Translations under genes and position numbers: made by a program
Notes under the pieces: model-generated
What the model was told of the DNA's origin: nothing
What the model saw: only the letters and a program-made list of their open reading frames with translations
Database searches by the model: none
Part shown: in pieces, positions 1-64,000 of the stretch
How positions within the stretch are numbered: the stretch's first letter is position 1
Layout: every line of letters starts with the position of its first letter
Virus record (IMG/VR): IMGVR_UViG_3300025732_000035
Span: 1 to 64,000 of that record
Source of the DNA: a virus
DNA: 64,000 nt
Reading direction: 5' to 3' (one strand)

Positions 1-44
1 GAGTCATTGCTGAACCTCGTAGTGTGTAGAACTGGGCAAGGTGG

Positions 45-323
45 CTAAATGGAAGTGATGAGACGATAACGCTTGAGGATTTCCTCTTGCTCCTTTTCTC
101 GCCAATACTGAAGCCTGCGTTCAAGCTTGGCAGTAGCAAGTTGCATCACGCTTCGCTTATCGTGGTCCCAATCCAACAATGGATCAGAAGCTTTGGCCAA
201 AGAGTTGTTCGTAGGCATGAGAGATAGCGCGAAATTTCCTAAGATGATGATCCCGATCTTGCGCCAACAATTCCGCGAGATCTTTAATGAGCTGGTCGCC
301 ATTGTCATTCTCAAAGTATTCAA
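45..323 (-). CDS. hypothetical phage protein
   Basis: ORF co-oriented with neighbouring minus-strand genes; true start uncertain. Confidence 0.4.
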   Translation of the reverse strand: MNTLRMTMATSSLKISRNCWRKIGIIILGNFALSLMPTNNSLAKASDPLLDWDHDKRSVMQLATAKLERRLQYWREKEQEEILKRYRLITSI

Positions 324-359
324 AAATAGCGTCTGAAAGCCTATCTTTGGGAGTGGAAG

Positions 360-731
360 TCACAGTTTGCCTCCTTTAATTGCACTGTTGTAGTTCATCA
401 AATACTCTTCAAAATCAGAGCCAGTGGGAGCTTCTTTCTGCAGTTCTTCATGATTTTCCTTAAGCATTTCCAGGCTTACGATAAAAGCACAGCGGATACG
501 ATTCAATGCGAGCTGTTGCACAAGGTTAGGCTCTTCATCAATAGCCTTTTCAATGGTGCAAATAAATTCCTGTAGGTCTGCCATAGAGAAGCTGCGCGTT
601 ACCATTGGCTGGCCAAAGAACATTGCCAATTCTCCATCCTTGAAAGCACAGATGGGCTGATTGGGAAGAGTGTGGTTGAACGTAGTGGTCACAATGGTGA
701 AACAGAGGACTAGCAGCGTTCGCCGCTGCAT
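360..731 (-). CDS. hypothetical phage protein
   Basis: 123-aa ORF in minus-strand block; start may be an internal Met. Confidence 0.55.
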   Translation of the reverse strand: MQRRTLLVLCFTIVTTTFNHTLPNQPICAFKDGELAMFFGQPMVTRSFSMADLQEFICTIEKAIDEEPNLVQQLALNRIRCAFIVSLEMLKENHEELQKEAPTGSDFEEYLMNYNSAIKGGKL

Positions 732-748
732 GGGCGTATTGTGCCAGC

Positions 749-772
749 AAAAAGGCCCCCATCAAGGGGGCC
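749..772 (-). terminator. rho-independent terminator
   Basis: minus strand GGCCCCC-TTGAT-GGGGGCC followed by T-run, just after ORF 785..1210. Confidence 0.75.
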
Positions 773-784
773 GTTCATAAATCG

Positions 785-1210
785 TTACAAAGCTCGTGGC
801 TTGCGCAAAGCCTGTGTGGCAATGCTTAGGTTTTTAGTGATAGGCAGTGGCTTGTCTCGCCATTTAATGGCAATGGCATGACAAGAGCCCACTGGCATCA
901 GCTCAGCGTGCCTAAAAGCCCTGTCTAGCAGAATTTGATAGGCCTGGCGCTTTGGCTTGCTCATTGGCCCTTCAGGCTCTTCAATGTTGGTGCGAGCAAA
1001 GTCAGCCAGTTCCGTAATGTCATCAAGCTCATTGGTGGCAATAACAAAATGCCTACCACGTTGTTGAGCCTTTCGCCATGCAGGGTGAATAGGAGGATTC
1101 TCCATAGCCAAAGCTTGTGCTTCCTCTTGCAATTGAGGCGGAATGCAAATGTGAATCATGCGAGGAAGGGGATGCTCTTCAACCAAGGAGAGCTGGATTT
1201 CCATGATCAA
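785..1210 (-). CDS. hypothetical phage protein
   Basis: 141-aa ORF followed by terminator. Confidence 0.65.
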   Translation of the reverse strand: MIMEIQLSLVEEHPLPRMIHICIPPQLQEEAQALAMENPPIHPAWRKAQQRGRHFVIATNELDDITELADFARTNIEEPEGPMSKPKRQAYQILLDRAFRHAELMPVGSCHAIAIKWRDKPLPITKNLSIATQALRKPRAL

Positions 1211-1543
1211 ACGAAACGAAATTGTCCAAAATGGAAAGAGCGATTTCCGATGGCTAATTGGCTTTCACCAAAACCATCGTACATTGTGCCAAGAAGAAAA
1301 CTATTTCTCCATTGAAAACAGAAATCTCCTAGACGAATGTGTCCAGTGGCGTCAGTGCAATGGAAAGAGAAAATCATAGTTTGGGATCTTCTGGAAGAGG
1401 AGAAATTTCTTCAATTAATGCCACTTTTAAATCAGGACGCATTACAAGAAGAAAGTGTTCTGCTTGTTTAGCAGAAATTGCCCCAAGGGCAATTTTCTTT
1501 CCTTCTGAAGTGGTAATAAGATAGGTGCGGCAAATAGAGGCCA

Positions 1544-1969
1544 TCACCATTTTTCCTCCTCAAGCTCTTCAAGAATGTGCTGACTGAGTGTTTCTTCAAG
1601 CATGGTGCGCCATCCGCCATCGCCTCCAATGCTATTGATTTCTGAAAGGAGATGGAGAGCATCAGCAATGCGAGTGGCGTCCATCAGGCAACTACAGGCC
1701 ATACTGGGCTCCTCGCTAATCAGCTCTTCAAACATACCAATATGTAGCTCAAACCACTTACCTAGGCAGAACAGTGCCACTTGCCGGTAGGTTTCGTCGC
1801 CATGCTTCTGCAGCATGGCTTCTATAGTTTTAGCCAAGCTTGGCGGAACGCCTACAGTGCCATGGTCTTGGAGACCAGGAGATATTGAAGATGCAATGGC
1901 TTCACGCTTGCCATCTTTAGCTGCCACTGCTTGGCGTAGAAAGTCGTTGACTGTAGAAAAATTGTCCAA
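1544..1969 (-). CDS. hypothetical phage protein
   Basis: 141-aa ORF, protein-like composition. Confidence 0.65.
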   Translation of the reverse strand: MDNFSTVNDFLRQAVAAKDGKREAIASSISPGLQDHGTVGVPPSLAKTIEAMLQKHGDETYRQVALFCLGKWFELHIGMFEELISEEPSMACSCLMDATRIADALHLLSEINSIGGDGGWRTMLEETLSQHILEELEEEKW

Positions 1970-2015
1970 TGCAAAGGAAGCATTTCATTAATAATGACCC
2001 CTTGCGGAGCCATTG

Positions 2016-2768
2016 TCAATAATCATCTTCATTAATTGTTTGTAAAGGCATGGCGTCAGGAAGTGGCTCGTTTTCCGGCTCTGCATCGAAGCTGATAGTC
2101 TCAACAGACGCAGGAAGAGAATTGCTCCTGCGCTCTTCTGTTGCTTTAGCTTCCTTCTCCTTTTCAATGGTGGAAGACAAGTCCTTCAGGAATTTCCTGT
2201 AGGAGGTGTCTTGGTTTTCCACTTGCTTGATTTCATTGAGACCAAGCAGCTTTGCTTGTTCCACCAGGGAGTTCTTGGCCACGTTGAGGAACGACGCGTC
2301 GCCAGCGCTTTCTTCAATCTTCACCATCTCCTTCCCACCATCGTCGCCACCGTCCATAATGGTCACTACTTTCTTGCGCTTACTGTTTTCAAAGCTACGA
2401 AGAGCCAAGTCTTTCAGTTCCATTTGTTCTTTCAAGAGACGCGCCCTGTGCGTATCTTGATTCTTCAAGATTTCTTGCGTGTAAAGATCGCGGTTGAAAT
2501 GGCGATCACCATTCACTGTTTCTTTGCTTAGTTTTAGAACATTCGCAATCTGACGATTGCTCATTTTTGCAGCAAGAAGCTCTTGCACCATCCATCGCCT
2601 AAGGCCAAGCATTTCCTTGGAATAGGCAGCAGCACCATTACCACCATTCACTTTTGTTTCACGCACGGCTTCAAATTGCGTTTCTGAAATGCCCGCTTTC
2701 TTCAATGCCTTAGCAGCATATTCAAGCTCTTCTTCAGACGTTGGGAAATCAATTTCAGGCCGCGCCAT
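2016..2768 (-). CDS. HTH DNA-binding protein, terminase small subunit-like
   Basis: HTH-like MSNRQIANVLKLSKETVNGD, helical middle and QAKLLGL motif typical of TerS-like proteins. Confidence 0.55.
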   Translation of the reverse strand: MARPEIDFPTSEEELEYAAKALKKAGISETQFEAVRETKVNGGNGAAAYSKEMLGLRRWMVQELLAAKMSNRQIANVLKLSKETVNGDRHFNRDLYTQEILKNQDTHRARLLKEQMELKDLALRSFENSKRKKVVTIMDGGDDGGKEMVKIEESAGDASFLNVAKNSLVEQAKLLGLNEIKQVENQDTSYRKFLKDLSSTIEKEKEAKATEERRSNSLPASVETISFDAEPENEPLPDAMPLQTINEDDY

Positions 2769-2784
2769 TTTGTAAAACTATTCT

Positions 2785-2979
2785 TCAGTGAATTGTATCT
2801 CCTTTTCCATGGAGAGAACGAACAAACAATGCAGTGAAGCGTTCCATTTGATCAGTGGCAATACTCGCTGGGTAGCCATCAATGGCTTGTTTTAAGCTGA
2901 ATAATTCTTGCCATTCCTCACGGGAAAGCTCTTCTTCAGGCGATGCAGGAAAAATAGTCATGGCAAAAGGGGCGCACAA
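2785..2979 (-). CDS. hypothetical protein (probable start at the internal Met of MTIFP)
   Basis: short ORF in operon-like run. Confidence 0.5.
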   Translation of the reverse strand: MCAPFAMTIFPASPEEELSREEWQELFSLKQAIDGYPASIATDQMERFTALFVRSLHGKGDTIH

Positions 2980-2997
2980 AGCGCCCCGTTCCTTCGT

Positions 2998-3267
2998 TTA
3001 ATGATACTGCCAAAAAGCTTGATCCATCAAAGCATCTAGTTCTACCAGGCGCTTTGGCGCATACTTCCTGACAAAATCTTCCATCTCAGCATGGACAATG
3101 CTCAATAGTTCGCAATAAGCAGCGTCTAATCCTTCATTGTCTAGATCTTGTCCAGTGGCGCGAAAATAATGCCTAGCCATTGAAGCTTTCGGACTAACAG
3201 GATAATGCGTCTCAGCCATTATCTTGCTCCTGCTCAATGGCAAAGCCATTGTCAACGAGCTTTTCAA
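2998..3267 (-). CDS. hypothetical protein
   Basis: ORF overlapping upstream gene, followed by GGGGCGC hairpin plus T-run at ~2965-2987. Confidence 0.55.
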   Translation of the reverse strand: MKSSLTMALPLSRSKIMAETHYPVSPKASMARHYFRATGQDLDNEGLDAAYCELLSIVHAEMEDFVRKYAPKRLVELDALMDQAFWQYH

Positions 3268-3451
3268 TTTCGCTTAGGCTAGAGCGCCAATGGCGCTCTC
3301 CATTGCCATCACGTGCTCCATATAAAGTGCGTGAAGCTGGTTGTTGTCCTTTGATAGGAGAAGAAAAGCCGTAGTGAACGATAGGCAAAATTTCAACGCC
3401 GTTATGTTCAAGAAGTGGAAGATGGTCTACAGCTCGTGGAGCTTTAAGCAT
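3212..3451 (-). CDS. hypothetical protein
   Basis: 79-aa ATG ORF heading the minus-strand block. Confidence 0.6.
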   Translation of the reverse strand: MLKAPRAVDHLPLLEHNGVEILPIVHYGFSSPIKGQQPASRTLYGARDGNGERHWRSSLSEIEKLVDNGFAIEQEQDNG

Positions 3452-3525
3452 TGTTCAGGAAAATTCCTTTGCAATGCTAGGGAGATTTTTGTTCATTGAA
3501 GGCTTCTTTTGCCTTTTGTCTGAAC

Positions 3526-3651
3526 GTTTCGCCCTTTGGGGGCTCCACTCTGGCTGGAGCGGCATTGCGGAGGTTTAAGGTCTCGTCTGGCCTGTTCTTT
3601 TTAGGGAATCTTGGCCTTGCGACTGAGGCGCTTCGCCCTTGGGGGCTCCGC
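3526..3651 (-). repeat. two copies of a GGA-stem-loop-GAA hairpin motif
   Basis: minus strand GTGGA-GCCC-CCAAA-GGGC-GAAAC (3526-3548) and GCGGA-GCCC-CCAA-GGGC-GAAGC (3630-3651); related copies at 60.9-61.2 kb. Confidence 0.75.
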
Positions 3652-3846
3652 TTGCTCTGGCTGGCCAGGCAGCATAGGCTTGTAGCCCCTGGAATGCTCG
3701 TCTGAGATCTCTTGGATACTCGCGGGACTTTCCGGAACCAGTGTACAGCCCCCCACCAAATTTTTTACAAGAGGGCCAATCCTCGAACTGTCTAGTTCCA
3801 TGGAAAAACGGGTTAGTGGTAGGATTTGCGGGCTTCGCAAGCAATC

Positions 3847-4005
3847 ATGACCAACTCAGTTCCCGATAGTTTCAAAGTCATCAAGCTCCCTCGTAATGGT
3901 CCTAAGACAGGACAAAGCACTAGAGCTTGGCTCTATGGCAAAGAGCAAGAAGCTAAAGAATTTCAACGGAGGCTAGACGGACAGGATCAAAATAAGCGCA
4001 AATAA
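3847..4005 (+). CDS. small hypothetical protein (52 aa, MTNSVPDSFKVIKLPRNGPK...)
   Basis: read by hand; ATG..TAA directly followed by terminator. Confidence 0.6.
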   Translation: MTNSVPDSFKVIKLPRNGPKTGQSTRAWLYGKEQEAKEFQRRLDGQDQNKRK

Positions 4006-4031
4006 GAAAGGGGCCTTATGGCCCCTTTTTT
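4006..4031. terminator. bidirectional terminator
   Basis: AAAGGGGCC-TTAT-GGCCCCTTTTTT between convergent small ORFs. Confidence 0.8.
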
Positions 4032-4185
4032 ATTCTCCCTCGTCTTCGTAGTCTTCTTCAAGATCTTCAGCCTCAAGCTCTTCACGAAGTTTTCTGAAGA
4101 ATGCTGCTGTCACTTCCTTTGCTTCTTGCGTCTCGTCGATTTCTAGCGGAGCATTGCTTTCGCTATTGTCCCAAATAATTTTCAT
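4030..4185 (-). CDS. small acidic hypothetical protein (51 aa, MKIIWDNSESNAPLEID...)
   Basis: read by hand; ends in the terminator. Confidence 0.55.
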   Translation of the reverse strand: MKIIWDNSESNAPLEIDETQEAKEVTAAFFRKLREELEAEDLEEDYEDEGE

Positions 4186-4284
4186 GATTAAGCAAGCGCT
4201 TTCTGTTTATACTATAAAAAGCTGCTCGCTACGGTAGGCAGCAGGGAGGCTGTGCAATAGAGCCTCCCTCCTATTGCGAGACAG

Positions 4285-6300
4285 TCAAAACCACTCATCA
4301 TCGTCTTCCCCTTCGGGAAGACTTTCATTGGAAACAATGGAAACAGACTCTTCTTTAGGAGCTTCTTCCTGAACGGGAACAGGTTCAAAATCAACATCTG
4401 GAGCTTCATAAGCCCAGCTTTGATACATCCTGGTGCGCTCGCCATTCGGACCAATAATGAAGCTGGTGTCAATCAAGCCTTGACGACGTGCCACTTCTAG
4501 TAATCGTCCAACGCTTACGGTGTCCCATGAGCCAGAAGCGTTAGCAGCGGCCTTCCTATCAAAACGTTCATGCTTTCGAGAATTAATCATATTGACAAGA
4601 TTGTCCATACTTTCATTGCCACCCACTGCAGGCCCCTTGTAATACCAGCCATAAGTGGCAGGATCACGCTGCATGAAATGCTTACCAGCCAAACCACTCC
4701 TGCTCTTGGTCCATTCAAACATGAACTGCGTTGAATCGGGATTATTGTCAGTGCGATAGAGTTTCACCACTTCACTAACGTTGGCTTCAAAGCTGGAGCT
4801 ATCACGAATGCCGCCACTTTTGTTTAAGTGGTGAAGGATGACAATGGAGCAACCATATTGATTGGCAATGTCACGTAGTTCGTAAATGCAATTGCCAGCA
4901 TCAGAACGAATGAGATCAACGTCCATGCCAGCCAAGCATGAAGTGAGGCTATCTATCATGATGAGCTGTGGCTGATGACGTTGTACGTAGGAAAGGAGTT
5001 GGGGAATGTTGCTAAAGCGCCAGCGATCAATGAAATCAATTTGACCATTGCCTAGCGCATCATCGTCGTAGCCAATAATTTGAAGCTTTTCTGCAGCATC
5101 AACAACTGGTTCGTCGCATTGAATGATCAGCACTTTACCTTTCTTGCAGCGTCTGTTACTCCAATCCTTACCTGTGGCAACGTGCAGAGCCCAGTTGTAA
5201 ACAATAGTGCTCTTGCCGCTACCAGGAGCTGCTGCTAGCAGCATTACACTGCTTTCAGGAAGAATGCCAGCAATGGTCCATTTTCTGGAATCTTCAGACT
5301 GTGCAATTGCTTTTGCATCGAGGATTTCCATTTCCTCTTTGCCATGCACACGACCACGCGCTTCAGAAAGCAGCTTGTCGATTTCTTGTGAATTTAGCTT
5401 GACGCCATGAGCGTCCATCCATTGGCGAGCTTCATAGGCAATGCGGGCGTCGTTGTTGTAGAGACCAACCATGCGCTCAAACGTGCCAATGATCTCCTCA
5501 TAAGAAGGCAGCCCGTCCTTTCCTTCGTGCCTGTCTTTTGAAACGATGCAGGAAAGAATGGCACCTTGATCTGCACCATCATCAAGCCAGTCGGCTAAGT
5601 CGTAGCCTCCTTTTTGAGGCAGATTGTCCCATTCAAAGCTACTGGGATCCGCGTAGCACCATTGTGCATTGGGATTGTCTGCAGCCACTTCCTTCATGAG
5701 AGCCACGCCAGGCTCGTCACGATCAGGACAAAGAACTACTTTCTGTCCGCGAAATAGTTGCGAATAGTCACCATTTGCGCGATATTGTCCGCTGCCACCA
5801 AGAAACGTACTAGAAGGCAAACCAATTTCCCAAAGCCTATCGGCAGTCAGTTCGCCTTCAACAATGAAGATGGGCAGGCCTGATGCTGCTGATGCTTCAA
5901 TGGCATCGTAATAACGATAGGGAAGAATATTCTTTCGCAGTTGTTTGACAATTTCAGAACGCTTGCCACTTGCGTTATTAGCAGTGGGATAGTCTTGCGA
6001 AATGCTTTTTTTGCCAGAAGTGTCGTCTCGCGTGACGACTATCACGTCTTCGCGGTTACGGTTTTGATAGGGAAACAAATAGCGCTTTGCTTCACGCATG
6101 GGACGCTCCCAGCGTTCTAACGGCGCAAGAATATTACGAATTTCTGCACGATGCTTGGGACTGTCGTCATTGAAACAGTTATATGCTCCGTTCCCTTCGT
6201 TTACGGACAGATCATTGCCACCGCATGCAGGGCAGATGTATTTGCCTGCATGGTCGCTCGGCTCCAGTTTGGCGAGGTGTTCGAGGATGGAAAAAGCCAT
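4285..6300 (-). CDS. DNA primase-helicase (Zn-binding + TOPRIM + RecA/AAA_25-type helicase)
   Basis: CPACG..NCF zinc motif; IVEGE and PDRDEPG TOPRIM motifs; Walker A APGSGKS, Walker B LIMIDS. Confidence 0.9.
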   Translation of the reverse strand: MAFSILEHLAKLEPSDHAGKYICPACGGNDLSVNEGNGAYNCFNDDSPKHRAEIRNILAPLERWERPMREAKRYLFPYQNRNREDVIVVTRDDTSGKKSISQDYPTANNASGKRSEIVKQLRKNILPYRYYDAIEASAASGLPIFIVEGELTADRLWEIGLPSSTFLGGSGQYRANGDYSQLFRGQKVVLCPDRDEPGVALMKEVAADNPNAQWCYADPSSFEWDNLPQKGGYDLADWLDDGADQGAILSCIVSKDRHEGKDGLPSYEEIIGTFERMVGLYNNDARIAYEARQWMDAHGVKLNSQEIDKLLSEARGRVHGKEEMEILDAKAIAQSEDSRKWTIAGILPESSVMLLAAAPGSGKSTIVYNWALHVATGKDWSNRRCKKGKVLIIQCDEPVVDAAEKLQIIGYDDDALGNGQIDFIDRWRFSNIPQLLSYVQRHQPQLIMIDSLTSCLAGMDVDLIRSDAGNCIYELRDIANQYGCSIVILHHLNKSGGIRDSSSFEANVSEVVKLYRTDNNPDSTQFMFEWTKSRSGLAGKHFMQRDPATYGWYYKGPAVGGNESMDNLVNMINSRKHERFDRKAAANASGSWDTVSVGRLLEVARRQGLIDTSFIIGPNGERTRMYQSWAYEAPDVDFEPVPVQEEAPKEESVSIVSNESLPEGEDDDEWF

Positions 6301-6389
6301 GGGCGATGGTGAGATGGGGGTGTTCTAGCACCAGAATCCTGCTGCTGCAAGGCATTAACAATTCTTTATACAAGATTCAGCTTCAAACC

Positions 6390-6417
6390 TTGACGAGCTG
6401 GCCATGCCGGCTATATT
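6390..6417 (+). promoter_or_regulatory. sigma70-type promoter of the replication/recombination operon
   Basis: TTGACG-N16-TATATT in divergent intergenic region. Confidence 0.55.
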
Positions 6418-6443
6418 GGCCATGTCCCTCGCGAGGCAAAACC

Positions 6444-6518
6444 ATGGAGCTATTGCTGGCCGCCATCATCGGTTTCAGCATCGGTTACCTTCTTGGCCCT
6501 CTGTTCTATGACCATTGA
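6444..6518 (+). CDS. 24-aa hydrophobic peptide (MELLLAAIIGFSIGYLLGPLFYDH)
   Basis: first ATG ORF after the promoter; single TM-like helix. Confidence 0.35.
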   Translation: MELLLAAIIGFSIGYLLGPLFYDH

Positions 6519-6756
6519 TCACGGCGAGCCCAAGAAAAGCCGCCACTTCACCTTGACTGACACTGCCTACACCCATCTGAAAAACATTGCCCATGATGCA
6601 AGGCAAAGCTTGAGCGAAACAGTGGAGCGCCTCGTTCGTTCTACTCCCGTCTGGGAAGGTAGTGCCACTCTTTCTGATGGCGCTTTCTCCATGATTGAGG
6701 ATTATTCCACTTCTGACATTACCATTGAGGATTATGAAGGCTTCAAAGCTGATTAA
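6493..6756 (+). CDS. ribbon-helix-helix-like DNA-binding protein
   Basis: KSRHFTLTDTAYTHLKNIA..SLSETVERLV pattern; probable start 6508. Confidence 0.5.
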   Translation: MALCSMTIDHGEPKKSRHFTLTDTAYTHLKNIAHDARQSLSETVERLVRSTPVWEGSATLSDGAFSMIEDYSTSDITIEDYEGFKAD

Positions 6757-6988
6757 GCAATTGCAAAAAGCAATTGATAACTATGGCGACATTGAGATTG
6801 GCTCCTACAGCAAAAACTATGCCTTTGACGTAAAGAAAGAAGACGATGTGAATCCCATCAAATTTCGCGTCTTGAATGGAGTAGAAAATTCTCTGCCAGG
6901 TTTTTCTATGGATGAAGAAGATCAAGAGCAAGATGAAAAATCTTGCCGAAGCTTCTTTGGTGTTATTTTTTGCGGCTCTTGTTCATGA
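6695..6988 (+). CDS. hypothetical protein (probable start MKASKLI)
   Basis: overlapping operon arrangement. Confidence 0.6.
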   Translation: MRIIPLLTLPLRIMKASKLIKQLQKAIDNYGDIEIGSYSKNYAFDVKKEDDVNPIKFRVLNGVENSLPGFSMDEEDQEQDEKSCRSFFGVIFCGSCS

Positions 6989-7287
6989 AAGTTTCTCAGC
7001 TCAAGCTTGCTTGCGAAGAATTTCTTCTTGAGCACCCCGACAATGAAGTGAAGATCCTATGGGAAGAAGGCGTAATTTCTGAAAATTACGATCCCGAATT
7101 CCTTGAAGAACCCACTGACGTGAGGGTGATAAACGACTGGCCGTTGCCAGGCGACAGTCTTATTAACAAGGCAGAATCTCCTGAGAAAATGTTTGTCATC
7201 ATGTATGGCGAATATCAACCATCGGGCTTTGGCTATAAAGCAGTTGCTTCTCTTCATGATGAATTTTCCCAATCTCACCACGTCTGA
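6943..7287 (+). CDS. hypothetical protein (probable start MKVSQLK)
   Basis: ATGA coupling with upstream gene. Confidence 0.6.
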   Translation: MPKLLWCYFLRLLFMKVSQLKLACEEFLLEHPDNEVKILWEEGVISENYDPEFLEEPTDVRVINDWPLPGDSLINKAESPEKMFVIMYGEYQPSGFGYKAVASLHDEFSQSHHV

Positions 7288-7447
7288 GCTTTATGCTCGC
7301 ATGAAGCAACTGGACCATGATGTGGTTCATTTGTTCGACTGCTTTGCTTCTGATACCGGAGTAGATGTGCTTGGCCTGTATCTCTCTTTTGATGAAGAAA
7401 GCGAACGGTATGTTCTCGACTGGCACTTTGCTTTTCTTGAAGAATGA
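7193..7447 (+). CDS. hypothetical protein
   Basis: ATGA coupling with downstream gene. Confidence 0.5.
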   Translation: MSSCMANINHRALAIKQLLLFMMNFPNLTTSELYARMKQLDHDVVHLFDCFASDTGVDVLGLYLSFDEESERYVLDWHFAFLEE

Positions 7448-8385
7448 ACCACGCCATCTTTACTTACTCTCCGTCCGACTTTTCCTGCATGGAAGACTCT
7501 GCAAAAGCTGCAATGCTCGACCGTTACAACGGCATTTTTACACCGCTGGAAATCAGCGCTGAAGCTTTTAAAGCTGCTTACGACACGCCTGGCATTGGTT
7601 CTCACATTGAAAAGGACTATAAAGGCTTATCCTATTTGTCGTGGCCTTTTGCTTTCCGCTACTTAAAGGAGCATTTCCCGACGCTTTTTGTGGCCTTTGA
7701 AGAGAAAACCATTGGCTGGCCCGTATTTGGCGAGCCTGGCGCCTTCATTCTTCGCCCCTATCTAACGGACGGCATTCGCCGCACTCCAGCACTGGTATTT
7801 CCAGTGATGGACAGGAAGCACAATTCCATTCAGCAGCTTGATGGTCGTGCCATTAGCGACAACATCCAACGTGCAAGCGTCAAGGCCATCGCTACGTTTA
7901 CGGGCCTTGGTCTTCGGCTCTATGCCGGAGAGGACATCCCTAAGGAAGAAGCACCGAAGCCTGCTCTGCAGCAAGATGTCCCAAAGCCTGCTCGTGCGGC
8001 CAAGAAGGCTGCGACGGGAACTACTGGTGGCACTTCTGACTCTGCCCCTGACTCTGCCCCTGACTCTGCCCCCGAGTCCTTCGATGCAAAAGCAGCTCTC
8101 ACAGCAGTTTGCAAAGCCAATCCTCTGAATTATGCCGACGAGAAAGCTTCTATGGCTGCAGGCAAAGCTGCTCTTGAAAGCATTGGACTTGCTCGCGCCA
8201 CGGAAGTCAAAACCTGGCAAGCCTTCGGAAACGTCGTCGCAGCAATGATGACGCTATGGGCAAAGCAAGAGCAAATTGCCATTAGCAAAGCTGAAATGAC
8301 TGAAGAAATCAATGCCGTGCGCGGCCTTGAAGATACTGCTGCCATTATTGATGGTATGAAAGCTTTTGTTGCAAAAAAGCAGTAG
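7444..8385 (+). CDS. single-strand annealing protein, Sak3/DUF1071-like
   Basis: IEKDYKGLSYLSW, PVMD, IQRASVKAIA..GLGLRLYAGED motifs; next to exonuclease and SSB-like genes. Confidence 0.85.
   Translation: MNHAIFTYSPSDFSCMEDSAKAAMLDRYNGIFTPLEISAEAFKAAYDTPGIGSHIEKDYKGLSYLSWPFAFRYLKEHFPTLFVAFEEKTIGWPVFGEPGAFILRPYLTDGIRRTPALVFPVMDRKHNSIQQLDGRAISDNIQRASVKAIATFTGLGLRLYAGEDIPKEEAPKPALQQDVPKPARAAKKAATGTTGGTSDSAPDSAPDSAPESFDAKAALTAVCKANPLNYADEKASMAAGKAALESIGLARATEVKTWQAFGNVVAAMMTLWAKQEQIAISKAEMTEEINAVRGLEDTAAIIDGMKAFVAKKQ
8036..8071 (+). repeat. in-frame 12-bp tandem repeat x3 (CTGACTCTGCCC; DSAP linker)
   Basis: directly visible. Confidence 0.9.
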
Positions 8386-8522
8386 ATCTAGCAGCGGCCC
8401 GCTTAGCGCGGGCCTTTGCTGGAACAGTTTGCATTGATGATGATGCCCTACCAGTTATTGAGCTTCCTCCCGCCTTTTTTGGCGAATGATCCTCTTGGCT
8501 TGTTTCTTCTTGTTACTTTCAC

Positions 8523-8786
8523 ATGCTTGATCCTTGCTCTGTCGATCCTGGCTATCCTTTCACTGATTCTCCCATGAGTCGCTTCACTTTTCTTTACGAA
8601 GAAGGAGAAACCAAAGTTTCTTATTCTTTCCATAACATTTACATGCCTGAAATCATTGAACATTTCAAGCAGTTTATTTTGGCTTGTGGCTTCTTTGAAA
8701 GCTGCATAATAGCCTCCATGGAAACCATGGTTGAAGAGCATGAAATGATGGAAGAAAAGCGTGCAGAATCATCGCTCTCTGATTGA
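8523..8786 (+). CDS. hypothetical protein (probable start MSRFTF)
   Basis: typical small phage ORF in operon. Confidence 0.6.
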   Translation: MLDPCSVDPGYPFTDSPMSRFTFLYEEGETKVSYSFHNIYMPEIIEHFKQFILACGFFESCIIASMETMVEEHEMMEEKRAESSLSD

Positions 8787-9081
8787 TGCTTGTCATGAAG
8801 CGTTCTGGAGCTTTCCTGAAGACACGCTTAGCAGTGATCGTCGCATTGCTGCTGTTCTTGAAGCCATTGCTAATCATCCTTTGGCTGATAAGCAATTTCT
8901 TCATCAAACTGCTCGAACTATTCTCATGCCTGACATTGCAATGTGCTCGGGGGGTGAATGCCCTGTTAAAGAAAACTGCTGGCGCTACATGGCGCCTGCA
9001 GATCGCTGGCAGAGCTATTTCGCTGCGCCTCCATGTGATGAGGAAGGCTGCGACTATTTCTGGGACATGAACGAGAAATAG
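8761..9081 (+). CDS. hypothetical protein with Cys-rich C-terminal domain
   Basis: PDIAMCSGGECPVKENCWRY motif. Confidence 0.6.
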   Translation: MQNHRSLIDACHEAFWSFPEDTLSSDRRIAAVLEAIANHPLADKQFLHQTARTILMPDIAMCSGGECPVKENCWRYMAPADRWQSYFAAPPCDEEGCDYFWDMNEK

Positions 9082-9116
9082 TGGCTTGTTACGATCTATG
9101 CCTTGCCTCTCTTCAA

Positions 9117-9881
9117 ATGCCAGCGTTCTCCCGTCACGAACCAAATCGGCTTCAACTGAACAAGAAACGCTATTACGTCTGCGACGATTTTCCCAATGTC
9201 CCCGTAGGGTATGTTTTGCCCTCTGTGACGACTATTGCGAGCGCGTGTTCGTCGCCTGGCAAGATTGCAGCTCTCATGAACTGGCGCAGGAAGGTGGGCG
9301 ATGAAGAAGCTAATCGTCGCACTCGTAATGCTGTGGATCGAGGCAATTGGCTTCACGGTGTTCTAGAAGACCTCTGGAATGGTGAAGACATTCAAGCCCA
9401 CCTCGACTCGCATAAAAACTACGTGCCTTATTTTGAAAGCATCATGGGCTTTCTTGAACGCGTAGATAGTCCACTGCTTGTTGAAAGCGCCATCGCTTGG
9501 TACGATCCAGCACAAGAAATTGGCTATTCAGGTACTTTTGATATGCTCGCCAAAATGAACAACGGTGCTTATGCGCTGCTTGATTGGAAGACGAGCTACA
9601 AGGAAAAGCCTGACACTCAGTTAGCCGACTATCGCATGCAGCTTGGCGCCTACGTGCAAGCTATTGAACAGATGTATGACATTGAAATCAATGAGGCACA
9701 TTGCGCCATTGCTATTTATGATCCTGACACTGGCAATGGCCAGGAGGCGCAAATTATCAGCCTCTCCGAAGCTGAGCTTGCTATGCAAGCAGGCATCATG
9801 GTGCAGAAAGTGCAGCAGTTCTTCTTTGAGCACTACCCAGGCGGGCGCCCCTTAACAATTTCTATGGACCGTGGAGCTTGA
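9117..9881 (+). CDS. PD-(D/E)XK exonuclease
   Basis: PSVTTI, RGNWLH, GYSGTFD, LLDWKTS, QLGAY motifs. Confidence 0.85.
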   Translation: MPAFSRHEPNRLQLNKKRYYVCDDFPNVPVGYVLPSVTTIASACSSPGKIAALMNWRRKVGDEEANRRTRNAVDRGNWLHGVLEDLWNGEDIQAHLDSHKNYVPYFESIMGFLERVDSPLLVESAIAWYDPAQEIGYSGTFDMLAKMNNGAYALLDWKTSYKEKPDTQLADYRMQLGAYVQAIEQMYDIEINEAHCAIAIYDPDTGNGQEAQIISLSEAELAMQAGIMVQKVQQFFFEHYPGGRPLTISMDRGA

Positions 9882-9952
9882 CTCCTCTGTTCATAGCGCT
9901 ATGCTTCTTATGCCCCTTCCAGGGCCTACTACACTCCGTTGAGGAACACTCA

Positions 9953-10222
9953 ATGCCCGCTGGCGACGCTCCTACTTTTTCTGGCACTCTCGATCTCACT
10001 CCTGACATCTTGAACGCGATGAAGAAGGCAGGCACCAACCCCCAAGGAAACTACTCCCTACGTTTTGCGCTTTGGGACAATGACAAGCGCGACAAGGATA
10101 CTGCCCCTCATTTCAAAGGGCAAGTGACCGTCAATAAGCTTGACAACTCTCCCAAGGCCTACGCTTCGATGTGGGACAACGGCAACAAGGCAAAGCAAAG
10201 CTTCTCTGACGATCCGTTTTGA
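9953..10222 (+). CDS. single-stranded DNA-binding protein-like
   Basis: small beta-rich protein ending DDPF (SSB-type acidic tail), after SSAP and exonuclease. Confidence 0.55.
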   Translation: MPAGDAPTFSGTLDLTPDILNAMKKAGTNPQGNYSLRFALWDNDKRDKDTAPHFKGQVTVNKLDNSPKAYASMWDNGNKAKQSFSDDPF

Positions 10223-10255
10223 TCGTTTCTTAAAGCTTTTCTTTTCTTGACAACG

Positions 10256-10281
10256 GGGCTCTTAAGAGCCCTTTTCTTTTT
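10256..10281 (+). terminator. rho-independent terminator
   Basis: GGGCTC-TTAA-GAGCCC-TTTTCTTTTT. Confidence 0.75.
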
Positions 10282-10289
10282 CCAGAACC

Positions 10290-10874
10290 ATGCTTCTTAA
10301 TGACAAGGAAATCAGCATTCTTGCTGAAAATGATCTTATTTTTCCTTTCGTCGCAGAGAAAACCAGGGAGCTTCCCAACGGCACCAAAGCCCTCTCATAC
10401 GGCTTGAGCCATGCTGGATATGATTTGAGCCTTTCCCCAAAGGGCTTTATGGTCATCAATAACAATGCTCCCATTGAAGCGTTGGATGTGAAGGCCTTCA
10501 ACAAAGAGCTGATGTATGAGGCAACGCCTGTTGAGCAGAATGGCTCCATGTTCTTCGTCCTTCCGCCGTTTTCTTATGCTCTTGGCGTGAGTGTGGAACT
10601 CTTGACAATGCCGCCTAACATAATGGGGATCACAGACGGCAAGAGCACATATGCTCGACAAGGAACCATTCTTAACGTGTGCCCGATTGAGCCTGGCTGG
10701 AGTGGTCACCTTACTATCTCTATTGTCAATCCTTTGGCTTTCCCCGTGCGCGTGTACGCAAACGAGGGCATCGTCCAAGTTATGTTCTTGCGTCTTAATT
10801 CCGACTCAGCTCAAGACTATGGCGATGGAAAATATCAAAATCAAGGCGCTAACGTAGCGTTTGCTGCTGTCTAA
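10290..10874 (+). CDS. dcd: dCTP deaminase
   Basis: LSYGLSHAGYD, GKSTYARQG, PIEPGWSGHLT, YANEGIVQ, KYQNQ motifs. Confidence 0.92.
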   Translation: MLLNDKEISILAENDLIFPFVAEKTRELPNGTKALSYGLSHAGYDLSLSPKGFMVINNNAPIEALDVKAFNKELMYEATPVEQNGSMFFVLPPFSYALGVSVELLTMPPNIMGITDGKSTYARQGTILNVCPIEPGWSGHLTISIVNPLAFPVRVYANEGIVQVMFLRLNSDSAQDYGDGKYQNQGANVAFAAV

Positions 10875-10877
10875 TTA

Positions 10878-11240
10878 GTGAGCGCTCTTGAAGATCAGTT
10901 CTTAGAACTATGGCAAGCGCATTTCCCTGACCTTCCATTGACCAGGGAATTCAGCGACGTATCAACCTGGGAATCTGATTTTCAAGAGCGCTATGCAAAA
11001 AGCAAGCGTTCAAAACGTTACAGGGCAGACTTCGCTCATTTGTCTTCACATTCTCTTATTGAGATACAAGGTGGCACATTTAATCGTGGCCGTCACGTAA
11101 CTGGCTCAGGTTATGAGCGTGATGCTCGTAAATTCAATTTGGCAATGATGGGTGGATGGAAAGTGTTTCTTCTTACCAGCCAAACGGCCAAAGATTTTTT
11201 TTGGCTTGAGCGGATTGCTGCTTTTCTGCAAGCGTCTTAA
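10878..11240 (+). CDS. Vsr/DUF559-like PD-(D/E)XK endonuclease
   Basis: YRADFA..IEIQGG..GRH..GYERDARKFNLA..GWKV pattern. Confidence 0.7.
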   Translation: MSALEDQFLELWQAHFPDLPLTREFSDVSTWESDFQERYAKSKRSKRYRADFAHLSSHSLIEIQGGTFNRGRHVTGSGYERDARKFNLAMMGGWKVFLLTSQTAKDFFWLERIAAFLQAS

Positions 11241-11547
11241 TAGCCTCTCCGGCTTCGCCTAGCAACGCATCAGCGGCTTCAAGATCACACTGCTGCATTT
11301 GCATGGCTTGACGCAGTTCAAGATTCTCTTTTACTAGGGCAGTGACGGCTTCCTGCATGTTGCTCCAGCCTTCCATCATTGTGCAAGCCACTTCCCGTAG
11401 CTTCTCAATATCGCCGCATTCGCTTAGGGCTTTTTTATTGGCAACGAGAGCAAAGTCCCGTTCCATGCTGCGTTCAAAAGGCCCCATAACGCCAATACAA
11501 TCTTGACCATTGTATTTTAAGCCAATGGGAATAGAGAAGGTGTTCAT
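11173..11547 (-). CDS. hypothetical coiled-coil protein
   Basis: 124-aa helical ORF. Confidence 0.6.
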   Translation of the reverse strand: MNTFSIPIGLKYNGQDCIGVMGPFERSMERDFALVANKKALSECGDIEKLREVACTMMEGWSNMQEAVTALVKENLELRQAMQMQQCDLEAADALLGEAGEAIKTLAEKQQSAQAKKNLWPFGW

Positions 11548-11577
11548 TGCTCTTGCATTGTTTCGTTTAGCCTAGCC

Positions 11578-11904
11578 ATGCAGCGATTTGGCAAACGGTT
11601 TGTTTATCGGGTGGATGATGGGAAGGATGCCGTAAAATGCGGGACGGGCTACCGTCCGTACAAGCTCCCTCGCACTCCTCGCAACCATGAATGGCTTCCA
11701 GGACAAGACGTGGTGTACGTACAACGTACAGCAGCAGGGTGGATGCCCTCTTCCATTGTTGGCACCATTGAAGGTTTTGATGCGAGCGGACGTGCCAAGA
11801 AGGCACGAGTACGGTGGCATTCAGCTACGAACATTGCTCCTACAATCAGTTTGCAACGACTTCGACCCCTCTCGCTGATCAACCATGCTTACCAAAGCAA
11901 CTGA
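11578..11904 (+). CDS. hypothetical protein
   Basis: ORF heading the thyX operon. Confidence 0.55.
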   Translation: MQRFGKRFVYRVDDGKDAVKCGTGYRPYKLPRTPRNHEWLPGQDVVYVQRTAAGWMPSSIVGTIEGFDASGRAKKARVRWHSATNIAPTISLQRLRPLSLINHAYQSN

Positions 11905-12094
11905 CGACTTGCTTAAGGACTTGTCCAAAACTATTGCAGTGTTGCTCGTAGGGTTTGGCGCGCTGTGTTTGCAAGCATGGCTTGTAAGCATTTGTGCAGG
12001 CTTGTTGATTCCTAGTTTTTCTTTGACTTTCTGGAACTGGGTGCTGATTGTCGCCACTTTTCGTTTCCTTATCACGACTGACAAAGCTGAATGA
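11885..12094 (+). CDS. small membrane protein
   Basis: two hydrophobic segments; ATGA-coupled to thyX. Confidence 0.6.
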   Translation: MLTKATDDLLKDLSKTIAVLLVGFGALCLQAWLVSICAGLLIPSFSLTFWNWVLIVATFRFLITTDKAE

Positions 12095-12798
12095 TGACCA
12101 AAATTGATCCGCTAATGGATGGCATTAGCTTTGTGCGTCTCATTGATTGGATGGGAAGCTCTTTGGATATTGTTTGTGACGCCCGTCAAAGTTTTGATCA
12201 AACGAGTAGTGAATGGTCTGAAAAAGACCAAAAGCTGCTTAATTATTTAGTGCAACACAAGCACACCAGTCCATTTCGTGGTGTCATTACAAAATGGCAA
12301 GTGAAAGCTCCACTTTATGTTTGTCGGCAATGGTGGAAGCATGTAATTGGTGGAACATTTGCTAACGATACACTTGGCTGGAATGAAAAAAGCTTTCGCT
12401 ATTGCGAAGCCGATGATGAAGTGTCTTATATGCCGCGAGGTTTTCGTTATCAAAGCTCAAACAATAAACAAGCCTCCAGTGGCCCCCTGGAGCCTGCTAT
12501 GAATCAAGTGGCAATGATTGAATATGCCAAGGCATTAGAACAGGCTAAACAGGCTTACAGGGCTCTCCTGACGCTAGGAGTGAGCAAGGAGCAAGCGCGA
12601 GGAATCCTGCCTATGTCCACTTACACTTCTTTCACATGGACCTGCAGCTTGCAAGCTTTATTGCATTTTATTTCATTGCGAGATGAAGCTAGTAGTCAAT
12701 GGGAAATTCAGGCTTATGCTCAAGCCTTATCTTCCTTGGCCCGCCCATTGTTTAAAGAAGCTTTTGAAGCTTTTGATCTTCACCAAGCATCATTTTGA
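12091..12798 (+). CDS. thyX: flavin-dependent thymidylate synthase
   Basis: HTSPF, RQWWKH, WNEKSFRY, KEQARGILP, LHFISLR..QWEI motifs. Confidence 0.93.
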   Translation: MMTKIDPLMDGISFVRLIDWMGSSLDIVCDARQSFDQTSSEWSEKDQKLLNYLVQHKHTSPFRGVITKWQVKAPLYVCRQWWKHVIGGTFANDTLGWNEKSFRYCEADDEVSYMPRGFRYQSSNNKQASSGPLEPAMNQVAMIEYAKALEQAKQAYRALLTLGVSKEQARGILPMSTYTSFTWTCSLQALLHFISLRDEASSQWEIQAYAQALSSLARPLFKEAFEAFDLHQASF

Positions 12799-13148
12799 CC
12801 ATGCACGATCCTGTTAAAAATCCTCGCCACTATGCCAAAAACGGTGGCATTGAATGTATTGAGGCTATCGAAGCCTCAATGGACAAAGACGGCTTTAAGG
12901 GTTTCCTAAAGGGAAATATCATCAAATATGTTTGGCGCTATGAAGACAAGAATGGCTTGGAGGATTTGAAAAAAGCGAGCTGGTATCTTGACCTTCTCAT
13001 CTTTAATATGGAAAATGAGCCACAGCAAGAAGCAATTGAAGCTCTTGAAAACGCCTCTCAGCAATGCGAAGGAGGATTTTGTCCGATGCCAGGTGTCCGT
13101 TACGATCTTCCAGGAAAACAAGTGATGTTTGCTCCCGTCGAAAGCTAA
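12795..13148 (+). CDS. DUF3310 family protein
   Basis: DPVKNPRHY..IECIEAI..GNIIKYVWRY..KNGLEDLKKASWYL. Confidence 0.85.
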   Translation: MTMHDPVKNPRHYAKNGGIECIEAIEASMDKDGFKGFLKGNIIKYVWRYEDKNGLEDLKKASWYLDLLIFNMENEPQQEAIEALENASQQCEGGFCPMPGVRYDLPGKQVMFAPVES

Positions 13149-13627
13149 GCAGCACTACAACAAAGCCCCCATAAGGGGGCTTTTTCATGTTCAATTGATT
13201 GATGCATCGGCAGGACAATCCCTTTCTTCTCGCACCATGCTTCAAGCTCTTTTTGGTCGGTGTGAGCACTAACAAAACTATTGCAATATACCCACGCCAT
13301 TAAAATTTCTTCTTGCTTTTCAGTCCAAAATTGCTGAGGACGCCACCATTCAAAAAGGTTTTCATTGCCTTTGGAAAGGTTGCAAGCTCGACAAGAAGGT
13401 ACAAGATTAAATTTACTAAAATGAGGCCCTCCCTTGCTCTTTGGAATAATGTGGTCGATTGTAAGCTTTTCTTTCCATTCTCCGCAATATGCACAGGCGC
13501 ATTGGCCAAATGGTCCCCTTAAAAAATAGTCTTCAAAGATGCTTTTGCGAAATCTGCGTTTTGCATCACCAGGGCGAAGTTCAATGAGAGAGTAAAGCAG
13601 CTCATCAGGACCATTCGCTCTTAGCAT
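13145..13627 (-). CDS. HNH endonuclease
   Basis: CAYCG..TIDHIIPKSKGG..NLVPSCRACNLSKG; start placed at MLRANG. Confidence 0.85.
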   Translation of the reverse strand: MLRANGPDELLYSLIELRPGDAKRRFRKSIFEDYFLRGPFGQCACAYCGEWKEKLTIDHIIPKSKGGPHFSKFNLVPSCRACNLSKGNENLFEWWRPQQFWTEKQEEILMAWVYCNSFVSAHTDQKELEAWCEKKGIVLPMHQSIEHEKAPLWGLCCSAA

Positions 13628-13703
13628 GGCACTATTAAATTGTCTTGCCCATAGTTTAACGCTAAATAATGCCTCGTGAATTTTTATAGAATAAGCGTAT
13701 TGA

Positions 13704-13922
13704 TTGATGGCTATGGACAGTTTCAAGGAGGGCCTTGCAAATTTTGTAGCCACCATCACGGCTGGCATGTTGCTGTCAACAGGCGCCATGCTTATTGCAG
13801 TGGGCACTCAGCAAGCAAGAGTGGCAGTGCAAATTGAAAGCATCACCGAAAAGCTAAGCGTGCTCACAGACAAGATGAGTGACATTGAAACAAGAGTGCG
13901 CAGTTTAGAAATTAAGCGCTAG
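13704..13922 (+). CDS. membrane/coiled-coil lysis-module protein (holin- or spanin-like)
   Basis: N-terminal TM helix plus coiled coil, upstream of endolysin. Confidence 0.5.
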   Translation: MMAMDSFKEGLANFVATITAGMLLSTGAMLIAVGTQQARVAVQIESITEKLSVLTDKMSDIETRVRSLEIKR

Positions 13923-13952
13923 CGTATTTATATCTTCCTTGCATTGTTCATC

Positions 13953-14096
13953 ATGAGCGGCGCAGAATGGTTTGTTATTGGTGGTATCATTATTGCCGCC
14001 GCTGACCAAATTCTGGATCATTCCCCCTGGAAAAGCAACAACGTTCTTCAGCTTCTTATTGAAGGCCTGAAAACTATTTTCCGCGTGAAGGGCTGA
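13953..14096 (+). CDS. putative holin (47 aa, MSGAEWFVIGGIIIAAADQIL...)
   Basis: read by hand; TM helix plus SPWKSNNVLQL, directly before endolysin. Confidence 0.55.
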   Translation: MSGAEWFVIGGIIIAAADQILDHSPWKSNNVLQLLIEGLKTIFRVKG

Positions 14097-14100
14097 GGCC

Positions 14101-15045
14101 ATGTGGCCGTCAAATCGAGCATTCTGGGATGAATGCTTCCAAATTGCTCGTAAATATGGCGCTCGATATCCAGAACTGGTAGCTGCACAGTGCTGCTTAG
14201 AAAGTGGCTTTGGAAAGCACACTTCTGGAAAGCATAATTATTTAGGCTTAAAAGGAAGTGGCACTACTACAACCACGCAAGAATGGTATGACGGTCAATG
14301 GGTGACCATTAAAGCAGGATTCATTGATTTTCCCAGTCTTGCTGCTTGCATTGAATATCTAATCACGCGATGGTACAAAGATTATCGTCAATTTAAAGGC
14401 ATTAATAATGCCCCTAATCGTTATGCAGCAGCGCGAATGCTCAAGGAGCAGTCGTATGCCACTGATCCCGATTACCCTATAAAACTATCTAAACTCATGA
14501 AGGAATATGCTCCTGAGAGCACTACTTTTACTATGATTGGTCCAAAGAAACGCCCACAAGATTTTGGTTTTAAGAAAGGCGATTCACATTTAATCGTGAA
14601 CGATGCAATAGAAACCATGAAAGCTTTCTCGTTTGAAGGAAAGCTGTTATGGGAAATCCCTTGTCTTGCTCGTGGGCAATATAGTGATTTTGAATGGAAG
14701 ATTACTAATTCAGACACTCCCCCTGGCCTTTATAAAATTGGTGCCATTTACAAAGACTACGAGAAGGTGGGCGACAAGCCTGCTTATGACCGTACTCTCA
14801 TGGCTTACGGCTGGTACAGCTTCGATATGGTCGAACTAGAAAATCAAGAAACCGGCAATAGTAGAGCCGGAATTATGACGCACGGAGGTGGCTCTGCTAA
14901 TGGCTGGCCCGGCGCATGGGTTCCCAAGCAGCCCCTGGTCCCCACTCATGGTTGCGTGCGTTGTCATAATATTGACCTGCGCGACAAGATTCTTCCTCTC
15001 ACTAAAGCCGGCACAGTATTTATTTCAGTGTTTCAGGAGGGATGA
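14101..15045 (+). CDS. endolysin: GH73 glucosaminidase + YkuD-type L,D-transpeptidase domain
   Basis: AQCCLESGFG, NYLGLK, YATDPDY (GH73); TPPGLY..IMTHGG..THGCVR (YkuD). Confidence 0.85.
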   Translation: MWPSNRAFWDECFQIARKYGARYPELVAAQCCLESGFGKHTSGKHNYLGLKGSGTTTTTQEWYDGQWVTIKAGFIDFPSLAACIEYLITRWYKDYRQFKGINNAPNRYAAARMLKEQSYATDPDYPIKLSKLMKEYAPESTTFTMIGPKKRPQDFGFKKGDSHLIVNDAIETMKAFSFEGKLLWEIPCLARGQYSDFEWKITNSDTPPGLYKIGAIYKDYEKVGDKPAYDRTLMAYGWYSFDMVELENQETGNSRAGIMTHGGGSANGWPGAWVPKQPLVPTHGCVRCHNIDLRDKILPLTKAGTVFISVFQEG

Positions 15046-15446
15046 GTAGGCAATCCTGGTTTAATGCCTTGTGCTACGAACTAGGCTTATGGGCCGTCGA
15101 AAAGCGGCCCTCTCTTGCTTTGCAGCCATGGTTCAAAATGCTCATGGCTTATTGCAGGCCTGATTGGGCAGAGTGGAAAACAAAAATTGTTATGGAGAAA
15201 ATCGACCAACAAACAACTGCGTTGGTCAAGCAATGGGGAAAAGAAGAGCGTGAAACAAAAGCAAATGCTCTCGCTGAAAAGGCCCATGAGCTTTTCCCTG
15301 ATGCAAAAGTCACTCCTCTTCCTGATGCCATCGTTCCATCTGTGCTTATTGAAAAAGCCCCGCCAGCGGACGCTAGCGAGGCCGTCAAAGCTCTTGGCGG
15401 AGAACTAAGGATTACGTACCAGCTCCCAGGCCCAGAAGCACCCTGA
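15042..15446 (+). CDS. hypothetical protein in lysis operon
   Basis: ATGA-coupled to endolysin. Confidence 0.6.
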   Translation: MSRQSWFNALCYELGLWAVEKRPSLALQPWFKMLMAYCRPDWAEWKTKIVMEKIDQQTTALVKQWGKEERETKANALAEKAHELFPDAKVTPLPDAIVPSVLIEKAPPADASEAVKALGGELRITYQLPGPEAP

Positions 15447-15624
15447 GGCGCTTCCATTTGGCAAGCTCCTTCTCGTGATAGTCTTCCCATGTAGCAATGG
15501 TTTCACTCAGGGCCTTACAAGCCATTGCCGGATCATCATCTGTTAGCAGCTCAGCCAGAATGTCTGAAAGATGTTCGGTTTGCTGCTTGTACCACTCGCC
15601 TTCTGCAACAAATGGGAAAGCCAT
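15412..15624 (-). CDS. hypothetical protein
   Basis: 70-aa ATG ORF. Confidence 0.55.
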   Translation of the reverse strand: MAFPFVAEGEWYKQQTEHLSDILAELLTDDDPAMACKALSETIATWEDYHEKELAKWKRLRVLLGLGAGT

Positions 15625-15660
15625 GAGAAAAGGGCAGTATGATGCTGCCCAAGCATAGCT

Positions 15661-16473
15661 TCAATATGATCCGCCGTCGATGGTGGAATTGACGATGGTC
15701 ACGCCACTAAGCGTAACGTTTGAAATGGTGCCGCCAGTAATAGTCACACCGCTAGCTGCTTGAACAGCGATTGTGCCAAGCTCTAAAGCACTTCGTGCGC
15801 CTGATGCAGATGATGCTCCCGTGCCACCATAAGCCAGTCCAATAGCAGTACCCTGCCAAATGCCGGTGCCAATAGTGCCAACGCTTGTCAGGCTTGAAGA
15901 GACAACGCCAGCACCAAGAGTTGTACCCGTTAATACAGACGAACCATTGATATAGAAGGCTTTGCCACTTGCAAGATTAATATGCTCACTACTTGTCCAA
16001 GCATCCGTAGCATCCACCCAGGAAAACGTCTTGTCCGTTGTTCCTTTTAAAGTGATGCCACCACCATCAGCGCTAGCGTCAGAAGGCGATGCAGTAGAGC
16101 CAAGTTCTAAATTCTTATCATCAACGCTAATTGTCGTACTATTAACAGTGGTGGTAGTGCCATTAACGGTTAAATCCCCGCCAATTGTTACAGCGCCAGT
16201 TGTAGTAATTGTCGCAATAGTAGCGCCACTTAAATCAACTGTTCCAGTGAATGTTTTGTTGCCACTAATTGTTTGATTGCCAGTGAGATTTACAAAGGCT
16301 CCTTTGCCAGCGATTGCCTCAATGGTAGTAGCAGTGCTGTTTTGGCCGCCAGTTCCTTTTCCGTAATAAAGCGTATCATCAACTTCATTAAAGGCTAATT
16401 CTGCATTGGCTAAACTTGTCGGAGCACCAGCAGCGCCACTTGCACGACGCTTAATCCGTAAAGTATTAGACAT
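15661..16473 (-). CDS. tail fibre protein
   Basis: N-terminal LRIKRR..PTSLANAELAFNE; Gly/Thr/Ser-rich; ends IDGGSY. Confidence 0.75.
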   Translation of the reverse strand: MSNTLRIKRRASGAAGAPTSLANAELAFNEVDDTLYYGKGTGGQNSTATTIEAIAGKGAFVNLTGNQTISGNKTFTGTVDLSGATIATITTTGAVTIGGDLTVNGTTTTVNSTTISVDDKNLELGSTASPSDASADGGGITLKGTTDKTFSWVDATDAWTSSEHINLASGKAFYINGSSVLTGTTLGAGVVSSSLTSVGTIGTGIWQGTAIGLAYGGTGASSASGARSALELGTIAVQAASGVTITGGTISNVTLSGVTIVNSTIDGGSY

Positions 16474-16775
16474 CAGAAATTGCCTCCATCAGTGAGAAGA
16501 GTTTTAGTGATTGTTGCATCTGCTTTGAACTTAGCAGCGGCAGCATCGTAGTAAACTACACTTCCATCAATCTTAGCGGTTTCGTCTAAATTAATTCCTT
16601 TTTCCCCTTGAGGACCAATGGCCCCTTGAGGGCCTTCACCAAAAAATTCAAGCCTTGGCGATGGTGGAGGAGCTTGTATTTGTATTGTATTTGCTTCTTG
16701 ACTAACGACAACAGAAGCGTCTGCCGTTTCTGCAATTGAAACGATGGAAGAAGACTGTTGTACGACGACTGTCAT
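16473..16775 (-). CDS. tail fibre adaptor with short collagen-like stretch
   Basis: GPQGAIGPQGEKG; ends DGGNF. Confidence 0.6.
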   Translation of the reverse strand: MTVVVQQSSSIVSIAETADASVVVSQEANTIQIQAPPPSPRLEFFGEGPQGAIGPQGEKGINLDETAKIDGSVVYYDAAAAKFKADATITKTLLTDGGNF

Positions 16776-17110
16776 TTGAAGCTCAAGCCAAGATTAACAA
16801 AGGCATTTCCTTCAACTAAATAATATGCGCTATTGTTAGGCTCAGTTACTAGTACGTCATACTGTCCTTGCTGTGTAATGCCACTAGTCCCTGAGGCTTC
16901 TAAACGAATTTTGAATATACCACTAGCTTGATTGATATACGTTACTGCAAAATCAGCAAGCTTCGTATTGCCGAGACGGTCGTACAATTTAGACGCAACG
17001 GTGTAGCCGCTCATGTTGACCGGCACACCAGAGGCGTCTTTATATTGCAATTGAAGCTCAAAAGTTGCGCCTTGATAAATCGTAATATCGTGCTTACCTG
17101 GCGTAATCAT
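16772..17110 (-). CDS. virion structural protein (fibre-attachment-like)
   Basis: DITIYQGATF..PVNMSGY..YDV pattern typical of fibre-attachment domains. Confidence 0.6.
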   Translation of the reverse strand: MITPGKHDITIYQGATFELQLQYKDASGVPVNMSGYTVASKLYDRLGNTKLADFAVTYINQASGIFKIRLEASGTSGITQQGQYDVLVTEPNNSAYYLVEGNAFVNLGLSFK

Positions 17111-17145
17111 GATGAGCTTTTTCTTTCATTGTAATGCGCTTCTGG

Positions 17146-18372
17146 TTAAAGCGTTTCAATCCAGCCCAGCAAGCCAGTTGCTTTGGCATTGCCAGAGCTT
17201 GTCACCGTAAGAAACAGCTCATCGCTGACTCCGCTTCCATTGACACCCAAGGAAAGGCTAAGCCCATCTTGCACGTTAATCTCCACTGAACCAGCGCTGT
17301 AATAAAGGCCAGCATTAACAGTGGTGCCGCCAGAAACAATGCTACCGGCAGAAGTGGTTTCCACATTCCCCCTGCCATTGGCACTAGCGGCCCAAGTAAC
17401 ACCAGAAGTGGTTGGATTACGGCGAAGTTTCCATTCAATTGTAGTATTATCCTCCGTTACCAAATCAACTTTTACGGGAATAATCACATTGTCGGTGCGG
17501 CCACTTGCCATGCGAATACCAGCAACAATGCGCTCGCCAGTTGTATTAGGAATTACGCCTAGAGCAGGGGCAATTGTATACACTTCGCCGTAAAGTTCGT
17601 ATCCGCCTTCGCTTGCAACCGTAGAGCAGATTTGTTTCATTGTTGCACCACTGGCGCTTGTTGTATGCTTAGCGATGCGATAGGTTTGTGGCAATACTGC
17701 CGCTGTCATATAGACACTACTAATATTATTTGCATGAAGAAATTCATGGCAATAATAATATTCGCCATCAAGAATAAAGCCACAACGTGCTCGTCCTGCC
17801 CCTAGCCATTCAAGATCAGTAGTGAAGATATTGGCCTTAGAAAAATCAAGCCACGAAGCAGTGTCAATATTCCATTGATCCTGATTAACGACGTTTTCAG
17901 TGACAATGCCAGAATATTTTCCTCTGACAACAAACTGAAGAGTGGTGCCACTGGCACGAAGAATGATTCCATTATTGTCATCAAATAATCCCACTTCCTG
18001 AATAACACCACTTGCTGGTACTGACCCAGCAAAACTTTGAATGGAAAGCAAAGATTTCCCTGGCTGATAAGGAAATCTTCGGCGAGTGCGCCTCATTACG
18101 CTGTCACCAGATGCAGTGGTGACGGTCATATTGATAGAGCTTTGATTTGCATCATGAACAGACGATGCAGAGCCAGTAATTGTTTCATTCCACACATCAC
18201 TGCGCTTGTCGTAACGAAGCACGGAATCAAACAATGTATAGGGTTGGCTCACGCGCTTGCGTGCAAACGCATCCACTTCCCCGCTATCAATGCCACGGCG
18301 CATAATTTGTCCGCGATAATCAGCGGCAATCGCTGTTTCAAACTGCTCTCCACCCCTATTAACTTGTCCCAT
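17146..18372 (-). CDS. virion structural protein
   Basis: DAFARKRVSQPYTLFD, YQPGKS, WLGAG motifs of a common aquatic-phage structural family; start placed at MGQVN. Confidence 0.65.
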   Translation of the reverse strand: MGQVNRGGEQFETAIAADYRGQIMRRGIDSGEVDAFARKRVSQPYTLFDSVLRYDKRSDVWNETITGSASSVHDANQSSINMTVTTASGDSVMRRTRRRFPYQPGKSLLSIQSFAGSVPASGVIQEVGLFDDNNGIILRASGTTLQFVVRGKYSGIVTENVVNQDQWNIDTASWLDFSKANIFTTDLEWLGAGRARCGFILDGEYYYCHEFLHANNISSVYMTAAVLPQTYRIAKHTTSASGATMKQICSTVASEGGYELYGEVYTIAPALGVIPNTTGERIVAGIRMASGRTDNVIIPVKVDLVTEDNTTIEWKLRRNPTTSGVTWAASANGRGNVETTSAGSIVSGGTTVNAGLYYSAGSVEINVQDGLSLSLGVNGSGVSDELFLTVTSSGNAKATGLLGWIETL

Positions 18373-18402
18373 GATGTCTATGCTTTCTTCCCATTGTAAC
18401 GA

Positions 18403-18432
18403 CAAAAGAAAAGGGGCCTTTTGGCCCCTTTA
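18403..18432 (-). terminator. rho-independent terminator
   Basis: AAAGGGGCC-AAAA-GGCCCCTTTTCTTTT on minus strand. Confidence 0.8.
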
Positions 18433-18570
18433 TTATTTGCCTTGTCCTCGCGTAAGTTTACGTCCGTGACTAGCTTTACTATGTTTTCCTTGGCCTTGCC
18501 TTGTAAGTTTTGGCTTGCCAGTTTGATGCAGCTTTTGCCCGCTAATACCAATCTTTGATTTTGCGGCCAT
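18433..18570 (-). CDS. small basic protein (45 aa, MAAKSKIG...TRQGQGK...RGQGK)
   Basis: read by hand; K/R/G-rich with repeated GQGK; between gene and terminator. Confidence 0.65.
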   Translation of the reverse strand: MAAKSKIGISGQKLHQTGKPKLTRQGQGKHSKASHGRKLTRGQGK

Positions 18571-18573
18571 TTA

Positions 18574-18885
18574 TCAAGCCCAGGGAAGGCCAGTGCCAGT
18601 TTTCGGCTCACGCTGCTGTTCAATTTGCTGAGCAAGAGCGTCTTCAATTTCGGCAACTTTTTCGTCGCCAAATTTGTCCTTCACCCAGCCGATGACAATT
18701 TCGGGGGTGAGCTGAGCATACGGAATGGCTTCGTCTTCTTCGGGAGCTTCAAGACCAAGACTGCCATAGGCCGAGCTTGCATAAGTGCCATCATCGGCGG
18801 AGATCGTATAGTGAACAGTGCCCACGTAACCATTTGAAAGCGTGCGGTCCATATTGGCCACCGCCCATTGATAAGTAATTGCCAT
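18574..18885 (-). CDS. tail-fibre-associated protein
   Basis: TYQWAV..IPYAQLT..GWVK..GLPW, family commonly following fibre genes. Confidence 0.7.
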   Translation of the reverse strand: MAITYQWAVANMDRTLSNGYVGTVHYTISADDGTYASSAYGSLGLEAPEEDEAIPYAQLTPEIVIGWVKDKFGDEKVAEIEDALAQQIEQQREPKTGTGLPWA

Positions 18886-18920
18886 GATTAAAAAGAATGG
18901 TCTTTGTTAGTTTAGCAATG

Positions 18921-18951
18921 AAAAGAAAGGCGGTTTCTTCGGAAAACAGCC
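18921..18951 (-). terminator. terminator closing the tail-fibre plus cassette transcript
   Basis: minus strand GGCTGTTTTCCGAAGAAACCGCC followed by TTTCTTTT. Confidence 0.6.
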
Positions 18952-18971
18952 AGAGCTAGTAGTGACGTGGA

Positions 18972-19493
18972 CTAACGGGGTTTCCAGCGGACAAGGTTCC
19001 GCAAGGTCACAAGTGTGTACCTAGTCCACTCATCACCAATTGAGCCATCAATGGGGTACAACTTGCTGTACCACCAGGCGTACTGCTCGGGATTGATCTC
19101 CTGCAACCGTTCAAGCATTTCTGCGATGTCAACACAAAGATCGGGGTCAGGCCAAGCTTTGTCGGCTACCTCCATCAGGTGATCAACAAAGCGTTGAAGC
19201 TCCTCACGGCTACCGAAGATTTGCTCGTACTCACCATCGGAGTCGTTGCACAGCAGGACTTTGCCGTTCTTGGCCCAAGCGTAGTGCTGGTAGATGCCTT
19301 CGCTTGGGTCGTAATAAAAATCTGGAAAATGATGTGAACTCATCTGCCCAAAACTAAGGAAATTGGCGCGGTAGTCTGTAAGCCATTCTTCGCCCATCAA
19401 CTCTACCAGCTCTTCGCGGGTCAAGTTGTGGATCCATTCAAGACAAACTTTGAAACGCCACTCGTTTTCCTCCGGTGTAATGTCGTCAAGCAT
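18972..19493 (-). CDS. hypothetical protein (cassette 2)
   Basis: fills the interval between two repeat copies almost exactly. Confidence 0.65.
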   Translation of the reverse strand: MLDDITPEENEWRFKVCLEWIHNLTREELVELMGEEWLTDYRANFLSFGQMSSHHFPDFYYDPSEGIYQHYAWAKNGKVLLCNDSDGEYEQIFGSREELQRFVDHLMEVADKAWPDPDLCVDIAEMLERLQEINPEQYAWWYSKLYPIDGSIGDEWTRYTLVTLRNLVRWKPR

Positions 19494-19525
19494 ACGAGTG
19501 AAGGGGACTACCGAGTCTCATGTAC

Positions 19526-19554
19526 TTGACAGGTTAGACCCAATGTGCTATAGT
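19526..19554 (+). promoter_or_regulatory. near-consensus sigma70 promoter
   Basis: TTGACA-N17-TATAGT with extended -10 TG. Confidence 0.85.
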
Positions 19555-19591
19555 GGTGTTAAGGGGAGAGATCCCCACTGCACCTAGAAAA

Positions 19592-19777
19592 ATGAATTAC
19601 CGCACAGTTAAGGCTGTTCGAGACGAGCTGCATCGCCGTGGTGGTTGGCTCGAAACCATCAAAGACACCGAACGACCTGAGTACGCCCCGCATCTTTCTT
19701 TTGAGGAGTCGGGATGGATTCATGGGATTTGGATCAAAGATGAGTTGCTTGCTTGGGCAGTTGAAAACTTGAACTAA
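19592..19777 (+). CDS. hypothetical 61-aa protein (cassette 1, moron-like)
   Basis: own promoter, 5' GGGGA-GAGA-TCCCC hairpin and terminator. Confidence 0.7.
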   Translation: MNYRTVKAVRDELHRRGGWLETIKDTERPEYAPHLSFEESGWIHGIWIKDELLAWAVENLN

Positions 19778-19782
19778 CCACT

Positions 19783-19808
19783 GGCCCGCCTTAGAGCGGG
19801 CTTTTTTG
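19783..19808 (+). terminator. rho-independent terminator
   Basis: GCCCGC-CTTAGA-GCGGGC-TTTTTT. Confidence 0.85.
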
Positions 19809-19904
19809 TGCCGGGGATCCTGCAATACAAGACCCGCTGGTCGGGGAATACAGGGGGCCTCGCAGTGGCTATCGACCCCCCGGCAACCCTTTTAGTGAGT
19901 AGGA

Positions 19905-22034
19905 CTACGAGAGCTGGGCTTTAACAGCAGCCATCTCGGATTCCAGGGTTTCGATACGGAGCTGCGCCTCTTGCAGTGCCTTGATGGCCATCCACATCAT
20001 CTGCTGTTCTTTGACACCGATGCGCTCTTCCTGAGCAGGCTGGTCCTCAGTTGCTTCCTTGGCTTCTTGGAAGACGGTAATCACTTCCGGGCAGCTTTCC
20101 GCCACCTGCTGGGCAATTACACCCATGCTCAAGTCGGCTTCGTCTGACTGGTCCTTGTAGCGGAAGTTGACGATTTCCCATTCTTTTAAGCAGTCCCATG
20201 TGCCAGCGGCAGGCGCGATGTCCTTTTTGACGTTGCGGTCAGAAAGGTTGACGTTATTGGCGCTGTAATTAGCTATGCCACCATTAGACCGAATTGTTGC
20301 TCTTTCCGTCGTTGCGCCAACACACTGCAGAAAAAAGCGCGTACCATCATTTTGATCATTTGCTGTTTCAATGTATAAACCGTATTGCTGACCACTGGCG
20401 GCTGTGGACCTTATATATACAGATACGATATCATCTGCGTTATTAACAAATTCGTGAAAAGCGGCAGTAGAGTTGATATAACTACCAGTATTTGTAGCCT
20501 TAAAGGCACCTCTTTGAGTGATTCTTGCCCGCTCCGTAGGGCTGCTCGCTCCGTCGGCAGTAGTGGAGAACACTAAGCACGTTGGATGGCTAGTACCAGC
20601 GGTCCATGTACCGTCACCGTTCGCAGAGATAAATGCGCCAGCGTCGTTAGCAGAATTGGCGAAGCTGATATAGCCAATCGTGCTACCAGCGGATGCAGTA
20701 GTTGCGTTCCGCTGGATATTTATTGCTCCACCGGCAGCAGTAGTTCCACCTTGGACGATAAATTTAGCCTCGGCAGAACTAGAAGACGTGCCCACTAAAA
20801 ATCGACCACTTGAATCCCAGCGGCCACGCTCAGTCCCGTTTGTACCAAACAAGACAGGATGCGCTCCTCGCGCCCATCCCCCATAGACATTGTTAGAGGA
20901 ATCTTGACCGTATAAAGCACTGCTGGTTTGCGGGGTATTTCCGTTCCCTGCCATCTCCAGTAGGCAGTTTTGGCCTGAACCATTTGCAACCCAAACATCA
21001 CCACCAGCGCCATTGCTGACGATGTGTAGCTTAGTGCTAACTGAAGTAGTGCCAATCCCTACGCGCTGTGACGAGTCAATAGTTACTGCACGTGTGTTTC
21101 CATTCGTGGCAAGAATTAGATTTGCTTCTGCGCGAACAAGCCCATCGGTAGCTGCGGATCCACTAAGCCAACTTGAACCAGCGGTTCCGGTATAAAGAGC
21201 TTGAGTGCCTGATTGAAGAAATACCGTGCCACCGCCGCCGGCGGTGGTGGTATTGACATAGAGCGGTTGATAAGAGCTACCAACAATATGCAGTTGGCTA
21301 TTCGCATCTGGGCTAGAAGTCCCCAGACCTAGAGCACCTGTCGAAGTGAGGCGCATGCGCTCGGCGCCACCTGCGCCAAACTGCATACTTTCAGAGCCAA
21401 CTGCAGTGAGCACAAGCCTTCCGGCCGCCGATCCATGTGACTGGCCAAATGCGAGAATGTTCGCACCTGCACCAGCACCATCTCCACCATCAATCCGGAT
21501 ATAACTAGTTGCAGAAGTTTGAGAAATTTCACCAATAGATACTTTAATGTTTCCACTGCTATCAACAAACAACCGCCCAGTGCCATTAGTCGAGATGGCT
21601 AATTGGTCTGCGCCGGGTGAATAGAGGCCCGTATTCGTGTCGCCCGAGAAGTAGAGCCCTGGCGATCCAGCCGAGCCGGCGATGATGCCGAGCGCGCCGG
21701 TCATTACGTCGCCGTTGACGTCCACGAACGTGCCGGATTCGCTGCGCCATGCGCCACCGTCCCACACCTTGAACACATAGGTGTCGCCGGTAGTATCAAG
21801 CCATTGCTCACCCTTGGAATTGCCAGCAGTGCCGCCGCTTGCAGGACTAACATTAGGCGCAGTCGTGCCTACGTGTACAGGCCCCACTTTTACTAAATTG
21901 CCATTGCTGTCCTTAAAGAACATGCCAGGGCTTCCACTTGCATAGTTAATGGCAACTTGCCCATCAACCATGGAAGCAGGATTGGGACGCTTATCCAGCG
22001 TCGAGGAACGTAAATGCTGAAGAACGCCAGCCAT
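19905..22034 (-). CDS. receptor-binding tail fibre with C-terminal intramolecular chaperone (peptidase S74-like)
   Basis: repeated ERxRxDSSGxxxxGT motifs; SDRNVKKDI..GVIAQQV..IKALQE chaperone domain. Confidence 0.9.
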   Translation of the reverse strand: MAGVLQHLRSSTLDKRPNPASMVDGQVAINYASGSPGMFFKDSNGNLVKVGPVHVGTTAPNVSPASGGTAGNSKGEQWLDTTGDTYVFKVWDGGAWRSESGTFVDVNGDVMTGALGIIAGSAGSPGLYFSGDTNTGLYSPGADQLAISTNGTGRLFVDSSGNIKVSIGEISQTSATSYIRIDGGDGAGAGANILAFGQSHGSAAGRLVLTAVGSESMQFGAGGAERMRLTSTGALGLGTSSPDANSQLHIVGSSYQPLYVNTTTAGGGGTVFLQSGTQALYTGTAGSSWLSGSAATDGLVRAEANLILATNGNTRAVTIDSSQRVGIGTTSVSTKLHIVSNGAGGDVWVANGSGQNCLLEMAGNGNTPQTSSALYGQDSSNNVYGGWARGAHPVLFGTNGTERGRWDSSGRFLVGTSSSSAEAKFIVQGGTTAAGGAINIQRNATTASAGSTIGYISFANSANDAGAFISANGDGTWTAGTSHPTCLVFSTTADGASSPTERARITQRGAFKATNTGSYINSTAAFHEFVNNADDIVSVYIRSTAASGQQYGLYIETANDQNDGTRFFLQCVGATTERATIRSNGGIANYSANNVNLSDRNVKKDIAPAAGTWDCLKEWEIVNFRYKDQSDEADLSMGVIAQQVAESCPEVITVFQEAKEATEDQPAQEERIGVKEQQMMWMAIKALQEAQLRIETLESEMAAVKAQLS

Positions 22035-22107
22035 AATTAAAAGCCTTTCAAAATCAAGAGGACTAATTAGTCTTTCGCAATTCTAAAAGGCTTTTGTTTT
22101 TTAATGA

Positions 22108-25100
22108 TTAGAACGTGCCTTCATCAACGGTGGCGTTAATGGTGCCAGCAGAGAAGTTGCCACTACCATCACGAGCAACAATTGCACTAGCAGTGTTAGC
22201 GCTGGTAGCAGTAGTGGCGCTGTTGCTAACTTTTCCAGCAGTGGAAATTGTAGAAAGCTTAGTATCAGCAATGCTGCCAGCAAGCATTAAATTAGTAACC
22301 GTACCAGTGTCGCCAGTTGTGACAATGGTTCCTGTGACATTGGGAAGCGTGATTGTTCTATCTGCAGTGGCATCTGCCGCAGCAAGTTGAATTTCAAAAG
22401 CGTCATCACTGGCCCCTTCAAAAAGAAGCGTACCTGCACTGCCAATGACTACTTCGCCAGCAATGGTACCACCCGCTCTGGGTAATGCAGCATTAGCTAA
22501 GTCATAGGCGCTCTTCACTGCAGTGGCAGTAGCAGCAAGTGAAGAGCTAGTAGTGCTTGTTGAATCAGTAAGAATAACAGTGCCACGTACACTAGTCGTG
22601 GCATCAGGAATAGAAATGACGGGCGTTGTTGTGCCGCTAACAACAGTGAGCGGAGAATTAACACTCACCGACAGAACAGTGCCGCTCGCTGGCGTAACCC
22701 AGTGAACACCAGCGCCAAATGCAGAATTAACAGTGAGCACTTGTCCGTTAGTTCCAATTGCTTGCTTAACTAATGTGGTGCCACTACCAACAAGAATATC
22801 ACCTTTGGTGTAAGAATTAATTCCAGTGCCACCATAACCAGTGGCCAAAATGCCACTAGCCACATTGTTAACATTGCGGCATTCAGTGTTTACTTCCTCA
22901 ATAGCAGACTGGACGTTTGTACTTCCAATGGTTCCTGCTGGCGCAAAAGCTACGTTAGAAGCAGTTTGCGATAGATAGGTAGAACTAACATCAAGCTCTA
23001 CCCACGCTGTGCCATTGCAAAGAAGAATATCGGGCGGCTGCAGAATAGTTTCAGGAGCTGGTGAAGTGCCAGTACCACCACTAGCAACTACAACGTAATA
23101 ACGATTAAAAGTGGTCGATGCAGCCGGTAGTGGTTGTCCCACAGAAAGACCAATTCCAGCACCATCAGCACTAACACTTGCAATCGTGTTTCCAGAAGCA
23201 TTATAAGTGCCACCAAAAATAATCTCACCAACGCTAATACCAACTGGATTCCAAACGTTACCATCCCATAGATAGAGGTCTTTCTCCAATGGATTGAAGA
23301 AGAATTGCCCAATAAAATCTGCTACAGGCGGCGCTTCGCCAAACTGACTAACAGAATAGTTGGCAAGCTTAGAAGCAAGAATTGATTCGTCTGCAATAAA
23401 CCCACTTCCAAAGGTGCCAGTGGTAATTTTGCTTGCAGAAAGAGCAGGGATGTCATCTGCTACAAGACTGGCTGCGCCAGCGCTTACATGTCCCTGCGCG
23501 TCTACTGTCACCTTGTAATACGTGCCAGATGCCACGCTGTTGGCGTGATTAAAAACGCCACTGACAGTAACGAGTCCAGTGCCAGCTTGAGCAACGCCTA
23601 AATCGCTGGTGGTGGCCTTTGGAAGATCGCTAGCCGTGATAGCCCGGAAAGTAGGAGCTGCATCTGCACTTCCACTGGCTGGACCAGCAAAGAAGCGTGT
23701 AGCAACTTGCGTATTTAAAGAAGGAACAATGGAGGCGCTAAAAGCATCAGGATAGGAAGTGGCAAAACTGTAAACAGTATCTCCTGAAACGACAGTTGTC
23801 GAAAGGCCACTTTGACGCTGCCAAACACTACCAGTCCAAGTATATTCAACGCCAGTATTTGTATTAAGCCATTGCTGACCAATAAAATCACCGTCACCTG
23901 TAGGAGTGGAACCAGCGACAATTGCAGCAGAGTTGTCAGAAAGTTTTGCTGCAGTAACTCCGCTATCAACAATCTTTGCAGTTGTAATAGCGCTATCAAA
24001 AATTTTGACTGTTGTTACAGCATTATTAGAAATAGTGGTGCTAAATCCGGCTGTTCCTGTGCCAGTAACATCTCCCGAAAGAGTAATGGTTTGATCACCC
24101 GTATTAGTGCCAGTGGATGTGCCGGAGAATGTGCCATTTTGCGTAGCTAGCGTTCCAAGGCCGAGCGTTGTGCGCTGAGCGCTCGCATCAGCATCATCCA
24201 ACAATGCTCTGCCAGCAGCAGTAAGCGTAATCTCTTCAATATTTCCACTTCCCGCAGAAGCCCTGCCAAGCAGTACTCCACTAGCCACTTGTTGAATTTT
24301 TGCAAAAGTGACTGCGTTATCCGCGATGGCAGCAGTGGGAATAGAACCACTTGCATAGCTTCCAGAAGGTATAGAGCTTGCAGTAATAAGAGTGCCAGAA
24401 AGTTCGCCAGAGGAGAGAGAAAGCTTGGCAAGCGTAACGGAGCCAGACGCAAGTTTCGCTGCAGTAACATTCCCGTCTGTAATATTTACAGTGGCTACTG
24501 CATTAGCGGCAAGTTTTACTTGCGTAACACCGCTATCGGCGATGTAAGCAGTAGCAATGCTTCCACTTGCTAGCTTGCTTTGCGTAATGCTTCCATCGAC
24601 GATGTGAACGCCGCTGACCGCAGCGACTCCAATTTTTGTGCCCGTAATTGCATTGTCAGCAATATTGACGGTGACTACAGCGTCAGCAGCCAGTTTTCCT
24701 GCAGTTACGCCACTAACAACTAGTTGTATGCTGCCGACTGAATTCGCGGCAAGCTTTGCGTTTGTTACGCCACTATCCGCAATCTTGACAGTGGTTACAC
24801 TGCCGCTTGCTAATTTTGCACTGGTAACGCTCTCGTCTTCAATTAAAGCAGTGTTAACTGTATTGCCAGTCGCAACAACCCCCAAGCCAATAGTGGTACG
24901 AACCGTTGCGGCATCGGCGTCGTCAAGAATGGTGCGAGCAAATGAAGTGCAAGTAATCTCTTCAACGTTGCCGCTGCCAGCAGAAGATCTCCCTAAAAGC
25001 TTGTCTGCAGCACTAACGTTTTGAATTTTTGCATAGGTAATGGCGCCATCCGCGATGGCAGTAGCACCAATCTTTGTAGTGCTACTTTGGTTGATTTTTG

Positions 25101-25269
25101 CAATATCTAATGTCGAGGAATCCGCTAAATTAAATCCAGCCTGAATTAGGTTTTTTACCTGCACCTTCTTGGTTTGACTGGCGCTAATGTCTACAATCGG
25201 CAATACGTCGCCAGAAGCAACTGCCCCTTGGGAGAGTTCAACAAGTTCCGTGATTCTTTGATCGGCCAT
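22108..25269 (-). CDS. long tail fibre protein
   Basis: MADQRITEL N-terminus, many VTxAKLA repeats, ends DEGTF. Confidence 0.85.
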   Translation of the reverse strand: MADQRITELVELSQGAVASGDVLPIVDISASQTKKVQVKNLIQAGFNLADSSTLDIAKINQSSTTKIGATAIADGAITYAKIQNVSAADKLLGRSSAGSGNVEEITCTSFARTILDDADAATVRTTIGLGVVATGNTVNTALIEDESVTSAKLASGSVTTVKIADSGVTNAKLAANSVGSIQLVVSGVTAGKLAADAVVTVNIADNAITGTKIGVAAVSGVHIVDGSITQSKLASGSIATAYIADSGVTQVKLAANAVATVNITDGNVTAAKLASGSVTLAKLSLSSGELSGTLITASSIPSGSYASGSIPTAAIADNAVTFAKIQQVASGVLLGRASAGSGNIEEITLTAAGRALLDDADASAQRTTLGLGTLATQNGTFSGTSTGTNTGDQTITLSGDVTGTGTAGFSTTISNNAVTTVKIFDSAITTAKIVDSGVTAAKLSDNSAAIVAGSTPTGDGDFIGQQWLNTNTGVEYTWTGSVWQRQSGLSTTVVSGDTVYSFATSYPDAFSASIVPSLNTQVATRFFAGPASGSADAAPTFRAITASDLPKATTSDLGVAQAGTGLVTVSGVFNHANSVASGTYYKVTVDAQGHVSAGAASLVADDIPALSASKITTGTFGSGFIADESILASKLANYSVSQFGEAPPVADFIGQFFFNPLEKDLYLWDGNVWNPVGISVGEIIFGGTYNASGNTIASVSADGAGIGLSVGQPLPAASTTFNRYYVVVASGGTGTSPAPETILQPPDILLCNGTAWVELDVSSTYLSQTASNVAFAPAGTIGSTNVQSAIEEVNTECRNVNNVASGILATGYGGTGINSYTKGDILVGSGTTLVKQAIGTNGQVLTVNSAFGAGVHWVTPASGTVLSVSVNSPLTVVSGTTTPVISIPDATTSVRGTVILTDSTSTTSSSLAATATAVKSAYDLANAALPRAGGTIAGEVVIGSAGTLLFEGASDDAFEIQLAAADATADRTITLPNVTGTIVTTGDTGTVTNLMLAGSIADTKLSTISTAGKVSNSATTATSANTASAIVARDGSGNFSAGTINATVDEGTF

Positions 25270-25323
25270 CTCTCAGAAGGGCAAAGCTAAATACAGTCTA
25301 GTCTTAAACGATAATAGCTATTA

Positions 25324-26199
25324 TCAGTCCGTTACTTCCTGGAGGAGATAATCAAGACTCTGTTCAAGGTAAATAGCGTCATCGTCCTCTTTCAGAATAT
25401 ATTCTGACGGCACGCCAATGCGAAGTTTAAATTCGCCGGTAGTCACAAAGTCAACGGAGCAGGAAACAAGCGAATCTGCTGTCACTGTTACACCAGCTCT
25501 TGTTATCACTGCCTCCACTTCGTAATACACCTCTTCAGTAAAAGAAGAAGTTTTTTCGACGGATGACAAGGAAAGAAGCGCCTTGAAATTGCTTCCTATA
25601 TCTAGACGATCAATAATTTGAAGTAATAATAACGGAGTCTCGGAAACGCCCGTTGTTTCATAACTAAATAAACATTCAATGCTGCCATTGCCACTTAATA
25701 GCCCTGCAGAATACTGTTGTCTAAATACATCGGATAAACTTGTTGTCTCCATCGCCCCTCTGTCTGTATTAATCTCAAAAGAGGTGACGCTTCCAAGCGT
25801 ATTGTACCTTGTATCTCTTACAGCAATAGAAACCTCCAGATCAGCACCGTTAAAAGCAGATAGTGTTATTTCTTCAGCTCTAACATTATTGATGGCATCA
25901 GCAAAGTTGCGATAAAGACGAATGCCGCCAACATTATTAACATTGACGACCGCCCTTGCGTTGTTGGCCTTTTGCCCTTCGGGTAATCCCCAAAAGGACG
26001 ATGGAAGAAAGTCTATCCCTCTTGCATCTGTTGTTGATATTTCGATCAGATCTCCAGTAATTAAATTATCTTCGCTTTTTTCAAAACTAAACCTATTGAG
26101 AGTGGTATTAATATCTGCTGGCGAAATTACAGCAGGAAAACTGCTGCTGGCGTTGCGCTGAAGCCTAACAATTCCAGTGTGGCCAACAAAAAATGTCAT
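25324..26199 (-). CDS. tail-tube-like minor tail protein with inserted domain
   Basis: similar to 26260..26679 (ETTSLSD..AGLLSGNGS..VDFVTTG). Confidence 0.6.
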   Translation of the reverse strand: MTFFVGHTGIVRLQRNASSSFPAVISPADINTTLNRFSFEKSEDNLITGDLIEISTTDARGIDFLPSSFWGLPEGQKANNARAVVNVNNVGGIRLYRNFADAINNVRAEEITLSAFNGADLEVSIAVRDTRYNTLGSVTSFEINTDRGAMETTSLSDVFRQQYSAGLLSGNGSIECLFSYETTGVSETPLLLLQIIDRLDIGSNFKALLSLSSVEKTSSFTEEVYYEVEAVITRAGVTVTADSLVSCSVDFVTTGEFKLRIGVPSEYILKEDDDAIYLEQSLDYLLQEVTD

Positions 26200-26259
26200 C
26201 TCGCTTCAGCGACTATGCTTTCATTGTACGGACAATGCAAATGATCAATTGGCAATGGT

Positions 26260-26679
26260 TCAAGTAGTGCCAGAGAGTGTAACAGTAGTTAACGGGCCAT
26301 TAATAGTAAAGTTAAATGAAACAGTAGTCAGTTCATCGGTGGACGATGTGATGCTGGCACTATTAATAAAAGCATCTGCCGTAAAGAGCTGACTTGTTCC
26401 CACTTCAAACGTAAGCGTCACTTCATCACTATCAGTAATGGCGCCAGTCTTGGCAATCTTTTCAAGAAGATTTGTCACGTCAGTAGTGTCACCGTTGTAA
26501 TAGGACAACGTAGCGCTACCTGTGGCACTAAACAGGCCAGGAGTGAAGGTGTTAGCAGTGTCTCCAAGAGCTGTGGTGTCCAGCATGTTTACAGACGTAT
26601 CTAACGTCCAATTGCGCACCTTGGACACCTCGCTTCCGCCAAGCTTTAATTTGCCAGTGCGGCCAGTATAAAAGGGCAT
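26260..26679 (-). CDS. tail-tube-like protein
   Basis: YTGRTG..VRNWTLD..DTTALGD..PGLFSATGS..VSFNFTING tube-fold pattern. Confidence 0.7.
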   Translation of the reverse strand: MPFYTGRTGKLKLGGSEVSKVRNWTLDTSVNMLDTTALGDTANTFTPGLFSATGSATLSYYNGDTTDVTNLLEKIAKTGAITDSDEVTLTFEVGTSQLFTADAFINSASITSSTDELTTVSFNFTINGPLTTVTLSGTT

Positions 26680-26722
26680 CGTCTTAAAGCTTTTGTTTTA
26701 ATCTTAGCACTTTCAAGAATGA

Positions 26723-29700
26723 TTAATCAATGCGGTACAAAGACTGATCAAAGCGCACAATCCAAGAAAGCGTTTGTCCTCCAATTTCTTCGCATGGATG
26801 CTCAATAGCTCTTACGGTAATTTCGCCTTCTTCTTCCATTGTCACTTCTGTCACGCGGAAAACACGCTTTGTTGTCACTGCATTGCCCAAGACAAATAGC
26901 CATCCTTCATAAGGAGCGAATGATGCTGATTGACTGTCTGTCACTGACACTGAAAGTTTGACAATTCCTTCTTTGGGACTGCCACTATACAAAAGCGCCG
27001 TATAAGAGCCGTTAATTGGATCTTCTGCCAATGGAGTATTGAGCTTACCGTCTGCCTCGACAATGCCACTACGGAAATCATCCCATTGATTCTGATCGGT
27101 TTGAACATAAATGTAGCTGCCAGGCTCAATAGGGCTTTCAGTGGGGAATGTTTTAAACTCCACTGCTCGCCTTGAAAGCCTTCGCTGCTGACATAAAAGC
27201 ATCCCATAATGCAAGGCTTGCGTTCTATTCGTAACAAAATCAGAGAGATTAAATGTTTGGCGAATACTTAAAGCTTCATTGGCATCAACAAGTGCAATTG
27301 TTACACTTGTATTACTAGGGAACACGTCATCATTTTGAGTGTCCCGGTAGAGAATGGTGGCAATTAAATCTTGCGTGTTATCGCCATAATCAAGAAATTC
27401 TTCTTTGTAACTATCTTCAAGGATATTACCTTGATTAAACAATGCGGAAATAGAAACATTCCTTGTCACTTTCCCAAAAACATCGTATGGCACCGCAGGA
27501 ACAAGTGTTTCCTTCCCTCCAATGCGAGCAAATTCAAGAAGAGAATACGGCGCAACTGTACTCCAAAATTCTCGCCATGACTGCGGCTCTGCAATTACAC
27601 CGTCCATGTAATAATTGTTTTCTCGGCAAAATTTTTGCGCAATGCCAAGTCGTACTTTATCAATGCCATTAATATTTGCATAAGAACCAATGCCATTTGT
27701 TGCATCAAGAATAGTATCAAGAAAAATTTCTGGAGCAAAGCTGGTTGAAGATACAATGTCTTCTGAAATGTCACCATTATCAGCAAGTTTTTTAACCTTC
27801 TTTCCTTTTGACACCCAAGCACTAAGGGAGCGCAAATCTTGCACGCCCTGTCCGCTATAAATATTCAAGCCAAGCATTGCCAAGTCTTGATAAATGGTGG
27901 GAGGAAGTGCTTCACGTCGCTGCTCTGTTACGGCCGTTAATGTGTGCTCAGGTCCGCTATCAAAAGAAAAAGCAATTTGAGTGTCAGAACGCAATGAAAA
28001 TAGTCCCCATTCGTCAACAAATTGTGGCGTGCGATTTAGTTTTGGACGCAAGCGAACAGTTTTGCGAATGATTCCACGAAAAACCAATTGATGACCGCTT
28101 CCAATGTTTATAGTTTTTTGTCTATCATTTAAGCCGTAGCCAAATGTACGAAGATAAAGAATGTCAATTTGTTGCCCATCATTATGAGTGCGTAGCTCAG
28201 CAGGAAGATCGACAATGGGCTCAAATTTAAATTGCCATTTCTCTTTTGATGCAGCCCAAAAACGGAGATGAGTGTAAATATCCACTTCTTTTCCATTGCG
28301 AATGGCTAGTACATATGGAATCCTTGTAAAGCGCTCATCTTCAGGCTTTTTATAGTGCATCCAGAATAGAGACGTGCGATTGCGTACACCATTATCACTG
28401 TCTTTGTGACCCTGCATGTCCTCTTCTGCATATTTACTTTGTCTTCCCTGTATACGTTGAAATACCTTGCTCTTAAAACAAAAATTTACAATGTCGCAAT
28501 TGGTGACAGCTTCATATTCAATTTCATTGATTTTGGCAATACATTTAGTATTAAAATAATCATTCCAGTTGTCTTTATTTTTTAATTCTATTTTTGTCTC
28601 GTTCAACTCTCGTTCTGCTTCGTCATAATCCCTTTGCCATTGCCTTTGCGCTTCTGTTTCTGCCGGGATGTCTCGCTGATCCCTGATAAGCTCATCAATC
28701 TGTCGCCGAATCGTGCGACGCTCATCGCGCATAGCACGTAGCTCAGTTTTTAAATCAGTTCTTGGTGATTCATCAAATAAGCCTTCTTCAATGGCTCGTG
28801 GCATAAGCCTACGAACAAGATCATTAATTTGTTTGCGACTTTCTTTTTTAGCCGTGGTTTGATTGCGAATAGATTCTCTTTTATCTCCGCGTCTTTCCCT
28901 GAGGCGTTTAATCCTGTCTCGTTGATTATCGGTAAAAGGCCTTTCTGCTAGTAAATCTTGAATAGCAGAGTTAATGTCTTCTAGCTCTTCACGGCGGGCG
29001 TCAATAATCCTGTTGCGCTCTCTAATGTCATCTTCCAAGCTGTTAATTTGTCTATTTACATCTTGGAAGGCGCCTGTCTCATCTAAAAGATCTCTAAAAT
29101 CTTTAGACGATAAATCTCCTTTTCTAATTGCCGATGCTTTTAAAATATTTTCGTCTAACTCTGCCAGTCTCTGGGCATACTGGTTAATTTGATCAGCAGT
29201 TGCACCTTTAATTTTATTACCAAAAGCTTCGCCTTTAATTGAAAGCAAGTAAATGATGCGATTTTCTAATTCTTTTTTCTTTGCTTTTAATTCCTCGCCA
29301 TTTTCTTGATAATTTAAAGTTTTGTAATCTTCTTCACATAACACCCCCGGCTCTATACATTTAAAAGTAAATTGACCTTCAATGTCAACATCGTCCTTAA
29401 TATTACTAGAAATCATCTTTAACTTAGCGGCGCCAAGTTTATATAAACTAGCTGAATCAAAAACAGTAATATAAGAACTACGCAAATCAACGGCAGCCCT
29501 TTCTACGTCTTCGTCAACGCGTTTGCCATCTTCTTCGTTGAAAACAATTGTCAACCTTTCTCCTTTTGGCAATGCAGGGCGTACTTCCACGACGGGCCAG
29601 CTTTGTGGCCAGTATTGTCCTCTGTCTGTCATTGTAATTCCAAGCTTATCGCGATCTTCCCTGCCTTCGTCATCCCTGTCTTCTACTTGCACATTAATAG

Positions 29701-30439
29701 GCACCACGTCATATACACCTAATGAAGCGGCAGTGGTTGGAGAAAAAGCTTGGCTAAATCCTTCTGGCCTTTTAATCCCAGCAGTGTTTGTCTTATAAAC
29801 ACCGTCGGAAGGCGTAATACCTTCTCGTGACGGGTCATCTTCATTTAGTGGTTTTGGGTATTGGTTGTCAAGAAAACGAAGAGGCCCGCCTTCTGGTTTA
29901 GCATAAAGCCATAGGCGTTGATCTGGAATATCTCTTAATGGTATCTGTCCAAAGGCAGTGCGTCTATAATCAAGCTCTTCAATGGGGCCAGCGCCAATTA
30001 CTGAAAGCATTTGCATGAACTGGCTAGACCCAAGACTATGCACAGCCGACCATACCAGCGAAGTGTTAACTCTTACGCCGCCAGCAGGATTTTGCGAATC
30101 ATTGGTATAAACAAGATTAACTGGATCGCCGTAACGCGCCACTTCCTGGAAAGAATTGAAGCCATAGCGAGGCGCAAAGAAAAGATTTCGGGACTGGCGT
30201 CCCATTCTTTGTTGCGCGTCCGGCCTGGGAGCGAGAAGTGCCGCTGCCACTTGGGCGATTGTTCCGACAATAGAAAGCACCAGCGCAATGGTGCTGATCG
30301 GTTCATTTCTAATGTCAAGGATAGTGCCCTGTTTAGGATCCCGATAATTTAATCGCGCCAAATAAAACTGCCAATATTCTTCCTCTGAAATTTGCAGAGC
30401 ATCGATCAGGGCTTTTTCGTAAGGAAGAAGCTTGCGCAT
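26723..30439 (-). CDS. tail tip / central hub protein (lambda gpI/J-like position)
   Basis: ~1240 aa after NlpC gene; FNSFQEVARYGDPV motif; large charged coiled-coil insertion. Confidence 0.75.
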   Translation of the reverse strand: MRKLLPYEKALIDALQISEEEYWQFYLARLNYRDPKQGTILDIRNEPISTIALVLSIVGTIAQVAAALLAPRPDAQQRMGRQSRNLFFAPRYGFNSFQEVARYGDPVNLVYTNDSQNPAGGVRVNTSLVWSAVHSLGSSQFMQMLSVIGAGPIEELDYRRTAFGQIPLRDIPDQRLWLYAKPEGGPLRFLDNQYPKPLNEDDPSREGITPSDGVYKTNTAGIKRPEGFSQAFSPTTAASLGVYDVVPINVQVEDRDDEGREDRDKLGITMTDRGQYWPQSWPVVEVRPALPKGERLTIVFNEEDGKRVDEDVERAAVDLRSSYITVFDSASLYKLGAAKLKMISSNIKDDVDIEGQFTFKCIEPGVLCEEDYKTLNYQENGEELKAKKKELENRIIYLLSIKGEAFGNKIKGATADQINQYAQRLAELDENILKASAIRKGDLSSKDFRDLLDETGAFQDVNRQINSLEDDIRERNRIIDARREELEDINSAIQDLLAERPFTDNQRDRIKRLRERRGDKRESIRNQTTAKKESRKQINDLVRRLMPRAIEEGLFDESPRTDLKTELRAMRDERRTIRRQIDELIRDQRDIPAETEAQRQWQRDYDEAERELNETKIELKNKDNWNDYFNTKCIAKINEIEYEAVTNCDIVNFCFKSKVFQRIQGRQSKYAEEDMQGHKDSDNGVRNRTSLFWMHYKKPEDERFTRIPYVLAIRNGKEVDIYTHLRFWAASKEKWQFKFEPIVDLPAELRTHNDGQQIDILYLRTFGYGLNDRQKTINIGSGHQLVFRGIIRKTVRLRPKLNRTPQFVDEWGLFSLRSDTQIAFSFDSGPEHTLTAVTEQRREALPPTIYQDLAMLGLNIYSGQGVQDLRSLSAWVSKGKKVKKLADNGDISEDIVSSTSFAPEIFLDTILDATNGIGSYANINGIDKVRLGIAQKFCRENNYYMDGVIAEPQSWREFWSTVAPYSLLEFARIGGKETLVPAVPYDVFGKVTRNVSISALFNQGNILEDSYKEEFLDYGDNTQDLIATILYRDTQNDDVFPSNTSVTIALVDANEALSIRQTFNLSDFVTNRTQALHYGMLLCQQRRLSRRAVEFKTFPTESPIEPGSYIYVQTDQNQWDDFRSGIVEADGKLNTPLAEDPINGSYTALLYSGSPKEGIVKLSVSVTDSQSASFAPYEGWLFVLGNAVTTKRVFRVTEVTMEEEGEITVRAIEHPCEEIGGQTLSWIVRFDQSLYRID

Positions 30440-30441
30440 TG

Positions 30442-30819
30442 CTATCTCGGTCTGAACCAATATGCGTACGATAATACGCTTTCATCGCATTCAATGCTAA
30501 CGCTTCTTCCTTTGGGAGCTATGCAAAAAGCTCGCCCATCCACAACCGTAATTAATGCTGCTTTCTCAATACACATGCCAACGTCACCATTTTGCAGTGA
30601 GTCAATGGGCAAGCAATTATCCTTCAGCCATCGAAGTAATAGTCGAGCAGAAAAACTGTCTTCGTTATATTTTTTATACGCCCATGCAAAAGCTGGAGCG
30701 TAATCTTTCAATCCAAGCCTGCGCCTAATAGTGCAGCAAAGTTGAAAACAATCAGACTTGCCATTGCCATCATCTGGACTTGCGCCCCATTCATATTGCA
30801 AGCCAATTAAATCATTCAT
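30442..30819 (-). CDS. NlpC/P60-like tail assembly protein (gpK-like)
   Basis: LIGLQYEWG..SDCFQL motif and position. Confidence 0.75.
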   Translation of the reverse strand: MNDLIGLQYEWGASPDDGNGKSDCFQLCCTIRRRLGLKDYAPAFAWAYKKYNEDSFSARLLLRWLKDNCLPIDSLQNGDVGMCIEKAALITVVDGRAFCIAPKGRSVSIECDESVLSYAYWFRPR

Positions 30820-31331
30820 CGCAGGCTAATTTCCGCGTTCAATGGTAAGAACCCAACATTCTTGGACGAGAACGTTTGCCTTGGAAAAGATGCACCCACA
30901 CTATCCATTGCACTCCTAAAGCGCAGTTCTACAGTCGTATCATCAAAGGAAGCGCCAACACCCACATAGAATTCTTCGTATTCAGCAGTTTTTGTATAGC
31001 TACTGTAATCAGTGATAGAACCAGTGGTTGCCATCCATACTGTCTTTAGGGAAAGCTTGCTAAGGCGATTGCCTTCTCCATTTTCAACAAGTGCAATGGT
31101 AAAAGCACTATGGGGAAATAAAACGCGCAATAAACTGTTTTCTCCATTTAATGAAGACAACGCTCCCTCCACGCGAAACGGAGCATGACGATAAACGGGA
31201 GATGCCGACCCTGGTACTGATACTGCAGTAAAATCCTTGCCAAAGAAATAATTCTGATAATAGTGCGATTGCTTGTTAGCCGTTTCAATAAAAAGAAAAT
31301 GAGCGATGTGAACAGAGGTTTCCATGATCAA
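30816..31331 (-). CDS. minor tail protein (gpL-like position)
   Basis: synteny TMP-Dit-L-K-J. Confidence 0.6.
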   Translation of the reverse strand: MIMETSVHIAHFLFIETANKQSHYYQNYFFGKDFTAVSVPGSASPVYRHAPFRVEGALSSLNGENSLLRVLFPHSAFTIALVENGEGNRLSKLSLKTVWMATTGSITDYSSYTKTAEYEEFYVGVGASFDDTTVELRFRSAMDSVGASFPRQTFSSKNVGFLPLNAEISLR

Positions 31332-31723
31332 ACGCCAGAATAATCAAGCTCGCCAATCAAGCGCACTGTAACAGTACTGCGTCCATTGAACACGCTTTCT
31401 ACTTGCGGAGGCTCAGCATATTCCCAGAGGCCATTTGTTGGCGCTTGCACAACACTTTTTAGCGTTGTGCTCATGCCAGAAAACACATCATCGGGAAGCG
31501 TGAAGCGAGCATAGCTGCCAAACTGGCCATAGTAATGATCAAGAATGGCTTTCGTATTAGCGTCAGAAATATTTTCAAACTGAAGATCAATGGCATGACC
31601 AAATGACCGATTGCCAAACACTCGCTTGACGGTTGCTCCTGAAAGTCCACGATAAACCTTCGTGGGAAATTGTCCTGGAGAATAAGAACGTCCAGTTGGC
31701 CTAATAGAAGGAAATATTGCCAT
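31328..31723 (-). CDS. distal tail protein (gpM/Dit-like)
   Basis: directly after tape measure gene. Confidence 0.65.
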   Translation of the reverse strand: MAIFPSIRPTGRSYSPGQFPTKVYRGLSGATVKRVFGNRSFGHAIDLQFENISDANTKAILDHYYGQFGSYARFTLPDDVFSGMSTTLKSVVQAPTNGLWEYAEPPQVESVFNGRSTVTVRLIGELDYSGV

Positions 31724-34700
31724 TAGCGGATACCAATGCTAGAGCGAGTGGAGGGGCTTTGCTTAATCTTATCAAGCGTCATTGACATGCCTCGTTGAGC
31801 ACCACCTGCAATGGAAGCACGGCGAGTTTCTGCCATTGCTTGCTCTAACTGTTCCCGGCTAACGTATTCTACGCCATTAATCTTAGTCGTTTCAAACTTC
31901 ATGCTCAGAGAAGGTGCTTGAGGCATGCCTGGGGCGCCATTGCCCATGAGGTCACGGGCAGAACGTCCGCCAAGCTGCACGGGAATGGAACGACCGTCTG
32001 GGAGTGGGACAACGGCTTCGTTGTACTTGCCTTCGCCCATTAGGCCAAGAGTTGGACCGCCCACAACTCCTCCATTGGCGAATGCCCTAAAACCTCCCCT
32101 GGCAATGCCACCATTGGCAAAGACTGCACCTAGTTTTGGCGCAAAAGGTGCAGCCCCAAGCGCATCTGCAGTGCCGTTGAAAGAAGAGCTGGTTCCGAAT
32201 TGACCAACAGATCCGCCTCCAAACATGCCGCTAAATCCACCAAGAAGACTCCCAGCCATAGAGGCAATCATGCCAATGCCGCCAAGCACGTTAGATGTGC
32301 CTCCTTCTTTGATTTGATTAATACCAGCCATGATGCCCATGATGCTGCCAGCAGCCATGCCAATGCCGCCAACAACACCAGCAAGACTTTGTTGCCAAGT
32401 TTTACCAGCAGCACCATTTGGTCCCATTTCTTCACCGGCGGCGCCTACTGTCATTGCGCTATTCCAAACTGAAGCGTCCACTTGCCCTAATTGTTCTGCG
32501 TAAGCATTGGCGCTTTCAGTGAGGGAGCCAAGCTCTGGCATCTGAAGCGCATTTCCGCTAGCGTAATCCAAGGAGAACATGCCACCAGACTGAGACGCAT
32601 ATGGTCCGGCACCTGTTGCGGCACCTCCGGCCCCAGTCATCGCAGCAGTATTGGCCTTAATCGCTTCTGTGTTGAGCTTGGTTTCTGCAGTGTTCTTATC
32701 TTGAGCCTCAATAGGAGTAGTTGAAGGCTTCGTTCCTTCAGGCATATTTTCAATCGCGCCTTTCGGGAAGAATTTTTCAATGGCAAACTTAGAAAGTCCC
32801 TCTTTGAAGAATTTTTCCACTGGAGCCATGGCAAAATCAAGGAAAATGGTCAGCGTGCGATCCTTGAGGGCTTCTTGGAATTTCTTAAGAGATTCCACTG
32901 CGTCTTCGCCACTAATGACTTCTTTGAGGAAGCCTTTGTAGTCGGAAGAAGTGTCAGTCACAAAGCTATCAATGGTCTCGCGGACAGCTTTAATGTTGTC
33001 GCGAACTTTCTCAAGATCGTAAATGAGATTTAACTGCTCCGCCGTAGCGTCTTTGTTTTCTTGGGCAATCCTAAGTCTTTTCTGTTCTTCTTCGCTAATC
33101 GCTCTCAATAAGGATAGTTGATCTCGGAGACCTTTAATTGTCTGTTCTATCTGCAATGCACGCGCCGCTTTAATTCGCTCCAGTGTTACTTCTTTTAGGT
33201 TCTCAATTTCGGTTTCAATAAGCTTTTGCTGTTTAGTCTTCAACTCTCTAATTTTATCTTCAATAATAAAATTAGCTTCTTGCTCGACAGTAAGACCATC
33301 GTAACCATTTCTTAAATTACCTAAAAGTACCATTTGTTTTTTAATTTCAATATTCTCATCCCTGATGCCTTCCTTGAACGGACGAGCCAACTTAAGTTTG
33401 GCACCTTTTATAGATGTCTGATATTCTTCTTCGACCAGTTGTCTTTCGTTTTCTGCCAATTGTTCAAATACTGCTAACTGCTTTGCGCGAATGGAGGCTT
33501 CATAGTCGCCAATTCCTGCTTTTTTGTCGGCTAATGCTTGATCAATGACCAATAGTTCAAATTTTCGTTTATTTGATGCAGAAGCAATTTCATATTCTGT
33601 TTCGTCAATAATTTCTAATTGTCGCTGTTGTTCTAATTTTGCTTGTGCAATTCTTTCATTTACTTTTAACTGCTCAATTGCTTCACTTTGAAAATCACGC
33701 AATTGCCGTTCTCTTTTGCTCTTATCCGTATCTTGACCAGCAGATAAATCAATAGGGCCTGGCTTAAGTTGCGCGTCAAGGCGGTTTTGTTCTTGTTGTG
33801 CTTTTGATCTTTGACCAGCAAGAATAGCCTGCATTTTTCTTCTCTCATCTCTATTCTTGTTAATTGCATCCATCACTTTCGATATGTCTTCCGGGATTAC
33901 ATAATTACCGGCTGGTCCAGTTTGCACATATCCTCCGAGGCCGGCCCGTTTCATTGCCTCAGTTGTCGCCTTGTCAATGCGAGCACTTTCATATGGACGA
34001 GATTCTGGATTTATGTCTGCTTTGCTCATTGCCTTAGCAATTTTTTCGTAAGTATTTGCTTGTTCTAATAGGCTTTTATTTAAACGATCAATTCCCGCAA
34101 CATTTCCACTTTCCCCCATTAGACGAGCTTGGTCTCCAATATTTTTGTATCTTCCAGCGATATCATCCATCACTCCCCGAAGACGAACAAATTCTGATAC
34201 AGCAAAAGTAACAGCAGTTGCAATTGCTCCAACGACAGTTGTAAGCATTGCAGTTCTAACGACAGAGGCAAATGCTGTAACAGCGCCACCAGTAGCGGCT
34301 AGTCCGCTTGATAAAAGCCTTAATTGCAATTGAGTGCCAGCCAATGTGCTGTTGGTTGCAATTGTGGCCATATTTAATGCGGTCATTCGGCCAATAGTTT
34401 GAACTAATGATACAATTAAGCCCGCTAATATCCTGCCCCCAAGCAACGTAAACGCTCCATTGAGAAGCAAAATGGTCGTGTAAACTTGGGCAAACACTCC
34501 AACTATAGGTAAAGACAATATTTGTAAAAAGCCCTTTAAGACAGGCGCTAAAGCGTTTGCGACGCCTTTTATAGCCTGACCCGCCATTTGCATATTTTGC
34601 CAAATGCCTTGCAGCGATGGAATGATAGATTGCATGCTTGCAGCAAGCTGAGATCCACCTTCAGTGACGGCTTCTTGTTTAGATATTAATGAATTAAAAG

Positions 34701-37488
34701 CATCAGTAACAATGCGCACACCATTAGTAATTGGCAAAATAAACTTATTGGCAAACAAAATTGCTGCAGGTTCAAATGTTTCATAAAAAAGTTGAACTGT
34801 TGTTTGAAGCCTGTTCATTACGCCTTGGAATGTACTTGCAGCACCAACAGCGCCTTTGCCAAACTCATCTTTCATCGTGGCGCCAACATTAACAAGCAAT
34901 TGCTTCATTGCATCACCTTTAAACGCGCCATCTTCCATCGCTTGACTAAAGTCCTGCACGCTCATTTTTGCGGCTTTTGCAAATAATGCGAGCGCGCCAG
35001 GGAGAACATCTCCAAGTTGACTTTTAAGCTCTTCACTCATAACTTGCCCCTTGCTTGCCATTTGAGCAAAAGCATACATAACACGATCAACCTTGTCTGC
35101 GCTCATTCCAAATGTAGCCGCGCCCATTGAAATGCCTTCAAAAATGCCACGAATTTCTTGTCCCGAAAAACCCGCTGGCTTCATTGACGCATACAATTTT
35201 GTAAATCCATCTCTTGCCGATTGAAGAGGAATATTATATTGATCGACTAAAGATAGTATGTATTTATTTGAAGTTGAAAACTCTTGCGCGGATGGCGTAA
35301 TAGCGTCAAGAGTGTTGCGAAAATTTTGGAGTTGACTTACTGCGTTTGCCACCTGCGATGGGAAGTCTTGAATAAACGCTAAAAGCTTATATGCTTGACC
35401 AAACAGAAGCACTTGTTTTGTTGCAAATGCAAATTCACTGCCAAGTTCTTTGATGGTGCCAGCACCAGGAAGATTTCCAAAACCTCCCATCGCACGCCCG
35501 AAGCCTCCCATTCCTCCAGTGCCGCCAAATCGGCCTCCTCCGCCACTAGGGGGAATTGCTCCTCCTCCTGTCATTGATGGTTGCGGAACAATAGCGCCAC
35601 CCGCCGCATAAGGAACAATGGCACTTAATGAGCGAGCACTTCTATATGTTTGCGAATAAGGAGCAGGGGCGCGTCCAGCGCCACCTCCCATTACATCTAT
35701 GCCACGCAAGTCAGAACGCATGCGAGCTTCACGCTCACGACGAGCCATCATTTCAACTCTCGTTTCACCTCCAATGGCGCCAGTTGCGTATGGGCTCGGA
35801 GCGCGACCGACACCAGCGGGAAGCAAGCCAGCAATATGCTGTCCTTGTAACATTCTTTGCGAAGTCCCAAGATCAGCCACTTGTGCCGGAATAATTCGAG
35901 CACGCGATTGCGCCAGTTTGATAGCGCCCTCGATTTCGCGCATCAACGAAGAAACAGCATCGTCAATTCTTGCGTCCTTCGTTCTCGCCTCCGCGTCTTT
36001 TAACGCTTGAACAAGATACGCAAACGCCCCCATTGCGTCTTTGATGCCAGAAGACGTCTCGCGCACTTCAGTATCAATGACTGTAAATTGACGCTGTAGA
36101 ATCTCGTCTAAATTCTTGCGAAGCGCCGCATAAATGCGTTTTGTATCAACAAGTTGTCCGCCGCCGGAAGGCAATGCTCGTGGACCTTGTTGTGCGATTA
36201 AAGCGTCAACAGCGGCCTTAATTTGAGACTGTACTGACATTGCAGGCAGTAGTCCTGCAGGCGGCCTCGCGCCTCCTATTAGGCCAGCAGCAGACGCGCC
36301 AGCAGGCAAAGCCCTGCCAGTTCCCGATGGTCCAATGGGGATGTTTCTTTGTGGAATGGTTGCGGGGAAATTGACGCCAGGCAAAGCGCGTTGTTGCGCC
36401 ATTTCACGACGAATAGTCGCCGGATCCATTCCAAGCATCTGGAATAGTCCCCTAGCAAAAGTATCAAGAACTTTATTTAATCCGCTCCTATCTGGATTCC
36501 TCATCATTGCTTGAGGATCAAGATATTTAGTGATAGCCTCAATGCTTGCTTCTTGAACAAGTTTGTCAATCAATGCAGCCGCTGTATCGCTTTTGTACTT
36601 ATAAGCGCCCTTCACTCCAACTTGGCTAGCAATATTTTTTAAGCTTCCAATGCCTTCTCCTGTGATTGCAGTGCGGAATTGCTCGCGTCGCGCAGTCTCC
36701 GTAACCCCGCCACCGGCCATTCGCTCAGCGCCAATGCGAGCGATGTCTTCCATTTTCCTTGCCACTTCGGCTTGGATTTGAGAAGGAGTTTTTGCAATGT
36801 CAACTTCAGCTTTTATCTTAATTGCAATGTTGCCCAGTTTCTCATTGACTACTTTTTTGAATTCAGAAACATCAGCATTATTGATTGACGCTTTTATGCT
36901 CGTGGGAATACGAAGCTTTCCGCCTCCCTGTTTGATTTTCTGATCGGATTGAATACGTGCTTGAATGGCATCTAGTACACTTCTCGCCTCTTTACCAGTG
37001 GCGCCATTCTTGATTCCAATGGTAACTTGCGCCTGTCTAGAAAGTTCCTTAATAAATGCAGCCGTTTTGGGAGTGGCAAGTTTTGTTGGGAGTTGAATTT
37101 CGCCCGCCCCGCCGGACACAATATCCCTATAAATTTGCGCTCGTATCTTGCGAACTTTTTCTTTGCTGAATTTTTCAACATTAGCTGATGCATTAATACT
37201 CAGCTTAATTTTTTCATCTTTAAGCGCTTTTAAAGTTTTCTGAAAATTAGCGACTTTATCGGTTAGCACATTTAAAGTATTGCTTTCAATTTTTACGTCA
37301 AAAGACTTCTTGCCGCCAAGGTAACGACTTAGCAGTCTGTATTGATCTGCAACGCTTTTTTTATTAAAACGAACGTTAATATCAATCGGCTGTCCCGCAA
37401 GAGAGGAAGTGGCCTTTAGCAATTCTTGCTTGAAGAAATTAAGGTCAAGACCCACCTTGAGGGTCATATCAGCATTTTGACCTGCCAT
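31723..37488 (-). CDS. tape measure protein
   Basis: 1921 aa, Ala/Gly-rich; AFAQMASKGQVMSEELKSQLGD tape-measure domain; FANGG..GEG..EAVVPL C-terminus. Confidence 0.95.
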   Translation of the reverse strand: MAGQNADMTLKVGLDLNFFKQELLKATSSLAGQPIDINVRFNKKSVADQYRLLSRYLGGKKSFDVKIESNTLNVLTDKVANFQKTLKALKDEKIKLSINASANVEKFSKEKVRKIRAQIYRDIVSGGAGEIQLPTKLATPKTAAFIKELSRQAQVTIGIKNGATGKEARSVLDAIQARIQSDQKIKQGGGKLRIPTSIKASINNADVSEFKKVVNEKLGNIAIKIKAEVDIAKTPSQIQAEVARKMEDIARIGAERMAGGGVTETARREQFRTAITGEGIGSLKNIASQVGVKGAYKYKSDTAAALIDKLVQEASIEAITKYLDPQAMMRNPDRSGLNKVLDTFARGLFQMLGMDPATIRREMAQQRALPGVNFPATIPQRNIPIGPSGTGRALPAGASAAGLIGGARPPAGLLPAMSVQSQIKAAVDALIAQQGPRALPSGGGQLVDTKRIYAALRKNLDEILQRQFTVIDTEVRETSSGIKDAMGAFAYLVQALKDAEARTKDARIDDAVSSLMREIEGAIKLAQSRARIIPAQVADLGTSQRMLQGQHIAGLLPAGVGRAPSPYATGAIGGETRVEMMARREREARMRSDLRGIDVMGGGAGRAPAPYSQTYRSARSLSAIVPYAAGGAIVPQPSMTGGGAIPPSGGGGRFGGTGGMGGFGRAMGGFGNLPGAGTIKELGSEFAFATKQVLLFGQAYKLLAFIQDFPSQVANAVSQLQNFRNTLDAITPSAQEFSTSNKYILSLVDQYNIPLQSARDGFTKLYASMKPAGFSGQEIRGIFEGISMGAATFGMSADKVDRVMYAFAQMASKGQVMSEELKSQLGDVLPGALALFAKAAKMSVQDFSQAMEDGAFKGDAMKQLLVNVGATMKDEFGKGAVGAASTFQGVMNRLQTTVQLFYETFEPAAILFANKFILPITNGVRIVTDAFNSLISKQEAVTEGGSQLAASMQSIIPSLQGIWQNMQMAGQAIKGVANALAPVLKGFLQILSLPIVGVFAQVYTTILLLNGAFTLLGGRILAGLIVSLVQTIGRMTALNMATIATNSTLAGTQLQLRLLSSGLAATGGAVTAFASVVRTAMLTTVVGAIATAVTFAVSEFVRLRGVMDDIAGRYKNIGDQARLMGESGNVAGIDRLNKSLLEQANTYEKIAKAMSKADINPESRPYESARIDKATTEAMKRAGLGGYVQTGPAGNYVIPEDISKVMDAINKNRDERRKMQAILAGQRSKAQQEQNRLDAQLKPGPIDLSAGQDTDKSKRERQLRDFQSEAIEQLKVNERIAQAKLEQQRQLEIIDETEYEIASASNKRKFELLVIDQALADKKAGIGDYEASIRAKQLAVFEQLAENERQLVEEEYQTSIKGAKLKLARPFKEGIRDENIEIKKQMVLLGNLRNGYDGLTVEQEANFIIEDKIRELKTKQQKLIETEIENLKEVTLERIKAARALQIEQTIKGLRDQLSLLRAISEEEQKRLRIAQENKDATAEQLNLIYDLEKVRDNIKAVRETIDSFVTDTSSDYKGFLKEVISGEDAVESLKKFQEALKDRTLTIFLDFAMAPVEKFFKEGLSKFAIEKFFPKGAIENMPEGTKPSTTPIEAQDKNTAETKLNTEAIKANTAAMTGAGGAATGAGPYASQSGGMFSLDYASGNALQMPELGSLTESANAYAEQLGQVDASVWNSAMTVGAAGEEMGPNGAAGKTWQQSLAGVVGGIGMAAGSIMGIMAGINQIKEGGTSNVLGGIGMIASMAGSLLGGFSGMFGGGSVGQFGTSSSFNGTADALGAAPFAPKLGAVFANGGIARGGFRAFANGGVVGGPTLGLMGEGKYNEAVVPLPDGRSIPVQLGGRSARDLMGNGAPGMPQAPSLSMKFETTKINGVEYVSREQLEQAMAETRRASIAGGAQRGMSMTLDKIKQSPSTRSSIGIR

Positions 37489-37521
37489 CTTCAGCTACTC
37501 ATTATTGTCTCCATTCTATAA

Positions 37522-37995
37522 TCATTGCTCTTGATTACGTCCAGCAAAAGCCTTCATCTCATCAGCAAGTAACGCAATAACGCGCCCATCCATCTTTCTT
37601 GTCTTCATTAAACGCTGCAGAACAATCAAGCTTGCATCCGTCACGCCATCTTCTTTCTTGATCTGCTTCGTATCAAACGGCAGGAAATCTTCCGGCTTCA
37701 CCTTACTCTTTCTTCCCGCCATCATTCCTGCTGCCATTGTGCCAAGCTTGGCTACGGCAACGCTGCTGACATTGTATTTTGCGATGTCATGACGATCAAG
37801 ATATTTCAGCGCACTCTTAACGTCATCAAGCCTCTGGAGGCCAAAATTCTTGGCACTCCATCGCTCGTCCTTAAAGTCGGAAGCTGAGAGCCTGAAATAG
37901 ATTTCGTTCCAATCTGTCAGGCTCTTAAGCTGCTTTCTGGCTTGTGCTTCAAGCCTTTCTGCTACTGAGGACCATTCCTCTTCGCTGCTTTTTTT
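37522..37995 (-). CDS. tail assembly chaperone frameshift extension (gpT part of gpGT)
   Basis: -1 frame open from slippery A_AAA_AAA (37995-37989) to stop 37522: KKSSEEEWSSVAERLEAQARKQLKSLTDW...PEDFLPFD. Confidence 0.85.
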   Translation of the reverse strand, partial: KKSSEEEWSSVAERLEAQARKQLKSLTDWNEIYFRLSASDFKDERWSAKNFGLQRLDDVKSALKYLDRHDIAKYNVSSVAVAKLGTMAAGMMAGRKSKVKPEDFLPFDTKQIKKEDGVTDASLIVLQRLMKTRKMDGRVIALLADEMKAFAGRNQEQ

Positions 37996-38495
37996 GCTTC
38001 TACAGCCTCCTGCGTCTCAGCATTTTGCTCTTCAGCAATAAATTCAACCACTTTTGCAATGGCTTTGCGGGGAAGATTTTTGGTGTCTTCAATCTCCCAA
38101 TCGCCAAGATCTTGCCATTCGCCATCAATAAGGCCTTGGCCACGAGAGCGAATAAAGGCAGTGACCATACGGGCATTAGTGGCTTCCACCGATGATCCGC
38201 TGGTAATCATACTCAGCGTTTCTTCCGTGAACTCAGAGAGCAGCTCAGCTTCTGAAATGGAACCACCGCCCTGCAACAGTGCAAAGGCCTCGTCCAAGGG
38301 AATCTCACGGGAGGCGGCAATGCGCTTCGCAAGCTGAACAGCACGAATAGTAGCTTGGCTTTGCAGTTTGCTGATTTCCTCCTGCTCAATGGATTCAGCA
38401 ACAAGCCAACTGCCATATTTCTTCAGACGGATTTCGGGCAGCAGCTCAAAATAGCCTTCAGTCTTGGTTTGAACTAGGAAGCTGTATTTGCTCAT
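37962..38495 (-). CDS. tail assembly chaperone (gpG-like)
   Basis: position before TMP; slippery site near 3' end. Confidence 0.85.
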   Translation of the reverse strand: MSKYSFLVQTKTEGYFELLPEIRLKKYGSWLVAESIEQEEISKLQSQATIRAVQLAKRIAASREIPLDEAFALLQGGGSISEAELLSEFTEETLSMITSGSSVEATNARMVTAFIRSRGQGLIDGEWQDLGDWEIEDTKNLPRKAIAKVVEFIAEEQNAETQEAVEAKKAAKRNGPQ

Positions 38496-38721
38496 GATCG
38501 AGAATGTTTAACAATGCGTTGAACACCTTCACTCGCTCATGAGAAGAGCGAAATTCTGGCGGCACTTCAATCAGCATTGAATGATTGTCGTTGCTAATTC
38601 TAATGGTCATTTCCCTGCAAGAAACAAGACAAAGGATGCCCACTTCCAAAGCAGCGCCATCAATCAAGCAATTAATGGCATGTACTGTATTATCAGCACT
38701 CCATAAATAGTCGATTTTCAT
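38458..38721 (-). CDS. hypothetical protein
   Basis: ATGA-coupled in tail operon. Confidence 0.6.
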   Translation of the reverse strand: MKIDYLWSADNTVHAINCLIDGAALEVGILCLVSCREMTIRISNDNHSMLIEVPPEFRSSHERVKVFNALLNILDHEQIQLPSSNQD

Positions 38722-39179
38722 CGTCCCATCGCAGAACGAATGCGCTGTAGAAGCCGTTGTTTAATAGCGCTTTGCTCAAACCGGCTTGGAATGGCAACAT
38801 CTTGAGTCCATGGTCTAGCAAATGGCACGTTTGTTCCTCTCAATGCGTCGTGTACGTATCGAGCATAAGGCTGGCCGCTGCTATTGGTGGCGTCCCAATT
38901 CCAAGTGGCTTCAGCGCCAGATGAAGACAAAGACACGTCAAAGCTATCTCTTCCACTCTTGTAAAGATCGCCAAGATCATAAATATCACGAACACCTGCA
39001 TTAACAAAGTCTCCATTTTTCCTCTTCGTATCCCTTCCATAATCCCATTTCTCCTCAAAGAATTGATCACGAAAGTGATCATTCACATCAAAGCGTGTCC
39101 AAGTTTTAAAAGCTTTTGCAAGCTTATTGACGAGGTCTTCAGGATTAACAAAACTACCACCAGTGATAATTGCCGACAT
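38718..39179 (-). CDS. tail completion / neck protein (HK97 gp10-like)
   Basis: DLGDLYKSG..YARYVHD..ARPW pattern. Confidence 0.7.
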   Translation of the reverse strand: MSAIITGGSFVNPEDLVNKLAKAFKTWTRFDVNDHFRDQFFEEKWDYGRDTKRKNGDFVNAGVRDIYDLGDLYKSGRDSFDVSLSSSGAEATWNWDATNSSGQPYARYVHDALRGTNVPFARPWTQDVAIPSRFEQSAIKQRLLQRIRSAMGR

Positions 39180-39589
39180 TAGCTTGCTGGATACAATTGT
39201 TTAACAATGCGATCAGGAATGATAAATTTACATTGCTCGTAGGCAATATCGTCGCCAGGAAAGTATGACGGAGTGCAATCAGGAAACCTCCTAACCATTC
39301 TTTCCATCGCTTCATTTAATGTGGCACTGCTTGGCGTAAACTGGGCCAGTCTCACTTCCCACAACTGATTAACTTGCACCATTCCTACCATGGCGCGAGG
39401 TAGCCGATTAGGGAATTCTTGCATGGTCACTTCTAGCCCTTTCGCTTTCCATTCCTTTGGTACGCTTTGCCTGCCCACTACATACACAGCAGGAAGCGTT
39501 GAATTATTTGGCAGTGTATAAGTGCCAATAAGATTAGGCGATGCAGAAAGCAGCTCAGTAACAGTTTCTCGCAGTTGTGAAATGTTCAT
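39179..39589 (-). CDS. tail terminator-like protein
   Basis: size and position next to major tail gene. Confidence 0.55.
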   Translation of the reverse strand: MNISQLRETVTELLSASPNLIGTYTLPNNSTLPAVYVVGRQSVPKEWKAKGLEVTMQEFPNRLPRAMVGMVQVNQLWEVRLAQFTPSSATLNEAMERMVRRFPDCTPSYFPGDDIAYEQCKFIIPDRIVKQLYPAS

Positions 39590-39590
39590 T

Positions 39591-39618
39591 AAAAAGCCTG
39601 TCCCCGTAGGGACAGGCT
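39591..39618 (-). terminator. terminator after major tail protein
   Basis: AGCCTGTCCC-TACG-GGGACAGGCT followed by TTTT. Confidence 0.85.
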
Positions 39619-39639
39619 AGCGAAGATTCAATGGAAGAA

Positions 39640-40218
39640 TCAGGAATTAGGAGCTGTCGGGATGATGCTGCCAGTTTCAGAGGCATTCTGATGAATGCCA
39701 ATGCGACCACGACTGGTAAGATCAAACGTCACTTCCACGAGATTATCAGCGGGATAGCTCTCGTTGTAGTTCATCACGCAAGCAACAAATGCCACGCGAT
39801 CATAGTAGTAAGTGTTGCCAGAAGCGCCAAGCTGTTTATTAATCTCCACGTACACTTCGTGGTTCTTGTCGTAACGGCTAGCACTCACTGCCTGGAAAGC
39901 TTCATCAAAGCTGTTCGGCAGGAACACAGTGCCATCAACATCCTTCTGGAAGTAGGAAGTAATGGAAGCAGTGGCTTGACTGGTAGTGATCACGCTATCA
40001 GCAAAACCACCGCCGCCCAGCAGGTAAAATTCTTGGTTGCCATCGTTAAAGGCAACAGAGGCAGTAGTAGCTGCCTGCAGAGTATAGAGAGTAGGAGCGC
40101 CGCTAACGGTGAAAGTGGCACCACTTTGAGTGATGATGGGACGAGAAGTGCCGCCAATGGAGCCCACGCGGACAATCACGTCCTGGCTCTTCACTAGCTC
40201 AGTGGGATGGTAGAGCAT
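39640..40218 (-). CDS. major tail (tube) protein
   Basis: 192 aa beta-rich, followed by strong terminator, between connectors and chaperones. Confidence 0.75.
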   Translation of the reverse strand: MLYHPTELVKSQDVIVRVGSIGGTSRPIITQSGATFTVSGAPTLYTLQAATTASVAFNDGNQEFYLLGGGGFADSVITTSQATASITSYFQKDVDGTVFLPNSFDEAFQAVSASRYDKNHEVYVEINKQLGASGNTYYYDRVAFVACVMNYNESYPADNLVEVTFDLTSRGRIGIHQNASETGSIIPTAPNS

Positions 40219-40245
40219 GAGAAATTCCTCAATGAAAGAAGAGAG

Positions 40246-40635
40246 TTAAGCGTTGTCCACGCTTCCTTTGCCAATTAGTCTAAAAATTCCCCTAATTGGC
40301 GTGCCTAAGAATTGCCAATAGTGAATAGCAATTTGTTCATTCGGCAATAGTTCAAACCTTCCTTCTCTTCCATTGATAATTGCCTGAGCACTATCACCAA
40401 CAGTCACGCCAGACAACGTGAGGGGACTGGTCATCCTGCCTTCCATGTAGACAGCAGTCAGATCAGCCCCCAATAGTTGGTCGTAACGGGGATTTTGCTT
40501 TTGCTTAAGCGTGGCGTAAAACGTCACACCAGAAGAAACCGGAACATAATTACCAGTTTCGCTATCAAGAGCATAGCCCGAAGCCACATGAAACACCAAG
40601 GTGGCATTAGCAAGTGGCTCCAGGAAATTACTCAC
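40246..40635 (-). CDS. head closure protein
   Basis: synteny; DSETGNYV motif. Confidence 0.55.
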   Translation of the reverse strand: MSNFLEPLANATLVFHVASGYALDSETGNYVPVSSGVTFYATLKQKQNPRYDQLLGADLTAVYMEGRMTSPLTLSGVTVGDSAQAIINGREGRFELLPNEQIAIHYWQFLGTPIRGIFRLIGKGSVDNA

Positions 40636-40943
40636 ACGACAAACCCAACGGAAGAAAGAGGAAGATTATTGGTCATTCGTTTAAACTCCTGACCGTATTG
40701 AGTGGCATCAAGCCCCTCGCCATATACCTTGCCATCAGTGGCACCAATTTGAATGCCCATTTGAGCAAGTTGAATGGCAATAATATGAGCAGCAAGAAAT
40801 TTGACTGCCCTATCAGTTTGATCCCCAAATACATCACTAGAAGCATCGTAAGAAGCTTCCGTAATGGCACCATTAACAATGCCAGAAGGATGTGGACTGA
40901 ATTCAGGAAAGCGCTCAAGAAAGCTTGCGTAGGTAACTGCCAT
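40632..40943 (-). CDS. head-tail adaptor (DUF4054-like)
   Basis: FLERFPEF..LAAH..TQYGQEF. Confidence 0.8.
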   Translation of the reverse strand: MAVTYASFLERFPEFSPHPSGIVNGAITEASYDASSDVFGDQTDRAVKFLAAHIIAIQLAQMGIQIGATDGKVYGEGLDATQYGQEFKRMTNNLPLSSVGFVV

Positions 40944-40945
40944 AA

Positions 40946-41332
40946 TCAGGCTTTCCCAATACGAATGGCTTCAATGCGCTTTGCAATGGCATTCCTCACG
41001 CGAATGCGCCCTTCAATCTTCTTCCAATCTGCCAGACGATCTGGATCATGGATGAGTTCAATGGCGCGAATAGCTTGCGTAAGGGGAAGTTCGCTAAGGC
41101 TTTGAACATTTTCAGGCAGGTCTTCTACCATCACTTGTTCTTTCATTTCTTCAATGGCACCAATAGCAAGAAGCTTTTTAACAGTGCCGTTTTCCTTCGC
41201 TTCCTTCCATTTTTCATCAGGAATTTCCTGATTAAGACCAGGCGTCAGTTGAATGAGCCCGCTCTTGGTAATAATGCCAAACCCTGCATCACGAGGGGGA
41301 TTTTCAAGTTCGGGACGATAAGCAATCAGCAT
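40946..41332 (-). CDS. hypothetical virion-associated protein
   Basis: follows MCP; LTPGLN motif. Confidence 0.6.
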   Translation of the reverse strand: MLIAYRPELENPPRDAGFGIITKSGLIQLTPGLNQEIPDEKWKEAKENGTVKKLLAIGAIEEMKEQVMVEDLPENVQSLSELPLTQAIRAIELIHDPDRLADWKKIEGRIRVRNAIAKRIEAIRIGKA

Positions 41333-41388
41333 TGTTCAAGAAAAACAATTGCTAATAGCTTAACGTCCATCTTCTTGATTAACTATCC

Positions 41389-42297
41389 TCAGCTAGACGC
41401 TTGAACGTAGATCATGCTCTTGGGATAGTACAGAGCAACACCACCCACACGGGCATGAGCAGGAACGATGAATTCCAGACCACGTTGCTGGGGCGGGAAC
41501 AGCTCAAGGGGCTGAGGAATGTGCAGTTGCACCTTCTCAGGATCACGCTTGTACACCACCATGCGGTCTGTGTTCAGCGGGCTGTTGTCAGCTTCCAACT
41601 GGTTAATGGGCTCAACGTTGCGGATATAAGGGTTGGTACGCAGGAAGTACTCAAGCACGGTCACGTCCGAAGAGTCGGAATTGCGAGTGGTGCTAATCTT
41701 GTTGTAATCCGCGTAGGACAGCAAGATGGTATCGGGCTGTTCCTTCATCTTGGAGCCGTTGATAATGGCAGTCACGCCATAGTTCAGCAGTTCCAGCATT
41801 TCCTGAGCGGTGGTGCCGGCAGTGGTGAACCACTTATCAGCAGCAACAACGTCCACAGTTGAGTTGTTGAAGAAGCCAGCGAGACCCACAGAGCTTTCGC
41901 CGAAGAAAGCCAGGCTCTCCACTTTCTCTTCATAGGCACGACGCACAGCAGCAGCACGACGCTGCTCCAGGGCGATGTTCGCCATTTGAGCAGCACGCAG
42001 TTCTTGCACGGTGTAGCCAAAGCTGCCACCGAAAGAACGGATGTTGATGCTCTTCTCCACTTGGCTGATGTCAGCACGGGGCAGATCATCGGCAGCGTCC
42101 GCAATCAGACGGAACTCACCAGTGGAGTCCATGATGCGATAGGTGAAGGTCTGGGCGCCAGGACCAGCTTCAGCAGTGACGGGAAGAACAGTGGGATATT
42201 TAATATCCGCATACTGCACTTCAAAAACTTGGGGGCGAATGTACTCAAGCTGACGCTCAAGGAACAGGCCCGCATCATCCATACGGAATTCAGACAT
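41389..42297 (-). CDS. major capsid protein (DUF2184-like)
   Basis: FLERQLEYI, SFGYTVQELRAA, GFFN, GGVALYYP; AGGAGG RBS before ATG 42297. Confidence 0.9.
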   Translation of the reverse strand: MSEFRMDDAGLFLERQLEYIRPQVFEVQYADIKYPTVLPVTAEAGPGAQTFTYRIMDSTGEFRLIADAADDLPRADISQVEKSINIRSFGGSFGYTVQELRAAQMANIALEQRRAAAVRRAYEEKVESLAFFGESSVGLAGFFNNSTVDVVAADKWFTTAGTTAQEMLELLNYGVTAIINGSKMKEQPDTILLSYADYNKISTTRNSDSSDVTVLEYFLRTNPYIRNVEPINQLEADNSPLNTDRMVVYKRDPEKVQLHIPQPLELFPPQQRGLEFIVPAHARVGGVALYYPKSMIYVQASS

Positions 42298-42313
42298 TTT
42301 TAAGAGCCTCCTA

Positions 42314-42874
42314 TCAAGAATCAGCAGAGAGGGTGAAGCTCGGACCATTCAGCTCCAGAACAGCAAGGCCGCTGCCAGTAGTGGAGGTGAGGAAACGAGC
42401 GTTAGCGAGGCGAACAGTTTTGCCCGATGCAAAAGCATGAGAGAACTGACCGGCCTTGCCAGTGCCGCTAGCGGAATACAGCACACGCACGGGAGATGCG
42501 GGAGTAACAGCGCCAGTCACATAAACGGCAACTGCACCTTCATTGGCCACGTTCATGGCTTGCTGGTTCTTCACGCCAGGACGGTTATTTGCGTCCAGAG
42601 CGGTTTCATCAACATAGGTGAGGACGTTAACGCCCAGCACGGTATCAGAAGTGCCAGAAATGGTGGTAGCAGAATTGGCAACAGTGCCAGCAGTGTTGTA
42701 CACAGCCAGATTGCCAAAAGGAATAACAGCGCCGGTCTCGTTGAGCCGGGTGGTGATAGTGTTGTCGCGGATGTCAGACAGTTGACCTTCCAGCAGTGCA
42801 TTGTGCTGCAGGCTATAAGCCTGCTGCACGCCACCAGCGGAGGCGGTGCCCGAAGCAGAGAAAGTTACGGCCAT
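42314..42874 (-). CDS. capsid decoration/cement protein
   Basis: between protease/scaffold and MCP; IPFG..GAVAV..ARF pattern. Confidence 0.75.
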   Translation of the reverse strand: MAVTFSASGTASAGGVQQAYSLQHNALLEGQLSDIRDNTITTRLNETGAVIPFGNLAVYNTAGTVANSATTISGTSDTVLGVNVLTYVDETALDANNRPGVKNQQAMNVANEGAVAVYVTGAVTPASPVRVLYSASGTGKAGQFSHAFASGKTVRLANARFLTSTTGSGLAVLELNGPSFTLSADS

Positions 42875-42876
42875 AA

Positions 42877-44070
42877 TTACTTAGCCTCCTTGGAGATGGA
42901 AAGGGGCTTCTTCCAAGCATTCTGCAGCATGTCCATATAGGACGAAGGTGCAGACACGGGAGAAGCAATGGAAGCTACGACTTTGCGCAGCTCATCAGTG
43001 GTGGCAGAATCTTTGCGACCCTCAGAGAGAGTATCAAACATTGCTTGCACGTAGTCATCGCTCTTCTCGGAAAGATCAAGCTCGTCACCACGTACTGCCT
43101 TAATGGAATCAACCATCACTTCACGGGCAGTTTTGCCAGCGAAAGCGTAAGCAGCATCGAGAACAGGCTTAGCCTTCTCGATGAGAGCAACGCGCTCTTC
43201 CACCATGGAATCAAGATTGATTTCCTTGGAAGCTACCAGTTCAGCGTTCAGCTCTTCAATTTGCTCAGCTAGGGCATCGGCGCGACCTTCGGCAGCGTCC
43301 ATTTTGCCCTTCATTTCTTTTTCCATGGCATCCATTTCTTCCTTCATTTTGGAAGCTTCAGTCACCATGCCATCGTACTTTTTCTTCATGTCTTCGTAAG
43401 ACATACGGCCATCTTCCCGTTCTTTGGTGATCGCAAGAGCAACGCTCTCACTCACCTCAAACTCGGCGCCGTCAAATACGACTTTTGCAGTCATAAGACG
43501 TTCCTCGGTGTTTTGAATTAAAGAGGGGTCAGCAGCATCTTGTCGATCAAGATGGAGCTTCACCTGTGGGCCAGCACGGCCCCGTCGAACAACGGCGATG
43601 TGATTTCCAACGATTTCCTTTTGGATGCCGTCGTAATGCTCACCGCTATCGGTAACGCCAGGTGTAGGGTCATAACTGACTCGATAACCAGCGCTAACTT
43701 CACGAGCATCGCCGCGCATAATACGATCAATGGCGTCTTGATCTGTGATTGTCATCACAGCCTTGACGAAACCATTGTCATACACCACTTCAGTGCTGCT
43801 AAATCCTACTTGGTAGTCTTTAGTATTGTTAGCATCTAAAAGAACGGGCGGATGTTCGGCGGTTACGGCCTTGCCAGCAAAAGAGGCTAGGCTCGCGGGA
43901 GAGGCCACTTCTTCTTCAGGTCTATATTCGCGACGCACTGAACCATCAGCATCTGTATAGAGCTGAATACCAGTGCGAGCAATAGAGGCCCATGCCCGAA
44001 GATAACCTTCAGGCGTCACCTCATATTTCTCAATGGGAGAGAAATCGTAGCGACAAGATGTGGTGCTCAT
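42877..44070 (-). CDS. prohead protease/scaffold (DUF2213-like)
   Basis: TPEGYL, ARTGIQLY, SAGY, NHIAVVRRGRAG plus coiled-coil scaffold. Confidence 0.9.
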   Translation of the reverse strand: MSTTSCRYDFSPIEKYEVTPEGYLRAWASIARTGIQLYTDADGSVRREYRPEEEVASPASLASFAGKAVTAEHPPVLLDANNTKDYQVGFSSTEVVYDNGFVKAVMTITDQDAIDRIMRGDAREVSAGYRVSYDPTPGVTDSGEHYDGIQKEIVGNHIAVVRRGRAGPQVKLHLDRQDAADPSLIQNTEERLMTAKVVFDGAEFEVSESVALAITKEREDGRMSYEDMKKKYDGMVTEASKMKEEMDAMEKEMKGKMDAAEGRADALAEQIEELNAELVASKEINLDSMVEERVALIEKAKPVLDAAYAFAGKTAREVMVDSIKAVRGDELDLSEKSDDYVQAMFDTLSEGRKDSATTDELRKVVASIASPVSAPSSYMDMLQNAWKKPLSISKEAK

Positions 44071-44132
44071 ATACTCACTTTATCAATAAACTTAGTTTAT
44101 TATAAAAACAACTATTCAGAACTGACTAGGAA

Positions 44133-44417
44133 ATGATGTTTCTCAAGAAGAGCGGCGCCGATGTGCTTAAAATGCCCCATCAGCAAGCTCGCCTACTCAT
44201 TGCTTCTCGCATTAAAGAAGCCCGCCTTAACAGCGGGCTTTCACAGAAGAATGTAGCAGAAGCTTTACATACAAGTCAGAGTTCTTATTCTCGAATGGAA
44301 CGCGCTGAACTGGCTCCTGACTGCGTGCAAATTCGCACTCTCAGCGGTCTCTATGGAATAAGCGTACTGTGGCTGATGGGCTACCCATCGTTCATTCTCA
44401 ATACGAAGCGCGATTAA
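44133..44417 (+). CDS. XRE-family HTH regulator
   Basis: RIKEAR..GLSQKNVAEAL..SQSSYSRMER..SVLWLMG. Confidence 0.9.
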   Translation: MMFLKKSGADVLKMPHQQARLLIASRIKEARLNSGLSQKNVAEALHTSQSSYSRMERAELAPDCVQIRTLSGLYGISVLWLMGYPSFILNTKRD

Positions 44418-44728
44418 TCTTCGTCCTCATCGTCGTCGTCGCGAATATCACGAAGCTGGTCTTCAATGCCTTCCATGATGTACGATTTTGCCATTGCCTC
44501 AATTTCAAACGTTAAAAACTTAGTTGGCTCAAAATGAGGATCAGGCTTTTCGTAAACGCTCATTACATAGATGTGAGTTTCGTCTAGCCGACCATTTTTA
44601 AAGCATTGCTTCTCAACTAGCTCCCAGCGTGAAGTATTGCGATGCTCGTTAGAAGAAAGAATAGACAACGCCTGCAAAAGACCAATACCTTCATCCTCTT
44701 GTTCGATGACGCGCACGTATTCGCTCAT
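44414..44728 (-). CDS. hypothetical acidic protein
   Basis: 104-aa ORF coupled to upstream gene. Confidence 0.6.
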   Translation of the reverse strand: MSEYVRVIEQEDEGIGLLQALSILSSNEHRNTSRWELVEKQCFKNGRLDETHIYVMSVYEKPDPHFEPTKFLTFEIEAMAKSYIMEGIEDQLRDIRDDDDEDED

Positions 44729-45090
44729 TGATCTTTGTTTCGACTTTCCAGCATTTTAATGATGCGTCGAGCCCAAGACTCTCCCGCATCGCCGCCCCAT
44801 AAATCCCAGCTAATTTTTCCTGCATCATCTTCTCCACCGCTTTTATTCTTTCGATGGCGAGAGAAGAAAGCTGCCATACGCTTGATAGTGGCATAACTAA
44901 CTTTTTCTCCGTTGGCCAAGCTTGTAGCCCTAGCCACTCCACTGCCAATACCCTGCTTCCCCGCCTCCTGCGTCGTTAAACCGCCTTTGCCGTGTTTCCT
45001 GCGCAGCTCCAAGCCACGACGGGCAGCGCTCCTTACGGCAGGAGGAGGGGAGAAGCTTTCAGCGTCTCCCCTCAGCGCTTTTTTCCGCAA
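44725..45090 (-). CDS. basic head-region protein, probably translated as a -1 frameshift extension of 45072..45335
   Basis: AARRGLELRR..TIKRMAAFFSRH..WDLWGG; no N-terminal ATG; entered through A_AAA_AAG. Confidence 0.7.
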   Translation of the reverse strand: MRKKALRGDAESFSPPPAVRSAARRGLELRRKHGKGGLTTQEAGKQGIGSGVARATSLANGEKVSYATIKRMAAFFSRHRKNKSGGEDDAGKISWDLWGGDAGESWARRIIKMLESRNKDQ

Positions 45091-45335
45091 CTCCCATCCA
45101 TTTCCCCTTCTTCTTCCTGTTCCTCTTCTTCTCCGGCTAGCTCCTTAAAGAAGCCCATGTAATACTCATCGCTCATATCTTTTTTCGGTTTGCGTGACAT
45201 ACCAGCTTCGGACAGGGCAATTGCCAGCGCCTGCTTCGGGCTCTTAACTGGTTCACCACTGCTGCTCTTAAGCTTGCCACCCTTAAATTCGCGCATTACC
45301 TTGGCAATTTTTGCCTGCTTTTCTTTCTTGGTCAT
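45072..45335 (-). CDS. DUF6496-like small basic/acidic protein
   Basis: KVMREFKGGKLKSSSG..VKSPKQALAIALSEA. Confidence 0.8.
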   Translation of the reverse strand: MTKKEKQAKIAKVMREFKGGKLKSSSGEPVKSPKQALAIALSEAGMSRKPKKDMSDEYYMGFFKELAGEEEEQEEEGEMDGSCGKKR

Positions 45336-45361
45336 GGTCTAAATGCTTTTCTTAAGCATAA

Positions 45362-46078
45362 TCAATGGATGAATCCTATAGGAGCAGTGGCGATGTTCAT
45401 GTCAGGAAAAAGTTTGTCACGATACAAAACCATGCCAGTAATGAGACGTTCAGCAATAAAAGCTAACGCTCGCTTGTCATAGCCTCCAATGCGAAGAAAC
45501 TGCTTTTCATGTTTGTGCCAAATAGGAGCTAGAGCTACAAACAATGTGCTCATAAATTGCTTGTACTGAACATTACTTCCTCTGGCCATATTGCAGCCAA
45601 TAAAGCTGTTCTGTTTCCAAATGGCATCAATTTCTTCCCTTGAAAAAATCCAGCTTCCCGAATCTGCAATTTCCCTGGTGATAGCAGGAGCATCAAAAGC
45701 AGAATGTCCACCATAGAACTGCTGCTCTAGCGTGCAACTAAACAATGCAGGCTCCGGGAAATACAACGTATTTTTGTCGTACCATTGATCATTTGGCTCT
45801 AACCAATTGCGTCTGTATTGTGCATTGCCGATGTTCTTTTCATTCGCATTGAGAATCATCCAAGAAATGCAAGACAGCTCTCCCCATCGACTATTGCGAG
45901 TGGAAAGAGAAGCATTCTCATCATCAAATACATAACCTTCCCCACGGAGCGTTTCACGCTCCTCACTAGACAAAGCATATGCTCCTCCCATGATGGGAAC
46001 AATACGAGAGCGAGCTTCATACCTCACCTTCTCACCAGGAATACACACGGCATAAATGGTGCAATCAGACGGTTGCAT
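45362..46078 (-). CDS. DUF4422-like putative glycosyltransferase
   Basis: N..WGELS..W, IGNAQYRR, CNM, RALAFIAERL. Confidence 0.7.
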   Translation of the reverse strand: MQPSDCTIYAVCIPGEKVRYEARSRIVPIMGGAYALSSEERETLRGEGYVFDDENASLSTRNSRWGELSCISWMILNANEKNIGNAQYRRNWLEPNDQWYDKNTLYFPEPALFSCTLEQQFYGGHSAFDAPAITREIADSGSWIFSREEIDAIWKQNSFIGCNMARGSNVQYKQFMSTLFVALAPIWHKHEKQFLRIGGYDKRALAFIAERLITGMVLYRDKLFPDMNIATAPIGFIH

Positions 46079-46790
46079 AGACTTTCCTCGTAGCCCAAAG
46101 CTCGTTGTAATTGTTCACGCCCCTAGCACCAAGCCCGGTAAGATCGCCGCCTCCTGCAGGCTTGCTCCAGGCCATAATCGTACCATCGGGAAGCACAAAC
46201 GCTCTGTTCTTCTGGCCATGCGTAGGCGTCAATTCAAGGTAGTCACCGTAGACAAAATTGGCTTGACTGCCATTTACGGCAAGCGCTTTACCTAAAAGAG
46301 TGGGGCCGGTGGGACATAATGGCGTGATGCCATAGTATTGCTCAATGCAATTGGCCACAATCATTTCAATGGCAGTTTGTAGTGCTGCATTGTCTGGCTT
46401 GGAATAGAGCACGGTTGTAGCGCAGGCCCAGCTTGTGTAGCTAAAGCGTTGGATATCACGAAAAGCCAAGAATTCAATGCGATCACCAAGATCCACTGCA
46501 TTAAAAGCTCTCACGCCAATGTCAAAATACCAGCCGCCAAGCTTGTTCAGCAGGCAGAATCGGCCAAGATCCGCCTTGTAAGAAAATGGCACCAAGCAAT
46601 CATATGCCCATACCACTTCCTCCCCATAGTTCTCAGCGATGAAAGCGCGAAGCGCGTCGTTGTTGTAAATAACATGCTCAGCATTAGGGAAGCATGCATC
46701 AATAGTTCCCGTGGCATGCTTAAGAAATGGACTCAGTTCTTCCGCCGGATCGGTAGAAAGAAAGATTTGTGAAATTTGCATGGCGATCAA
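46065..46790 (-). CDS. GT32-like (DXD sugar-binding) glycosyltransferase
   Basis: YKADLGRFCLL..GGWYFDI, PTGP. Confidence 0.85.
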   Translation of the reverse strand: MIAMQISQIFLSTDPAEELSPFLKHATGTIDACFPNAEHVIYNNDALRAFIAENYGEEVVWAYDCLVPFSYKADLGRFCLLNKLGGWYFDIGVRAFNAVDLGDRIEFLAFRDIQRFSYTSWACATTVLYSKPDNAALQTAIEMIVANCIEQYYGITPLCPTGPTLLGKALAVNGSQANFVYGDYLELTPTHGQKNRAFVLPDGTIMAWSKPAGGGDLTGLGARGVNNYNELWATRKVYATV

Positions 46791-48010
46791 ACAATCTTGG
46801 CAGGAGTACCAAAGCCCTTAAATTCGGGCTCTGCAGGCTTAGCAGCAAGAGTTTCATTCACTGCATCTTTAAGCTGCTGCTGAATATATGGCCATGTAAA
46901 GGGCTCTTCATGGAGACGTTTGTAGCACCATTGTCCATGCTGCTTCAGAATGTCGCGGTTCTCGTAATAGTAAGTGAGAATATTTGCAGCGCACTCAGGA
47001 TCTGGAAGCAAACGCTCCAAGCCGTAGTTCCTATCAGTTTCACTGGCATTGCATTCAATGCGAGGTATCTCATCGAAGATTTCAGCCAGGCTTGTATGGT
47101 CAGGAACTACTTGCGCCACGCCAGTGGCGCCATGTTCCGAGTTGACTAAGCCCCATCCTTCGCCAATGCAAGTGTTAATGCCAATATCGGCAGCGTTATA
47201 CACTTGATTCAACTGTTCAATGGGAAGACAGTTGTCTACTGAATAATGTGGGCTTGTCAAGATGAGCTTGCTTGTTGGATCAAAGCCTTCATCACGCGCC
47301 ACACGCTTAAACAGCGGAACCAATTCCCACCCCAAATCTTTGCTGCCCATATTCAGCCATAGACGAGCGTCGTCCTTGTCTTTGGCAAACTTAATGAACG
47401 CTTTAATTGTCAAATCAATGCGCTTACGCGGTTGGTTCCTGTTGCCATTGAATACAACAAATACATCATCTGGCACACCAAGTTTCTTACGGCATTCTTC
47501 CTTGTCCATAGGGAAGAATTTTGTAAAGTCTGTGCCATGGCCAATAATACGCACGGGCTTTGTGTAGCCCATCAGTTCAAGCTCTTTCTTGGCAAATTCC
47601 GTATAAGTGGCAAGCCCATCCCATTCCATCATGGGCTTGGCTAAGTCTGGGAACAAGCCATAAGAATCAATGGGAGTGTAGACAAACCATTTGAAGCCAA
47701 ACTGCTCCTTTAATGGCTTTGCCTTTTCCCATAGTTGCAAAGCAATCCAAATGTCATTGGTCACCCATACAAGGTCTGGCTTAAATGCTTGAATGACGCT
47801 TGTAATGCGATGGGAGCCAAATGGATCATTGCCATGCAACATGGCAGGATACACCGTATAGTTCTTCGCTTCTGGATGGGGGTCGCCGTGGAAGTTTACG
47901 GCCAACACAGCCACTTCATGCTCTTCTGCTAATGCAGGAAGCAAATATTGCGCCACTCGTCCGAAGCCTGTCTCTACAAACGCATCGCCACAATAAAGAA
48001 TGCGGGCCAT
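46787..48010 (-). CDS. GT4 (GT-B) glycosyltransferase
   Basis: TGFGRV, HGTD, NRNQPRKRID, YNAAD..GEGWGL. Confidence 0.9.
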   Translation of the reverse strand: MARILYCGDAFVETGFGRVAQYLLPALAEEHEVAVLAVNFHGDPHPEAKNYTVYPAMLHGNDPFGSHRITSVIQAFKPDLVWVTNDIWIALQLWEKAKPLKEQFGFKWFVYTPIDSYGLFPDLAKPMMEWDGLATYTEFAKKELELMGYTKPVRIIGHGTDFTKFFPMDKEECRKKLGVPDDVFVVFNGNRNQPRKRIDLTIKAFIKFAKDKDDARLWLNMGSKDLGWELVPLFKRVARDEGFDPTSKLILTSPHYSVDNCLPIEQLNQVYNAADIGINTCIGEGWGLVNSEHGATGVAQVVPDHTSLAEIFDEIPRIECNASETDRNYGLERLLPDPECAANILTYYYENRDILKQHGQWCYKRLHEEPFTWPYIQQQLKDAVNETLAAKPAEPEFKGFGTPAKIV

Positions 48011-48070
48011 AGTTTCCCCTGAATCTTCGTCATCTTAAGGGGCTTTTATACTGATGGCAAAAGGAGGCTA

Positions 48071-48766
48071 ATGACATTACCATCTGGTTCAATACGCTTT
48101 TGCATTAGCACTTGCAAGAAGTTTGCCCCGCATACGATTCCTGTCATCATCCCTAGCTTGTTTGCTGCTGGCATCAAGCAAGAAGAAATTTTGATTGTTA
48201 ATGGCGGCCAAACTGTTCGCGCCAATACAAGCTACAAGGGCGTGCCAATGCTGCTGACGCAGCAGAATTCTTTTGAATACACGCCACTCATTGAAATTGT
48301 GGAGCATTTAATGGAAAGCGAGTATTGGTTTCTCCTTCATGACACATGCATTGCAGGCCCTCTCTTCAAGGCGTTGGCTTATAAGCCTCCCGTGGAGGCC
48401 CCGGAGAAAGTGGCAATGAAGCAAACGCCTTCAATGAGCATCGGGCTTTATCGCCACGACTACCTCATGACCCACAAGGAGCGCTTGATGGCCATCAAAA
48501 ACTTGGACAGCTCTCCTGAAGCATTGCAGAAATGGAAGCAGTGGGGCGTACCAAACGAGGACTACATGCTTTGGAAGCTCCAAGACGTACCTTGCCACAT
48601 TTATCATCCAGATAAGCACGGCCCTGACGAATGGAATTGTCAGGGGCACGCAGACCCATATGGAACTGGCATGCAGCGCCGCATTGAATACTTTCCGCAA
48701 TTGCACCTTGCTAAAGCCAAAAGCAATTGGCAAGGCGTTCAACCCCACCTTTGCATTGACATCTGA
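48071..48766 (+). CDS. GT-A-like putative glycosyltransferase
   Basis: ILIVNGG, NSFEY, WFLLHDT. Confidence 0.55.
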   Translation: MTLPSGSIRFCISTCKKFAPHTIPVIIPSLFAAGIKQEEILIVNGGQTVRANTSYKGVPMLLTQQNSFEYTPLIEIVEHLMESEYWFLLHDTCIAGPLFKALAYKPPVEAPEKVAMKQTPSMSIGLYRHDYLMTHKERLMAIKNLDSSPEALQKWKQWGVPNEDYMLWKLQDVPCHIYHPDKHGPDEWNCQGHADPYGTGMQRRIEYFPQLHLAKAKSNWQGVQPHLCIDI

Positions 48767-49719
48767 TGAAGCGCTTGGCAATTATCGGCGGAGGCTGGGT
48801 GGGATGTCATTTAGCAATGGCGCTCCGTAATGAAATGGAAGTGACGCTGTACGAAAAGAATCATACGCTCATTTCAGAAACTTCTTTTATTAATCAAAAT
48901 CGCTTGCACTATGGCTATCACTATGCCAGAAATGCCGCAACTCGCCGCTTGTGCGCTACTACTTTCGTGCGCTTCATGGAGGATTATGGCGATCTCGTTC
49001 ATGATGTAGAAAATAATTACTACGCAGTGTCGGAAGATGAAAGCCTTCTTGATGCTGAAACCATTTCAATTATTTTTGGAAATGGTCCGCACGCTCAACT
49101 AGATCCACAGGTATTTAATCACACATCGCTTTTGTTAACTACGCCTGAAAAGCGTATTAATGCCATTGGAGCAAGCCTGTATTTTCAATGGTGCCTAGAT
49201 CCGTTGGTGAAAAAGGAAAAGATTCAACAATCTAATCTGCAAGCACTAAAGCAAGATTATGATTTTGTTTTTGATTGCACCAATAATACTCTCTTGGAGC
49301 CATTGCCCTCTCATTTTTTTGAAGCAGTGGCAATGTTTATCTATCGCCCCAAAAAAGATCTTCCGTTCGGCGCTCTCACTTATATTGATGGAGAACTATT
49401 TTCTGTCTATCCATATAACGATAAATGCTTCTCATTAAGTCATGTGAAGCATGGTATCATGAAAAACAACTCGCTCGACAATGCGGACAATGCAAGGCAG
49501 CTAATTGAACAGCATGTGGAGCGTTATTGGCCAGGTTTTACTGATAGCTTTGACTATTTATTTCCCACTCTTTCAATTAAAGCGAAGACGAAAGACTGCA
49601 GCGCTAATCGCACGCCATTGATGCGTCAAGATGAAAATCTATTTTCTTTCTTCACGGGCAAAATCCAAGGCATCTATGCCATTGAAGCCATGGCTAGGCA
49701 AATTATCGCTCAGCCATAA
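48766..49719 (+). CDS. FAD-dependent oxidoreductase (DAO-like)
   Basis: IIGGGWVG..LYEK, SFINQNRLHYGYHY, GKI. Confidence 0.85.
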   Translation: MKRLAIIGGGWVGCHLAMALRNEMEVTLYEKNHTLISETSFINQNRLHYGYHYARNAATRRLCATTFVRFMEDYGDLVHDVENNYYAVSEDESLLDAETISIIFGNGPHAQLDPQVFNHTSLLLTTPEKRINAIGASLYFQWCLDPLVKKEKIQQSNLQALKQDYDFVFDCTNNTLLEPLPSHFFEAVAMFIYRPKKDLPFGALTYIDGELFSVYPYNDKCFSLSHVKHGIMKNNSLDNADNARQLIEQHVERYWPGFTDSFDYLFPTLSIKAKTKDCSANRTPLMRQDENLFSFFTGKIQGIYAIEAMARQIIAQP

Positions 49720-50450
49720 AGCTGCCTAAACAGCGGATATTCTCGATGGTGCTGAGAAACATTTACCAGCTCGCGAGTGATTCCACCTTGGTAGCTGCTT
49801 GCGACTAAGAGCCGTTTGATTTGCTTGTGTTCATACTGATTCAAAATGGGACCATTGTCAGTGTCACTGATATGAACGTGCGCAATGAAACGGAAGTAAT
49901 GTTTAATAATCTTTGTTGGACTATCGCCCTGCAACCAGGCATTATTTGTATCAAGCATTGTCTTTACATTGCGCAAATTGTAAAAATCAATGTGATTAAT
50001 AATCTCCTCGACTGTATAAAAATACTTTCCGCCAAATACTTTGGCGATGGGTTCAATGCAAAGGATGGCATCGTTAGCTTCCAAGATTGAATCCATACGC
50101 TTCAAAACTTCCATCAAGCTTGACGGACTCCCTCGGCGCAAAGCAGGGCTTCCGAGAACAAAGCGCTTAATACCCATCAATGAGCCAAGTTTCGCCACTC
50201 GCAGCAAATGCTCTTGCGTGGCAGCGGTGTCTTCAAAGCTTTGAACGACGCTGTCGTAGAACAGCGCCTGGGCTGAATATGCCCAAAGCCCATAATGCTC
50301 CCTGTAGCGCTTTGCAATATCGCTAAAGTCTTCGTTTCTGGCAAAGATGCGAGATGGCACCAGTTCAATGAAATTAAAAGCTCCAGCATTAGCGCTTAAG
50401 ATTTCATGCTCTTCTTCGTCTTTCCAGCCAATTGCACTAATTCCAAGCAT
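49710..50450 (-). CDS. sugar-phosphate isomerase/epimerase (xylose-isomerase-like TIM barrel)
   Basis: GISAIGW, IELVP, VLGSP, CIEP, MLDT, HVHIS. Confidence 0.8.
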   Translation of the reverse strand: MLGISAIGWKDEEEHEILSANAGAFNFIELVPSRIFARNEDFSDIAKRYREHYGLWAYSAQALFYDSVVQSFEDTAATQEHLLRVAKLGSLMGIKRFVLGSPALRRGSPSSLMEVLKRMDSILEANDAILCIEPIAKVFGGKYFYTVEEIINHIDFYNLRNVKTMLDTNNAWLQGDSPTKIIKHYFRFIAHVHISDTDNGPILNQYEHKQIKRLLVASSYQGGITRELVNVSQHHREYPLFRQLYG

Positions 50451-51168
50451 TGATAAACTCCTCCATCTTCTTCAGCGATATTTCTTTGCTAGAAAAATAC
50501 GGCGAATAACTATATTCAATGCGTCGCCCACAATCGACAATCTCTCTCGCCCAAGGAAACCATTTCTCAACAATCTCTAAAGTTTCTATGGGTTCTGGAA
50601 ATAACTGATGCTCTCGCTCCCATCCTTTCCTGCAAGCTTCAGTATCAGCCCATAAATCATTAAGATCGTACCACTGGTAACAAGAATTGGCGTTGATTTT
50701 TTCCACATTATTCTTGGTGAGAAGATCAAACAAGACATTTTTCTTAATGCGCCGATGGAATAACGCAGGCAAGCGAATAATGGTAATGGCTGAATCAGGG
50801 AAAGTGCTCCTGATTAGCATTTCAAAAATGTAACGAACAGAGCCATAGTCAATTCCGTGAATTTCAGGAAAGTTCGGTACATATTCGTGCGTTTGACTAT
50901 AAACATCGATGGTGGAATAAAGAATGACTTCCTTTGGTCTCAATAGTCTTATTTTTGTCAAAACATGATACATATTGTCGAAATCAGCCATCGGCGCCTG
51001 ATTTGCTTTCCACTTTTCCGCTGGCAAACAAGCCAAATAAAGCTTGTCAATGTCCTCCTTCAACAATGGAGCAAGATGAATGTTTTCAGAATTAAAGCGG
51101 CAATCAAAATCATGATGCTCGCGCAAAACACTGCCAATCAGGCCAGTGCTTCCAATTAATACATCCAT
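50437..51168 (-). CDS. NAD-dependent epimerase/dehydratase-like
   Basis: IGSTGLIGS, PAEKWKAN, STIDVY, YG..R..FE, IRLPALF. Confidence 0.8.
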   Translation of the reverse strand: MDVLIGSTGLIGSVLREHHDFDCRFNSENIHLAPLLKEDIDKLYLACLPAEKWKANQAPMADFDNMYHVLTKIRLLRPKEVILYSTIDVYSQTHEYVPNFPEIHGIDYGSVRYIFEMLIRSTFPDSAITIIRLPALFHRRIKKNVLFDLLTKNNVEKINANSCYQWYDLNDLWADTEACRKGWEREHQLFPEPIETLEIVEKWFPWAREIVDCGRRIEYSYSPYFSSKEISLKKMEEFINAWN

Positions 51169-51170
51169 GC

Positions 51171-51854
51171 TCAAACCGCCACTACGGGCGCTTGTTGACG
51201 CATGTATTGTACGCGGCATTTGCAGTTACTCATGCAAGCACAACGTTGTCCTGGCATCGGCAAGCTACCAATAGGGACAACGCCTCTAGCTGCAAAGTCC
51301 ACACAATCGCTGCAATGCTTCGCTTGCGGGTCCAAAATGCGTCGCATCAAACTATAGCCTTGTCGTTCTTGGCGAATTGCGGAACCTTCCCAGTAAGAAC
51401 CTCGCACAGATTGAGAATACATGCTGATACGAGCAAGAGCCATGGGAGTAGAAACGCTCCCAGCCAGAAGATCGCGAGCAAAACCCTCCAAGTAACGGTA
51501 TTCCGCACGAAGGCGCTGACCGATGCGACCCCAGTCTGAAGCTTGCATCGTATCCCGTCCACCATTGCCAATGATCGCTGCTTGTACATGCGCAAGCTTA
51601 AGCGCTTCCCTTACGCTTTGCTGCCACTGATCCAGCGTAATATCGCCGCTGCTAAGCATGTTTGTAAAACGATGTAACAAAGTGCCAAGCTTGTTAATTC
51701 GACCATCAACCAAAGCCTCCACGGCAGACTGACTGAGGAACCTTCCATTGCTTCCGCGATAACGGCCAGCAACGGGATCGTAACGCCATGAGGATTGGTC
51801 AAGACGCTGTTCAAAAACGGCAGCGAACGTTGATAAATCATTCAGGCTTTGCAT
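51171..51854 (-). CDS. head morphogenesis (minor capsid, Mu gpF-like) protein
   Basis: follows portal; HCSDC..PG..C..NCKC C-terminal motif. Confidence 0.75.
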   Translation of the reverse strand: MQSLNDLSTFAAVFEQRLDQSSWRYDPVAGRYRGSNGRFLSQSAVEALVDGRINKLGTLLHRFTNMLSSGDITLDQWQQSVREALKLAHVQAAIIGNGGRDTMQASDWGRIGQRLRAEYRYLEGFARDLLAGSVSTPMALARISMYSQSVRGSYWEGSAIRQERQGYSLMRRILDPQAKHCSDCVDFAARGVVPIGSLPMPGQRCACMSNCKCRVQYMRQQAPVVAV

Positions 51855-53712
51855 CTTCAGCCTCCAGAATATCCTTAAAACGCTCAGGCGCTTCCTTCTT
51901 CCATTGATTCAATGCAGCGTCAATGTCTTCGGGACTGATCAATGCGGCCTCATCCAAGTCAGACAGAATGAGCCCTTCTACTTTCATAGGCTCCATTGCG
52001 TCTTTCTTAAAATATTCTGCTTGTTCTTTCTTGCCGCTAAAAGCGCCTTCCATGGAGCCATGCTTACGCTTGTATAAAGCTTTGTATTTTTGCGTGACGT
52101 AAGCTCCTGCAACTGCACTCGGCCACACTTTGAACTTTGTTTTTGCTGCTGCAATGGCTTGTTTATGCAGCTCCTTGTCTTTAAAAATGGCATCTTCTTT
52201 TTCTTCGCCACGCTTGTGCTCAAGGTCGCCAGGAAGATAAAGGCCAGCACTATCCTCCACTTCACGACTACCGTCCATGGGAAGCGTGCCATTCTCCTCG
52301 TTCATTGGATCACGGCCACCAGGAGGCACTGCCATTTTTCCGTCACCCCCTTTCTGAGTGGAACCACCCCCAGCTTGAGTGGGTAATTCTCGGATGACAC
52401 TGGGATCGAGCGTAAGCTCCATGCTCCATTCAGAGCCGCCATAACGGGCATCTGCCACTTCCTTCGGACTCAGTACACCCAGTTGGATGTAACGGCCGTC
52501 TACAGCCGCCACACGCGCCCGCACATCTGCCATTTCGCGCTCATTAAGTTCAAACAATGGATTGAACGAAATGCGCCATGATTCAGGCAGTTCCCCTTTT
52601 GTTGGTCCCTCCTTGCTAAGCATGATCAGCTCCATCAGTTTTTTGATGGGCCGTTTGAAATGGACGCTTTGATAATCGGAAAGTGTCTTAGCGAAATCAC
52701 GCTCTTCACTCCGACCAGTGGAGCCAAGACCGCTTGGACTTTCGCCAAACAACACAGTATGAGGAATCTTGCTAGCACCAATAATGTCTACGCGCAACTT
52801 CTCTAAGATTTCTCCAATGCCGCCAAAATTACGACTAATAAATTCAAGCTCCTCTTTCTCTGCATCAATTGCGTAGCCGCGATAGATGCTCTTGCTCATA
52901 TCGTTCACTTGCAAGCGATCACGAATGGAGCTTTCCTTGCCAGCAGCCAACATTGCTGCTAAGCCCCTCACTTTATGAACAAAAATGTCAAACTCAGTGA
53001 GGAGCGTTGCTGCTGAATTCAAGCCCGTCCAATAATGACGGAAGCTGTCATAAACAGTTTGCAAGCTGCTCATGCCCCATCCATAGTTCCTTTGCCTAAT
53101 GCGATAGGGCAGCCAATCGCCATCAAAACGCAAGATCCTATCTTTATGAATATAAGTAAGCTGCGGCTGGTTAATTAAATCTCCAGAGATGATCTGATAA
53201 TAAGTGGCTTTTGAATAGTCGTATAAGTTTTCCTCATTAATAACGGGCGCAATTTGCCATCGGTCCAAGCACTCAATGTCTTCAATCCGACGAATATTGC
53301 GTTTATCGACAGGCATATAAGCGGGACGCCCATCGTCAATAAAAAGAAGTAAACAAGCACCCCCGTAAAGGCGGGCGTTTTTCGCTGCGAGATTGAGATG
53401 TTCGAGGATGTATAGGTCTTCAATAATTTGCTCAATCCCTTGCACTTCCTCGGCTCTAACGCCATCTCCGCCAAACAATACTTTGAAGCCTTTCCGCGTG
53501 GCTTGATCAGCATAAATATCAACAATGCGACGAGGAAGCCATTCACCATAAAGATTTTCTAGTTCTTCTTGCGCTAGGAATACTGTGGCTGTAGTTTTGG
53601 TATATTGCGCCTTGTCACGACCAGTGCCCATGCCGATGAGCACGTTCTGAAGGCCATCTGCCCTCACGCCACCGCTACCGGCATGACCGAGATCAACTGC
53701 TTCGCTTTCCAT
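51838..53712 (-). CDS. portal protein (DUF1073-like) with C-terminal extension
   Basis: RRIVD, ARLYGG, IHKDRI, GWGMS, IPHTVLFGESPSGL. Confidence 0.9.
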   Translation of the reverse strand: MESEAVDLGHAGSGGVRADGLQNVLIGMGTGRDKAQYTKTTATVFLAQEELENLYGEWLPRRIVDIYADQATRKGFKVLFGGDGVRAEEVQGIEQIIEDLYILEHLNLAAKNARLYGGACLLLFIDDGRPAYMPVDKRNIRRIEDIECLDRWQIAPVINEENLYDYSKATYYQIISGDLINQPQLTYIHKDRILRFDGDWLPYRIRQRNYGWGMSSLQTVYDSFRHYWTGLNSAATLLTEFDIFVHKVRGLAAMLAAGKESSIRDRLQVNDMSKSIYRGYAIDAEKEELEFISRNFGGIGEILEKLRVDIIGASKIPHTVLFGESPSGLGSTGRSEERDFAKTLSDYQSVHFKRPIKKLMELIMLSKEGPTKGELPESWRISFNPLFELNEREMADVRARVAAVDGRYIQLGVLSPKEVADARYGGSEWSMELTLDPSVIRELPTQAGGGSTQKGGDGKMAVPPGGRDPMNEENGTLPMDGSREVEDSAGLYLPGDLEHKRGEEKEDAIFKDKELHKQAIAAAKTKFKVWPSAVAGAYVTQKYKALYKRKHGSMEGAFSGKKEQAEYFKKDAMEPMKVEGLILSDLDEAALISPEDIDAALNQWKKEAPERFKDILEAEDAKPE

Positions 53713-53778
53713 AAGCTTTATTTATGGCCATGATGTGTTGCTTTTATTCTAGAACCCGGCTACATTGTCACGTAGCTT

Positions 53779-54294
53779 ATGCACACTATGGCCAGCTTTG
53801 GTATTGTTTTCCATTTCAGCGAGGAAGACAAAAAGCTCGTGCGGACAGAAGCCATGCGCAGGCAGCGTTTCAATGAAAGAAAAGGCCTAAAGGGACGCAA
53901 TGGAGGCCCGAAAGAAGGAGAGAAAGCTCTTTTCGCTCACAAGCTTGGTGCCGCTGGCGAACTAGCAGTGGCAGATTATCTCCATCTACGGGAGTTTCTC
54001 TATCAAGAAACAGAAGCAATTCGCGGATCCTTTGATCTCCCTCCCAACATCGACGTGAAAACACGCTCTCGTCATAACTATGATCTCATCTGCCAACTAG
54101 ACGAGAAGCCCGGAAAAACTTTAGTGCTGGTTACAATTCAAAACAAAATCACTCTTCTCCATGGCTGGATAAGGAGTGAGGATGCCATGAAAGAACAATG
54201 GAAGAAAGATCCTGCTCATGGAAGACCTGCTTATTTCGTTCCACAATCTGCATTGCTTCCTCTTATAGACTTGCGCCATGCTGAAATGTTCTGA
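53779..54294 (+). CDS. hypothetical protein, PD-(D/E)XK-like
   Basis: GELAV..DLPPNIDVKT pattern. Confidence 0.6.
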   Translation: MHTMASFGIVFHFSEEDKKLVRTEAMRRQRFNERKGLKGRNGGPKEGEKALFAHKLGAAGELAVADYLHLREFLYQETEAIRGSFDLPPNIDVKTRSRHNYDLICQLDEKPGKTLVLVTIQNKITLLHGWIRSEDAMKEQWKKDPAHGRPAYFVPQSALLPLIDLRHAEMF

Positions 54295-55645
54295 CTTTTC
54301 AAGACACGCCCTTAAGCTCGATCTCTATCCGAGGCAAGCGCAAATTCTTGACAATTTCTTCCAGCCAGATAAAAGCCATGCAGTGTGGGCACTTGGACGG
54401 CGATCAGGCAAAACTGTCATGGCTGCAGTGGCTTGCGTCTATATGTGCTTCGTCCTGGAAGATGAATATCGCAGACGCGTGAGAAAAGGCGAAAAATGGT
54501 ACATCGTGACCGTAGCAAACAGTCAGGATCAGGCCCGCATTGCTCTTAATAACATTCGCCAGCTAATTCTCGATAGCCCCTTCGCTCAAGAAATTGTCAG
54601 AGAAACTGCCGACATTATTGAATTAAGCAATAATTGCGTCTTTAAGGCCATCCCCACTTCAGGTCGTGCCGCTCGTGGTCTTGCTTGCGCAGGCGCAGTA
54701 TTTGACGAGCTTGCCTTTGCCACTGAAGGCGATGCAAATAGTGGAGGCCGTGGTATTTACGACGCACTTTCTCCTGCCATTGCTCAGTTCGGAGGAAAAG
54801 GACGCATCCTTGAACTCTCCTCACCATGGCTAACAGACGGCATCTTCTATCAGCATTTCAAAGAAGCAAGCTCTGGCCGCTTCCCTTTTATGCAAGCAGT
54901 GAATCTCCCAACATGGGAGATGAACCCAAGTATTTCGCAAGAGTTTCTTGACACAGAGCGCCAGCGTGATCCAGAAAAATTTAAAGTTGAGTATGGGGCG
55001 CAATTCGCGAGCAATCTTTCGGCCCTTGTTGCAAGCGATGTTATTGATGCCTGTATTGATGACCGCCGAGCGGCTCTACCACCACGCCCTGAATTCCAAG
55101 GAGCTTATGTACTTGCCCTTGACCCCGCCCGTGGTGGCGTTGGCCGTGACGACTACACTGCTTGTATTGTTCACTATGAAAACGGCACGTTAGTCGTTGA
55201 TAAATTCCATTCGTTCGTTGCTGATTTTGAAATCAATGGAAGAATGGAAGTGAATATCAATGCAGTGGAAGATTGGATTAAGGAACAGCATCGTCTATAT
55301 GTGTTTGACACTATTGTGATGGACCAGTTCAATAGTGCTGGCACCATTCAAAGCTTGGCGAGTGATTTGCCCATCACTGAACTTACTTGGACAGTCAGCT
55401 CCAAGATGAAAGCATTTAGCAAGATGCGAGAGCTATTTAATTCAGGACAGATCAATATTTATCGTCATGAGAAGGCGATTATGCAACTTAAGAATCTTAC
55501 TGTCATCTATAAACCCAGCGGACAATGGAGCGTCACTGGTGGTAAAGCTTCTGGAATTGACGACTTAGCGTTTGCAATGGCAGGGGCAATTCTTGCTGCT
55601 AGTAAAGATGATGATATTGGTTGGATTGAAAGCCTGATTTCCTAA
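54278..55645 (+). CDS. terL: terminase large subunit
   Basis: Walker A GRRSGKT, Walker B AVFDE, nuclease LALDPA..DQF..DDL. Confidence 0.92.
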   Translation: MLKCSDFSRHALKLDLYPRQAQILDNFFQPDKSHAVWALGRRSGKTVMAAVACVYMCFVLEDEYRRRVRKGEKWYIVTVANSQDQARIALNNIRQLILDSPFAQEIVRETADIIELSNNCVFKAIPTSGRAARGLACAGAVFDELAFATEGDANSGGRGIYDALSPAIAQFGGKGRILELSSPWLTDGIFYQHFKEASSGRFPFMQAVNLPTWEMNPSISQEFLDTERQRDPEKFKVEYGAQFASNLSALVASDVIDACIDDRRAALPPRPEFQGAYVLALDPARGGVGRDDYTACIVHYENGTLVVDKFHSFVADFEINGRMEVNINAVEDWIKEQHRLYVFDTIVMDQFNSAGTIQSLASDLPITELTWTVSSKMKAFSKMRELFNSGQINIYRHEKAIMQLKNLTVIYKPSGQWSVTGGKASGIDDLAFAMAGAILAASKDDDIGWIESLIS

Positions 55646-55690
55646 AAGCATTGGCTTAGTATGATTTTCAAACAATAGTTCTCCTATGGA

Positions 55691-55936
55691 ATGAAGAACA
55701 GCGATTTAACTATGCAGGAGGTAAAGTTTCTTATCTCCTTGCTTGAATGCGGAAGCTCCAATAGGCAAACTGCCTTACAGCTTCTTGCAGCCGAACATCT
55801 CTACATTCCCACTCTCCTTCCTAAGCTCCAAGCCCATGCCAAGCGCCTGAAGCAAATTGAAGCTCTTGAACAGGCTTACGACGCAGACGAAGGTTTCTTT
55901 CCTGAAAACGCTTCCTTAAAAGAATATGACGTTTGA
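55691..55936 (+). CDS. hypothetical protein
   Basis: 81-aa ATG ORF. Confidence 0.55.
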   Translation: MKNSDLTMQEVKFLISLLECGSSNRQTALQLLAAEHLYIPTLLPKLQAHAKRLKQIEALEQAYDADEGFFPENASLKEYDV

Positions 55937-55961
55937 CGGCGAATAACCGTGCTATGCTTTT

Positions 55962-56115
55962 GGAGCTTTCGCGAAGCACGCTGGCCAGCGTTAGTTCAAC
56001 AAGGAACAATGGTTTCAGGAGCCATTGTTTCCTTCTAGGGGAAAGAGGGAAACGGGCCAACCCGTTTTGAAATGTCGTACAAGGCGGATTGAAGCCCCGC
56101 TCGGCGCCCTCAACT
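55962..56115 (+). ncRNA. putative structured ncRNA upstream of tRNA-Leu
   Basis: several hairpins plus a multibranch domain in a non-coding gap, after extended -10 TGCTATGCT (55950-55958). Confidence 0.55.
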
Positions 56116-56121
56116 TCACTA

Positions 56122-56195
56122 GCCCTCGTAGCCCAATCGGAAGAGGTATTCGGTTTAAGCCCGAAGGAGTGTCAGTTCAAATCTGACCGAGGGTA
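56122..56195 (+). tRNA. tRNA-Leu(UAA) with short variable loop, CCA not encoded
   Basis: GCCCTCG/CGAGGGT acceptor stem; TTCGG-TTTAAGC-CCGAA anticodon arm; GTCAG-TTCAAAT-CTGAC T arm. Confidence 0.85.
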
Positions 56196-56206
56196 TGAAC
56201 GGGAGT

Positions 56207-56416
56207 TTAAGCTCCCTTTTTTATTGTTTGAACGCAACCAGAAGGTTGCTTTTCCCAATGCCTCGCAGCATTTGCAATGATGGCAACGTTAGTAATTAAA
56301 TACGATGCAAAGATAAGGGTGCGAATGAATGCCACTTTATCTGCTTCATGATCATGCTTGCTCGCTTTTTCTCCTAACGCTTTCGCCCAAATTCTCCATG
56401 CGTTCTTCCTGCTCAT
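56207..56416 (-). CDS. small hypothetical membrane-associated protein
   Basis: WRIWAKALGEK..ADKVA.IRT..ITN..IIA..RHW, common aquatic-phage family. Confidence 0.7.
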   Translation of the reverse strand: MSRKNAWRIWAKALGEKASKHDHEADKVAFIRTLIFASYLITNVAIIANAARHWEKQPSGCVQTIKKGA

Positions 56417-56594
56417 AAATCCAGGCCTTTAGTTCCCTGACATACTGTCTAATGATGGCAGCTTTTTCTAAATGCCACTGGTCCATGGTGAGAAAATATT
56501 GGGCATTATGCCAATCAATGGCTCGCAAAGATTGGTAAATAATAGGATTGAGCGGCTCACGCAATGGCGTGTTGAACGTTCGGCGCTCGGTCAT
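56352..56594 (-). CDS. hypothetical protein
   Basis: 80-aa ORF in operon. Confidence 0.6.
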   Translation of the reverse strand: MTERRTFNTPLREPLNPIIYQSLRAIDWHNAQYFLTMDQWHLEKAAIIRQYVRELKAWIYEQEERMENLGESVRRKSEQA

Positions 56595-57114
56595 TGGAGG
56601 AGAAATAAAGCATCGCCTCGTCCCAATGAATGGGCGCGAAGTTGTGTTGTTCTACACAACAATTAAGATAGCGCCTATCTAGGCTCCCATCAGGGAGTCT
56701 CACGTTATGACAATGTAAGTGACCATGAATATTTCCTTTAAATCGCTGTTTAAACAGCTCAGGATGTAGCGGAATGTGGCTCATCATGAATTCATGATGA
56801 TAAAAACATCCACGAATGTCATCAAAATACTGCGCATAATCTTGCAGCTTGAAAATATCATGGTTACCACGCACTAATACTTTCCTCCCATTGAGCTGCT
56901 CCAAGATCTTCAAGCCGCGACGGGCAATTGCCACGTCACCAAGCACGTAAATGCGATCTTTAGGCTTAACGCGCTTGTTCCATTGCTCCACCATGAACGC
57001 ATCACCTTCTGCTGCGTCCTTAAATGGACGCAGTTTCTCGCCATCAGGCCTCAAAAACGTATAGGCCTTATCGTGGCAAAAGTGATTGTCTGACGTGAGC
57101 CAACAGTTGATCAT
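56557..57114 (-). CDS. calcineurin-like metallophosphoesterase
   Basis: SDNH, LGD, GNHD, SHIP, HGHLH. Confidence 0.92.
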   Translation of the reverse strand: MINCWLTSDNHFCHDKAYTFLRPDGEKLRPFKDAAEGDAFMVEQWNKRVKPKDRIYVLGDVAIARRGLKILEQLNGRKVLVRGNHDIFKLQDYAQYFDDIRGCFYHHEFMMSHIPLHPELFKQRFKGNIHGHLHCHNVRLPDGSLDRRYLNCCVEQHNFAPIHWDEAMLYFSSNDRAPNVQHAIA

Positions 57115-57308
57115 TGGCTGTATTCCTTAACCACTTGCCGCTTGATCGGCTTTGTCATTTTTAGCTCAGCCACGCGAAGTTCCGCCTCAGCTAAAGACTC
57201 GCAGATCCCACGCGGCTCCCACCACCACCAACAACGCTCTTCCACGTCGAAAATTGGCACGCCTAAATTCAAAAAAGAGGCCCGTCGAACAATGCGATAG
57301 CGGATCAT
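57111..57308 (-). CDS. hypothetical protein (MIRYRIV...)
   Basis: ATG directly after tRNA-like element; ATGA-coupled downstream. Confidence 0.55.
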   Translation of the reverse strand: MIRYRIVRRASFLNLGVPIFDVEERCWWWWEPRGICESLAEAELRVAELKMTKPIKRQVVKEYSQ

Positions 57309-57311
57309 GAA

Positions 57312-57441
57312 AGGCGCTGCCGGGAATCGAACCACGGAATTCTAGGCTATCTGCCTAACGTGTACCAACACTTCAGGGCCAGATGGCTTAAGCGTGAAGC
57401 GATTAACAAGTGCTAATCGCTTCAGAGGCTTAAGCTCTATC
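57312..57441 (-). ncRNA. long hairpin plus degenerate tRNA-like cloverleaf
   Basis: cloverleaf 57380-57312 with GGTTCGATTCC T loop; hairpin 57386-57435; promoter TTGACC-N17-TAGCAT (57476-57448). Confidence 0.6.
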
Positions 57442-57483
57442 AGCCCGATGCTAATGCATAGCGGGAACTTGGTCAATATAGCA

Positions 57484-58224
57484 TTACGCTCTGCCGTAGC
57501 TAGGAAGTGATACGTTTGAACTCTCAAAAAAAGCTATAGCCCGGCTTGCACGCAGAGAGGAAAGGTCTTCAGCTTTGCCAGTCCAAAACAAACTCTTGGA
57601 CTGACGCAGCCAGAAATCCTTATCAAGCCATTTATTGGAAGAACTGCCAAGCTTTTCAAACATCCATGCAGCAGTGGCAGCACGAAGCTTGTCAAGACTT
57701 TGACTTTCTTTCTCGCCAAGTTCTTTGCTGAGCATGCCATTCACCGCCACATGAACGCGCTCGTCTTTGGAAATGTCTTGCGACACAGTGCGCATACCAA
57801 CATCGCCAGTTTGGCGGAAGAATGGTAGCGCCACGAAGAAGATAGAACGCTCCATAATGCCCGCCTTAAGAATGGGGTGGGCAGGGTGGTCGTTCCAGGC
57901 TTGCAGAATACTCATGACTTCCTTCTCGGCCTTGGCATCAGTGCCATGGGCGACAGCGACGTAATTAAGGGCTTCCAAATGGCGGTCCTCATCGTCTTGG
58001 TTGGAACGCAGCGCTTCAATGATGCCAGGCGTAGAAGGAAGCTCACGCTCCATGCCCTGCTCCAGAAGCTCCTTTACGGGAATCTCCAGATGGCGCAGTG
58101 CAAGCATCTTGAGCAGCGTCTCTTCAGCCCCTTCAAGCACTTGCCCTTTGTCAACGGCAACGGCCTGCCACGGGCTCTTCTTGGCAATGGTGGACGAATA
58201 AGGGGAGGCAATGGCAGTGGTCAT
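57484..58224 (-). CDS. nrdB: ribonucleotide reductase small (beta) subunit, ferritin-like
   Basis: LE, DEDRH, ME, DERVH di-metal ligand pattern; adjacent to alpha subunit. Confidence 0.75.
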   Translation of the reverse strand: MTTAIASPYSSTIAKKSPWQAVAVDKGQVLEGAEETLLKMLALRHLEIPVKELLEQGMERELPSTPGIIEALRSNQDDEDRHLEALNYVAVAHGTDAKAEKEVMSILQAWNDHPAHPILKAGIMERSIFFVALPFFRQTGDVGMRTVSQDISKDERVHVAVNGMLSKELGEKESQSLDKLRAATAAWMFEKLGSSSNKWLDKDFWLRQSKSLFWTGKAEDLSSLRASRAIAFFESSNVSLPSYGRA

Positions 58225-58253
58225 TTTCTAACAATGCAAAAGTGATTTGGGCA

Positions 58254-58279
58254 AGAAAGGGGCCGTTAGGCCCCTTTCT
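58254..58279 (-). terminator. terminator-like hairpin between RNR genes
   Basis: AGAAAGGGGCC-TAAC-GGCCCCTTTCT. Confidence 0.65.
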
Positions 58280-59724
58280 CATTCGGCGCAGCTAGAGCAA
58301 AATCCTGCATCTAGCGAACAGCTTTCAGAAGAATCGTCAACTTCATCATTGAAGCCAAACATGCTCTTAAAGTCTTCATCTAGCGCTGCATACGCATCAT
58401 CTTTCCGCTGCATGTCCGGGAGAACCTGCAAGCTGTAGTAGATGCTCGTCTGAGGTGATTCTAGCCAAGAGCGCAAGAATGCTTCGTCGTAAATAACCAA
58501 ATCCCCCCAAGTGTTCATTGAATATCCATGGAATAATCCTGTGCGCTGAAACAATGCGACAAAGCCATTGGCCACTTTAAAGAACTTATCCCAGCCAACT
58601 TCTGCGGCAATTTCTACGTCGCCATAATCAAATTGCTCCACGCCAAAAGTGCCACTATCCCGATCAACAATGCGGCCGATGGGAGGAGCAATTTCAGGGG
58701 CTGTAGTAAAACCTTTTGTGTCAAGATAGCGGTAGGAACATGATGCAGTGGGAGCAATGCAGAAAGCACGTTCCATGCCATGTTCGCGAGCAATTTCCGC
58801 TGCTTTTTGAATGCCTTGATCAAGATGCCATACAGCATCACCAGAGAGAGTGCCGTTCCAGAAATCATTCCAATTACGCGGGTCTTCGGCTAGATAAGCC
58901 TCAAGAGCATTACCAAAATCTTCGTAGCTAACGCCATGAATAGCCAAGAAATTAGCCAAACCAAGCACGCCTAGTCCTACCTGCTTATCGACAGCCGGGG
59001 AAAGATATTCGCCAGTATCGCCAACACCAGTACCAGGATGCAACTCGCAGAGCTGTTTCATGCCTTCAATAAATGCACCTTGAAGGTTTTCCATGGTGCA
59101 GGCGCCAAGATTTACATGCTGCAACAAGCAAGTACCACGATGCTTCAGCCAAATTTCTTCGCAAACATTTGGCCAAATGCGTTCGCCTTTGCTATCAACA
59201 CGCTTCTTGGTTAGCCATAAGTCTCCCGTTTCAAGGCCGCGCAAAACCGCTGCCATTAATGCAGGAGAAGCTTTCTCCATAAACTGTTCGTCAACGGTCA
59301 AAGAGCGCTTCACCCAAGGAAGTTCAGCTCGCGGAGCTTGGATGAAATCAATGGCATCAGGATGATCGTAATCAAGATGCAAAGTAACAGCGCCATTTTT
59401 AAATTTTCCACCACGACGCAACACTTCATTCAGCTTGCTGTAAATACCAGCAAAGCTTACGGGGCCACTGGCAACAAGCCCTTTCCCGTTTTCTTCGCCT
59501 TTGGGGCGCAACTTTGAAAGATTTACAGCAGCGCCAGCAGCATTGCGAAGAGCATGACTAACGAAACGCCAAGACGCCTCAATGCCATCAGGCCCTTCCA
59601 TTGAGTCCTCCACTGCAAACGTAGTGCAACTTACGGCTAACCGCCCTTCTGGATCATTAAGCCAATCCTGCACTCGACCAGTGCGAGCAATCATTTCGCA
59701 CTTCGCTTTTCCCTTCAAACTCAT
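58279..59724 (-). CDS. nrdA: ribonucleotide reductase large (alpha) subunit, compact cyanophage type
   Basis: VSC, LSKLRPKG, ASGPVSF, NVCEE, CLLQHVNL, GLGVLG, IAPTAS, YY, C-terminal CSSCAE. Confidence 0.9.
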   Translation of the reverse strand: MSLKGKAKCEMIARTGRVQDWLNDPEGRLAVSCTTFAVEDSMEGPDGIEASWRFVSHALRNAAGAAVNLSKLRPKGEENGKGLVASGPVSFAGIYSKLNEVLRRGGKFKNGAVTLHLDYDHPDAIDFIQAPRAELPWVKRSLTVDEQFMEKASPALMAAVLRGLETGDLWLTKKRVDSKGERIWPNVCEEIWLKHRGTCLLQHVNLGACTMENLQGAFIEGMKQLCELHPGTGVGDTGEYLSPAVDKQVGLGVLGLANFLAIHGVSYEDFGNALEAYLAEDPRNWNDFWNGTLSGDAVWHLDQGIQKAAEIAREHGMERAFCIAPTASCSYRYLDTKGFTTAPEIAPPIGRIVDRDSGTFGVEQFDYGDVEIAAEVGWDKFFKVANGFVALFQRTGLFHGYSMNTWGDLVIYDEAFLRSWLESPQTSIYYSLQVLPDMQRKDDAYAALDEDFKSMFGFNDEVDDSSESCSLDAGFCSSCAE

Positions 59725-59780
59725 GAGACAACAAAGCCCCGCGATGCGGGGCGCGACCAACGAAAGCAGGCTAGCGCAAA

Positions 59781-60428
59781 TCAGCTCGCCGGAACGATCA
59801 AATCGTTAAGAAAAGCATATGATCCATGCAGCTCAGAAGCTGCTTTGTTGTAGGCCATCGCGGCCTCTTCTTCGGTGGCAAAAGTACCCAGGTATTTACG
59901 CTTTTTCTGCCAATCAATATATGCCATCCATGGCTTATTTTCTGAACGCTTATTTCTGCAGACGCCCTTAAATTGACTCGACGTGAGTTGATTCCTCTTA
60001 GGGGCATTCGCCCTGTTTTGAGAATCGGAAACAAGACGCAAATTCAATGGATTGTGATTGAATTTATTCCCATCAATGTGATCAATTTGATATTCGCTTG
60101 GATCAACCTTGTAATGCAAAAAATAAACAATGCGGTGGCCAAGAAATAGAACGTCCTTTCCTTCCACTCGAATGCCCACTTGAAAGTAGCCCGTACTGCG
60201 ACTTCCGCTTGTATCTTGCCATCCAGCGTGGTCACCAGGCTTGAGCTTTCTGCTGCGAGGATTGCGCCAAGAAAGCCAGCTTGGACTTTCGGGGTCAAGA
60301 ATCAACAAATCCTCCAAGAGCTGCAATGAAGGAAGAGAACGATGTGCTAGCTTTGCCATGTCATCTAGTAGTAGTAGGTGGCCAGAAGCGGAACGCGCCA
60401 ACGTTGCCGCTTCACAATATTTTAGCAA
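59781..60428 (-). CDS. HNH-AP2 homing endonuclease
   Basis: HRIVY..IDHIDGNKFNH..NLR; SSQFKGV..WMAYI..YLGTF..AAMAYNKA; probable start 60359. Confidence 0.9.
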   Translation of the reverse strand: MLKYCEAATLARSASGHLLLLDDMAKLAHRSLPSLQLLEDLLILDPESPSWLSWRNPRSRKLKPGDHAGWQDTSGSRSTGYFQVGIRVEGKDVLFLGHRIVYFLHYKVDPSEYQIDHIDGNKFNHNPLNLRLVSDSQNRANAPKRNQLTSSQFKGVCRNKRSENKPWMAYIDWQKKRKYLGTFATEEEAAMAYNKAASELHGSYAFLNDLIVPAS

Positions 60429-60434
60429 ATGGCT

Positions 60435-60626
60435 TTAATCGCAAAGCCCCTCTGGATCGTCCACTGCCAATAAGTCCTTGACAAACAACTTGGCTTCATT
60501 TGTGGTCCTGAAATAAAATGGCTTGCCATCAATGGCAGCAAACCATTGAAATTCTGGCTTGCTAAAACATGGCCACAATTTATACGGGCCAATGTTAAAT
60601 GGCTGGCGATCAGGCAGTCCCCACAT
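60435..60626 (-). CDS. hypothetical protein
   Basis: 63-aa ATG ORF heading minus-strand operon. Confidence 0.55.
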   Translation of the reverse strand: MWGLPDRQPFNIGPYKLWPCFSKPEFQWFAAIDGKPFYFRTTNEAKLFVKDLLAVDDPEGLCD

Positions 60627-60649
60627 AATGCTTTATCGAAGATCATCTC

Positions 60650-60720
60650 ACGCTAATCGTTATCAAGAATTACGTAAGTAGGTTTTAATACTTTCTCCAC
60701 CTTTGTGTCTGTATTACCAT
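60650..60720. promoter_or_regulatory. possible NtcA-type box with divergent -10 elements
   Basis: GTA-N8-TAC 60678-60691; TAGCGT 22 nt away on minus, TACCAT 23 nt away on plus. Confidence 0.35.
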
Positions 60721-60895
60721 TGAATCCTTAAGAAAAACGGAAAAAATTTGGGCTTTTGTATCACTACGATACCAAAAACATCACATTTGAGCCACGGTGC
60801 GAGATACGATAGCTAAAGCGGAGCTGCTGCCTAGTGCAAGCAAGAGCAGCACCGCTGGTCTAGACGACGTTCCTCAAGCCAAAGCACCCTGGCAA

Positions 60896-61226
60896 GTGGA
60901 GACGCCCCAAGCGTCGGAACGTCTACTAGCTAAAAGGCTAGACAAGCCGCTTAATTCTCATGAAGTGGAGCCCCCAAAAGGGCGGAACGCTCCAGACAAG
61001 CGGCGAAACACCAAGGGCTGATCCAGATCCTAAGTAATGGGTCGCGCATACTATGCGTCGCTGCGGGAAAAGCAAAAAATCATTGATTTCCATCTTTATC
61101 TTCTGAGCAGCGGCCCCTTTAAGGGCCGCTTTCTGGCATTAAGAGCAATGCAAAGAAGGAATGCGCGAATCGTTAGCGCTTGCTTTTGATTAGTGCGTCA
61201 TTCCGACGCCTTTAGGGCGTCTCCAT
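60896..61226. repeat. three GGA-stem-loop-GGA hairpins (two on +, one on -) in non-coding region
   Basis: 60896-60920, 60965-60988 (+); 61200-61226 (-). Confidence 0.75.
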
Positions 61227-61322
61227 TGGTCTAGAAAATTGCTTGAGATCTCTAGAGATGCCTCAGGCGGCGTCTTCGACTTGCCTTCGGCATAGTGCAA
61301 CTAGCTTTTTACTCGTTAAATT

Positions 61323-61775
61323 TTGACGAAAGCACGCTGCCTCTTAATGAATCCTGGCTTGCTACAAGGCAATCTCTTCTCAATCCTCTTAAGTAATTCA
61401 CATGCAACTGAAGCAACTAAAACTTGTCAGCTCTGCAAAGAATCAAAACCACTAATCGCTTTTCCTAATCAACCTCGCAATAAAGATAATCTTGATTCTC
61501 GTTGTAGAACCTGCATTCGACAACACACTAAATTACGTGCTCGCTTAAAACGAAAATTTCCAGTGCCTCCTCCAGGTTTATGCCCTATATGCCATCGCTA
61601 TACAGAAGAATGGGTGCTTGATCATTGTCATAACACTGATGCCTTTCGTGGTTACATCTGTAGATCATGCAATCTTGGCCTTGGTCATTTTGATGACAAT
61701 CCAGATCTTGTCCAAGCTGCCCTTGATTACTTGCTAGGTATAAATACTAAAGGCGATTTTCTAGATGAAAAATGA
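61323..61775 (+). CDS. endonuclease VII-family homing endonuclease
   Basis: KTCQLCKESKP..CRTC; CPIC..LDHCH..FRGYICRSCNLGLG.FDDN. Confidence 0.85.
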   Translation: MTKARCLLMNPGLLQGNLFSILLSNSHATEATKTCQLCKESKPLIAFPNQPRNKDNLDSRCRTCIRQHTKLRARLKRKFPVPPPGLCPICHRYTEEWVLDHCHNTDAFRGYICRSCNLGLGHFDDNPDLVQAALDYLLGINTKGDFLDEK

Positions 61776-62083
61776 CGCCACATTATGGAGGATATACCGC
61801 AGCCCCGCAAACAAAAACAGCCGGGCTACCGCGCCACGGCTCAAATGTCAAGCACTTGCAACAATACGTTACACGGCGGATTGTTGCAAAACTAATCCCG
61901 AGTTGGCAGGTCGGGATTAGTTTTGCACAGCCCTGCGGAAAAAGATATTCTCTCCACCGATAGGATCGCCAGTAGGAGACTGACCGCCAGAGCCCGCTAG
62001 GATCGGCATCCTGAGGCGATAAAGCCCGCTAGGTGAGAGGCTAGCGGGCTCAGCTTGTGACGTCTTGTGAGAGCTTCTAGAGG

Positions 62084-62323
62084 CTAGTCTAGAAGCTGAT
62101 CAGCCATAGAAGCTTCAAGACCAAACTCTAGAAGGTATCGTCTAGCGGCTTCTATATCACCGTAGTAGTCGGTGATATCTTCTAAGATTGCGTCTTGATC
62201 TAGGTCATAGTCTGCCACTAGGTGTTCAATAAGTAAACTTATTGCGTCACGTGGGTCCATGTTGTGAACCACGCGTGTTAGGTGGTCGCGGGAGAGGGTC
62301 CGGATTTGCGTGTTAGTGAGCAT
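62084..62323 (-). CDS. hypothetical acidic protein
   Basis: 79-aa ORF followed by GCCCGCTAG hairpin at ~62022-62050. Confidence 0.6.
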   Translation of the reverse strand: MLTNTQIRTLSRDHLTRVVHNMDPRDAISLLIEHLVADYDLDQDAILEDITDYYGDIEAARRYLLEFGLEASMADQLLD

Positions 62324-62488
62324 GGCTGCGGGCTTCGGTAGCGGTACGAAAAGGGGCGGCTGGTGAGAGAGTTTGAAGCGCTTCTAGAAGCGCTTCTAGC
62401 GTGGGCAGTTCGTCGTGGTCGGCTTGTGGTAAGTAAGATTCCACAAGATATAGAAGCATGAACGCTTGTGAACGTGATAGCTTCATTA

Positions 62489-63151
62489 TTAGTAGTTATT
62501 GTGGAGAATAAAGACGGAATTATCGAACTCTATGGTTGAGAAATCATAGGTAAGCTGATGGTCCCAAGCACGCTGCCAGTCAATAAAGCAAGCTACAGGG
62601 CTATCAGCGATGCTGTAATCGAGCTCACAGTAGTATTCCTCAGCAAATTCTCGTTCCCAATGATAGTTTGGATGGTGGATGACGGTATAAAAGGCATCTT
62701 CTAGCTGCTGCGCAGTAGTGATGCCAAGATCATCCAACTCAGCCATAAAGTCTAGAGTTTGGCGATGAGTCCACTTCTCGCCGAACTTATCAGTGATGTC
62801 GTTGTACAGTTCTTGCAACGGTAGGCTAAGTGCGTCAAATTCTTTATCTTCATCAATAGCGTCTTGAAGCGTTACGTGATAGTTAGGGTCGGCCCCTAGT
62901 TTGGCTTCCAAGAGGGCTTCATAAAAGCTAATAAAGCTGACCTTGCCGTTCTCGCGAACGTGGCCGGATGCGGCCACAAGATCAGTTTTGCTGGGGAATC
63001 GTTCGGGGTATTGCTTAGCGTGCTCGATAAGATCGGCGCCTTTAAGTGGAACGCTGGGAACCACGTAGTAGTAAGCACTGATCGCGGCTGCACAAGCAGT
63101 GCCGGGATAGAAGCCAGTGATGCCGGAAGCGGCAATAGGAAGGGCAAGCAT
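62489..63151 (-). CDS. cyanobacterial AbrB-like domain fused to ArdA-like acidic domain
   Basis: LKGADL..SKTDLV..GH..FYEALLEAK; EREFAEEY..FIDWQRAW..YDF. Confidence 0.65.
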   Translation of the reverse strand: MLALPIAASGITGFYPGTACAAAISAYYYVVPSVPLKGADLIEHAKQYPERFPSKTDLVAASGHVRENGKVSFISFYEALLEAKLGADPNYHVTLQDAIDEDKEFDALSLPLQELYNDITDKFGEKWTHRQTLDFMAELDDLGITTAQQLEDAFYTVIHHPNYHWEREFAEEYYCELDYSIADSPVACFIDWQRAWDHQLTYDFSTIEFDNSVFILHNNY

Positions 63152-63501
63152 GATCGAAAGTAAGCAAGAGGGCCGCATCGCTGCGGCTAAAGGAACAATA
63201 CCACCGATAAGGGGCAAAGCGAGGCTAGAAGCGCCTGCGATAAGCACAGGCGATCGTTTGGCGTTGAAAAGGCCGCTGATAAGCGGATAGGCTTATCAGT
63301 GCCCGATCCGCGACGCAATGACAAGCCAGGCTTATCAGTGGGGAGAGACTGCGCGCAGTGCTCAGCAGAGAAACGATCGCGCGCACGCGCGTATCATCTC
63401 TCCTGCCAAAAGGTCAACCGCCGCAACAATCCGCAACATTCAGCGCTCATACCATTGGAAGCGCCAGAACCGCCATCGGCGTTACGTATTGAAATATCTA
63501 C

Positions 63502-63621
63502 ACTTAGGGCTGAACAGTAGGGCTCAACTAGCGCTAAACAGTGAGAGAGAACTAGCGCTAAACAGTGAGAGAGAACTAGCGCTAAACAGTGAGGCTCAAC
63601 TAGCACTGCGCAGTAAAGCTC
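63502..63621 (+). repeat. 24-bp tandem repeat, 5 units (AACTAGCGCTAAACAGTGAGAGAG consensus)
   Basis: two exact, one near-exact and two degenerate units. Confidence 0.9.
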
Positions 63622-63821
63622 ACCTAAGGCCTAGCGGTAGACAGCACAAATACGGCGGAACGGTAAACATAGGCGATCGCGGCAGAATCACGCTGGTGAG
63701 AGTAGACAGCCACTCGCGGCAGTTAGTCTCACTGAAGCTCGGCAGAATCGCGCCAGTAAGTAAGTGGAATCAGCACACTGCCAGTAGCCTACATTTAAGG
63801 CCGCCACCAATAGGAGACACC

Positions 63822-63948
63822 TAGTACGGCCACAAGTGAGCCTCACTTAGCACGGTCACAAGTGAGCCTCTCTTAAGGCCGTCACCAGTAGGGTATATCT
63901 ACGCTTGCTGGGTAGGGTATATCTACGGCCGCTAGGTAGAGTATATTC
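63822..63948 (+). repeat. 26-bp repeat x2 (..CACAAGTGAGCCTC) and 24-bp-period GTAGGGTATATCTACG x2-3
   Basis: directly visible. Confidence 0.85.
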
Positions 63949-64000
63949 TCCCTATTCCCCACCGGAGAACCGGGGAATCGCCCTCGCTTCGGACTAGTAC

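Follow-up and report, generated by a model that had tools for sequence, protein, structure and literature searches.

A gene-swapping hot spot marked by junction boxes behind a phage tail-fibre gene

Short repeated sequences at the borders of small genes are known from several systems. Integrons are recognized by the integrase IntI, an attI site and an array of cassettes whose attC sites have characteristic terminal core spellings. In the R64-type shufflon, the recombinase Rci uses 19-bp sfx sites, and heterospecific lox and FRT sites are used for cassette exchange. Stoperators and start-associated sequences are found in Cluster A and Cluster K mycobacteriophages, respectively. T4-type phages reportedly contain PeSLs (promoter-early stem-loops), which are mobile regulatory cassettes, and lambdoid phages are said to have linker or boundary sequences at the joints of their modules.

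The locus presented here is an island directly behind a receptor-binding tail fibre, punctuated by copies of a 14-19 bp junction box, and it resembles each of these systems in part. Like PeSLs, the boxes are short direct repeats that border small accessory ORFs in hyperplastic regions, and in both cases copies would recombine with one another and so shuffle modules. PeSLs, however, are longer and carry an early promoter and a stem-loop, whereas the box has neither a promoter nor a supported hairpin, carries a stop codon, lies in the late operon behind the fibre and has position-specific variants. With the shufflon and the lox/FRT sites the box shares a site of about 19 bp, a 7-bp spacer, unequal arms and a receptor-binding locus, and heterospecific sites that pair only with their own kind would give slot-wise exchange. 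The sfx sites are inverted and produce inversions within a replicon; the boxes are direct, ten variants in 1.43 Mb standing 250 in one orientation versus 17 in the opposite, and exchange appears to occur between genomes. Stoperators and start-associated sequences are likewise asymmetric, oriented, intergenic motifs of 13-14 bp near gene stops or starts. Both are spread genome-wide, and stoperators bind the immunity repressor, while boxes number 3-5 per genome and occur only in accessory arrays, at mosaic joints. Lambdoid linkers are also short conserved stretches at gene borders where relatives swap non-homologous modules, but the box is one repeated, dyad-shaped family found at many joints and common to podoviruses, siphoviruses and 73-kb cyanophages. 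In a literature search that covered articles, no description of the box was found, and the five 14-mers searched for turned up one unrelated plant paper.

The window analysed is a stretch of 64,000 nucleotides, positions 1 to 64,000 of the 73,130-base IMG/VR virus record IMGVR_UViG_3300025732_000035. Circular closure of the record was considered and rejected, as its ends form no joining ORF and hold no terminal repeat. The relevant features of the window are as follows.

7444..8385, plus strand: gene for a Sak-type single-strand annealing protein (PF06378 match at 7603-7974)
18574..18885, minus strand: DUF7936 gene, conserved right-hand anchor of the island (PF25590, E 4.7e-36)
18921..18951, minus strand: terminator-like hairpin with T-run that closes the fibre/island operon (one stem mismatch)
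18961..18974, minus strand: junction box site 1 (TAGTCCACGTCACT), TAG stop of ORF173 and last box before the terminator
18972..19493, minus strand: ORF173, a cassette gene (ORF list; TAG stop from site 1)
19497..19510, minus strand: junction box site 2 (TAGTCCCCTTCACT), 3 nt ahead of the ORF173 ATG
19526..19554, plus strand: sigma-70-type promoter of the inverted unit, TTGACA-17-TATAGT (11/12 matches)
19592..19777, plus strand: 61-aa ORF of the inverted unit (ORF list)
19783..19808, plus strand: intrinsic terminator of the inverted unit (7-pair stem, then a T-run)
19809..19893, plus strand: sRNA-Xcc1-like structured element that abuts site 3 (Rfam RF02221)
19894..19907, minus strand: junction box site 3 (TAGTCCTACTCACT), the fibre-end variant
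19905..22034, minus strand: tail-fibre gene encoding 709 aa; Peptidase_S74 chaperone domain at the C-terminus (ORF list, Pfam, PHROG)

Three copies of TAGTCCNNNTCACT are present in the window, each on the coding (minus) strand, against a chance expectation of 0.03. Exact matches to AGTGANNNGGACTA are likewise three (18961-18974, 19497-19510 and 19894-19907), a count reached in 0 of 100 shuffles. Allowing up to one mismatch adds a single match in the window, at 7606-7619, and the entire record holds three reverse copies and no forward copy. An earlier note, made from the sequence alone, had claimed repeats at these three positions, 536 and 397 bp apart, with no further exact copy in the window, and all of this proved correct. 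The ORF list agrees with its assignment of TAG stops: the first three bases of site 3 stop the fibre gene (Pfam PF13884, E 2.9e-10; PHROG tail fibre phrog_28766, E 7.4e-81), and site 1 stops ORF173. Site 2 does lie 3 nt before the ORF173 ATG, and its box stands at the same distance from the ATGs of N-terminal homologues in two relatives, L086 and L087. Since the TAG of site 2 ends no real gene here, it is a relic that came along with the box. The spelling TAGT-N7-ACTA, attributed to two copies, is that of sites 1 and 3 but not of site 2, and the arms of all three sites are only 3-4 bp. The 14-mer of site 3 is also located behind the fibre gene of the cultured podovirus S-CBP4.

The island of this genome consists of two units, an inverted promoter-ORF-terminator-sRNA-like unit and ORF173. 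Both the promoter and the terminator that the earlier note had given to the inverted unit were found (19526-19554 and 19783-19802). Its claim that the sites bound gene units is upheld. In another phage, L177, the inverted unit recurs between two boxes with both neighbours different; inside that unit is a 93% identical copy of the 61-aa ORF, for which Pfam, PHROG and NCBIfam searches returned no family. For ORF173, the searches gave no Pfam or NCBIfam family, no PHROG identification and no usable Atlas match. Its 39 relatives are mosaic, each covering 20-71% of ORF173. As to the fibre terminator claimed at 18921-18951, the hairpin is kept in most relatives, with a perfect stem and a T-run, whereas here the stem has a mismatch, the fold of -7.2 kcal/mol has a z of -0.42 and the terminator scan gave no flag. 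Beyond it, the DUF7936 gene has relatives in number (136 in IMG/VR; 47 phage records).

Over 176 distinct copies, the box has the consensus AG-TAGTC-N5-C-ACT-ACT, that is, 6-bp inverted arms (AGTAGT / ACTACT) around an asymmetric 7-bp spacer, and it is in this 7-bp middle that the variants differ. The right arm is degenerate in many copies, with A at position 12 in 56% and C at position 13 in 70%. The boxes are oriented: of the copies with up to one mismatch in 91 related loci, 42 follow the coding strand and 7 run opposite to it. They are far more conserved than their flanks and the ORFs that they flank. Each box ends one unit, often by giving the TAG stop, and then the next unit begins. In 95 of 167 distinct copies, a frame of 40 codons or more ends at the TAG, compared with 16% for any TAG on the same strand, and an ATG begins at box positions 16-23 in 69 of the 176. 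The unit after a box opens with an ATG 2-9 nt on, a promoter, a hairpin, a tRNA gene or the operon terminator, and boxes are equally conserved before the non-coding units among these. Boxes are limited to accessory arrays, and the core genes of this genome are without them.

Several simple identities for the box were tried and rejected. An RNA hairpin is at odds with the absence of compensatory changes among the copies and with the folds of sites 1 and 2, which are no better than those of shuffles (z 0.39 and 0.65); site 3 folds with a z of -2.5 through pairs lying outside the box, and the Rfam search gave no match at the three sites. A Shine-Dalgarno role does not suit a G-poor box in a phage whose genes are mostly without such sites. 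A tRNA 3' end or attP was set aside as the conserved bases upstream of the box (CC.AG-T) misfit the T-loop of a tRNA. The right half of the box is reminiscent of T7/T3-type promoter cores; a phage RNA polymerase promoter was rejected because the T7-like S-CBP4 has a single copy in 44 kb. The promoter scan gave no promoter-like site at the boxes. PF00940 matched 0 of 5 genomes, but its positive control also stood at 0 of 14, so this absence carries no information.

In many Synechococcus phages, the box punctuates a variable island between an S74-type fibre gene and the DUF7936 gene. Boxes are found in T7-like podoviruses, siphoviruses and 73-kb cyanophages, the cultured phages that carry them being S-CBP3, S-CBP4, S-LBS1 and KBS-S-2A, and the identical 14-mer is present in phages of different families. 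In two relatives, the same boxes also accompany a second array of paralogous small ORFs. The motif extends beyond this locus and beyond this phage type. The earlier note had suggested that relatives be searched for variable cassette number, order and content, for empty alleles and for excised circles or junction reads. Number, order and content of the cassettes did prove variable at this locus: between fibre and DUF7936, counted only over distinct loci with a whole fibre ORF (n=29), the island holds 0-7 ORFs and is empty in 9 of the 29. The boxes flank units as unrelated as the fibre gene, HNH nucleases, the recombinase, a tRNA-Arg gene and the inverted promoter unit, and both HNH and EndoVII-type nucleases are among the cassettes. 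Many cassette ORFs share N-terminal and C-terminal spellings, and one locus, L194, has three ORFs of one family in tandem. Excision was not seen in the contigs of four runs (X6, X7, X8 and X11), which contain no box-to-box skip but, as they drop rare variants, carry little weight here. One replacement joint did turn up, leading from 18975 to 19174 through 33 letters of other sequence, and contigs broke off at sites 1 and 3.

Along the island, the order of box variants is monotone in 52 of 55 arrays under a variant ranking set after the data had been seen; from this fixed order, each variant would mark a slot. One and the same variant closes ORFs of at least eight families that are not related to each other. 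Sequence comparison shows units of unrelated content taking each other's place from phage to phage, and the break points lie at the edges of the boxes. Relative to the window, the fibre of L004 has diverged, yet from site 3 onward identity is about 100%, the switch falling exactly at site 3. Of 138 pairs that agree in the left flank and differ in the right one, 51 lose their likeness at box position 12 and 50 at positions 6-7; 40 pairs that agree in the right flank lose it at box positions -2 to +1.

These results divide the proposal of the earlier note, which had seen an undescribed, integron-like system of gene capture or shuffling. Box-bounded variability is upheld; the integron-like logic is not, since the variants are tied to position, and unrelated ORF families share one of them. 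The island does resemble an integron in its co-oriented, mostly promoterless single-gene units, upstream promoter, joints that overlap stops and empty sites, and, in some relatives of this phage, in a tyrosine recombinase gene at one array end. It differs in that this recombinase gene, which lies at the far end and reads in the direction of the array, is absent from this genome, and in that joint variants belong to the slot instead of the cassette. The 14-19 bp sites form no long imperfect hairpin of the attC type (folds of sites 1 and 2 against shuffles). IntI is lacking as well, with PF00589 absent in this genome and four complete relatives and only weak XerC/D matches for the recombinase of other relatives. 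With variants in fixed order, no attC and no IntI, the island is not an integron.

The recombinase is a conserved 284-aa protein encoded at the island end in many relatives, before DUF7936 and co-oriented (PF00589, E 1.5e-13, 51 bits against a cut-off of 27; phrog_1, E 1e-38). Fourteen diverse copies share 61-81% identity, and their Arg, Lys, xxR-H, Trp and Tyr columns do not vary. NCBIfam gives weak matches to XerD/XerC (E 1e-4 to 2e-3, far under the cut-offs) and no integron-integrase match. In nearer homologues (at least about 74% identity), a box adjoins the gene in most upstream contexts; this box is without its right arm. For each of three box variants, the left joint of the gene comes after position 11 of the box. 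Distant homologues (61-68% identity) have other contexts, without a clear box. In near-identical lake variants, the X8 and X11 contigs diverge from the window at 18964 and continue into the recombinase promoter seen in L018, which is thus directly behind site 1. A search of bacterial genomes found the recombinase in only two MAG contigs, which resemble phage fragments. As the earlier note had stated, no recombinase is in the window, and the entire record has neither PF00589 nor PF00239. PF00589 is in 0 of 5 complete genomes of this phage type (G000 and four relatives; control positive in 14/14), and the gene is in only 5 of the 29 distinct loci with a whole fibre. The co-occurrence with a recombinase family that the note had wished to see checked accordingly holds for the island of many relatives and not for this genome or the four complete relatives. 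A serine recombinase was rejected, PF00239 being present in only one of five records (the 107-kb G001), far from the island.

All three 14-mers belong to one conserved junction box, which bounds swappable cassettes. The preferred reading, to which we give a probability of roughly 0.45, is that these cassettes are exchanged via short homology at such boxes. Exchange would take place when phages co-infect a cell and would rely on general recombination over short homology. The phage-encoded Sak-type annealing protein invoked by the earlier note is indeed encoded (PF06378, 71.2 bits, E 3.1e-21) and is a candidate trans-acting recombination function, as may be the HNH and EndoVII-type nucleases that ride in the islands of relatives. 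Conservation of the boxes would stem from a further role in the late operon, as its stop-restart punctuation, and from each unit carrying one along as its front end. In favor of this reading, no dedicated enzyme in cis is needed, which suits the complete genomes without PF00589, and boxes extend to podoviruses and siphoviruses. Against it, 11-19 shared bases are short for homologous recombination, equal conservation before non-coding units gives translational restart no meaning there, and selection for intact genes would leave break points at gene ends under any mechanism. Moreover, the consensus dyad with its 7-bp spacer resembles the core of tyrosine recombinase sites, where two inverted arms enclose an overlap region of 6-8 bp, two exchange points flank that spacer, and a strongly conserved tyrosine recombinase has a fixed place beside the last box in many relatives. 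These latter points are what a rather unlikely alternative builds on, namely that a site-specific tyrosine recombinase of the 284-aa family uses the boxes as its core sites, whether it is encoded in cis or supplied by a co-infecting phage. Two monomers would dock on the 6-bp arms, with the spacer as overlap region; as spacers differ by slot, there would be no recombination within a genome, and like would pair with like between genomes in a slot-wise swap. Discrete, position-specific spacer variants agree with this, as do an enzyme that is real, highly conserved and short, like recombinases that use simple core sites, its gene beside the box in most nearer homologues, the constant joint after position 11 and the promoter behind site 1 in the lake variants. 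The gene, however, is missing from this genome, its complete relatives and most whole-fibre loci, and boxes occur in podoviruses and marine phages without it in the region. The armless box beside the gene, the short arms of the window's sites, the degenerate right arm elsewhere, the contexts of the distant homologues and the contigs without a box-to-box joint also weigh against it, and in a passage of their report the S-LBS1 authors took the gene for a lysogeny integrase (PMC6157547). An unlikely account is phage-borne cassette exchange, in which some members of the phage population would carry a small, conserved tyrosine recombinase that takes 19-bp dyad boxes with slot-specific spacers as its sites. 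If true, it would allow slot-wise swaps of the accessory genes behind the fibre across unrelated cyanophage families without deletion within a genome, a natural counterpart of recombinase-mediated cassette exchange.

It is improbable that the box is primarily regulatory, whether as a site at which a dimeric protein gates read-through of the island, much as stoperators might, or as a signal for RNA processing or stability, with cassette borders matching the box merely since every unit carries one. An oriented, intergenic position at unit ends, a dyad that suits a dimeric protein, conservation before coding and non-coding units alike and confinement to accessory arrays would all fit such a role. 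The lack of compensatory changes, the shuffle-like folds of sites 1 and 2 and the Rfam result argue against the RNA version, no candidate regulator was identified, and the sharp mosaic joints at box edges would still require a recombination step. It is quite improbable that the boxes are roleless leftovers of the tandem duplication of a small gene unit (box, leader, ORF), the arrays being diverged paralogue families and the shuffling ordinary gain and loss. The tandem family of L194, the second array of related ORFs and boxes in the same genomes and the common N- and C-terminal spellings point in this direction. Boxes, though, are far better conserved than the ORFs beside them, flank wholly unrelated units and include an identical 14-mer in different phage families.

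The region behind the tail-fibre gene of many cyanobacterial viruses is a gene-swapping hot spot whose joints the box marks, and a dedicated swapping enzyme is at most a candidate. Fibre ends, homing nucleases, the recombinase, tRNA and toxin-antitoxin-like units are carried in the island, and these units move between podoviruses, siphoviruses and 73-kb cyanophages of lakes and estuaries. The defined 14-19 bp joint offers a handle on phage trade in accessory and host-range genes. Should the recombinase alternative hold, viruses would possess in the boxes a site-specific device for gene exchange of a new kind; should it fail, the boxes would remain a clean and widespread case of box-mediated modular exchange.

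A smaller observation concerns the structured element that separates the terminator of the inverted unit from site 3. Against RF02221, positions 19809-19893 score 42.7 bits (gathering 53; E 1.1e-5 / 1.7e-6) over model positions 1-87 of 87. Given coverage of the full model at E 1e-5 to 2e-6, the element, while below certified membership, is likely a distant relative of sRNA-Xcc1.

A short, conserved and oriented sequence, here called the box, lies at the joints between gene units in the island, the variable stretch from the S74-type fibre gene to the DUF7936 gene, and unrelated units have been exchanged with their joints at it. The three repeats described in the earlier note are real, since a pattern search with AGTGANNNGGACTA matches the window exactly three times (18961-18974, 19497-19510 and 19894-19907) against a chance expectation of 0.03, and none of 100 shuffles reached three. 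Allowing one mismatch adds a single, unrelated match. The window comprises the first 64 kb of a 73,130-base IMG/VR record rated complete by CheckV, and the whole record holds no further copy of AGTGANNNGGACTA. All three copies are on the minus strand, which bears the genes here, and there they read as TAGTCCNNNTCACT. In the order of transcription the features are:

Site 3, 19894-19907, minus strand: supplies the TAG stop of the 709-aa tail fibre, which has a Peptidase_S74 C-terminus
Inverted unit, between sites 3 and 2: sigma-70-type promoter (11/12 matches), 61-aa ORF and terminator
Site 2, 19497-19510, minus strand: ends 3 nt ahead of the ATG of the 173-aa ORF
Site 1, 18961-18974, minus strand: supplies the TAG stop of the 173-aa ORF
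Downstream of site 1: 9 nt, then a terminator-like hairpin, then the DUF7936 gene

The DUF7936 leader (window 18886-18920, minus strand; ..TAAACTAAC..ATTCTTTTTAATC-ATG) is kept across most relatives and may carry a separate -10-type promoter.

Related loci were fetched from IMG/VR through the DUF7936 anchor (80 of 136), with 12 more obtained through the 173-aa ORF. The exact motif occurs in 14 of the 91 loci other than the window's own. Tolerating up to one mismatch raises the tally to 42 on the coding strand versus 7 on the opposite strand (743 kb), and ten variants of the central seven bases give 250 versus 17 copies by strand (1.43 Mb, 173 loci). A logo of 176 distinct copies extends the conservation past the 14-mer to a consensus of A..CC.AG, TAGTC, five variable bases plus C, and ACT ACT, in which 6-bp inverted arms (AGTAGT/ACTACT) flank an asymmetric 7-bp spacer. 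An RNA hairpin at the box is unsupported, because no compensatory variation between the arms was found among the distinct copies compared and sites 1 and 2, folded singly, do no better than shuffled sequence.

The TAG of the box closes a frame of at least 40 codons in 95 of 167 distinct copies, versus 16% for any same-strand TAG, and 48 more copies lie within 30 nt of the end of such a frame. Of 176 copies, 69 have an ATG that starts within box positions 16-23; elsewhere the next feature is the operon terminator, a promoter, a tRNA-Arg gene or a hairpin element that is conserved. Given this placement and the mixture of coding and non-coding successors, what the box marks is a unit's end, not specifically a translation start. 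The tRNA-Arg(ACG) gene stands as a unit between two boxes at L121:4897-4970, 30 nt ahead of the recombinase gene described below. A conserved non-coding element of ~70 nt, in which a TTTTGAGCAA word recurs and a 10-12 bp hairpin encloses a T-run, likewise separates two boxes in several relatives (L018:4948-5020, L021, L035, L047, L075, L081 and L119).

The joints themselves are sharp. One relative, L004, has ~100% identity with the window over the stretch running from site 3 up to and including DUF7936 and is diverged in the fibre end upstream, the switch falling on the first base of the box. The entire inverted unit also occurs in L177, its ORF 93% identical, flanked by TAGCCCTACTCTCT and TAGTCACCTTCACT; there another gene precedes it and DUF7936 comes immediately after, and resemblance to the window begins and ends no more than a few bases from the boxes. 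Across all distinct copies, 138 pairs have like left and unlike right flanks, and their likeness stops at box position 12 in 51 pairs and at positions 6-7 in 50. Among pairs alike on the right whose similarity extends to the box, 40 lose it at positions -2 to +1. Since box positions 2-5 and 11 were preset by selection, these figures place exchange on both sides of the spacer without resolving it further. Breaks at sites 1 and 3, along with one replacement joint starting at 18975, appear in contigs from four lake sequencing runs; no box-to-box skip was found in them.

The earlier note had also predicted variable cassette number and empty alleles, and both were found. In 29 distinct loci where DUF7936 is preceded by a whole fibre ORF, mechanical calling of ORFs of at least 35 aa gave no intervening ORF in nine loci, one in six, two in six, three in one, four in four, five in two and seven in one, the fibre-to-DUF7936 spacer ranging from 62 to 3081 nt. 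Empty islands mostly consist of fibre, box, terminator and DUF7936, in that order. Among the island units are numerous small ORFs without an assigned function, as well as nucleases of HNH and EndoVII type and a tyrosine recombinase of 284 aa. The nuclease units of relatives (L015:2920-3420, L010:5406-5909 and L011:2363-2992) are HNH (HNH_3 plus AP2) and EndoVII-like, and some island nuclease genes have their own hairpin-flanked leader immediately after the fibre-end box. In the window's inverted unit, a full-length match to Rfam sRNA-Xcc1 (19809-19893, plus strand; E ~1e-5 to 2e-6) scores 42.7 bits, below the gathering score of 53, and is placed just behind the terminator of the 61-aa ORF, abutting site 3. 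Since the sRNA-Xcc1 family is reported from integron cassettes beside symE and also from APSE phages, the inverted unit may be a small toxin-antitoxin-like moron.

Along the island the spacer variants follow a set order: the fibre-end variant, CATTACC/CATTCCC, CGCTTCC, CACCTTC/CCCCTTC, and CCACGTC/CTTTGAC ahead of the terminator. This order, ranked after the data were seen, is held in 52 of 55 distinct arrays with at least two copies; one of the three exceptions is a stray match 21 kb off, and sites 1-3 of the window obey it. Moreover, eight or more unrelated ORF families terminate in a single variant, and a particular downstream gene retains its own variant. The boxes therefore belong to slots and not to cassettes. 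With sites that go with slots, and with neither an attC-like hairpin at the sites nor IntI found, the integron-like reading proposed in the earlier note does not hold. No description of the box turned up in the literature searched. Its closest known counterparts are the PeSL cassettes of T4-type phages, lambdoid linker sequences, integrons, shufflons and mycobacteriophage stoperators, and as these are generally understood the box departs from each of them in a defining feature.

Boxes are not confined to close relatives. The T7-like podovirus S-CBP4 has the identical site 3 14-mer 6 nt behind its fibre stop, followed by a terminator and DUF7936, as the one such 14-mer in a 44-kb genome, and S-CBP3 has two small box-joined cassettes. 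Boxes or close variants occur in S-LBS1, KBS-S-2A, S-H1 and WH11-B, degenerate boxes in S-RIP1 and S-EIV1, and none were found in P-SSP10, NATL1A-7, S-B28, S-CBP2 or S-CRES2. Within the fibre gene, stretches of ~50 bp at window 20530-20602 and 21551-21602 (query positions 3530-3579 and 4551-4602) are 94-96% identical to the tail-fibre genes of the T7-like podoviruses S-CBP3, S-CBP4 and S-CBP42, a likeness that points to recent exchange of fibre pieces between phage families.

The 284-aa recombinase family matches PF00589 (E 1.5e-13, 51 bits, cut-off 27) and PHROG integrase families, has only weak XerC/D matches in NCBIfam, and has no PDB relative by sequence. It is found at L018:5080-5934, at ~80 further loci and as gene A12 of the cultured S-LBS1, where it is annotated as an integrase; the S-LBS1 authors read it as a mark of lysogeny and proposed att sites elsewhere (PMC6157547). 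From IMG/VR, 80 of 86 relatives were kept, and the family is 61-95% identical across otherwise dissimilar genomes (a 34-kb siphovirus type and a 73-kb type). A comparison of 14 diverse copies gives 61-81% identity to the first one, and the Arg, Lys, xxR-H, Trp and Tyr columns do not vary. The nearer copies always lie between the last box and DUF7936, their left joint falling after box position 11 in three box variants. Contigs from two lake runs (X8 and X11) depart from the window at 18964, inside site 1, and the 30 loose letters at their ends match the L018 recombinase promoter, so near-identical variants of this phage have the recombinase immediately after site 1. The box is unrelated to the attP of T7-like cyanophages, which PMC8776855 gives as 39-bp tRNA-Leu matches beside a different integrase.

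How units are exchanged is a more tentative matter. Our leading account, with a probability of roughly 0.45, is that co-infecting phages would trade units by general short-homology recombination, the boxes persisting since they would double as operon punctuation. It is favoured because this genome encodes a Sak-type annealing protein, islands carry nucleases, and boxes occur in recombinase-free phages. Site-specific exchange by the 284-aa enzyme would fit the box's dyad shape, the presence of two points of exchange and the sorting of spacers into discrete classes; however, the enzyme is absent from this genome and four complete relatives, its gene is in just 5 of the 29 whole-fibre loci, the box adjoining that gene has no right arm, and boxes are present where the recombinase was not found, leaving this a rather unlikely route. 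It is improbable that the box is primarily regulatory, and more improbable still that the boxes are mere relics of duplication.

Arrays are not limited to the fibre locus. Two relatives, G006 (at 12-13 kb) and G007 (at 32.2-32.6 kb), have second arrays of paralogous small ORFs with box joints, both larger than the one in this record. Past the window end, the present record has a short second array (G000:C1:72809-73012, minus strand), in which TAGTCCGATCAACT comes after an ORF end (...ELEAQ), an ATG follows after 1 nt, and the following ORF ends in TAGTCAGACCCCACT. Over the whole record, this array included, a relaxed pattern gives 5 versus 0 matches by strand; the shuffle mean was 0.85 and none of 300 shuffles reached 5.

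Follow-up and report, generated by a model that had tools for sequence, protein, structure and literature searches.

A gene for a DUF6496 protein in a freshwater cyanobacterial virus very probably ends in a programmed −1 ribosomal frameshift site, at which an A_AAA_AAG junction joins it to an open reading frame (ORF) in the −1 frame. The pair lies in the head-gene region of the genome. It had originally been predicted that a −1 frameshift at this junction would give an 87-aa protein together with a fusion of about 200 aa; comparison with relatives supports this, and the predicted trans-frame product computes to 203 aa. The slippery heptamer, the hairpin 3′ of it, the lack of an independent start for the second frame and the equivalence of the joined product to natural fusions were each borne out when related sequences were compared.

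Layout of the junction

The window analysed here is a stretch of 64,000 nucleotides from a 73,130-base viral record that is rated complete. Near-identical sequence is present in freshwater/lake metagenome runs from at least nine studies. Positions 44400–45400 are spanned by contigs from three DNA runs belonging to three studies (one run is perhaps the source sample of the window), with 1–3 substitutions and no gaps. Since contigs from three studies agree without a gap, the frame layout is not an assembly indel. The features of the junction and its surroundings are as follows.

45335..45072, minus strand: ORF1, in the 0 frame; encodes the 87-aa DUF6496 protein and ends TGC GGA AAA AAG CGC TGA
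45095..45091, minus strand: Shine-Dalgarno (SD)-like GGGAG, which directly adjoins the TTG and is separated by 6 nt from the heptamer on its 3′ side
45090..44725, minus strand: −1 frame ORF, listed at 121 aa; TTG 45090 is its sole start
45084..45078, minus strand: slippery heptamer A_AAA_AAG, read in the phase of ORF1 as GG[A AAA AAG]
From 45078 downstream, minus strand: the part of the −1 frame ORF that would form the C-terminal part of the predicted trans-frame product; it encodes a helical domain (~110 aa) that matches nothing in Pfam
45074..45072, minus strand: 0-frame stop TGA, one codon 3′ of the heptamer; its G and A contribute the two outermost stem pairs
45073..45045, minus strand: 3′ hairpin whose 9-bp outer stem is set off by single-nt bulges, one per side, from an inner stem of 3 bp that is capped by a 3-nt loop
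45073..45065 and 45053..45045, minus strand: the two stem arms, starting 4 nt after the heptamer
44414..44728, minus strand: downstream ORF of 104 aa, starting at an ATG that shares bases with the −1 frame stop (ATGA); corresponds to gp020 of phage S-CBS4; no Pfam family

The heptamer, the 0-frame stop, the 9-bp stem and the −1 frame ORF all lie, to the base, where the original prediction had placed them, and we confirmed that TTG 45090 is the only start of the ORF 45090..44725. RNA folding of a 55-nt piece returned the expected 9-bp stem with its 3-bp inner helix at −24 kcal/mol (z −3.5), and none of 200 shuffled sequences was as stable. The heptamer by itself is not above chance: AAAAAAG is present in 23 copies in the window, as compared with 29.6 expected, and hence its significance derives only from its frame, its position and its conservation.

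Read along the minus strand, the gene order is a glycosyltransferase island (the gene next to the pair encodes DUF4422), the frameshift pair, the 104-aa ORF, a gene for an XRE-type HTH protein on the opposite strand, and a DUF2213 prohead protease. The product of the 104-aa ORF (44414-44728), a neighbour that is conserved in S-CBS4, has an acidic C-terminus. The XRE-type gene (44133-44417, plus strand; HTH_3, E 2.8e-09) sits within the head module and is flanked by the frameshift operon and the DUF2213 protease; its S-CBS4 counterpart, gp021, is annotated as 'transcriptional repressor' and has the same arrangement. The only tRNA gene in the window is for tRNA-Leu (anticodon UAA; 56122-56195, plus strand); there is none for tRNA-Lys, and so the slippery Lys codons must be decoded by host tRNAs. 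The tRNA-Lys set of the host would thereby determine how slippery A_AAG is.

The frameshift pair does not occupy the position of the tail assembly chaperone genes G/GT, but is in the head module, near the DUF2213 protease. The window has its own tail-chaperone pair at 38495-37520, upstream of the tape-measure gene. In that pair, which is of the canonical tail-chaperone type, we noted an in-phase A_AAA_AAA (37989-37995, minus strand) near the end of a 177-aa ORF (38495-37962); the −1 frame past this tail-chaperone-type site is open for 157 codons, to about 37525, and ends just before the 1921-aa tape-measure gene (37488-31723, minus strand).

The junction in the cultured relative S-CBS4

Synechococcus siphovirus S-CBS4 is the sole cultured relative at the DNA level, and is 70% identical over the stretch, with the same gene order around the frameshift pair. 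Its gp018 ends AGA AAA AAG GGC TAA, with an identical heptamer in the same phase. The S-CBS4 peptide in the −1 frame can be aligned with that of the window right from the heptamer, that is, upstream of the GTG that GenBank gives as the start of gp019; the same codon is GTA in the window. The two stems differ by a compensatory change from A-U to C-G. Folded alone, the S-CBS4 hairpin is not better than shuffled sequences (z −1.32, 22/200). GenBank annotates gp018 and gp019 as separate genes. The homologues of the pair are labelled plainly 'hypothetical protein', and one neighbour 'virion structural protein'; this difference in labels is weak evidence against an abundant virion component.

Slipperiness is conserved at split loci

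We scanned viral contigs twice, using as queries the −1 frame protein and a natural fusion, and took the best 80 from each of the resulting sets of 329 and 342 relatives. With S-CBS4 and the window this gave 162 records, of which 160 were classified (L146 and L151 were left out). At least 18 contigs are present in both scans, and the number of distinct 132-nt junctions is 102 (75 split, 27 fused); the loci are related and include duplicate contigs, such that the counts and p-values given below overstate independence. The split layout, with the second domain in the −1 frame, is found at 110 of the 160 loci, and the remaining 50 are natural in-frame fusions.

An in-phase X_XXY_YYZ heptamer is present at all 110 split loci, 60 nt before a conserved ARRG anchor. 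Its form is A_AAA_AAG at 91 loci, G_GGA_AAG at 18 and C_CCA_AAG at one, and the 0-frame stop follows exactly one codon past the heptamer at 103 of the 110. The conservation that had been proposed as a check on the prediction thus holds for the slippery signal, by way of three interchangeable heptamers. The tails of the upstream proteins vary, with at least 39 different strings of the last ten residues before the heptamer among the 110 split loci. These tails differ widely, and what the junction conserves is slipperiness, not peptide. The second frame is intact at all 110 split loci, and its protein is 81–93% identical across the 80 loci that were the best of 329. At one split locus (L048:2995-3063) the 0-frame stop is replaced by the sense codon CGA, making the unshifted product 42 nt longer; a TGA in the −1 frame lies immediately 5′ of the heptamer there and leaves no room for an upstream start.

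An SD-like GGGAG just upstream of the heptamer had been named as part of the signal. The motif is indeed present in the window (45095..45091), but it is not a conserved stimulator: an SD-like 4-mer lies within 20 nt at 70 of 110 split loci (43 of 75 distinct junctions), and no such box precedes the heptamer in S-CBS4. The tripartite arrangement of the dnaX type, with a conserved SD about 10 nt 5′ of the heptamer, is therefore not what we found, and the GGGAG of the window is only 6 nt away. Of the features that define a −1 frameshift site, we did find a heptamer in phase with the 0 frame and a −1 frame ORF that overlaps the site with no conserved start of its own.

The hairpin is retained where the frames are split

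A 3′ structure at a short, fixed distance from the heptamer, a further defining feature of −1 frameshift sites, is likewise present. When 55 distinct split junctions are aligned without gaps, the GGGG of the 5′ arm is invariant (55/55), even though one of these G residues is a synonymous third position of an Arg codon. Standard pairs occupy 90.3% of the 660 pair cells in this alignment, versus 54–64% when the partner is slid by 1–3 columns. One stem pair, 24-40, covaries (AU in 24 junctions, CG in 13, UG in 8, GU in 1, unpaired in 9). None of 500 shuffles, which ignore the relatedness of the loci, reached the observed score for pairing or for covariation.

On average, 8.44 of the 9 pairs can form in split junctions, whose median fold energy is −17.1 kcal/mol, as against 6.44 of 9 pairs and −7.7 kcal/mol for fused junctions (Mann-Whitney p 3.8e-12, with related loci and hence overstated independence). 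The fused relatives encode the same R-G-D-A-E-S-F-S-P-P peptide using other Arg and Gly codons. Moreover, R-D-D, which is incompatible with the GGGG arm, is found in 18 of 71 fused protein clusters versus 0 of the 44 split clusters in which the motif is present. Fused junctions thus encode the same peptide with a degraded stem, and the stem is under selection only where the shift is required. The spacing is a point on the other side. The optimal spacer between heptamer and hairpin is 5–8 nt; the 4–5 nt spacer of the window site is at the short end of this optimum and counts against a frameshift.

Natural fusions and the two domains

In a large protein database we identified 567 relatives of 66–212 aa. 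The best 120 of these relatives comprise 71 clusters in which DUF6496 and the second domain are fused in a single ORF, and 49 of the split type with assorted starts assigned by gene callers. Natural in-frame fusions, for which the original prediction had suggested looking among relatives, are therefore found both at 50 of the 160 loci and in 71 of the best 120 protein clusters. In most fusions the acidic tail is joined straight to the R-G/D-D motif and no heptamer is present. Two clusters, P0055 and P0035, retain the Lys-Lys junction in frame and have exactly the predicted trans-frame sequence, and a third fusion, P0121, is joined at an earlier A-run; each of these three may be either a genuine variant or the product of a homopolymer error. 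Natural in-frame equivalents such as P0055 lend indirect support to the making of a trans-frame protein. Tails resembling that of S-CBS4 have two A-runs separated by a few codons, as seen in P0121 and at one locus (L058:2998-3066). The junction of P0121 fits a shift at the first A-run, which may mean that there is a second slip site, or that P0121 is a true indel variant or stems from a homopolymer error. A tree of fused and split forms (99 columns, four starred branches) has 20 state changes at its best, at least two of them forced by well-supported branches, and is too weak to give their frequency or direction.

ORF1 matches DUF6496 (PF20106) at 34.9 bits (cut-off 24; E 2e-08), and its Atlas neighbours are DUF6496 clusters. 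Its isoelectric point is 10.35 over residues 1-55, a basic N-terminal domain, and 4.11 over residues 56-87, an acidic tail; the C-terminal domain of the predicted product is also basic. The −1 frame protein matches phrog_2859, of unknown function, over residues 14-115 (E 1e-17; profile positions 164-265 of 740), and the C-terminal module (44725-45060) matched no Pfam-A family at E ≤1. An Atlas lead to DUF6321 for this module (0.87) received no backing from the Pfam search and was set aside. An AlphaFold model of P0055 (40-row alignment, mean pLDDT 74) has two helical domains, at residues 1-68 and 90-200 (pLDDT 80–91). In this model the slip site falls within the linker between the two predicted domains (residues 68-89, pLDDT <50), and the linker between the DUF6496 and C-terminal domains is predicted to be disordered and acidic. 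Both domains had been proposed to be basic and DNA-binding. The first property is confirmed by the isoelectric points, but the second gained no significant fold match: a PDB sequence search with the domains gave no matches at E ≤10, Foldseek against the PDB gave nothing at E ≤0.001 (best 0.8), and the hits of a wide VIA-align 2 structure search, all at Z ≤5, were generic helical bundles.

The C-terminal domain is not confined to this gene family. A HMMER pass detected it in 3646 cluster representatives at E ≤0.001 and in 1450 at E ≤1e-10. Among the 150 matches listed, it occupies N-terminal, internal or C-terminal positions in proteins of 85–1547 aa. In other phages it is fused to portals, prohead proteases and large multi-domain proteins. 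Its partners include Phage_portal, PF06381, XkdF and Mu-I proteases, a capsid domain, InPase and 2′-5′ RNA ligase, and further ChaB, DUF5824, LPD1, SNF2-type helicase modules and ADP-ribosyltransferase. Predicted viral structures agree on this spread, with 50 matches at E ≤0.001. Limnohabitans phage DC31 and Vibrio phages have the domain inside larger single ORFs that lack DUF6496, and are uninformative on the frameshift. We take the repertoire of partners to be that of 'polyvalent' or head-packaged phage proteins, and the domain looks like a very common phage head-associated domain without a Pfam match.

Alternative explanations

We considered whether the two frames might instead encode separate proteins, with the second translated from TTG 45090, from a downstream GTG or by termination-reinitiation, and with the heptamer being no more than an accident of Lys-Lys coding. 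The window has its TTG, GenBank starts S-CBS4 gp019 at a GTG, and some GTG or TTG is found in the −1 frame at 67 of 110 split loci, where separate initiation may occur; however, no start is conserved. The TTG of the window is shared by 20 of the 110 split loci and the GTG of S-CBS4 by 34, no split locus has an ATG in the −1 frame ahead of the domain, and 43 (32 of 75 distinct junctions) lack even a GTG or TTG. In addition, the GGGAG abuts the TTG of the window with zero spacing. The start-codon counts and the abutting SD-like box together make independent initiation unlikely, including initiation at TTG 45090, which had been singled out beforehand as the outcome that would overturn the prediction. 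Nor would separate proteins account for the replacement heptamers, which code for Gly-Lys or Pro-Lys, such that slipperiness is kept rather than Lys-Lys, or for the retention of the hairpin in split loci only; and the fused relatives show that the joined protein is the functional unit. We therefore regard separate translation as very improbable.

An equally improbable alternative is transcriptional slippage, whereby RNA polymerase would add an extra A in the A-run and so place a share of the mRNAs in frame. Most loci do have a run of six A (seven in L048 and eight in L039), and the in-frame Lys-Lys versions in P0055, P0035 and P0121 are the outcome that insertion of an A would produce. Efficient slippage by bacterial RNA polymerase, however, needs runs of about 8–9; the 19 of 110 split loci with G_GGA_AAG or C_CCA_AAG have no long homopolymer and could not be served by it; and a conserved 3′ hairpin at the spacing of ribosomal frameshift sites is not required for slippage by the polymerase, which leaves the hairpin unexplained. 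Transcriptional slippage may contribute where the run is 7–8 A. Still less likely, to the point that we give it hardly any weight, is a broken gene or sequencing artefact, in which a fused ancestor was disrupted by a 1-nt indel and the second half is decaying. That fused forms are the majority of database clusters (71 of the best 120) would fit such a history, but the break is always on a slippery heptamer, three studies yielded contigs with one and the same layout, and the second frame is so highly conserved (81–93% identity over 80 loci; intact at 110 of 110 split loci) that pseudogenisation is excluded. A programmed −1 ribosomal frameshift is hence the reading that we adopt.

Proposed mechanism and role

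In a programmed frameshift of this kind, ribosomes translating the DUF6496 gene would be stalled on A_AAA_AAG, its AAA codon occupying the P site and its AAG codon the A site, by the G+C-rich hairpin 4–5 nt downstream. Part of the ribosomes would then slip back by one base. Those that do not slip would terminate one codon further on and release the 87-aa DUF6496 protein, whereas those that slip would go on in the −1 frame to make the 203-aa protein, consisting of the DUF6496 domain, the disordered acidic linker and the helical domain of ~110 aa. We infer that the slippage is ribosomal, and likewise how efficient it is and what the two products do; the high efficiency and the fixed ratio of products in the original prediction are suppositions, and that the products are head-interior or packaged accessory proteins is a guess.

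One speculative, and on balance doubtful, extension is that the frameshift serves as a valve, open to evolutionary change, that sets the dosage of an accessory protein packaged in the head. The lineage would switch repeatedly between a fusion and a state in which most of the product is short DUF6496 protein and a set minority is the long form. The short form would be an assembly partner, as in G/GT, and the C-terminal domain would serve in targeting to the capsid interior or be associated with DNA ends.

The site adds a well-supported case of recoding to phage biology outside the tail-chaperone class. It also corrects annotation, in that S-CBS4 gp018/gp019 and hundreds of metagenomic cyanophage contigs have the second gene called from an arbitrary GTG or TTG. 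Close relatives that encode the same peptide with or without a shift constitute a natural experiment, in which selection acting on the RNA hairpin can be told apart from that acting on the protein. Finally, the analysis flags a very common domain, associated with phage head proteins, that is without a Pfam match.

Comparison with known systems

Our literature search found no published description of a frameshift in DUF6496 or S-CBS4 gp018-gp019 genes, the original S-CBS4 genome paper being outside its scope. The mechanism is textbook, and the gene family and position are undescribed as far as the search reaches. The tail assembly chaperone frameshift class is discussed in a section of PMC10885494, according to which 2397 of 2476 joined phage frameshift genes in the training data are tail chaperones.

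The site in the window shares its elements with several established systems and differs from each of them. In E. coli dnaX (tau/gamma), the same A_AAA_AAG, with Lys AAG in the A site, is followed a few nucleotides downstream by a stable 3′ hairpin, and an SD about 10 nt upstream is an integral stimulator. The dnaX shift leads to early termination, and hence to a shorter shifted product; in the window, by contrast, the shifted product would be the longer one, conservation of the SD-like box is lacking, and the spacer is 4–5 nt. The layout of the product is like that of orfA-orfAB in the IS3 family of insertion sequences (e.g. IS911), which yields a short product and a trans-frame fusion, often using A_AAA_AAG, with a nearby 0-frame stop and a 3′ structure. 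The likeness extends to the short ORF, the fusion, the close stop and the 3′ structure, but IS3 elements encode an unrelated protein, a transposase, whereas the window site is in a gene for a phage head-region accessory protein that has unshifted fusions in close relatives.

Among phage genes, the tail assembly chaperone frameshift of phage lambda (G/GT) uses G_GGA_AAG, the heptamer seen here at 18 of 110 split loci, and likewise produces a short and a C-terminally extended protein from a morphogenesis pair. Unlike G/GT, the pair in the window is part of the head module (glycosylation island to prohead protease), encodes unrelated proteins, and has a conserved hairpin with its heptamer. Frameshifting by −1 also occurs in capsid genes: it is known from T7 gene 10A/10B and reportedly also, in work cited by PMC10885494, from the major head protein of Lactobacillus phage A2. 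As in these capsid genes, a −1 shift near the 3′ end of a head-region gene would here place a C-terminal domain on a fraction of the molecules; the shifted gene, however, is not that of the major capsid protein, and what is added is a domain in its own right that has been shuffled widely.
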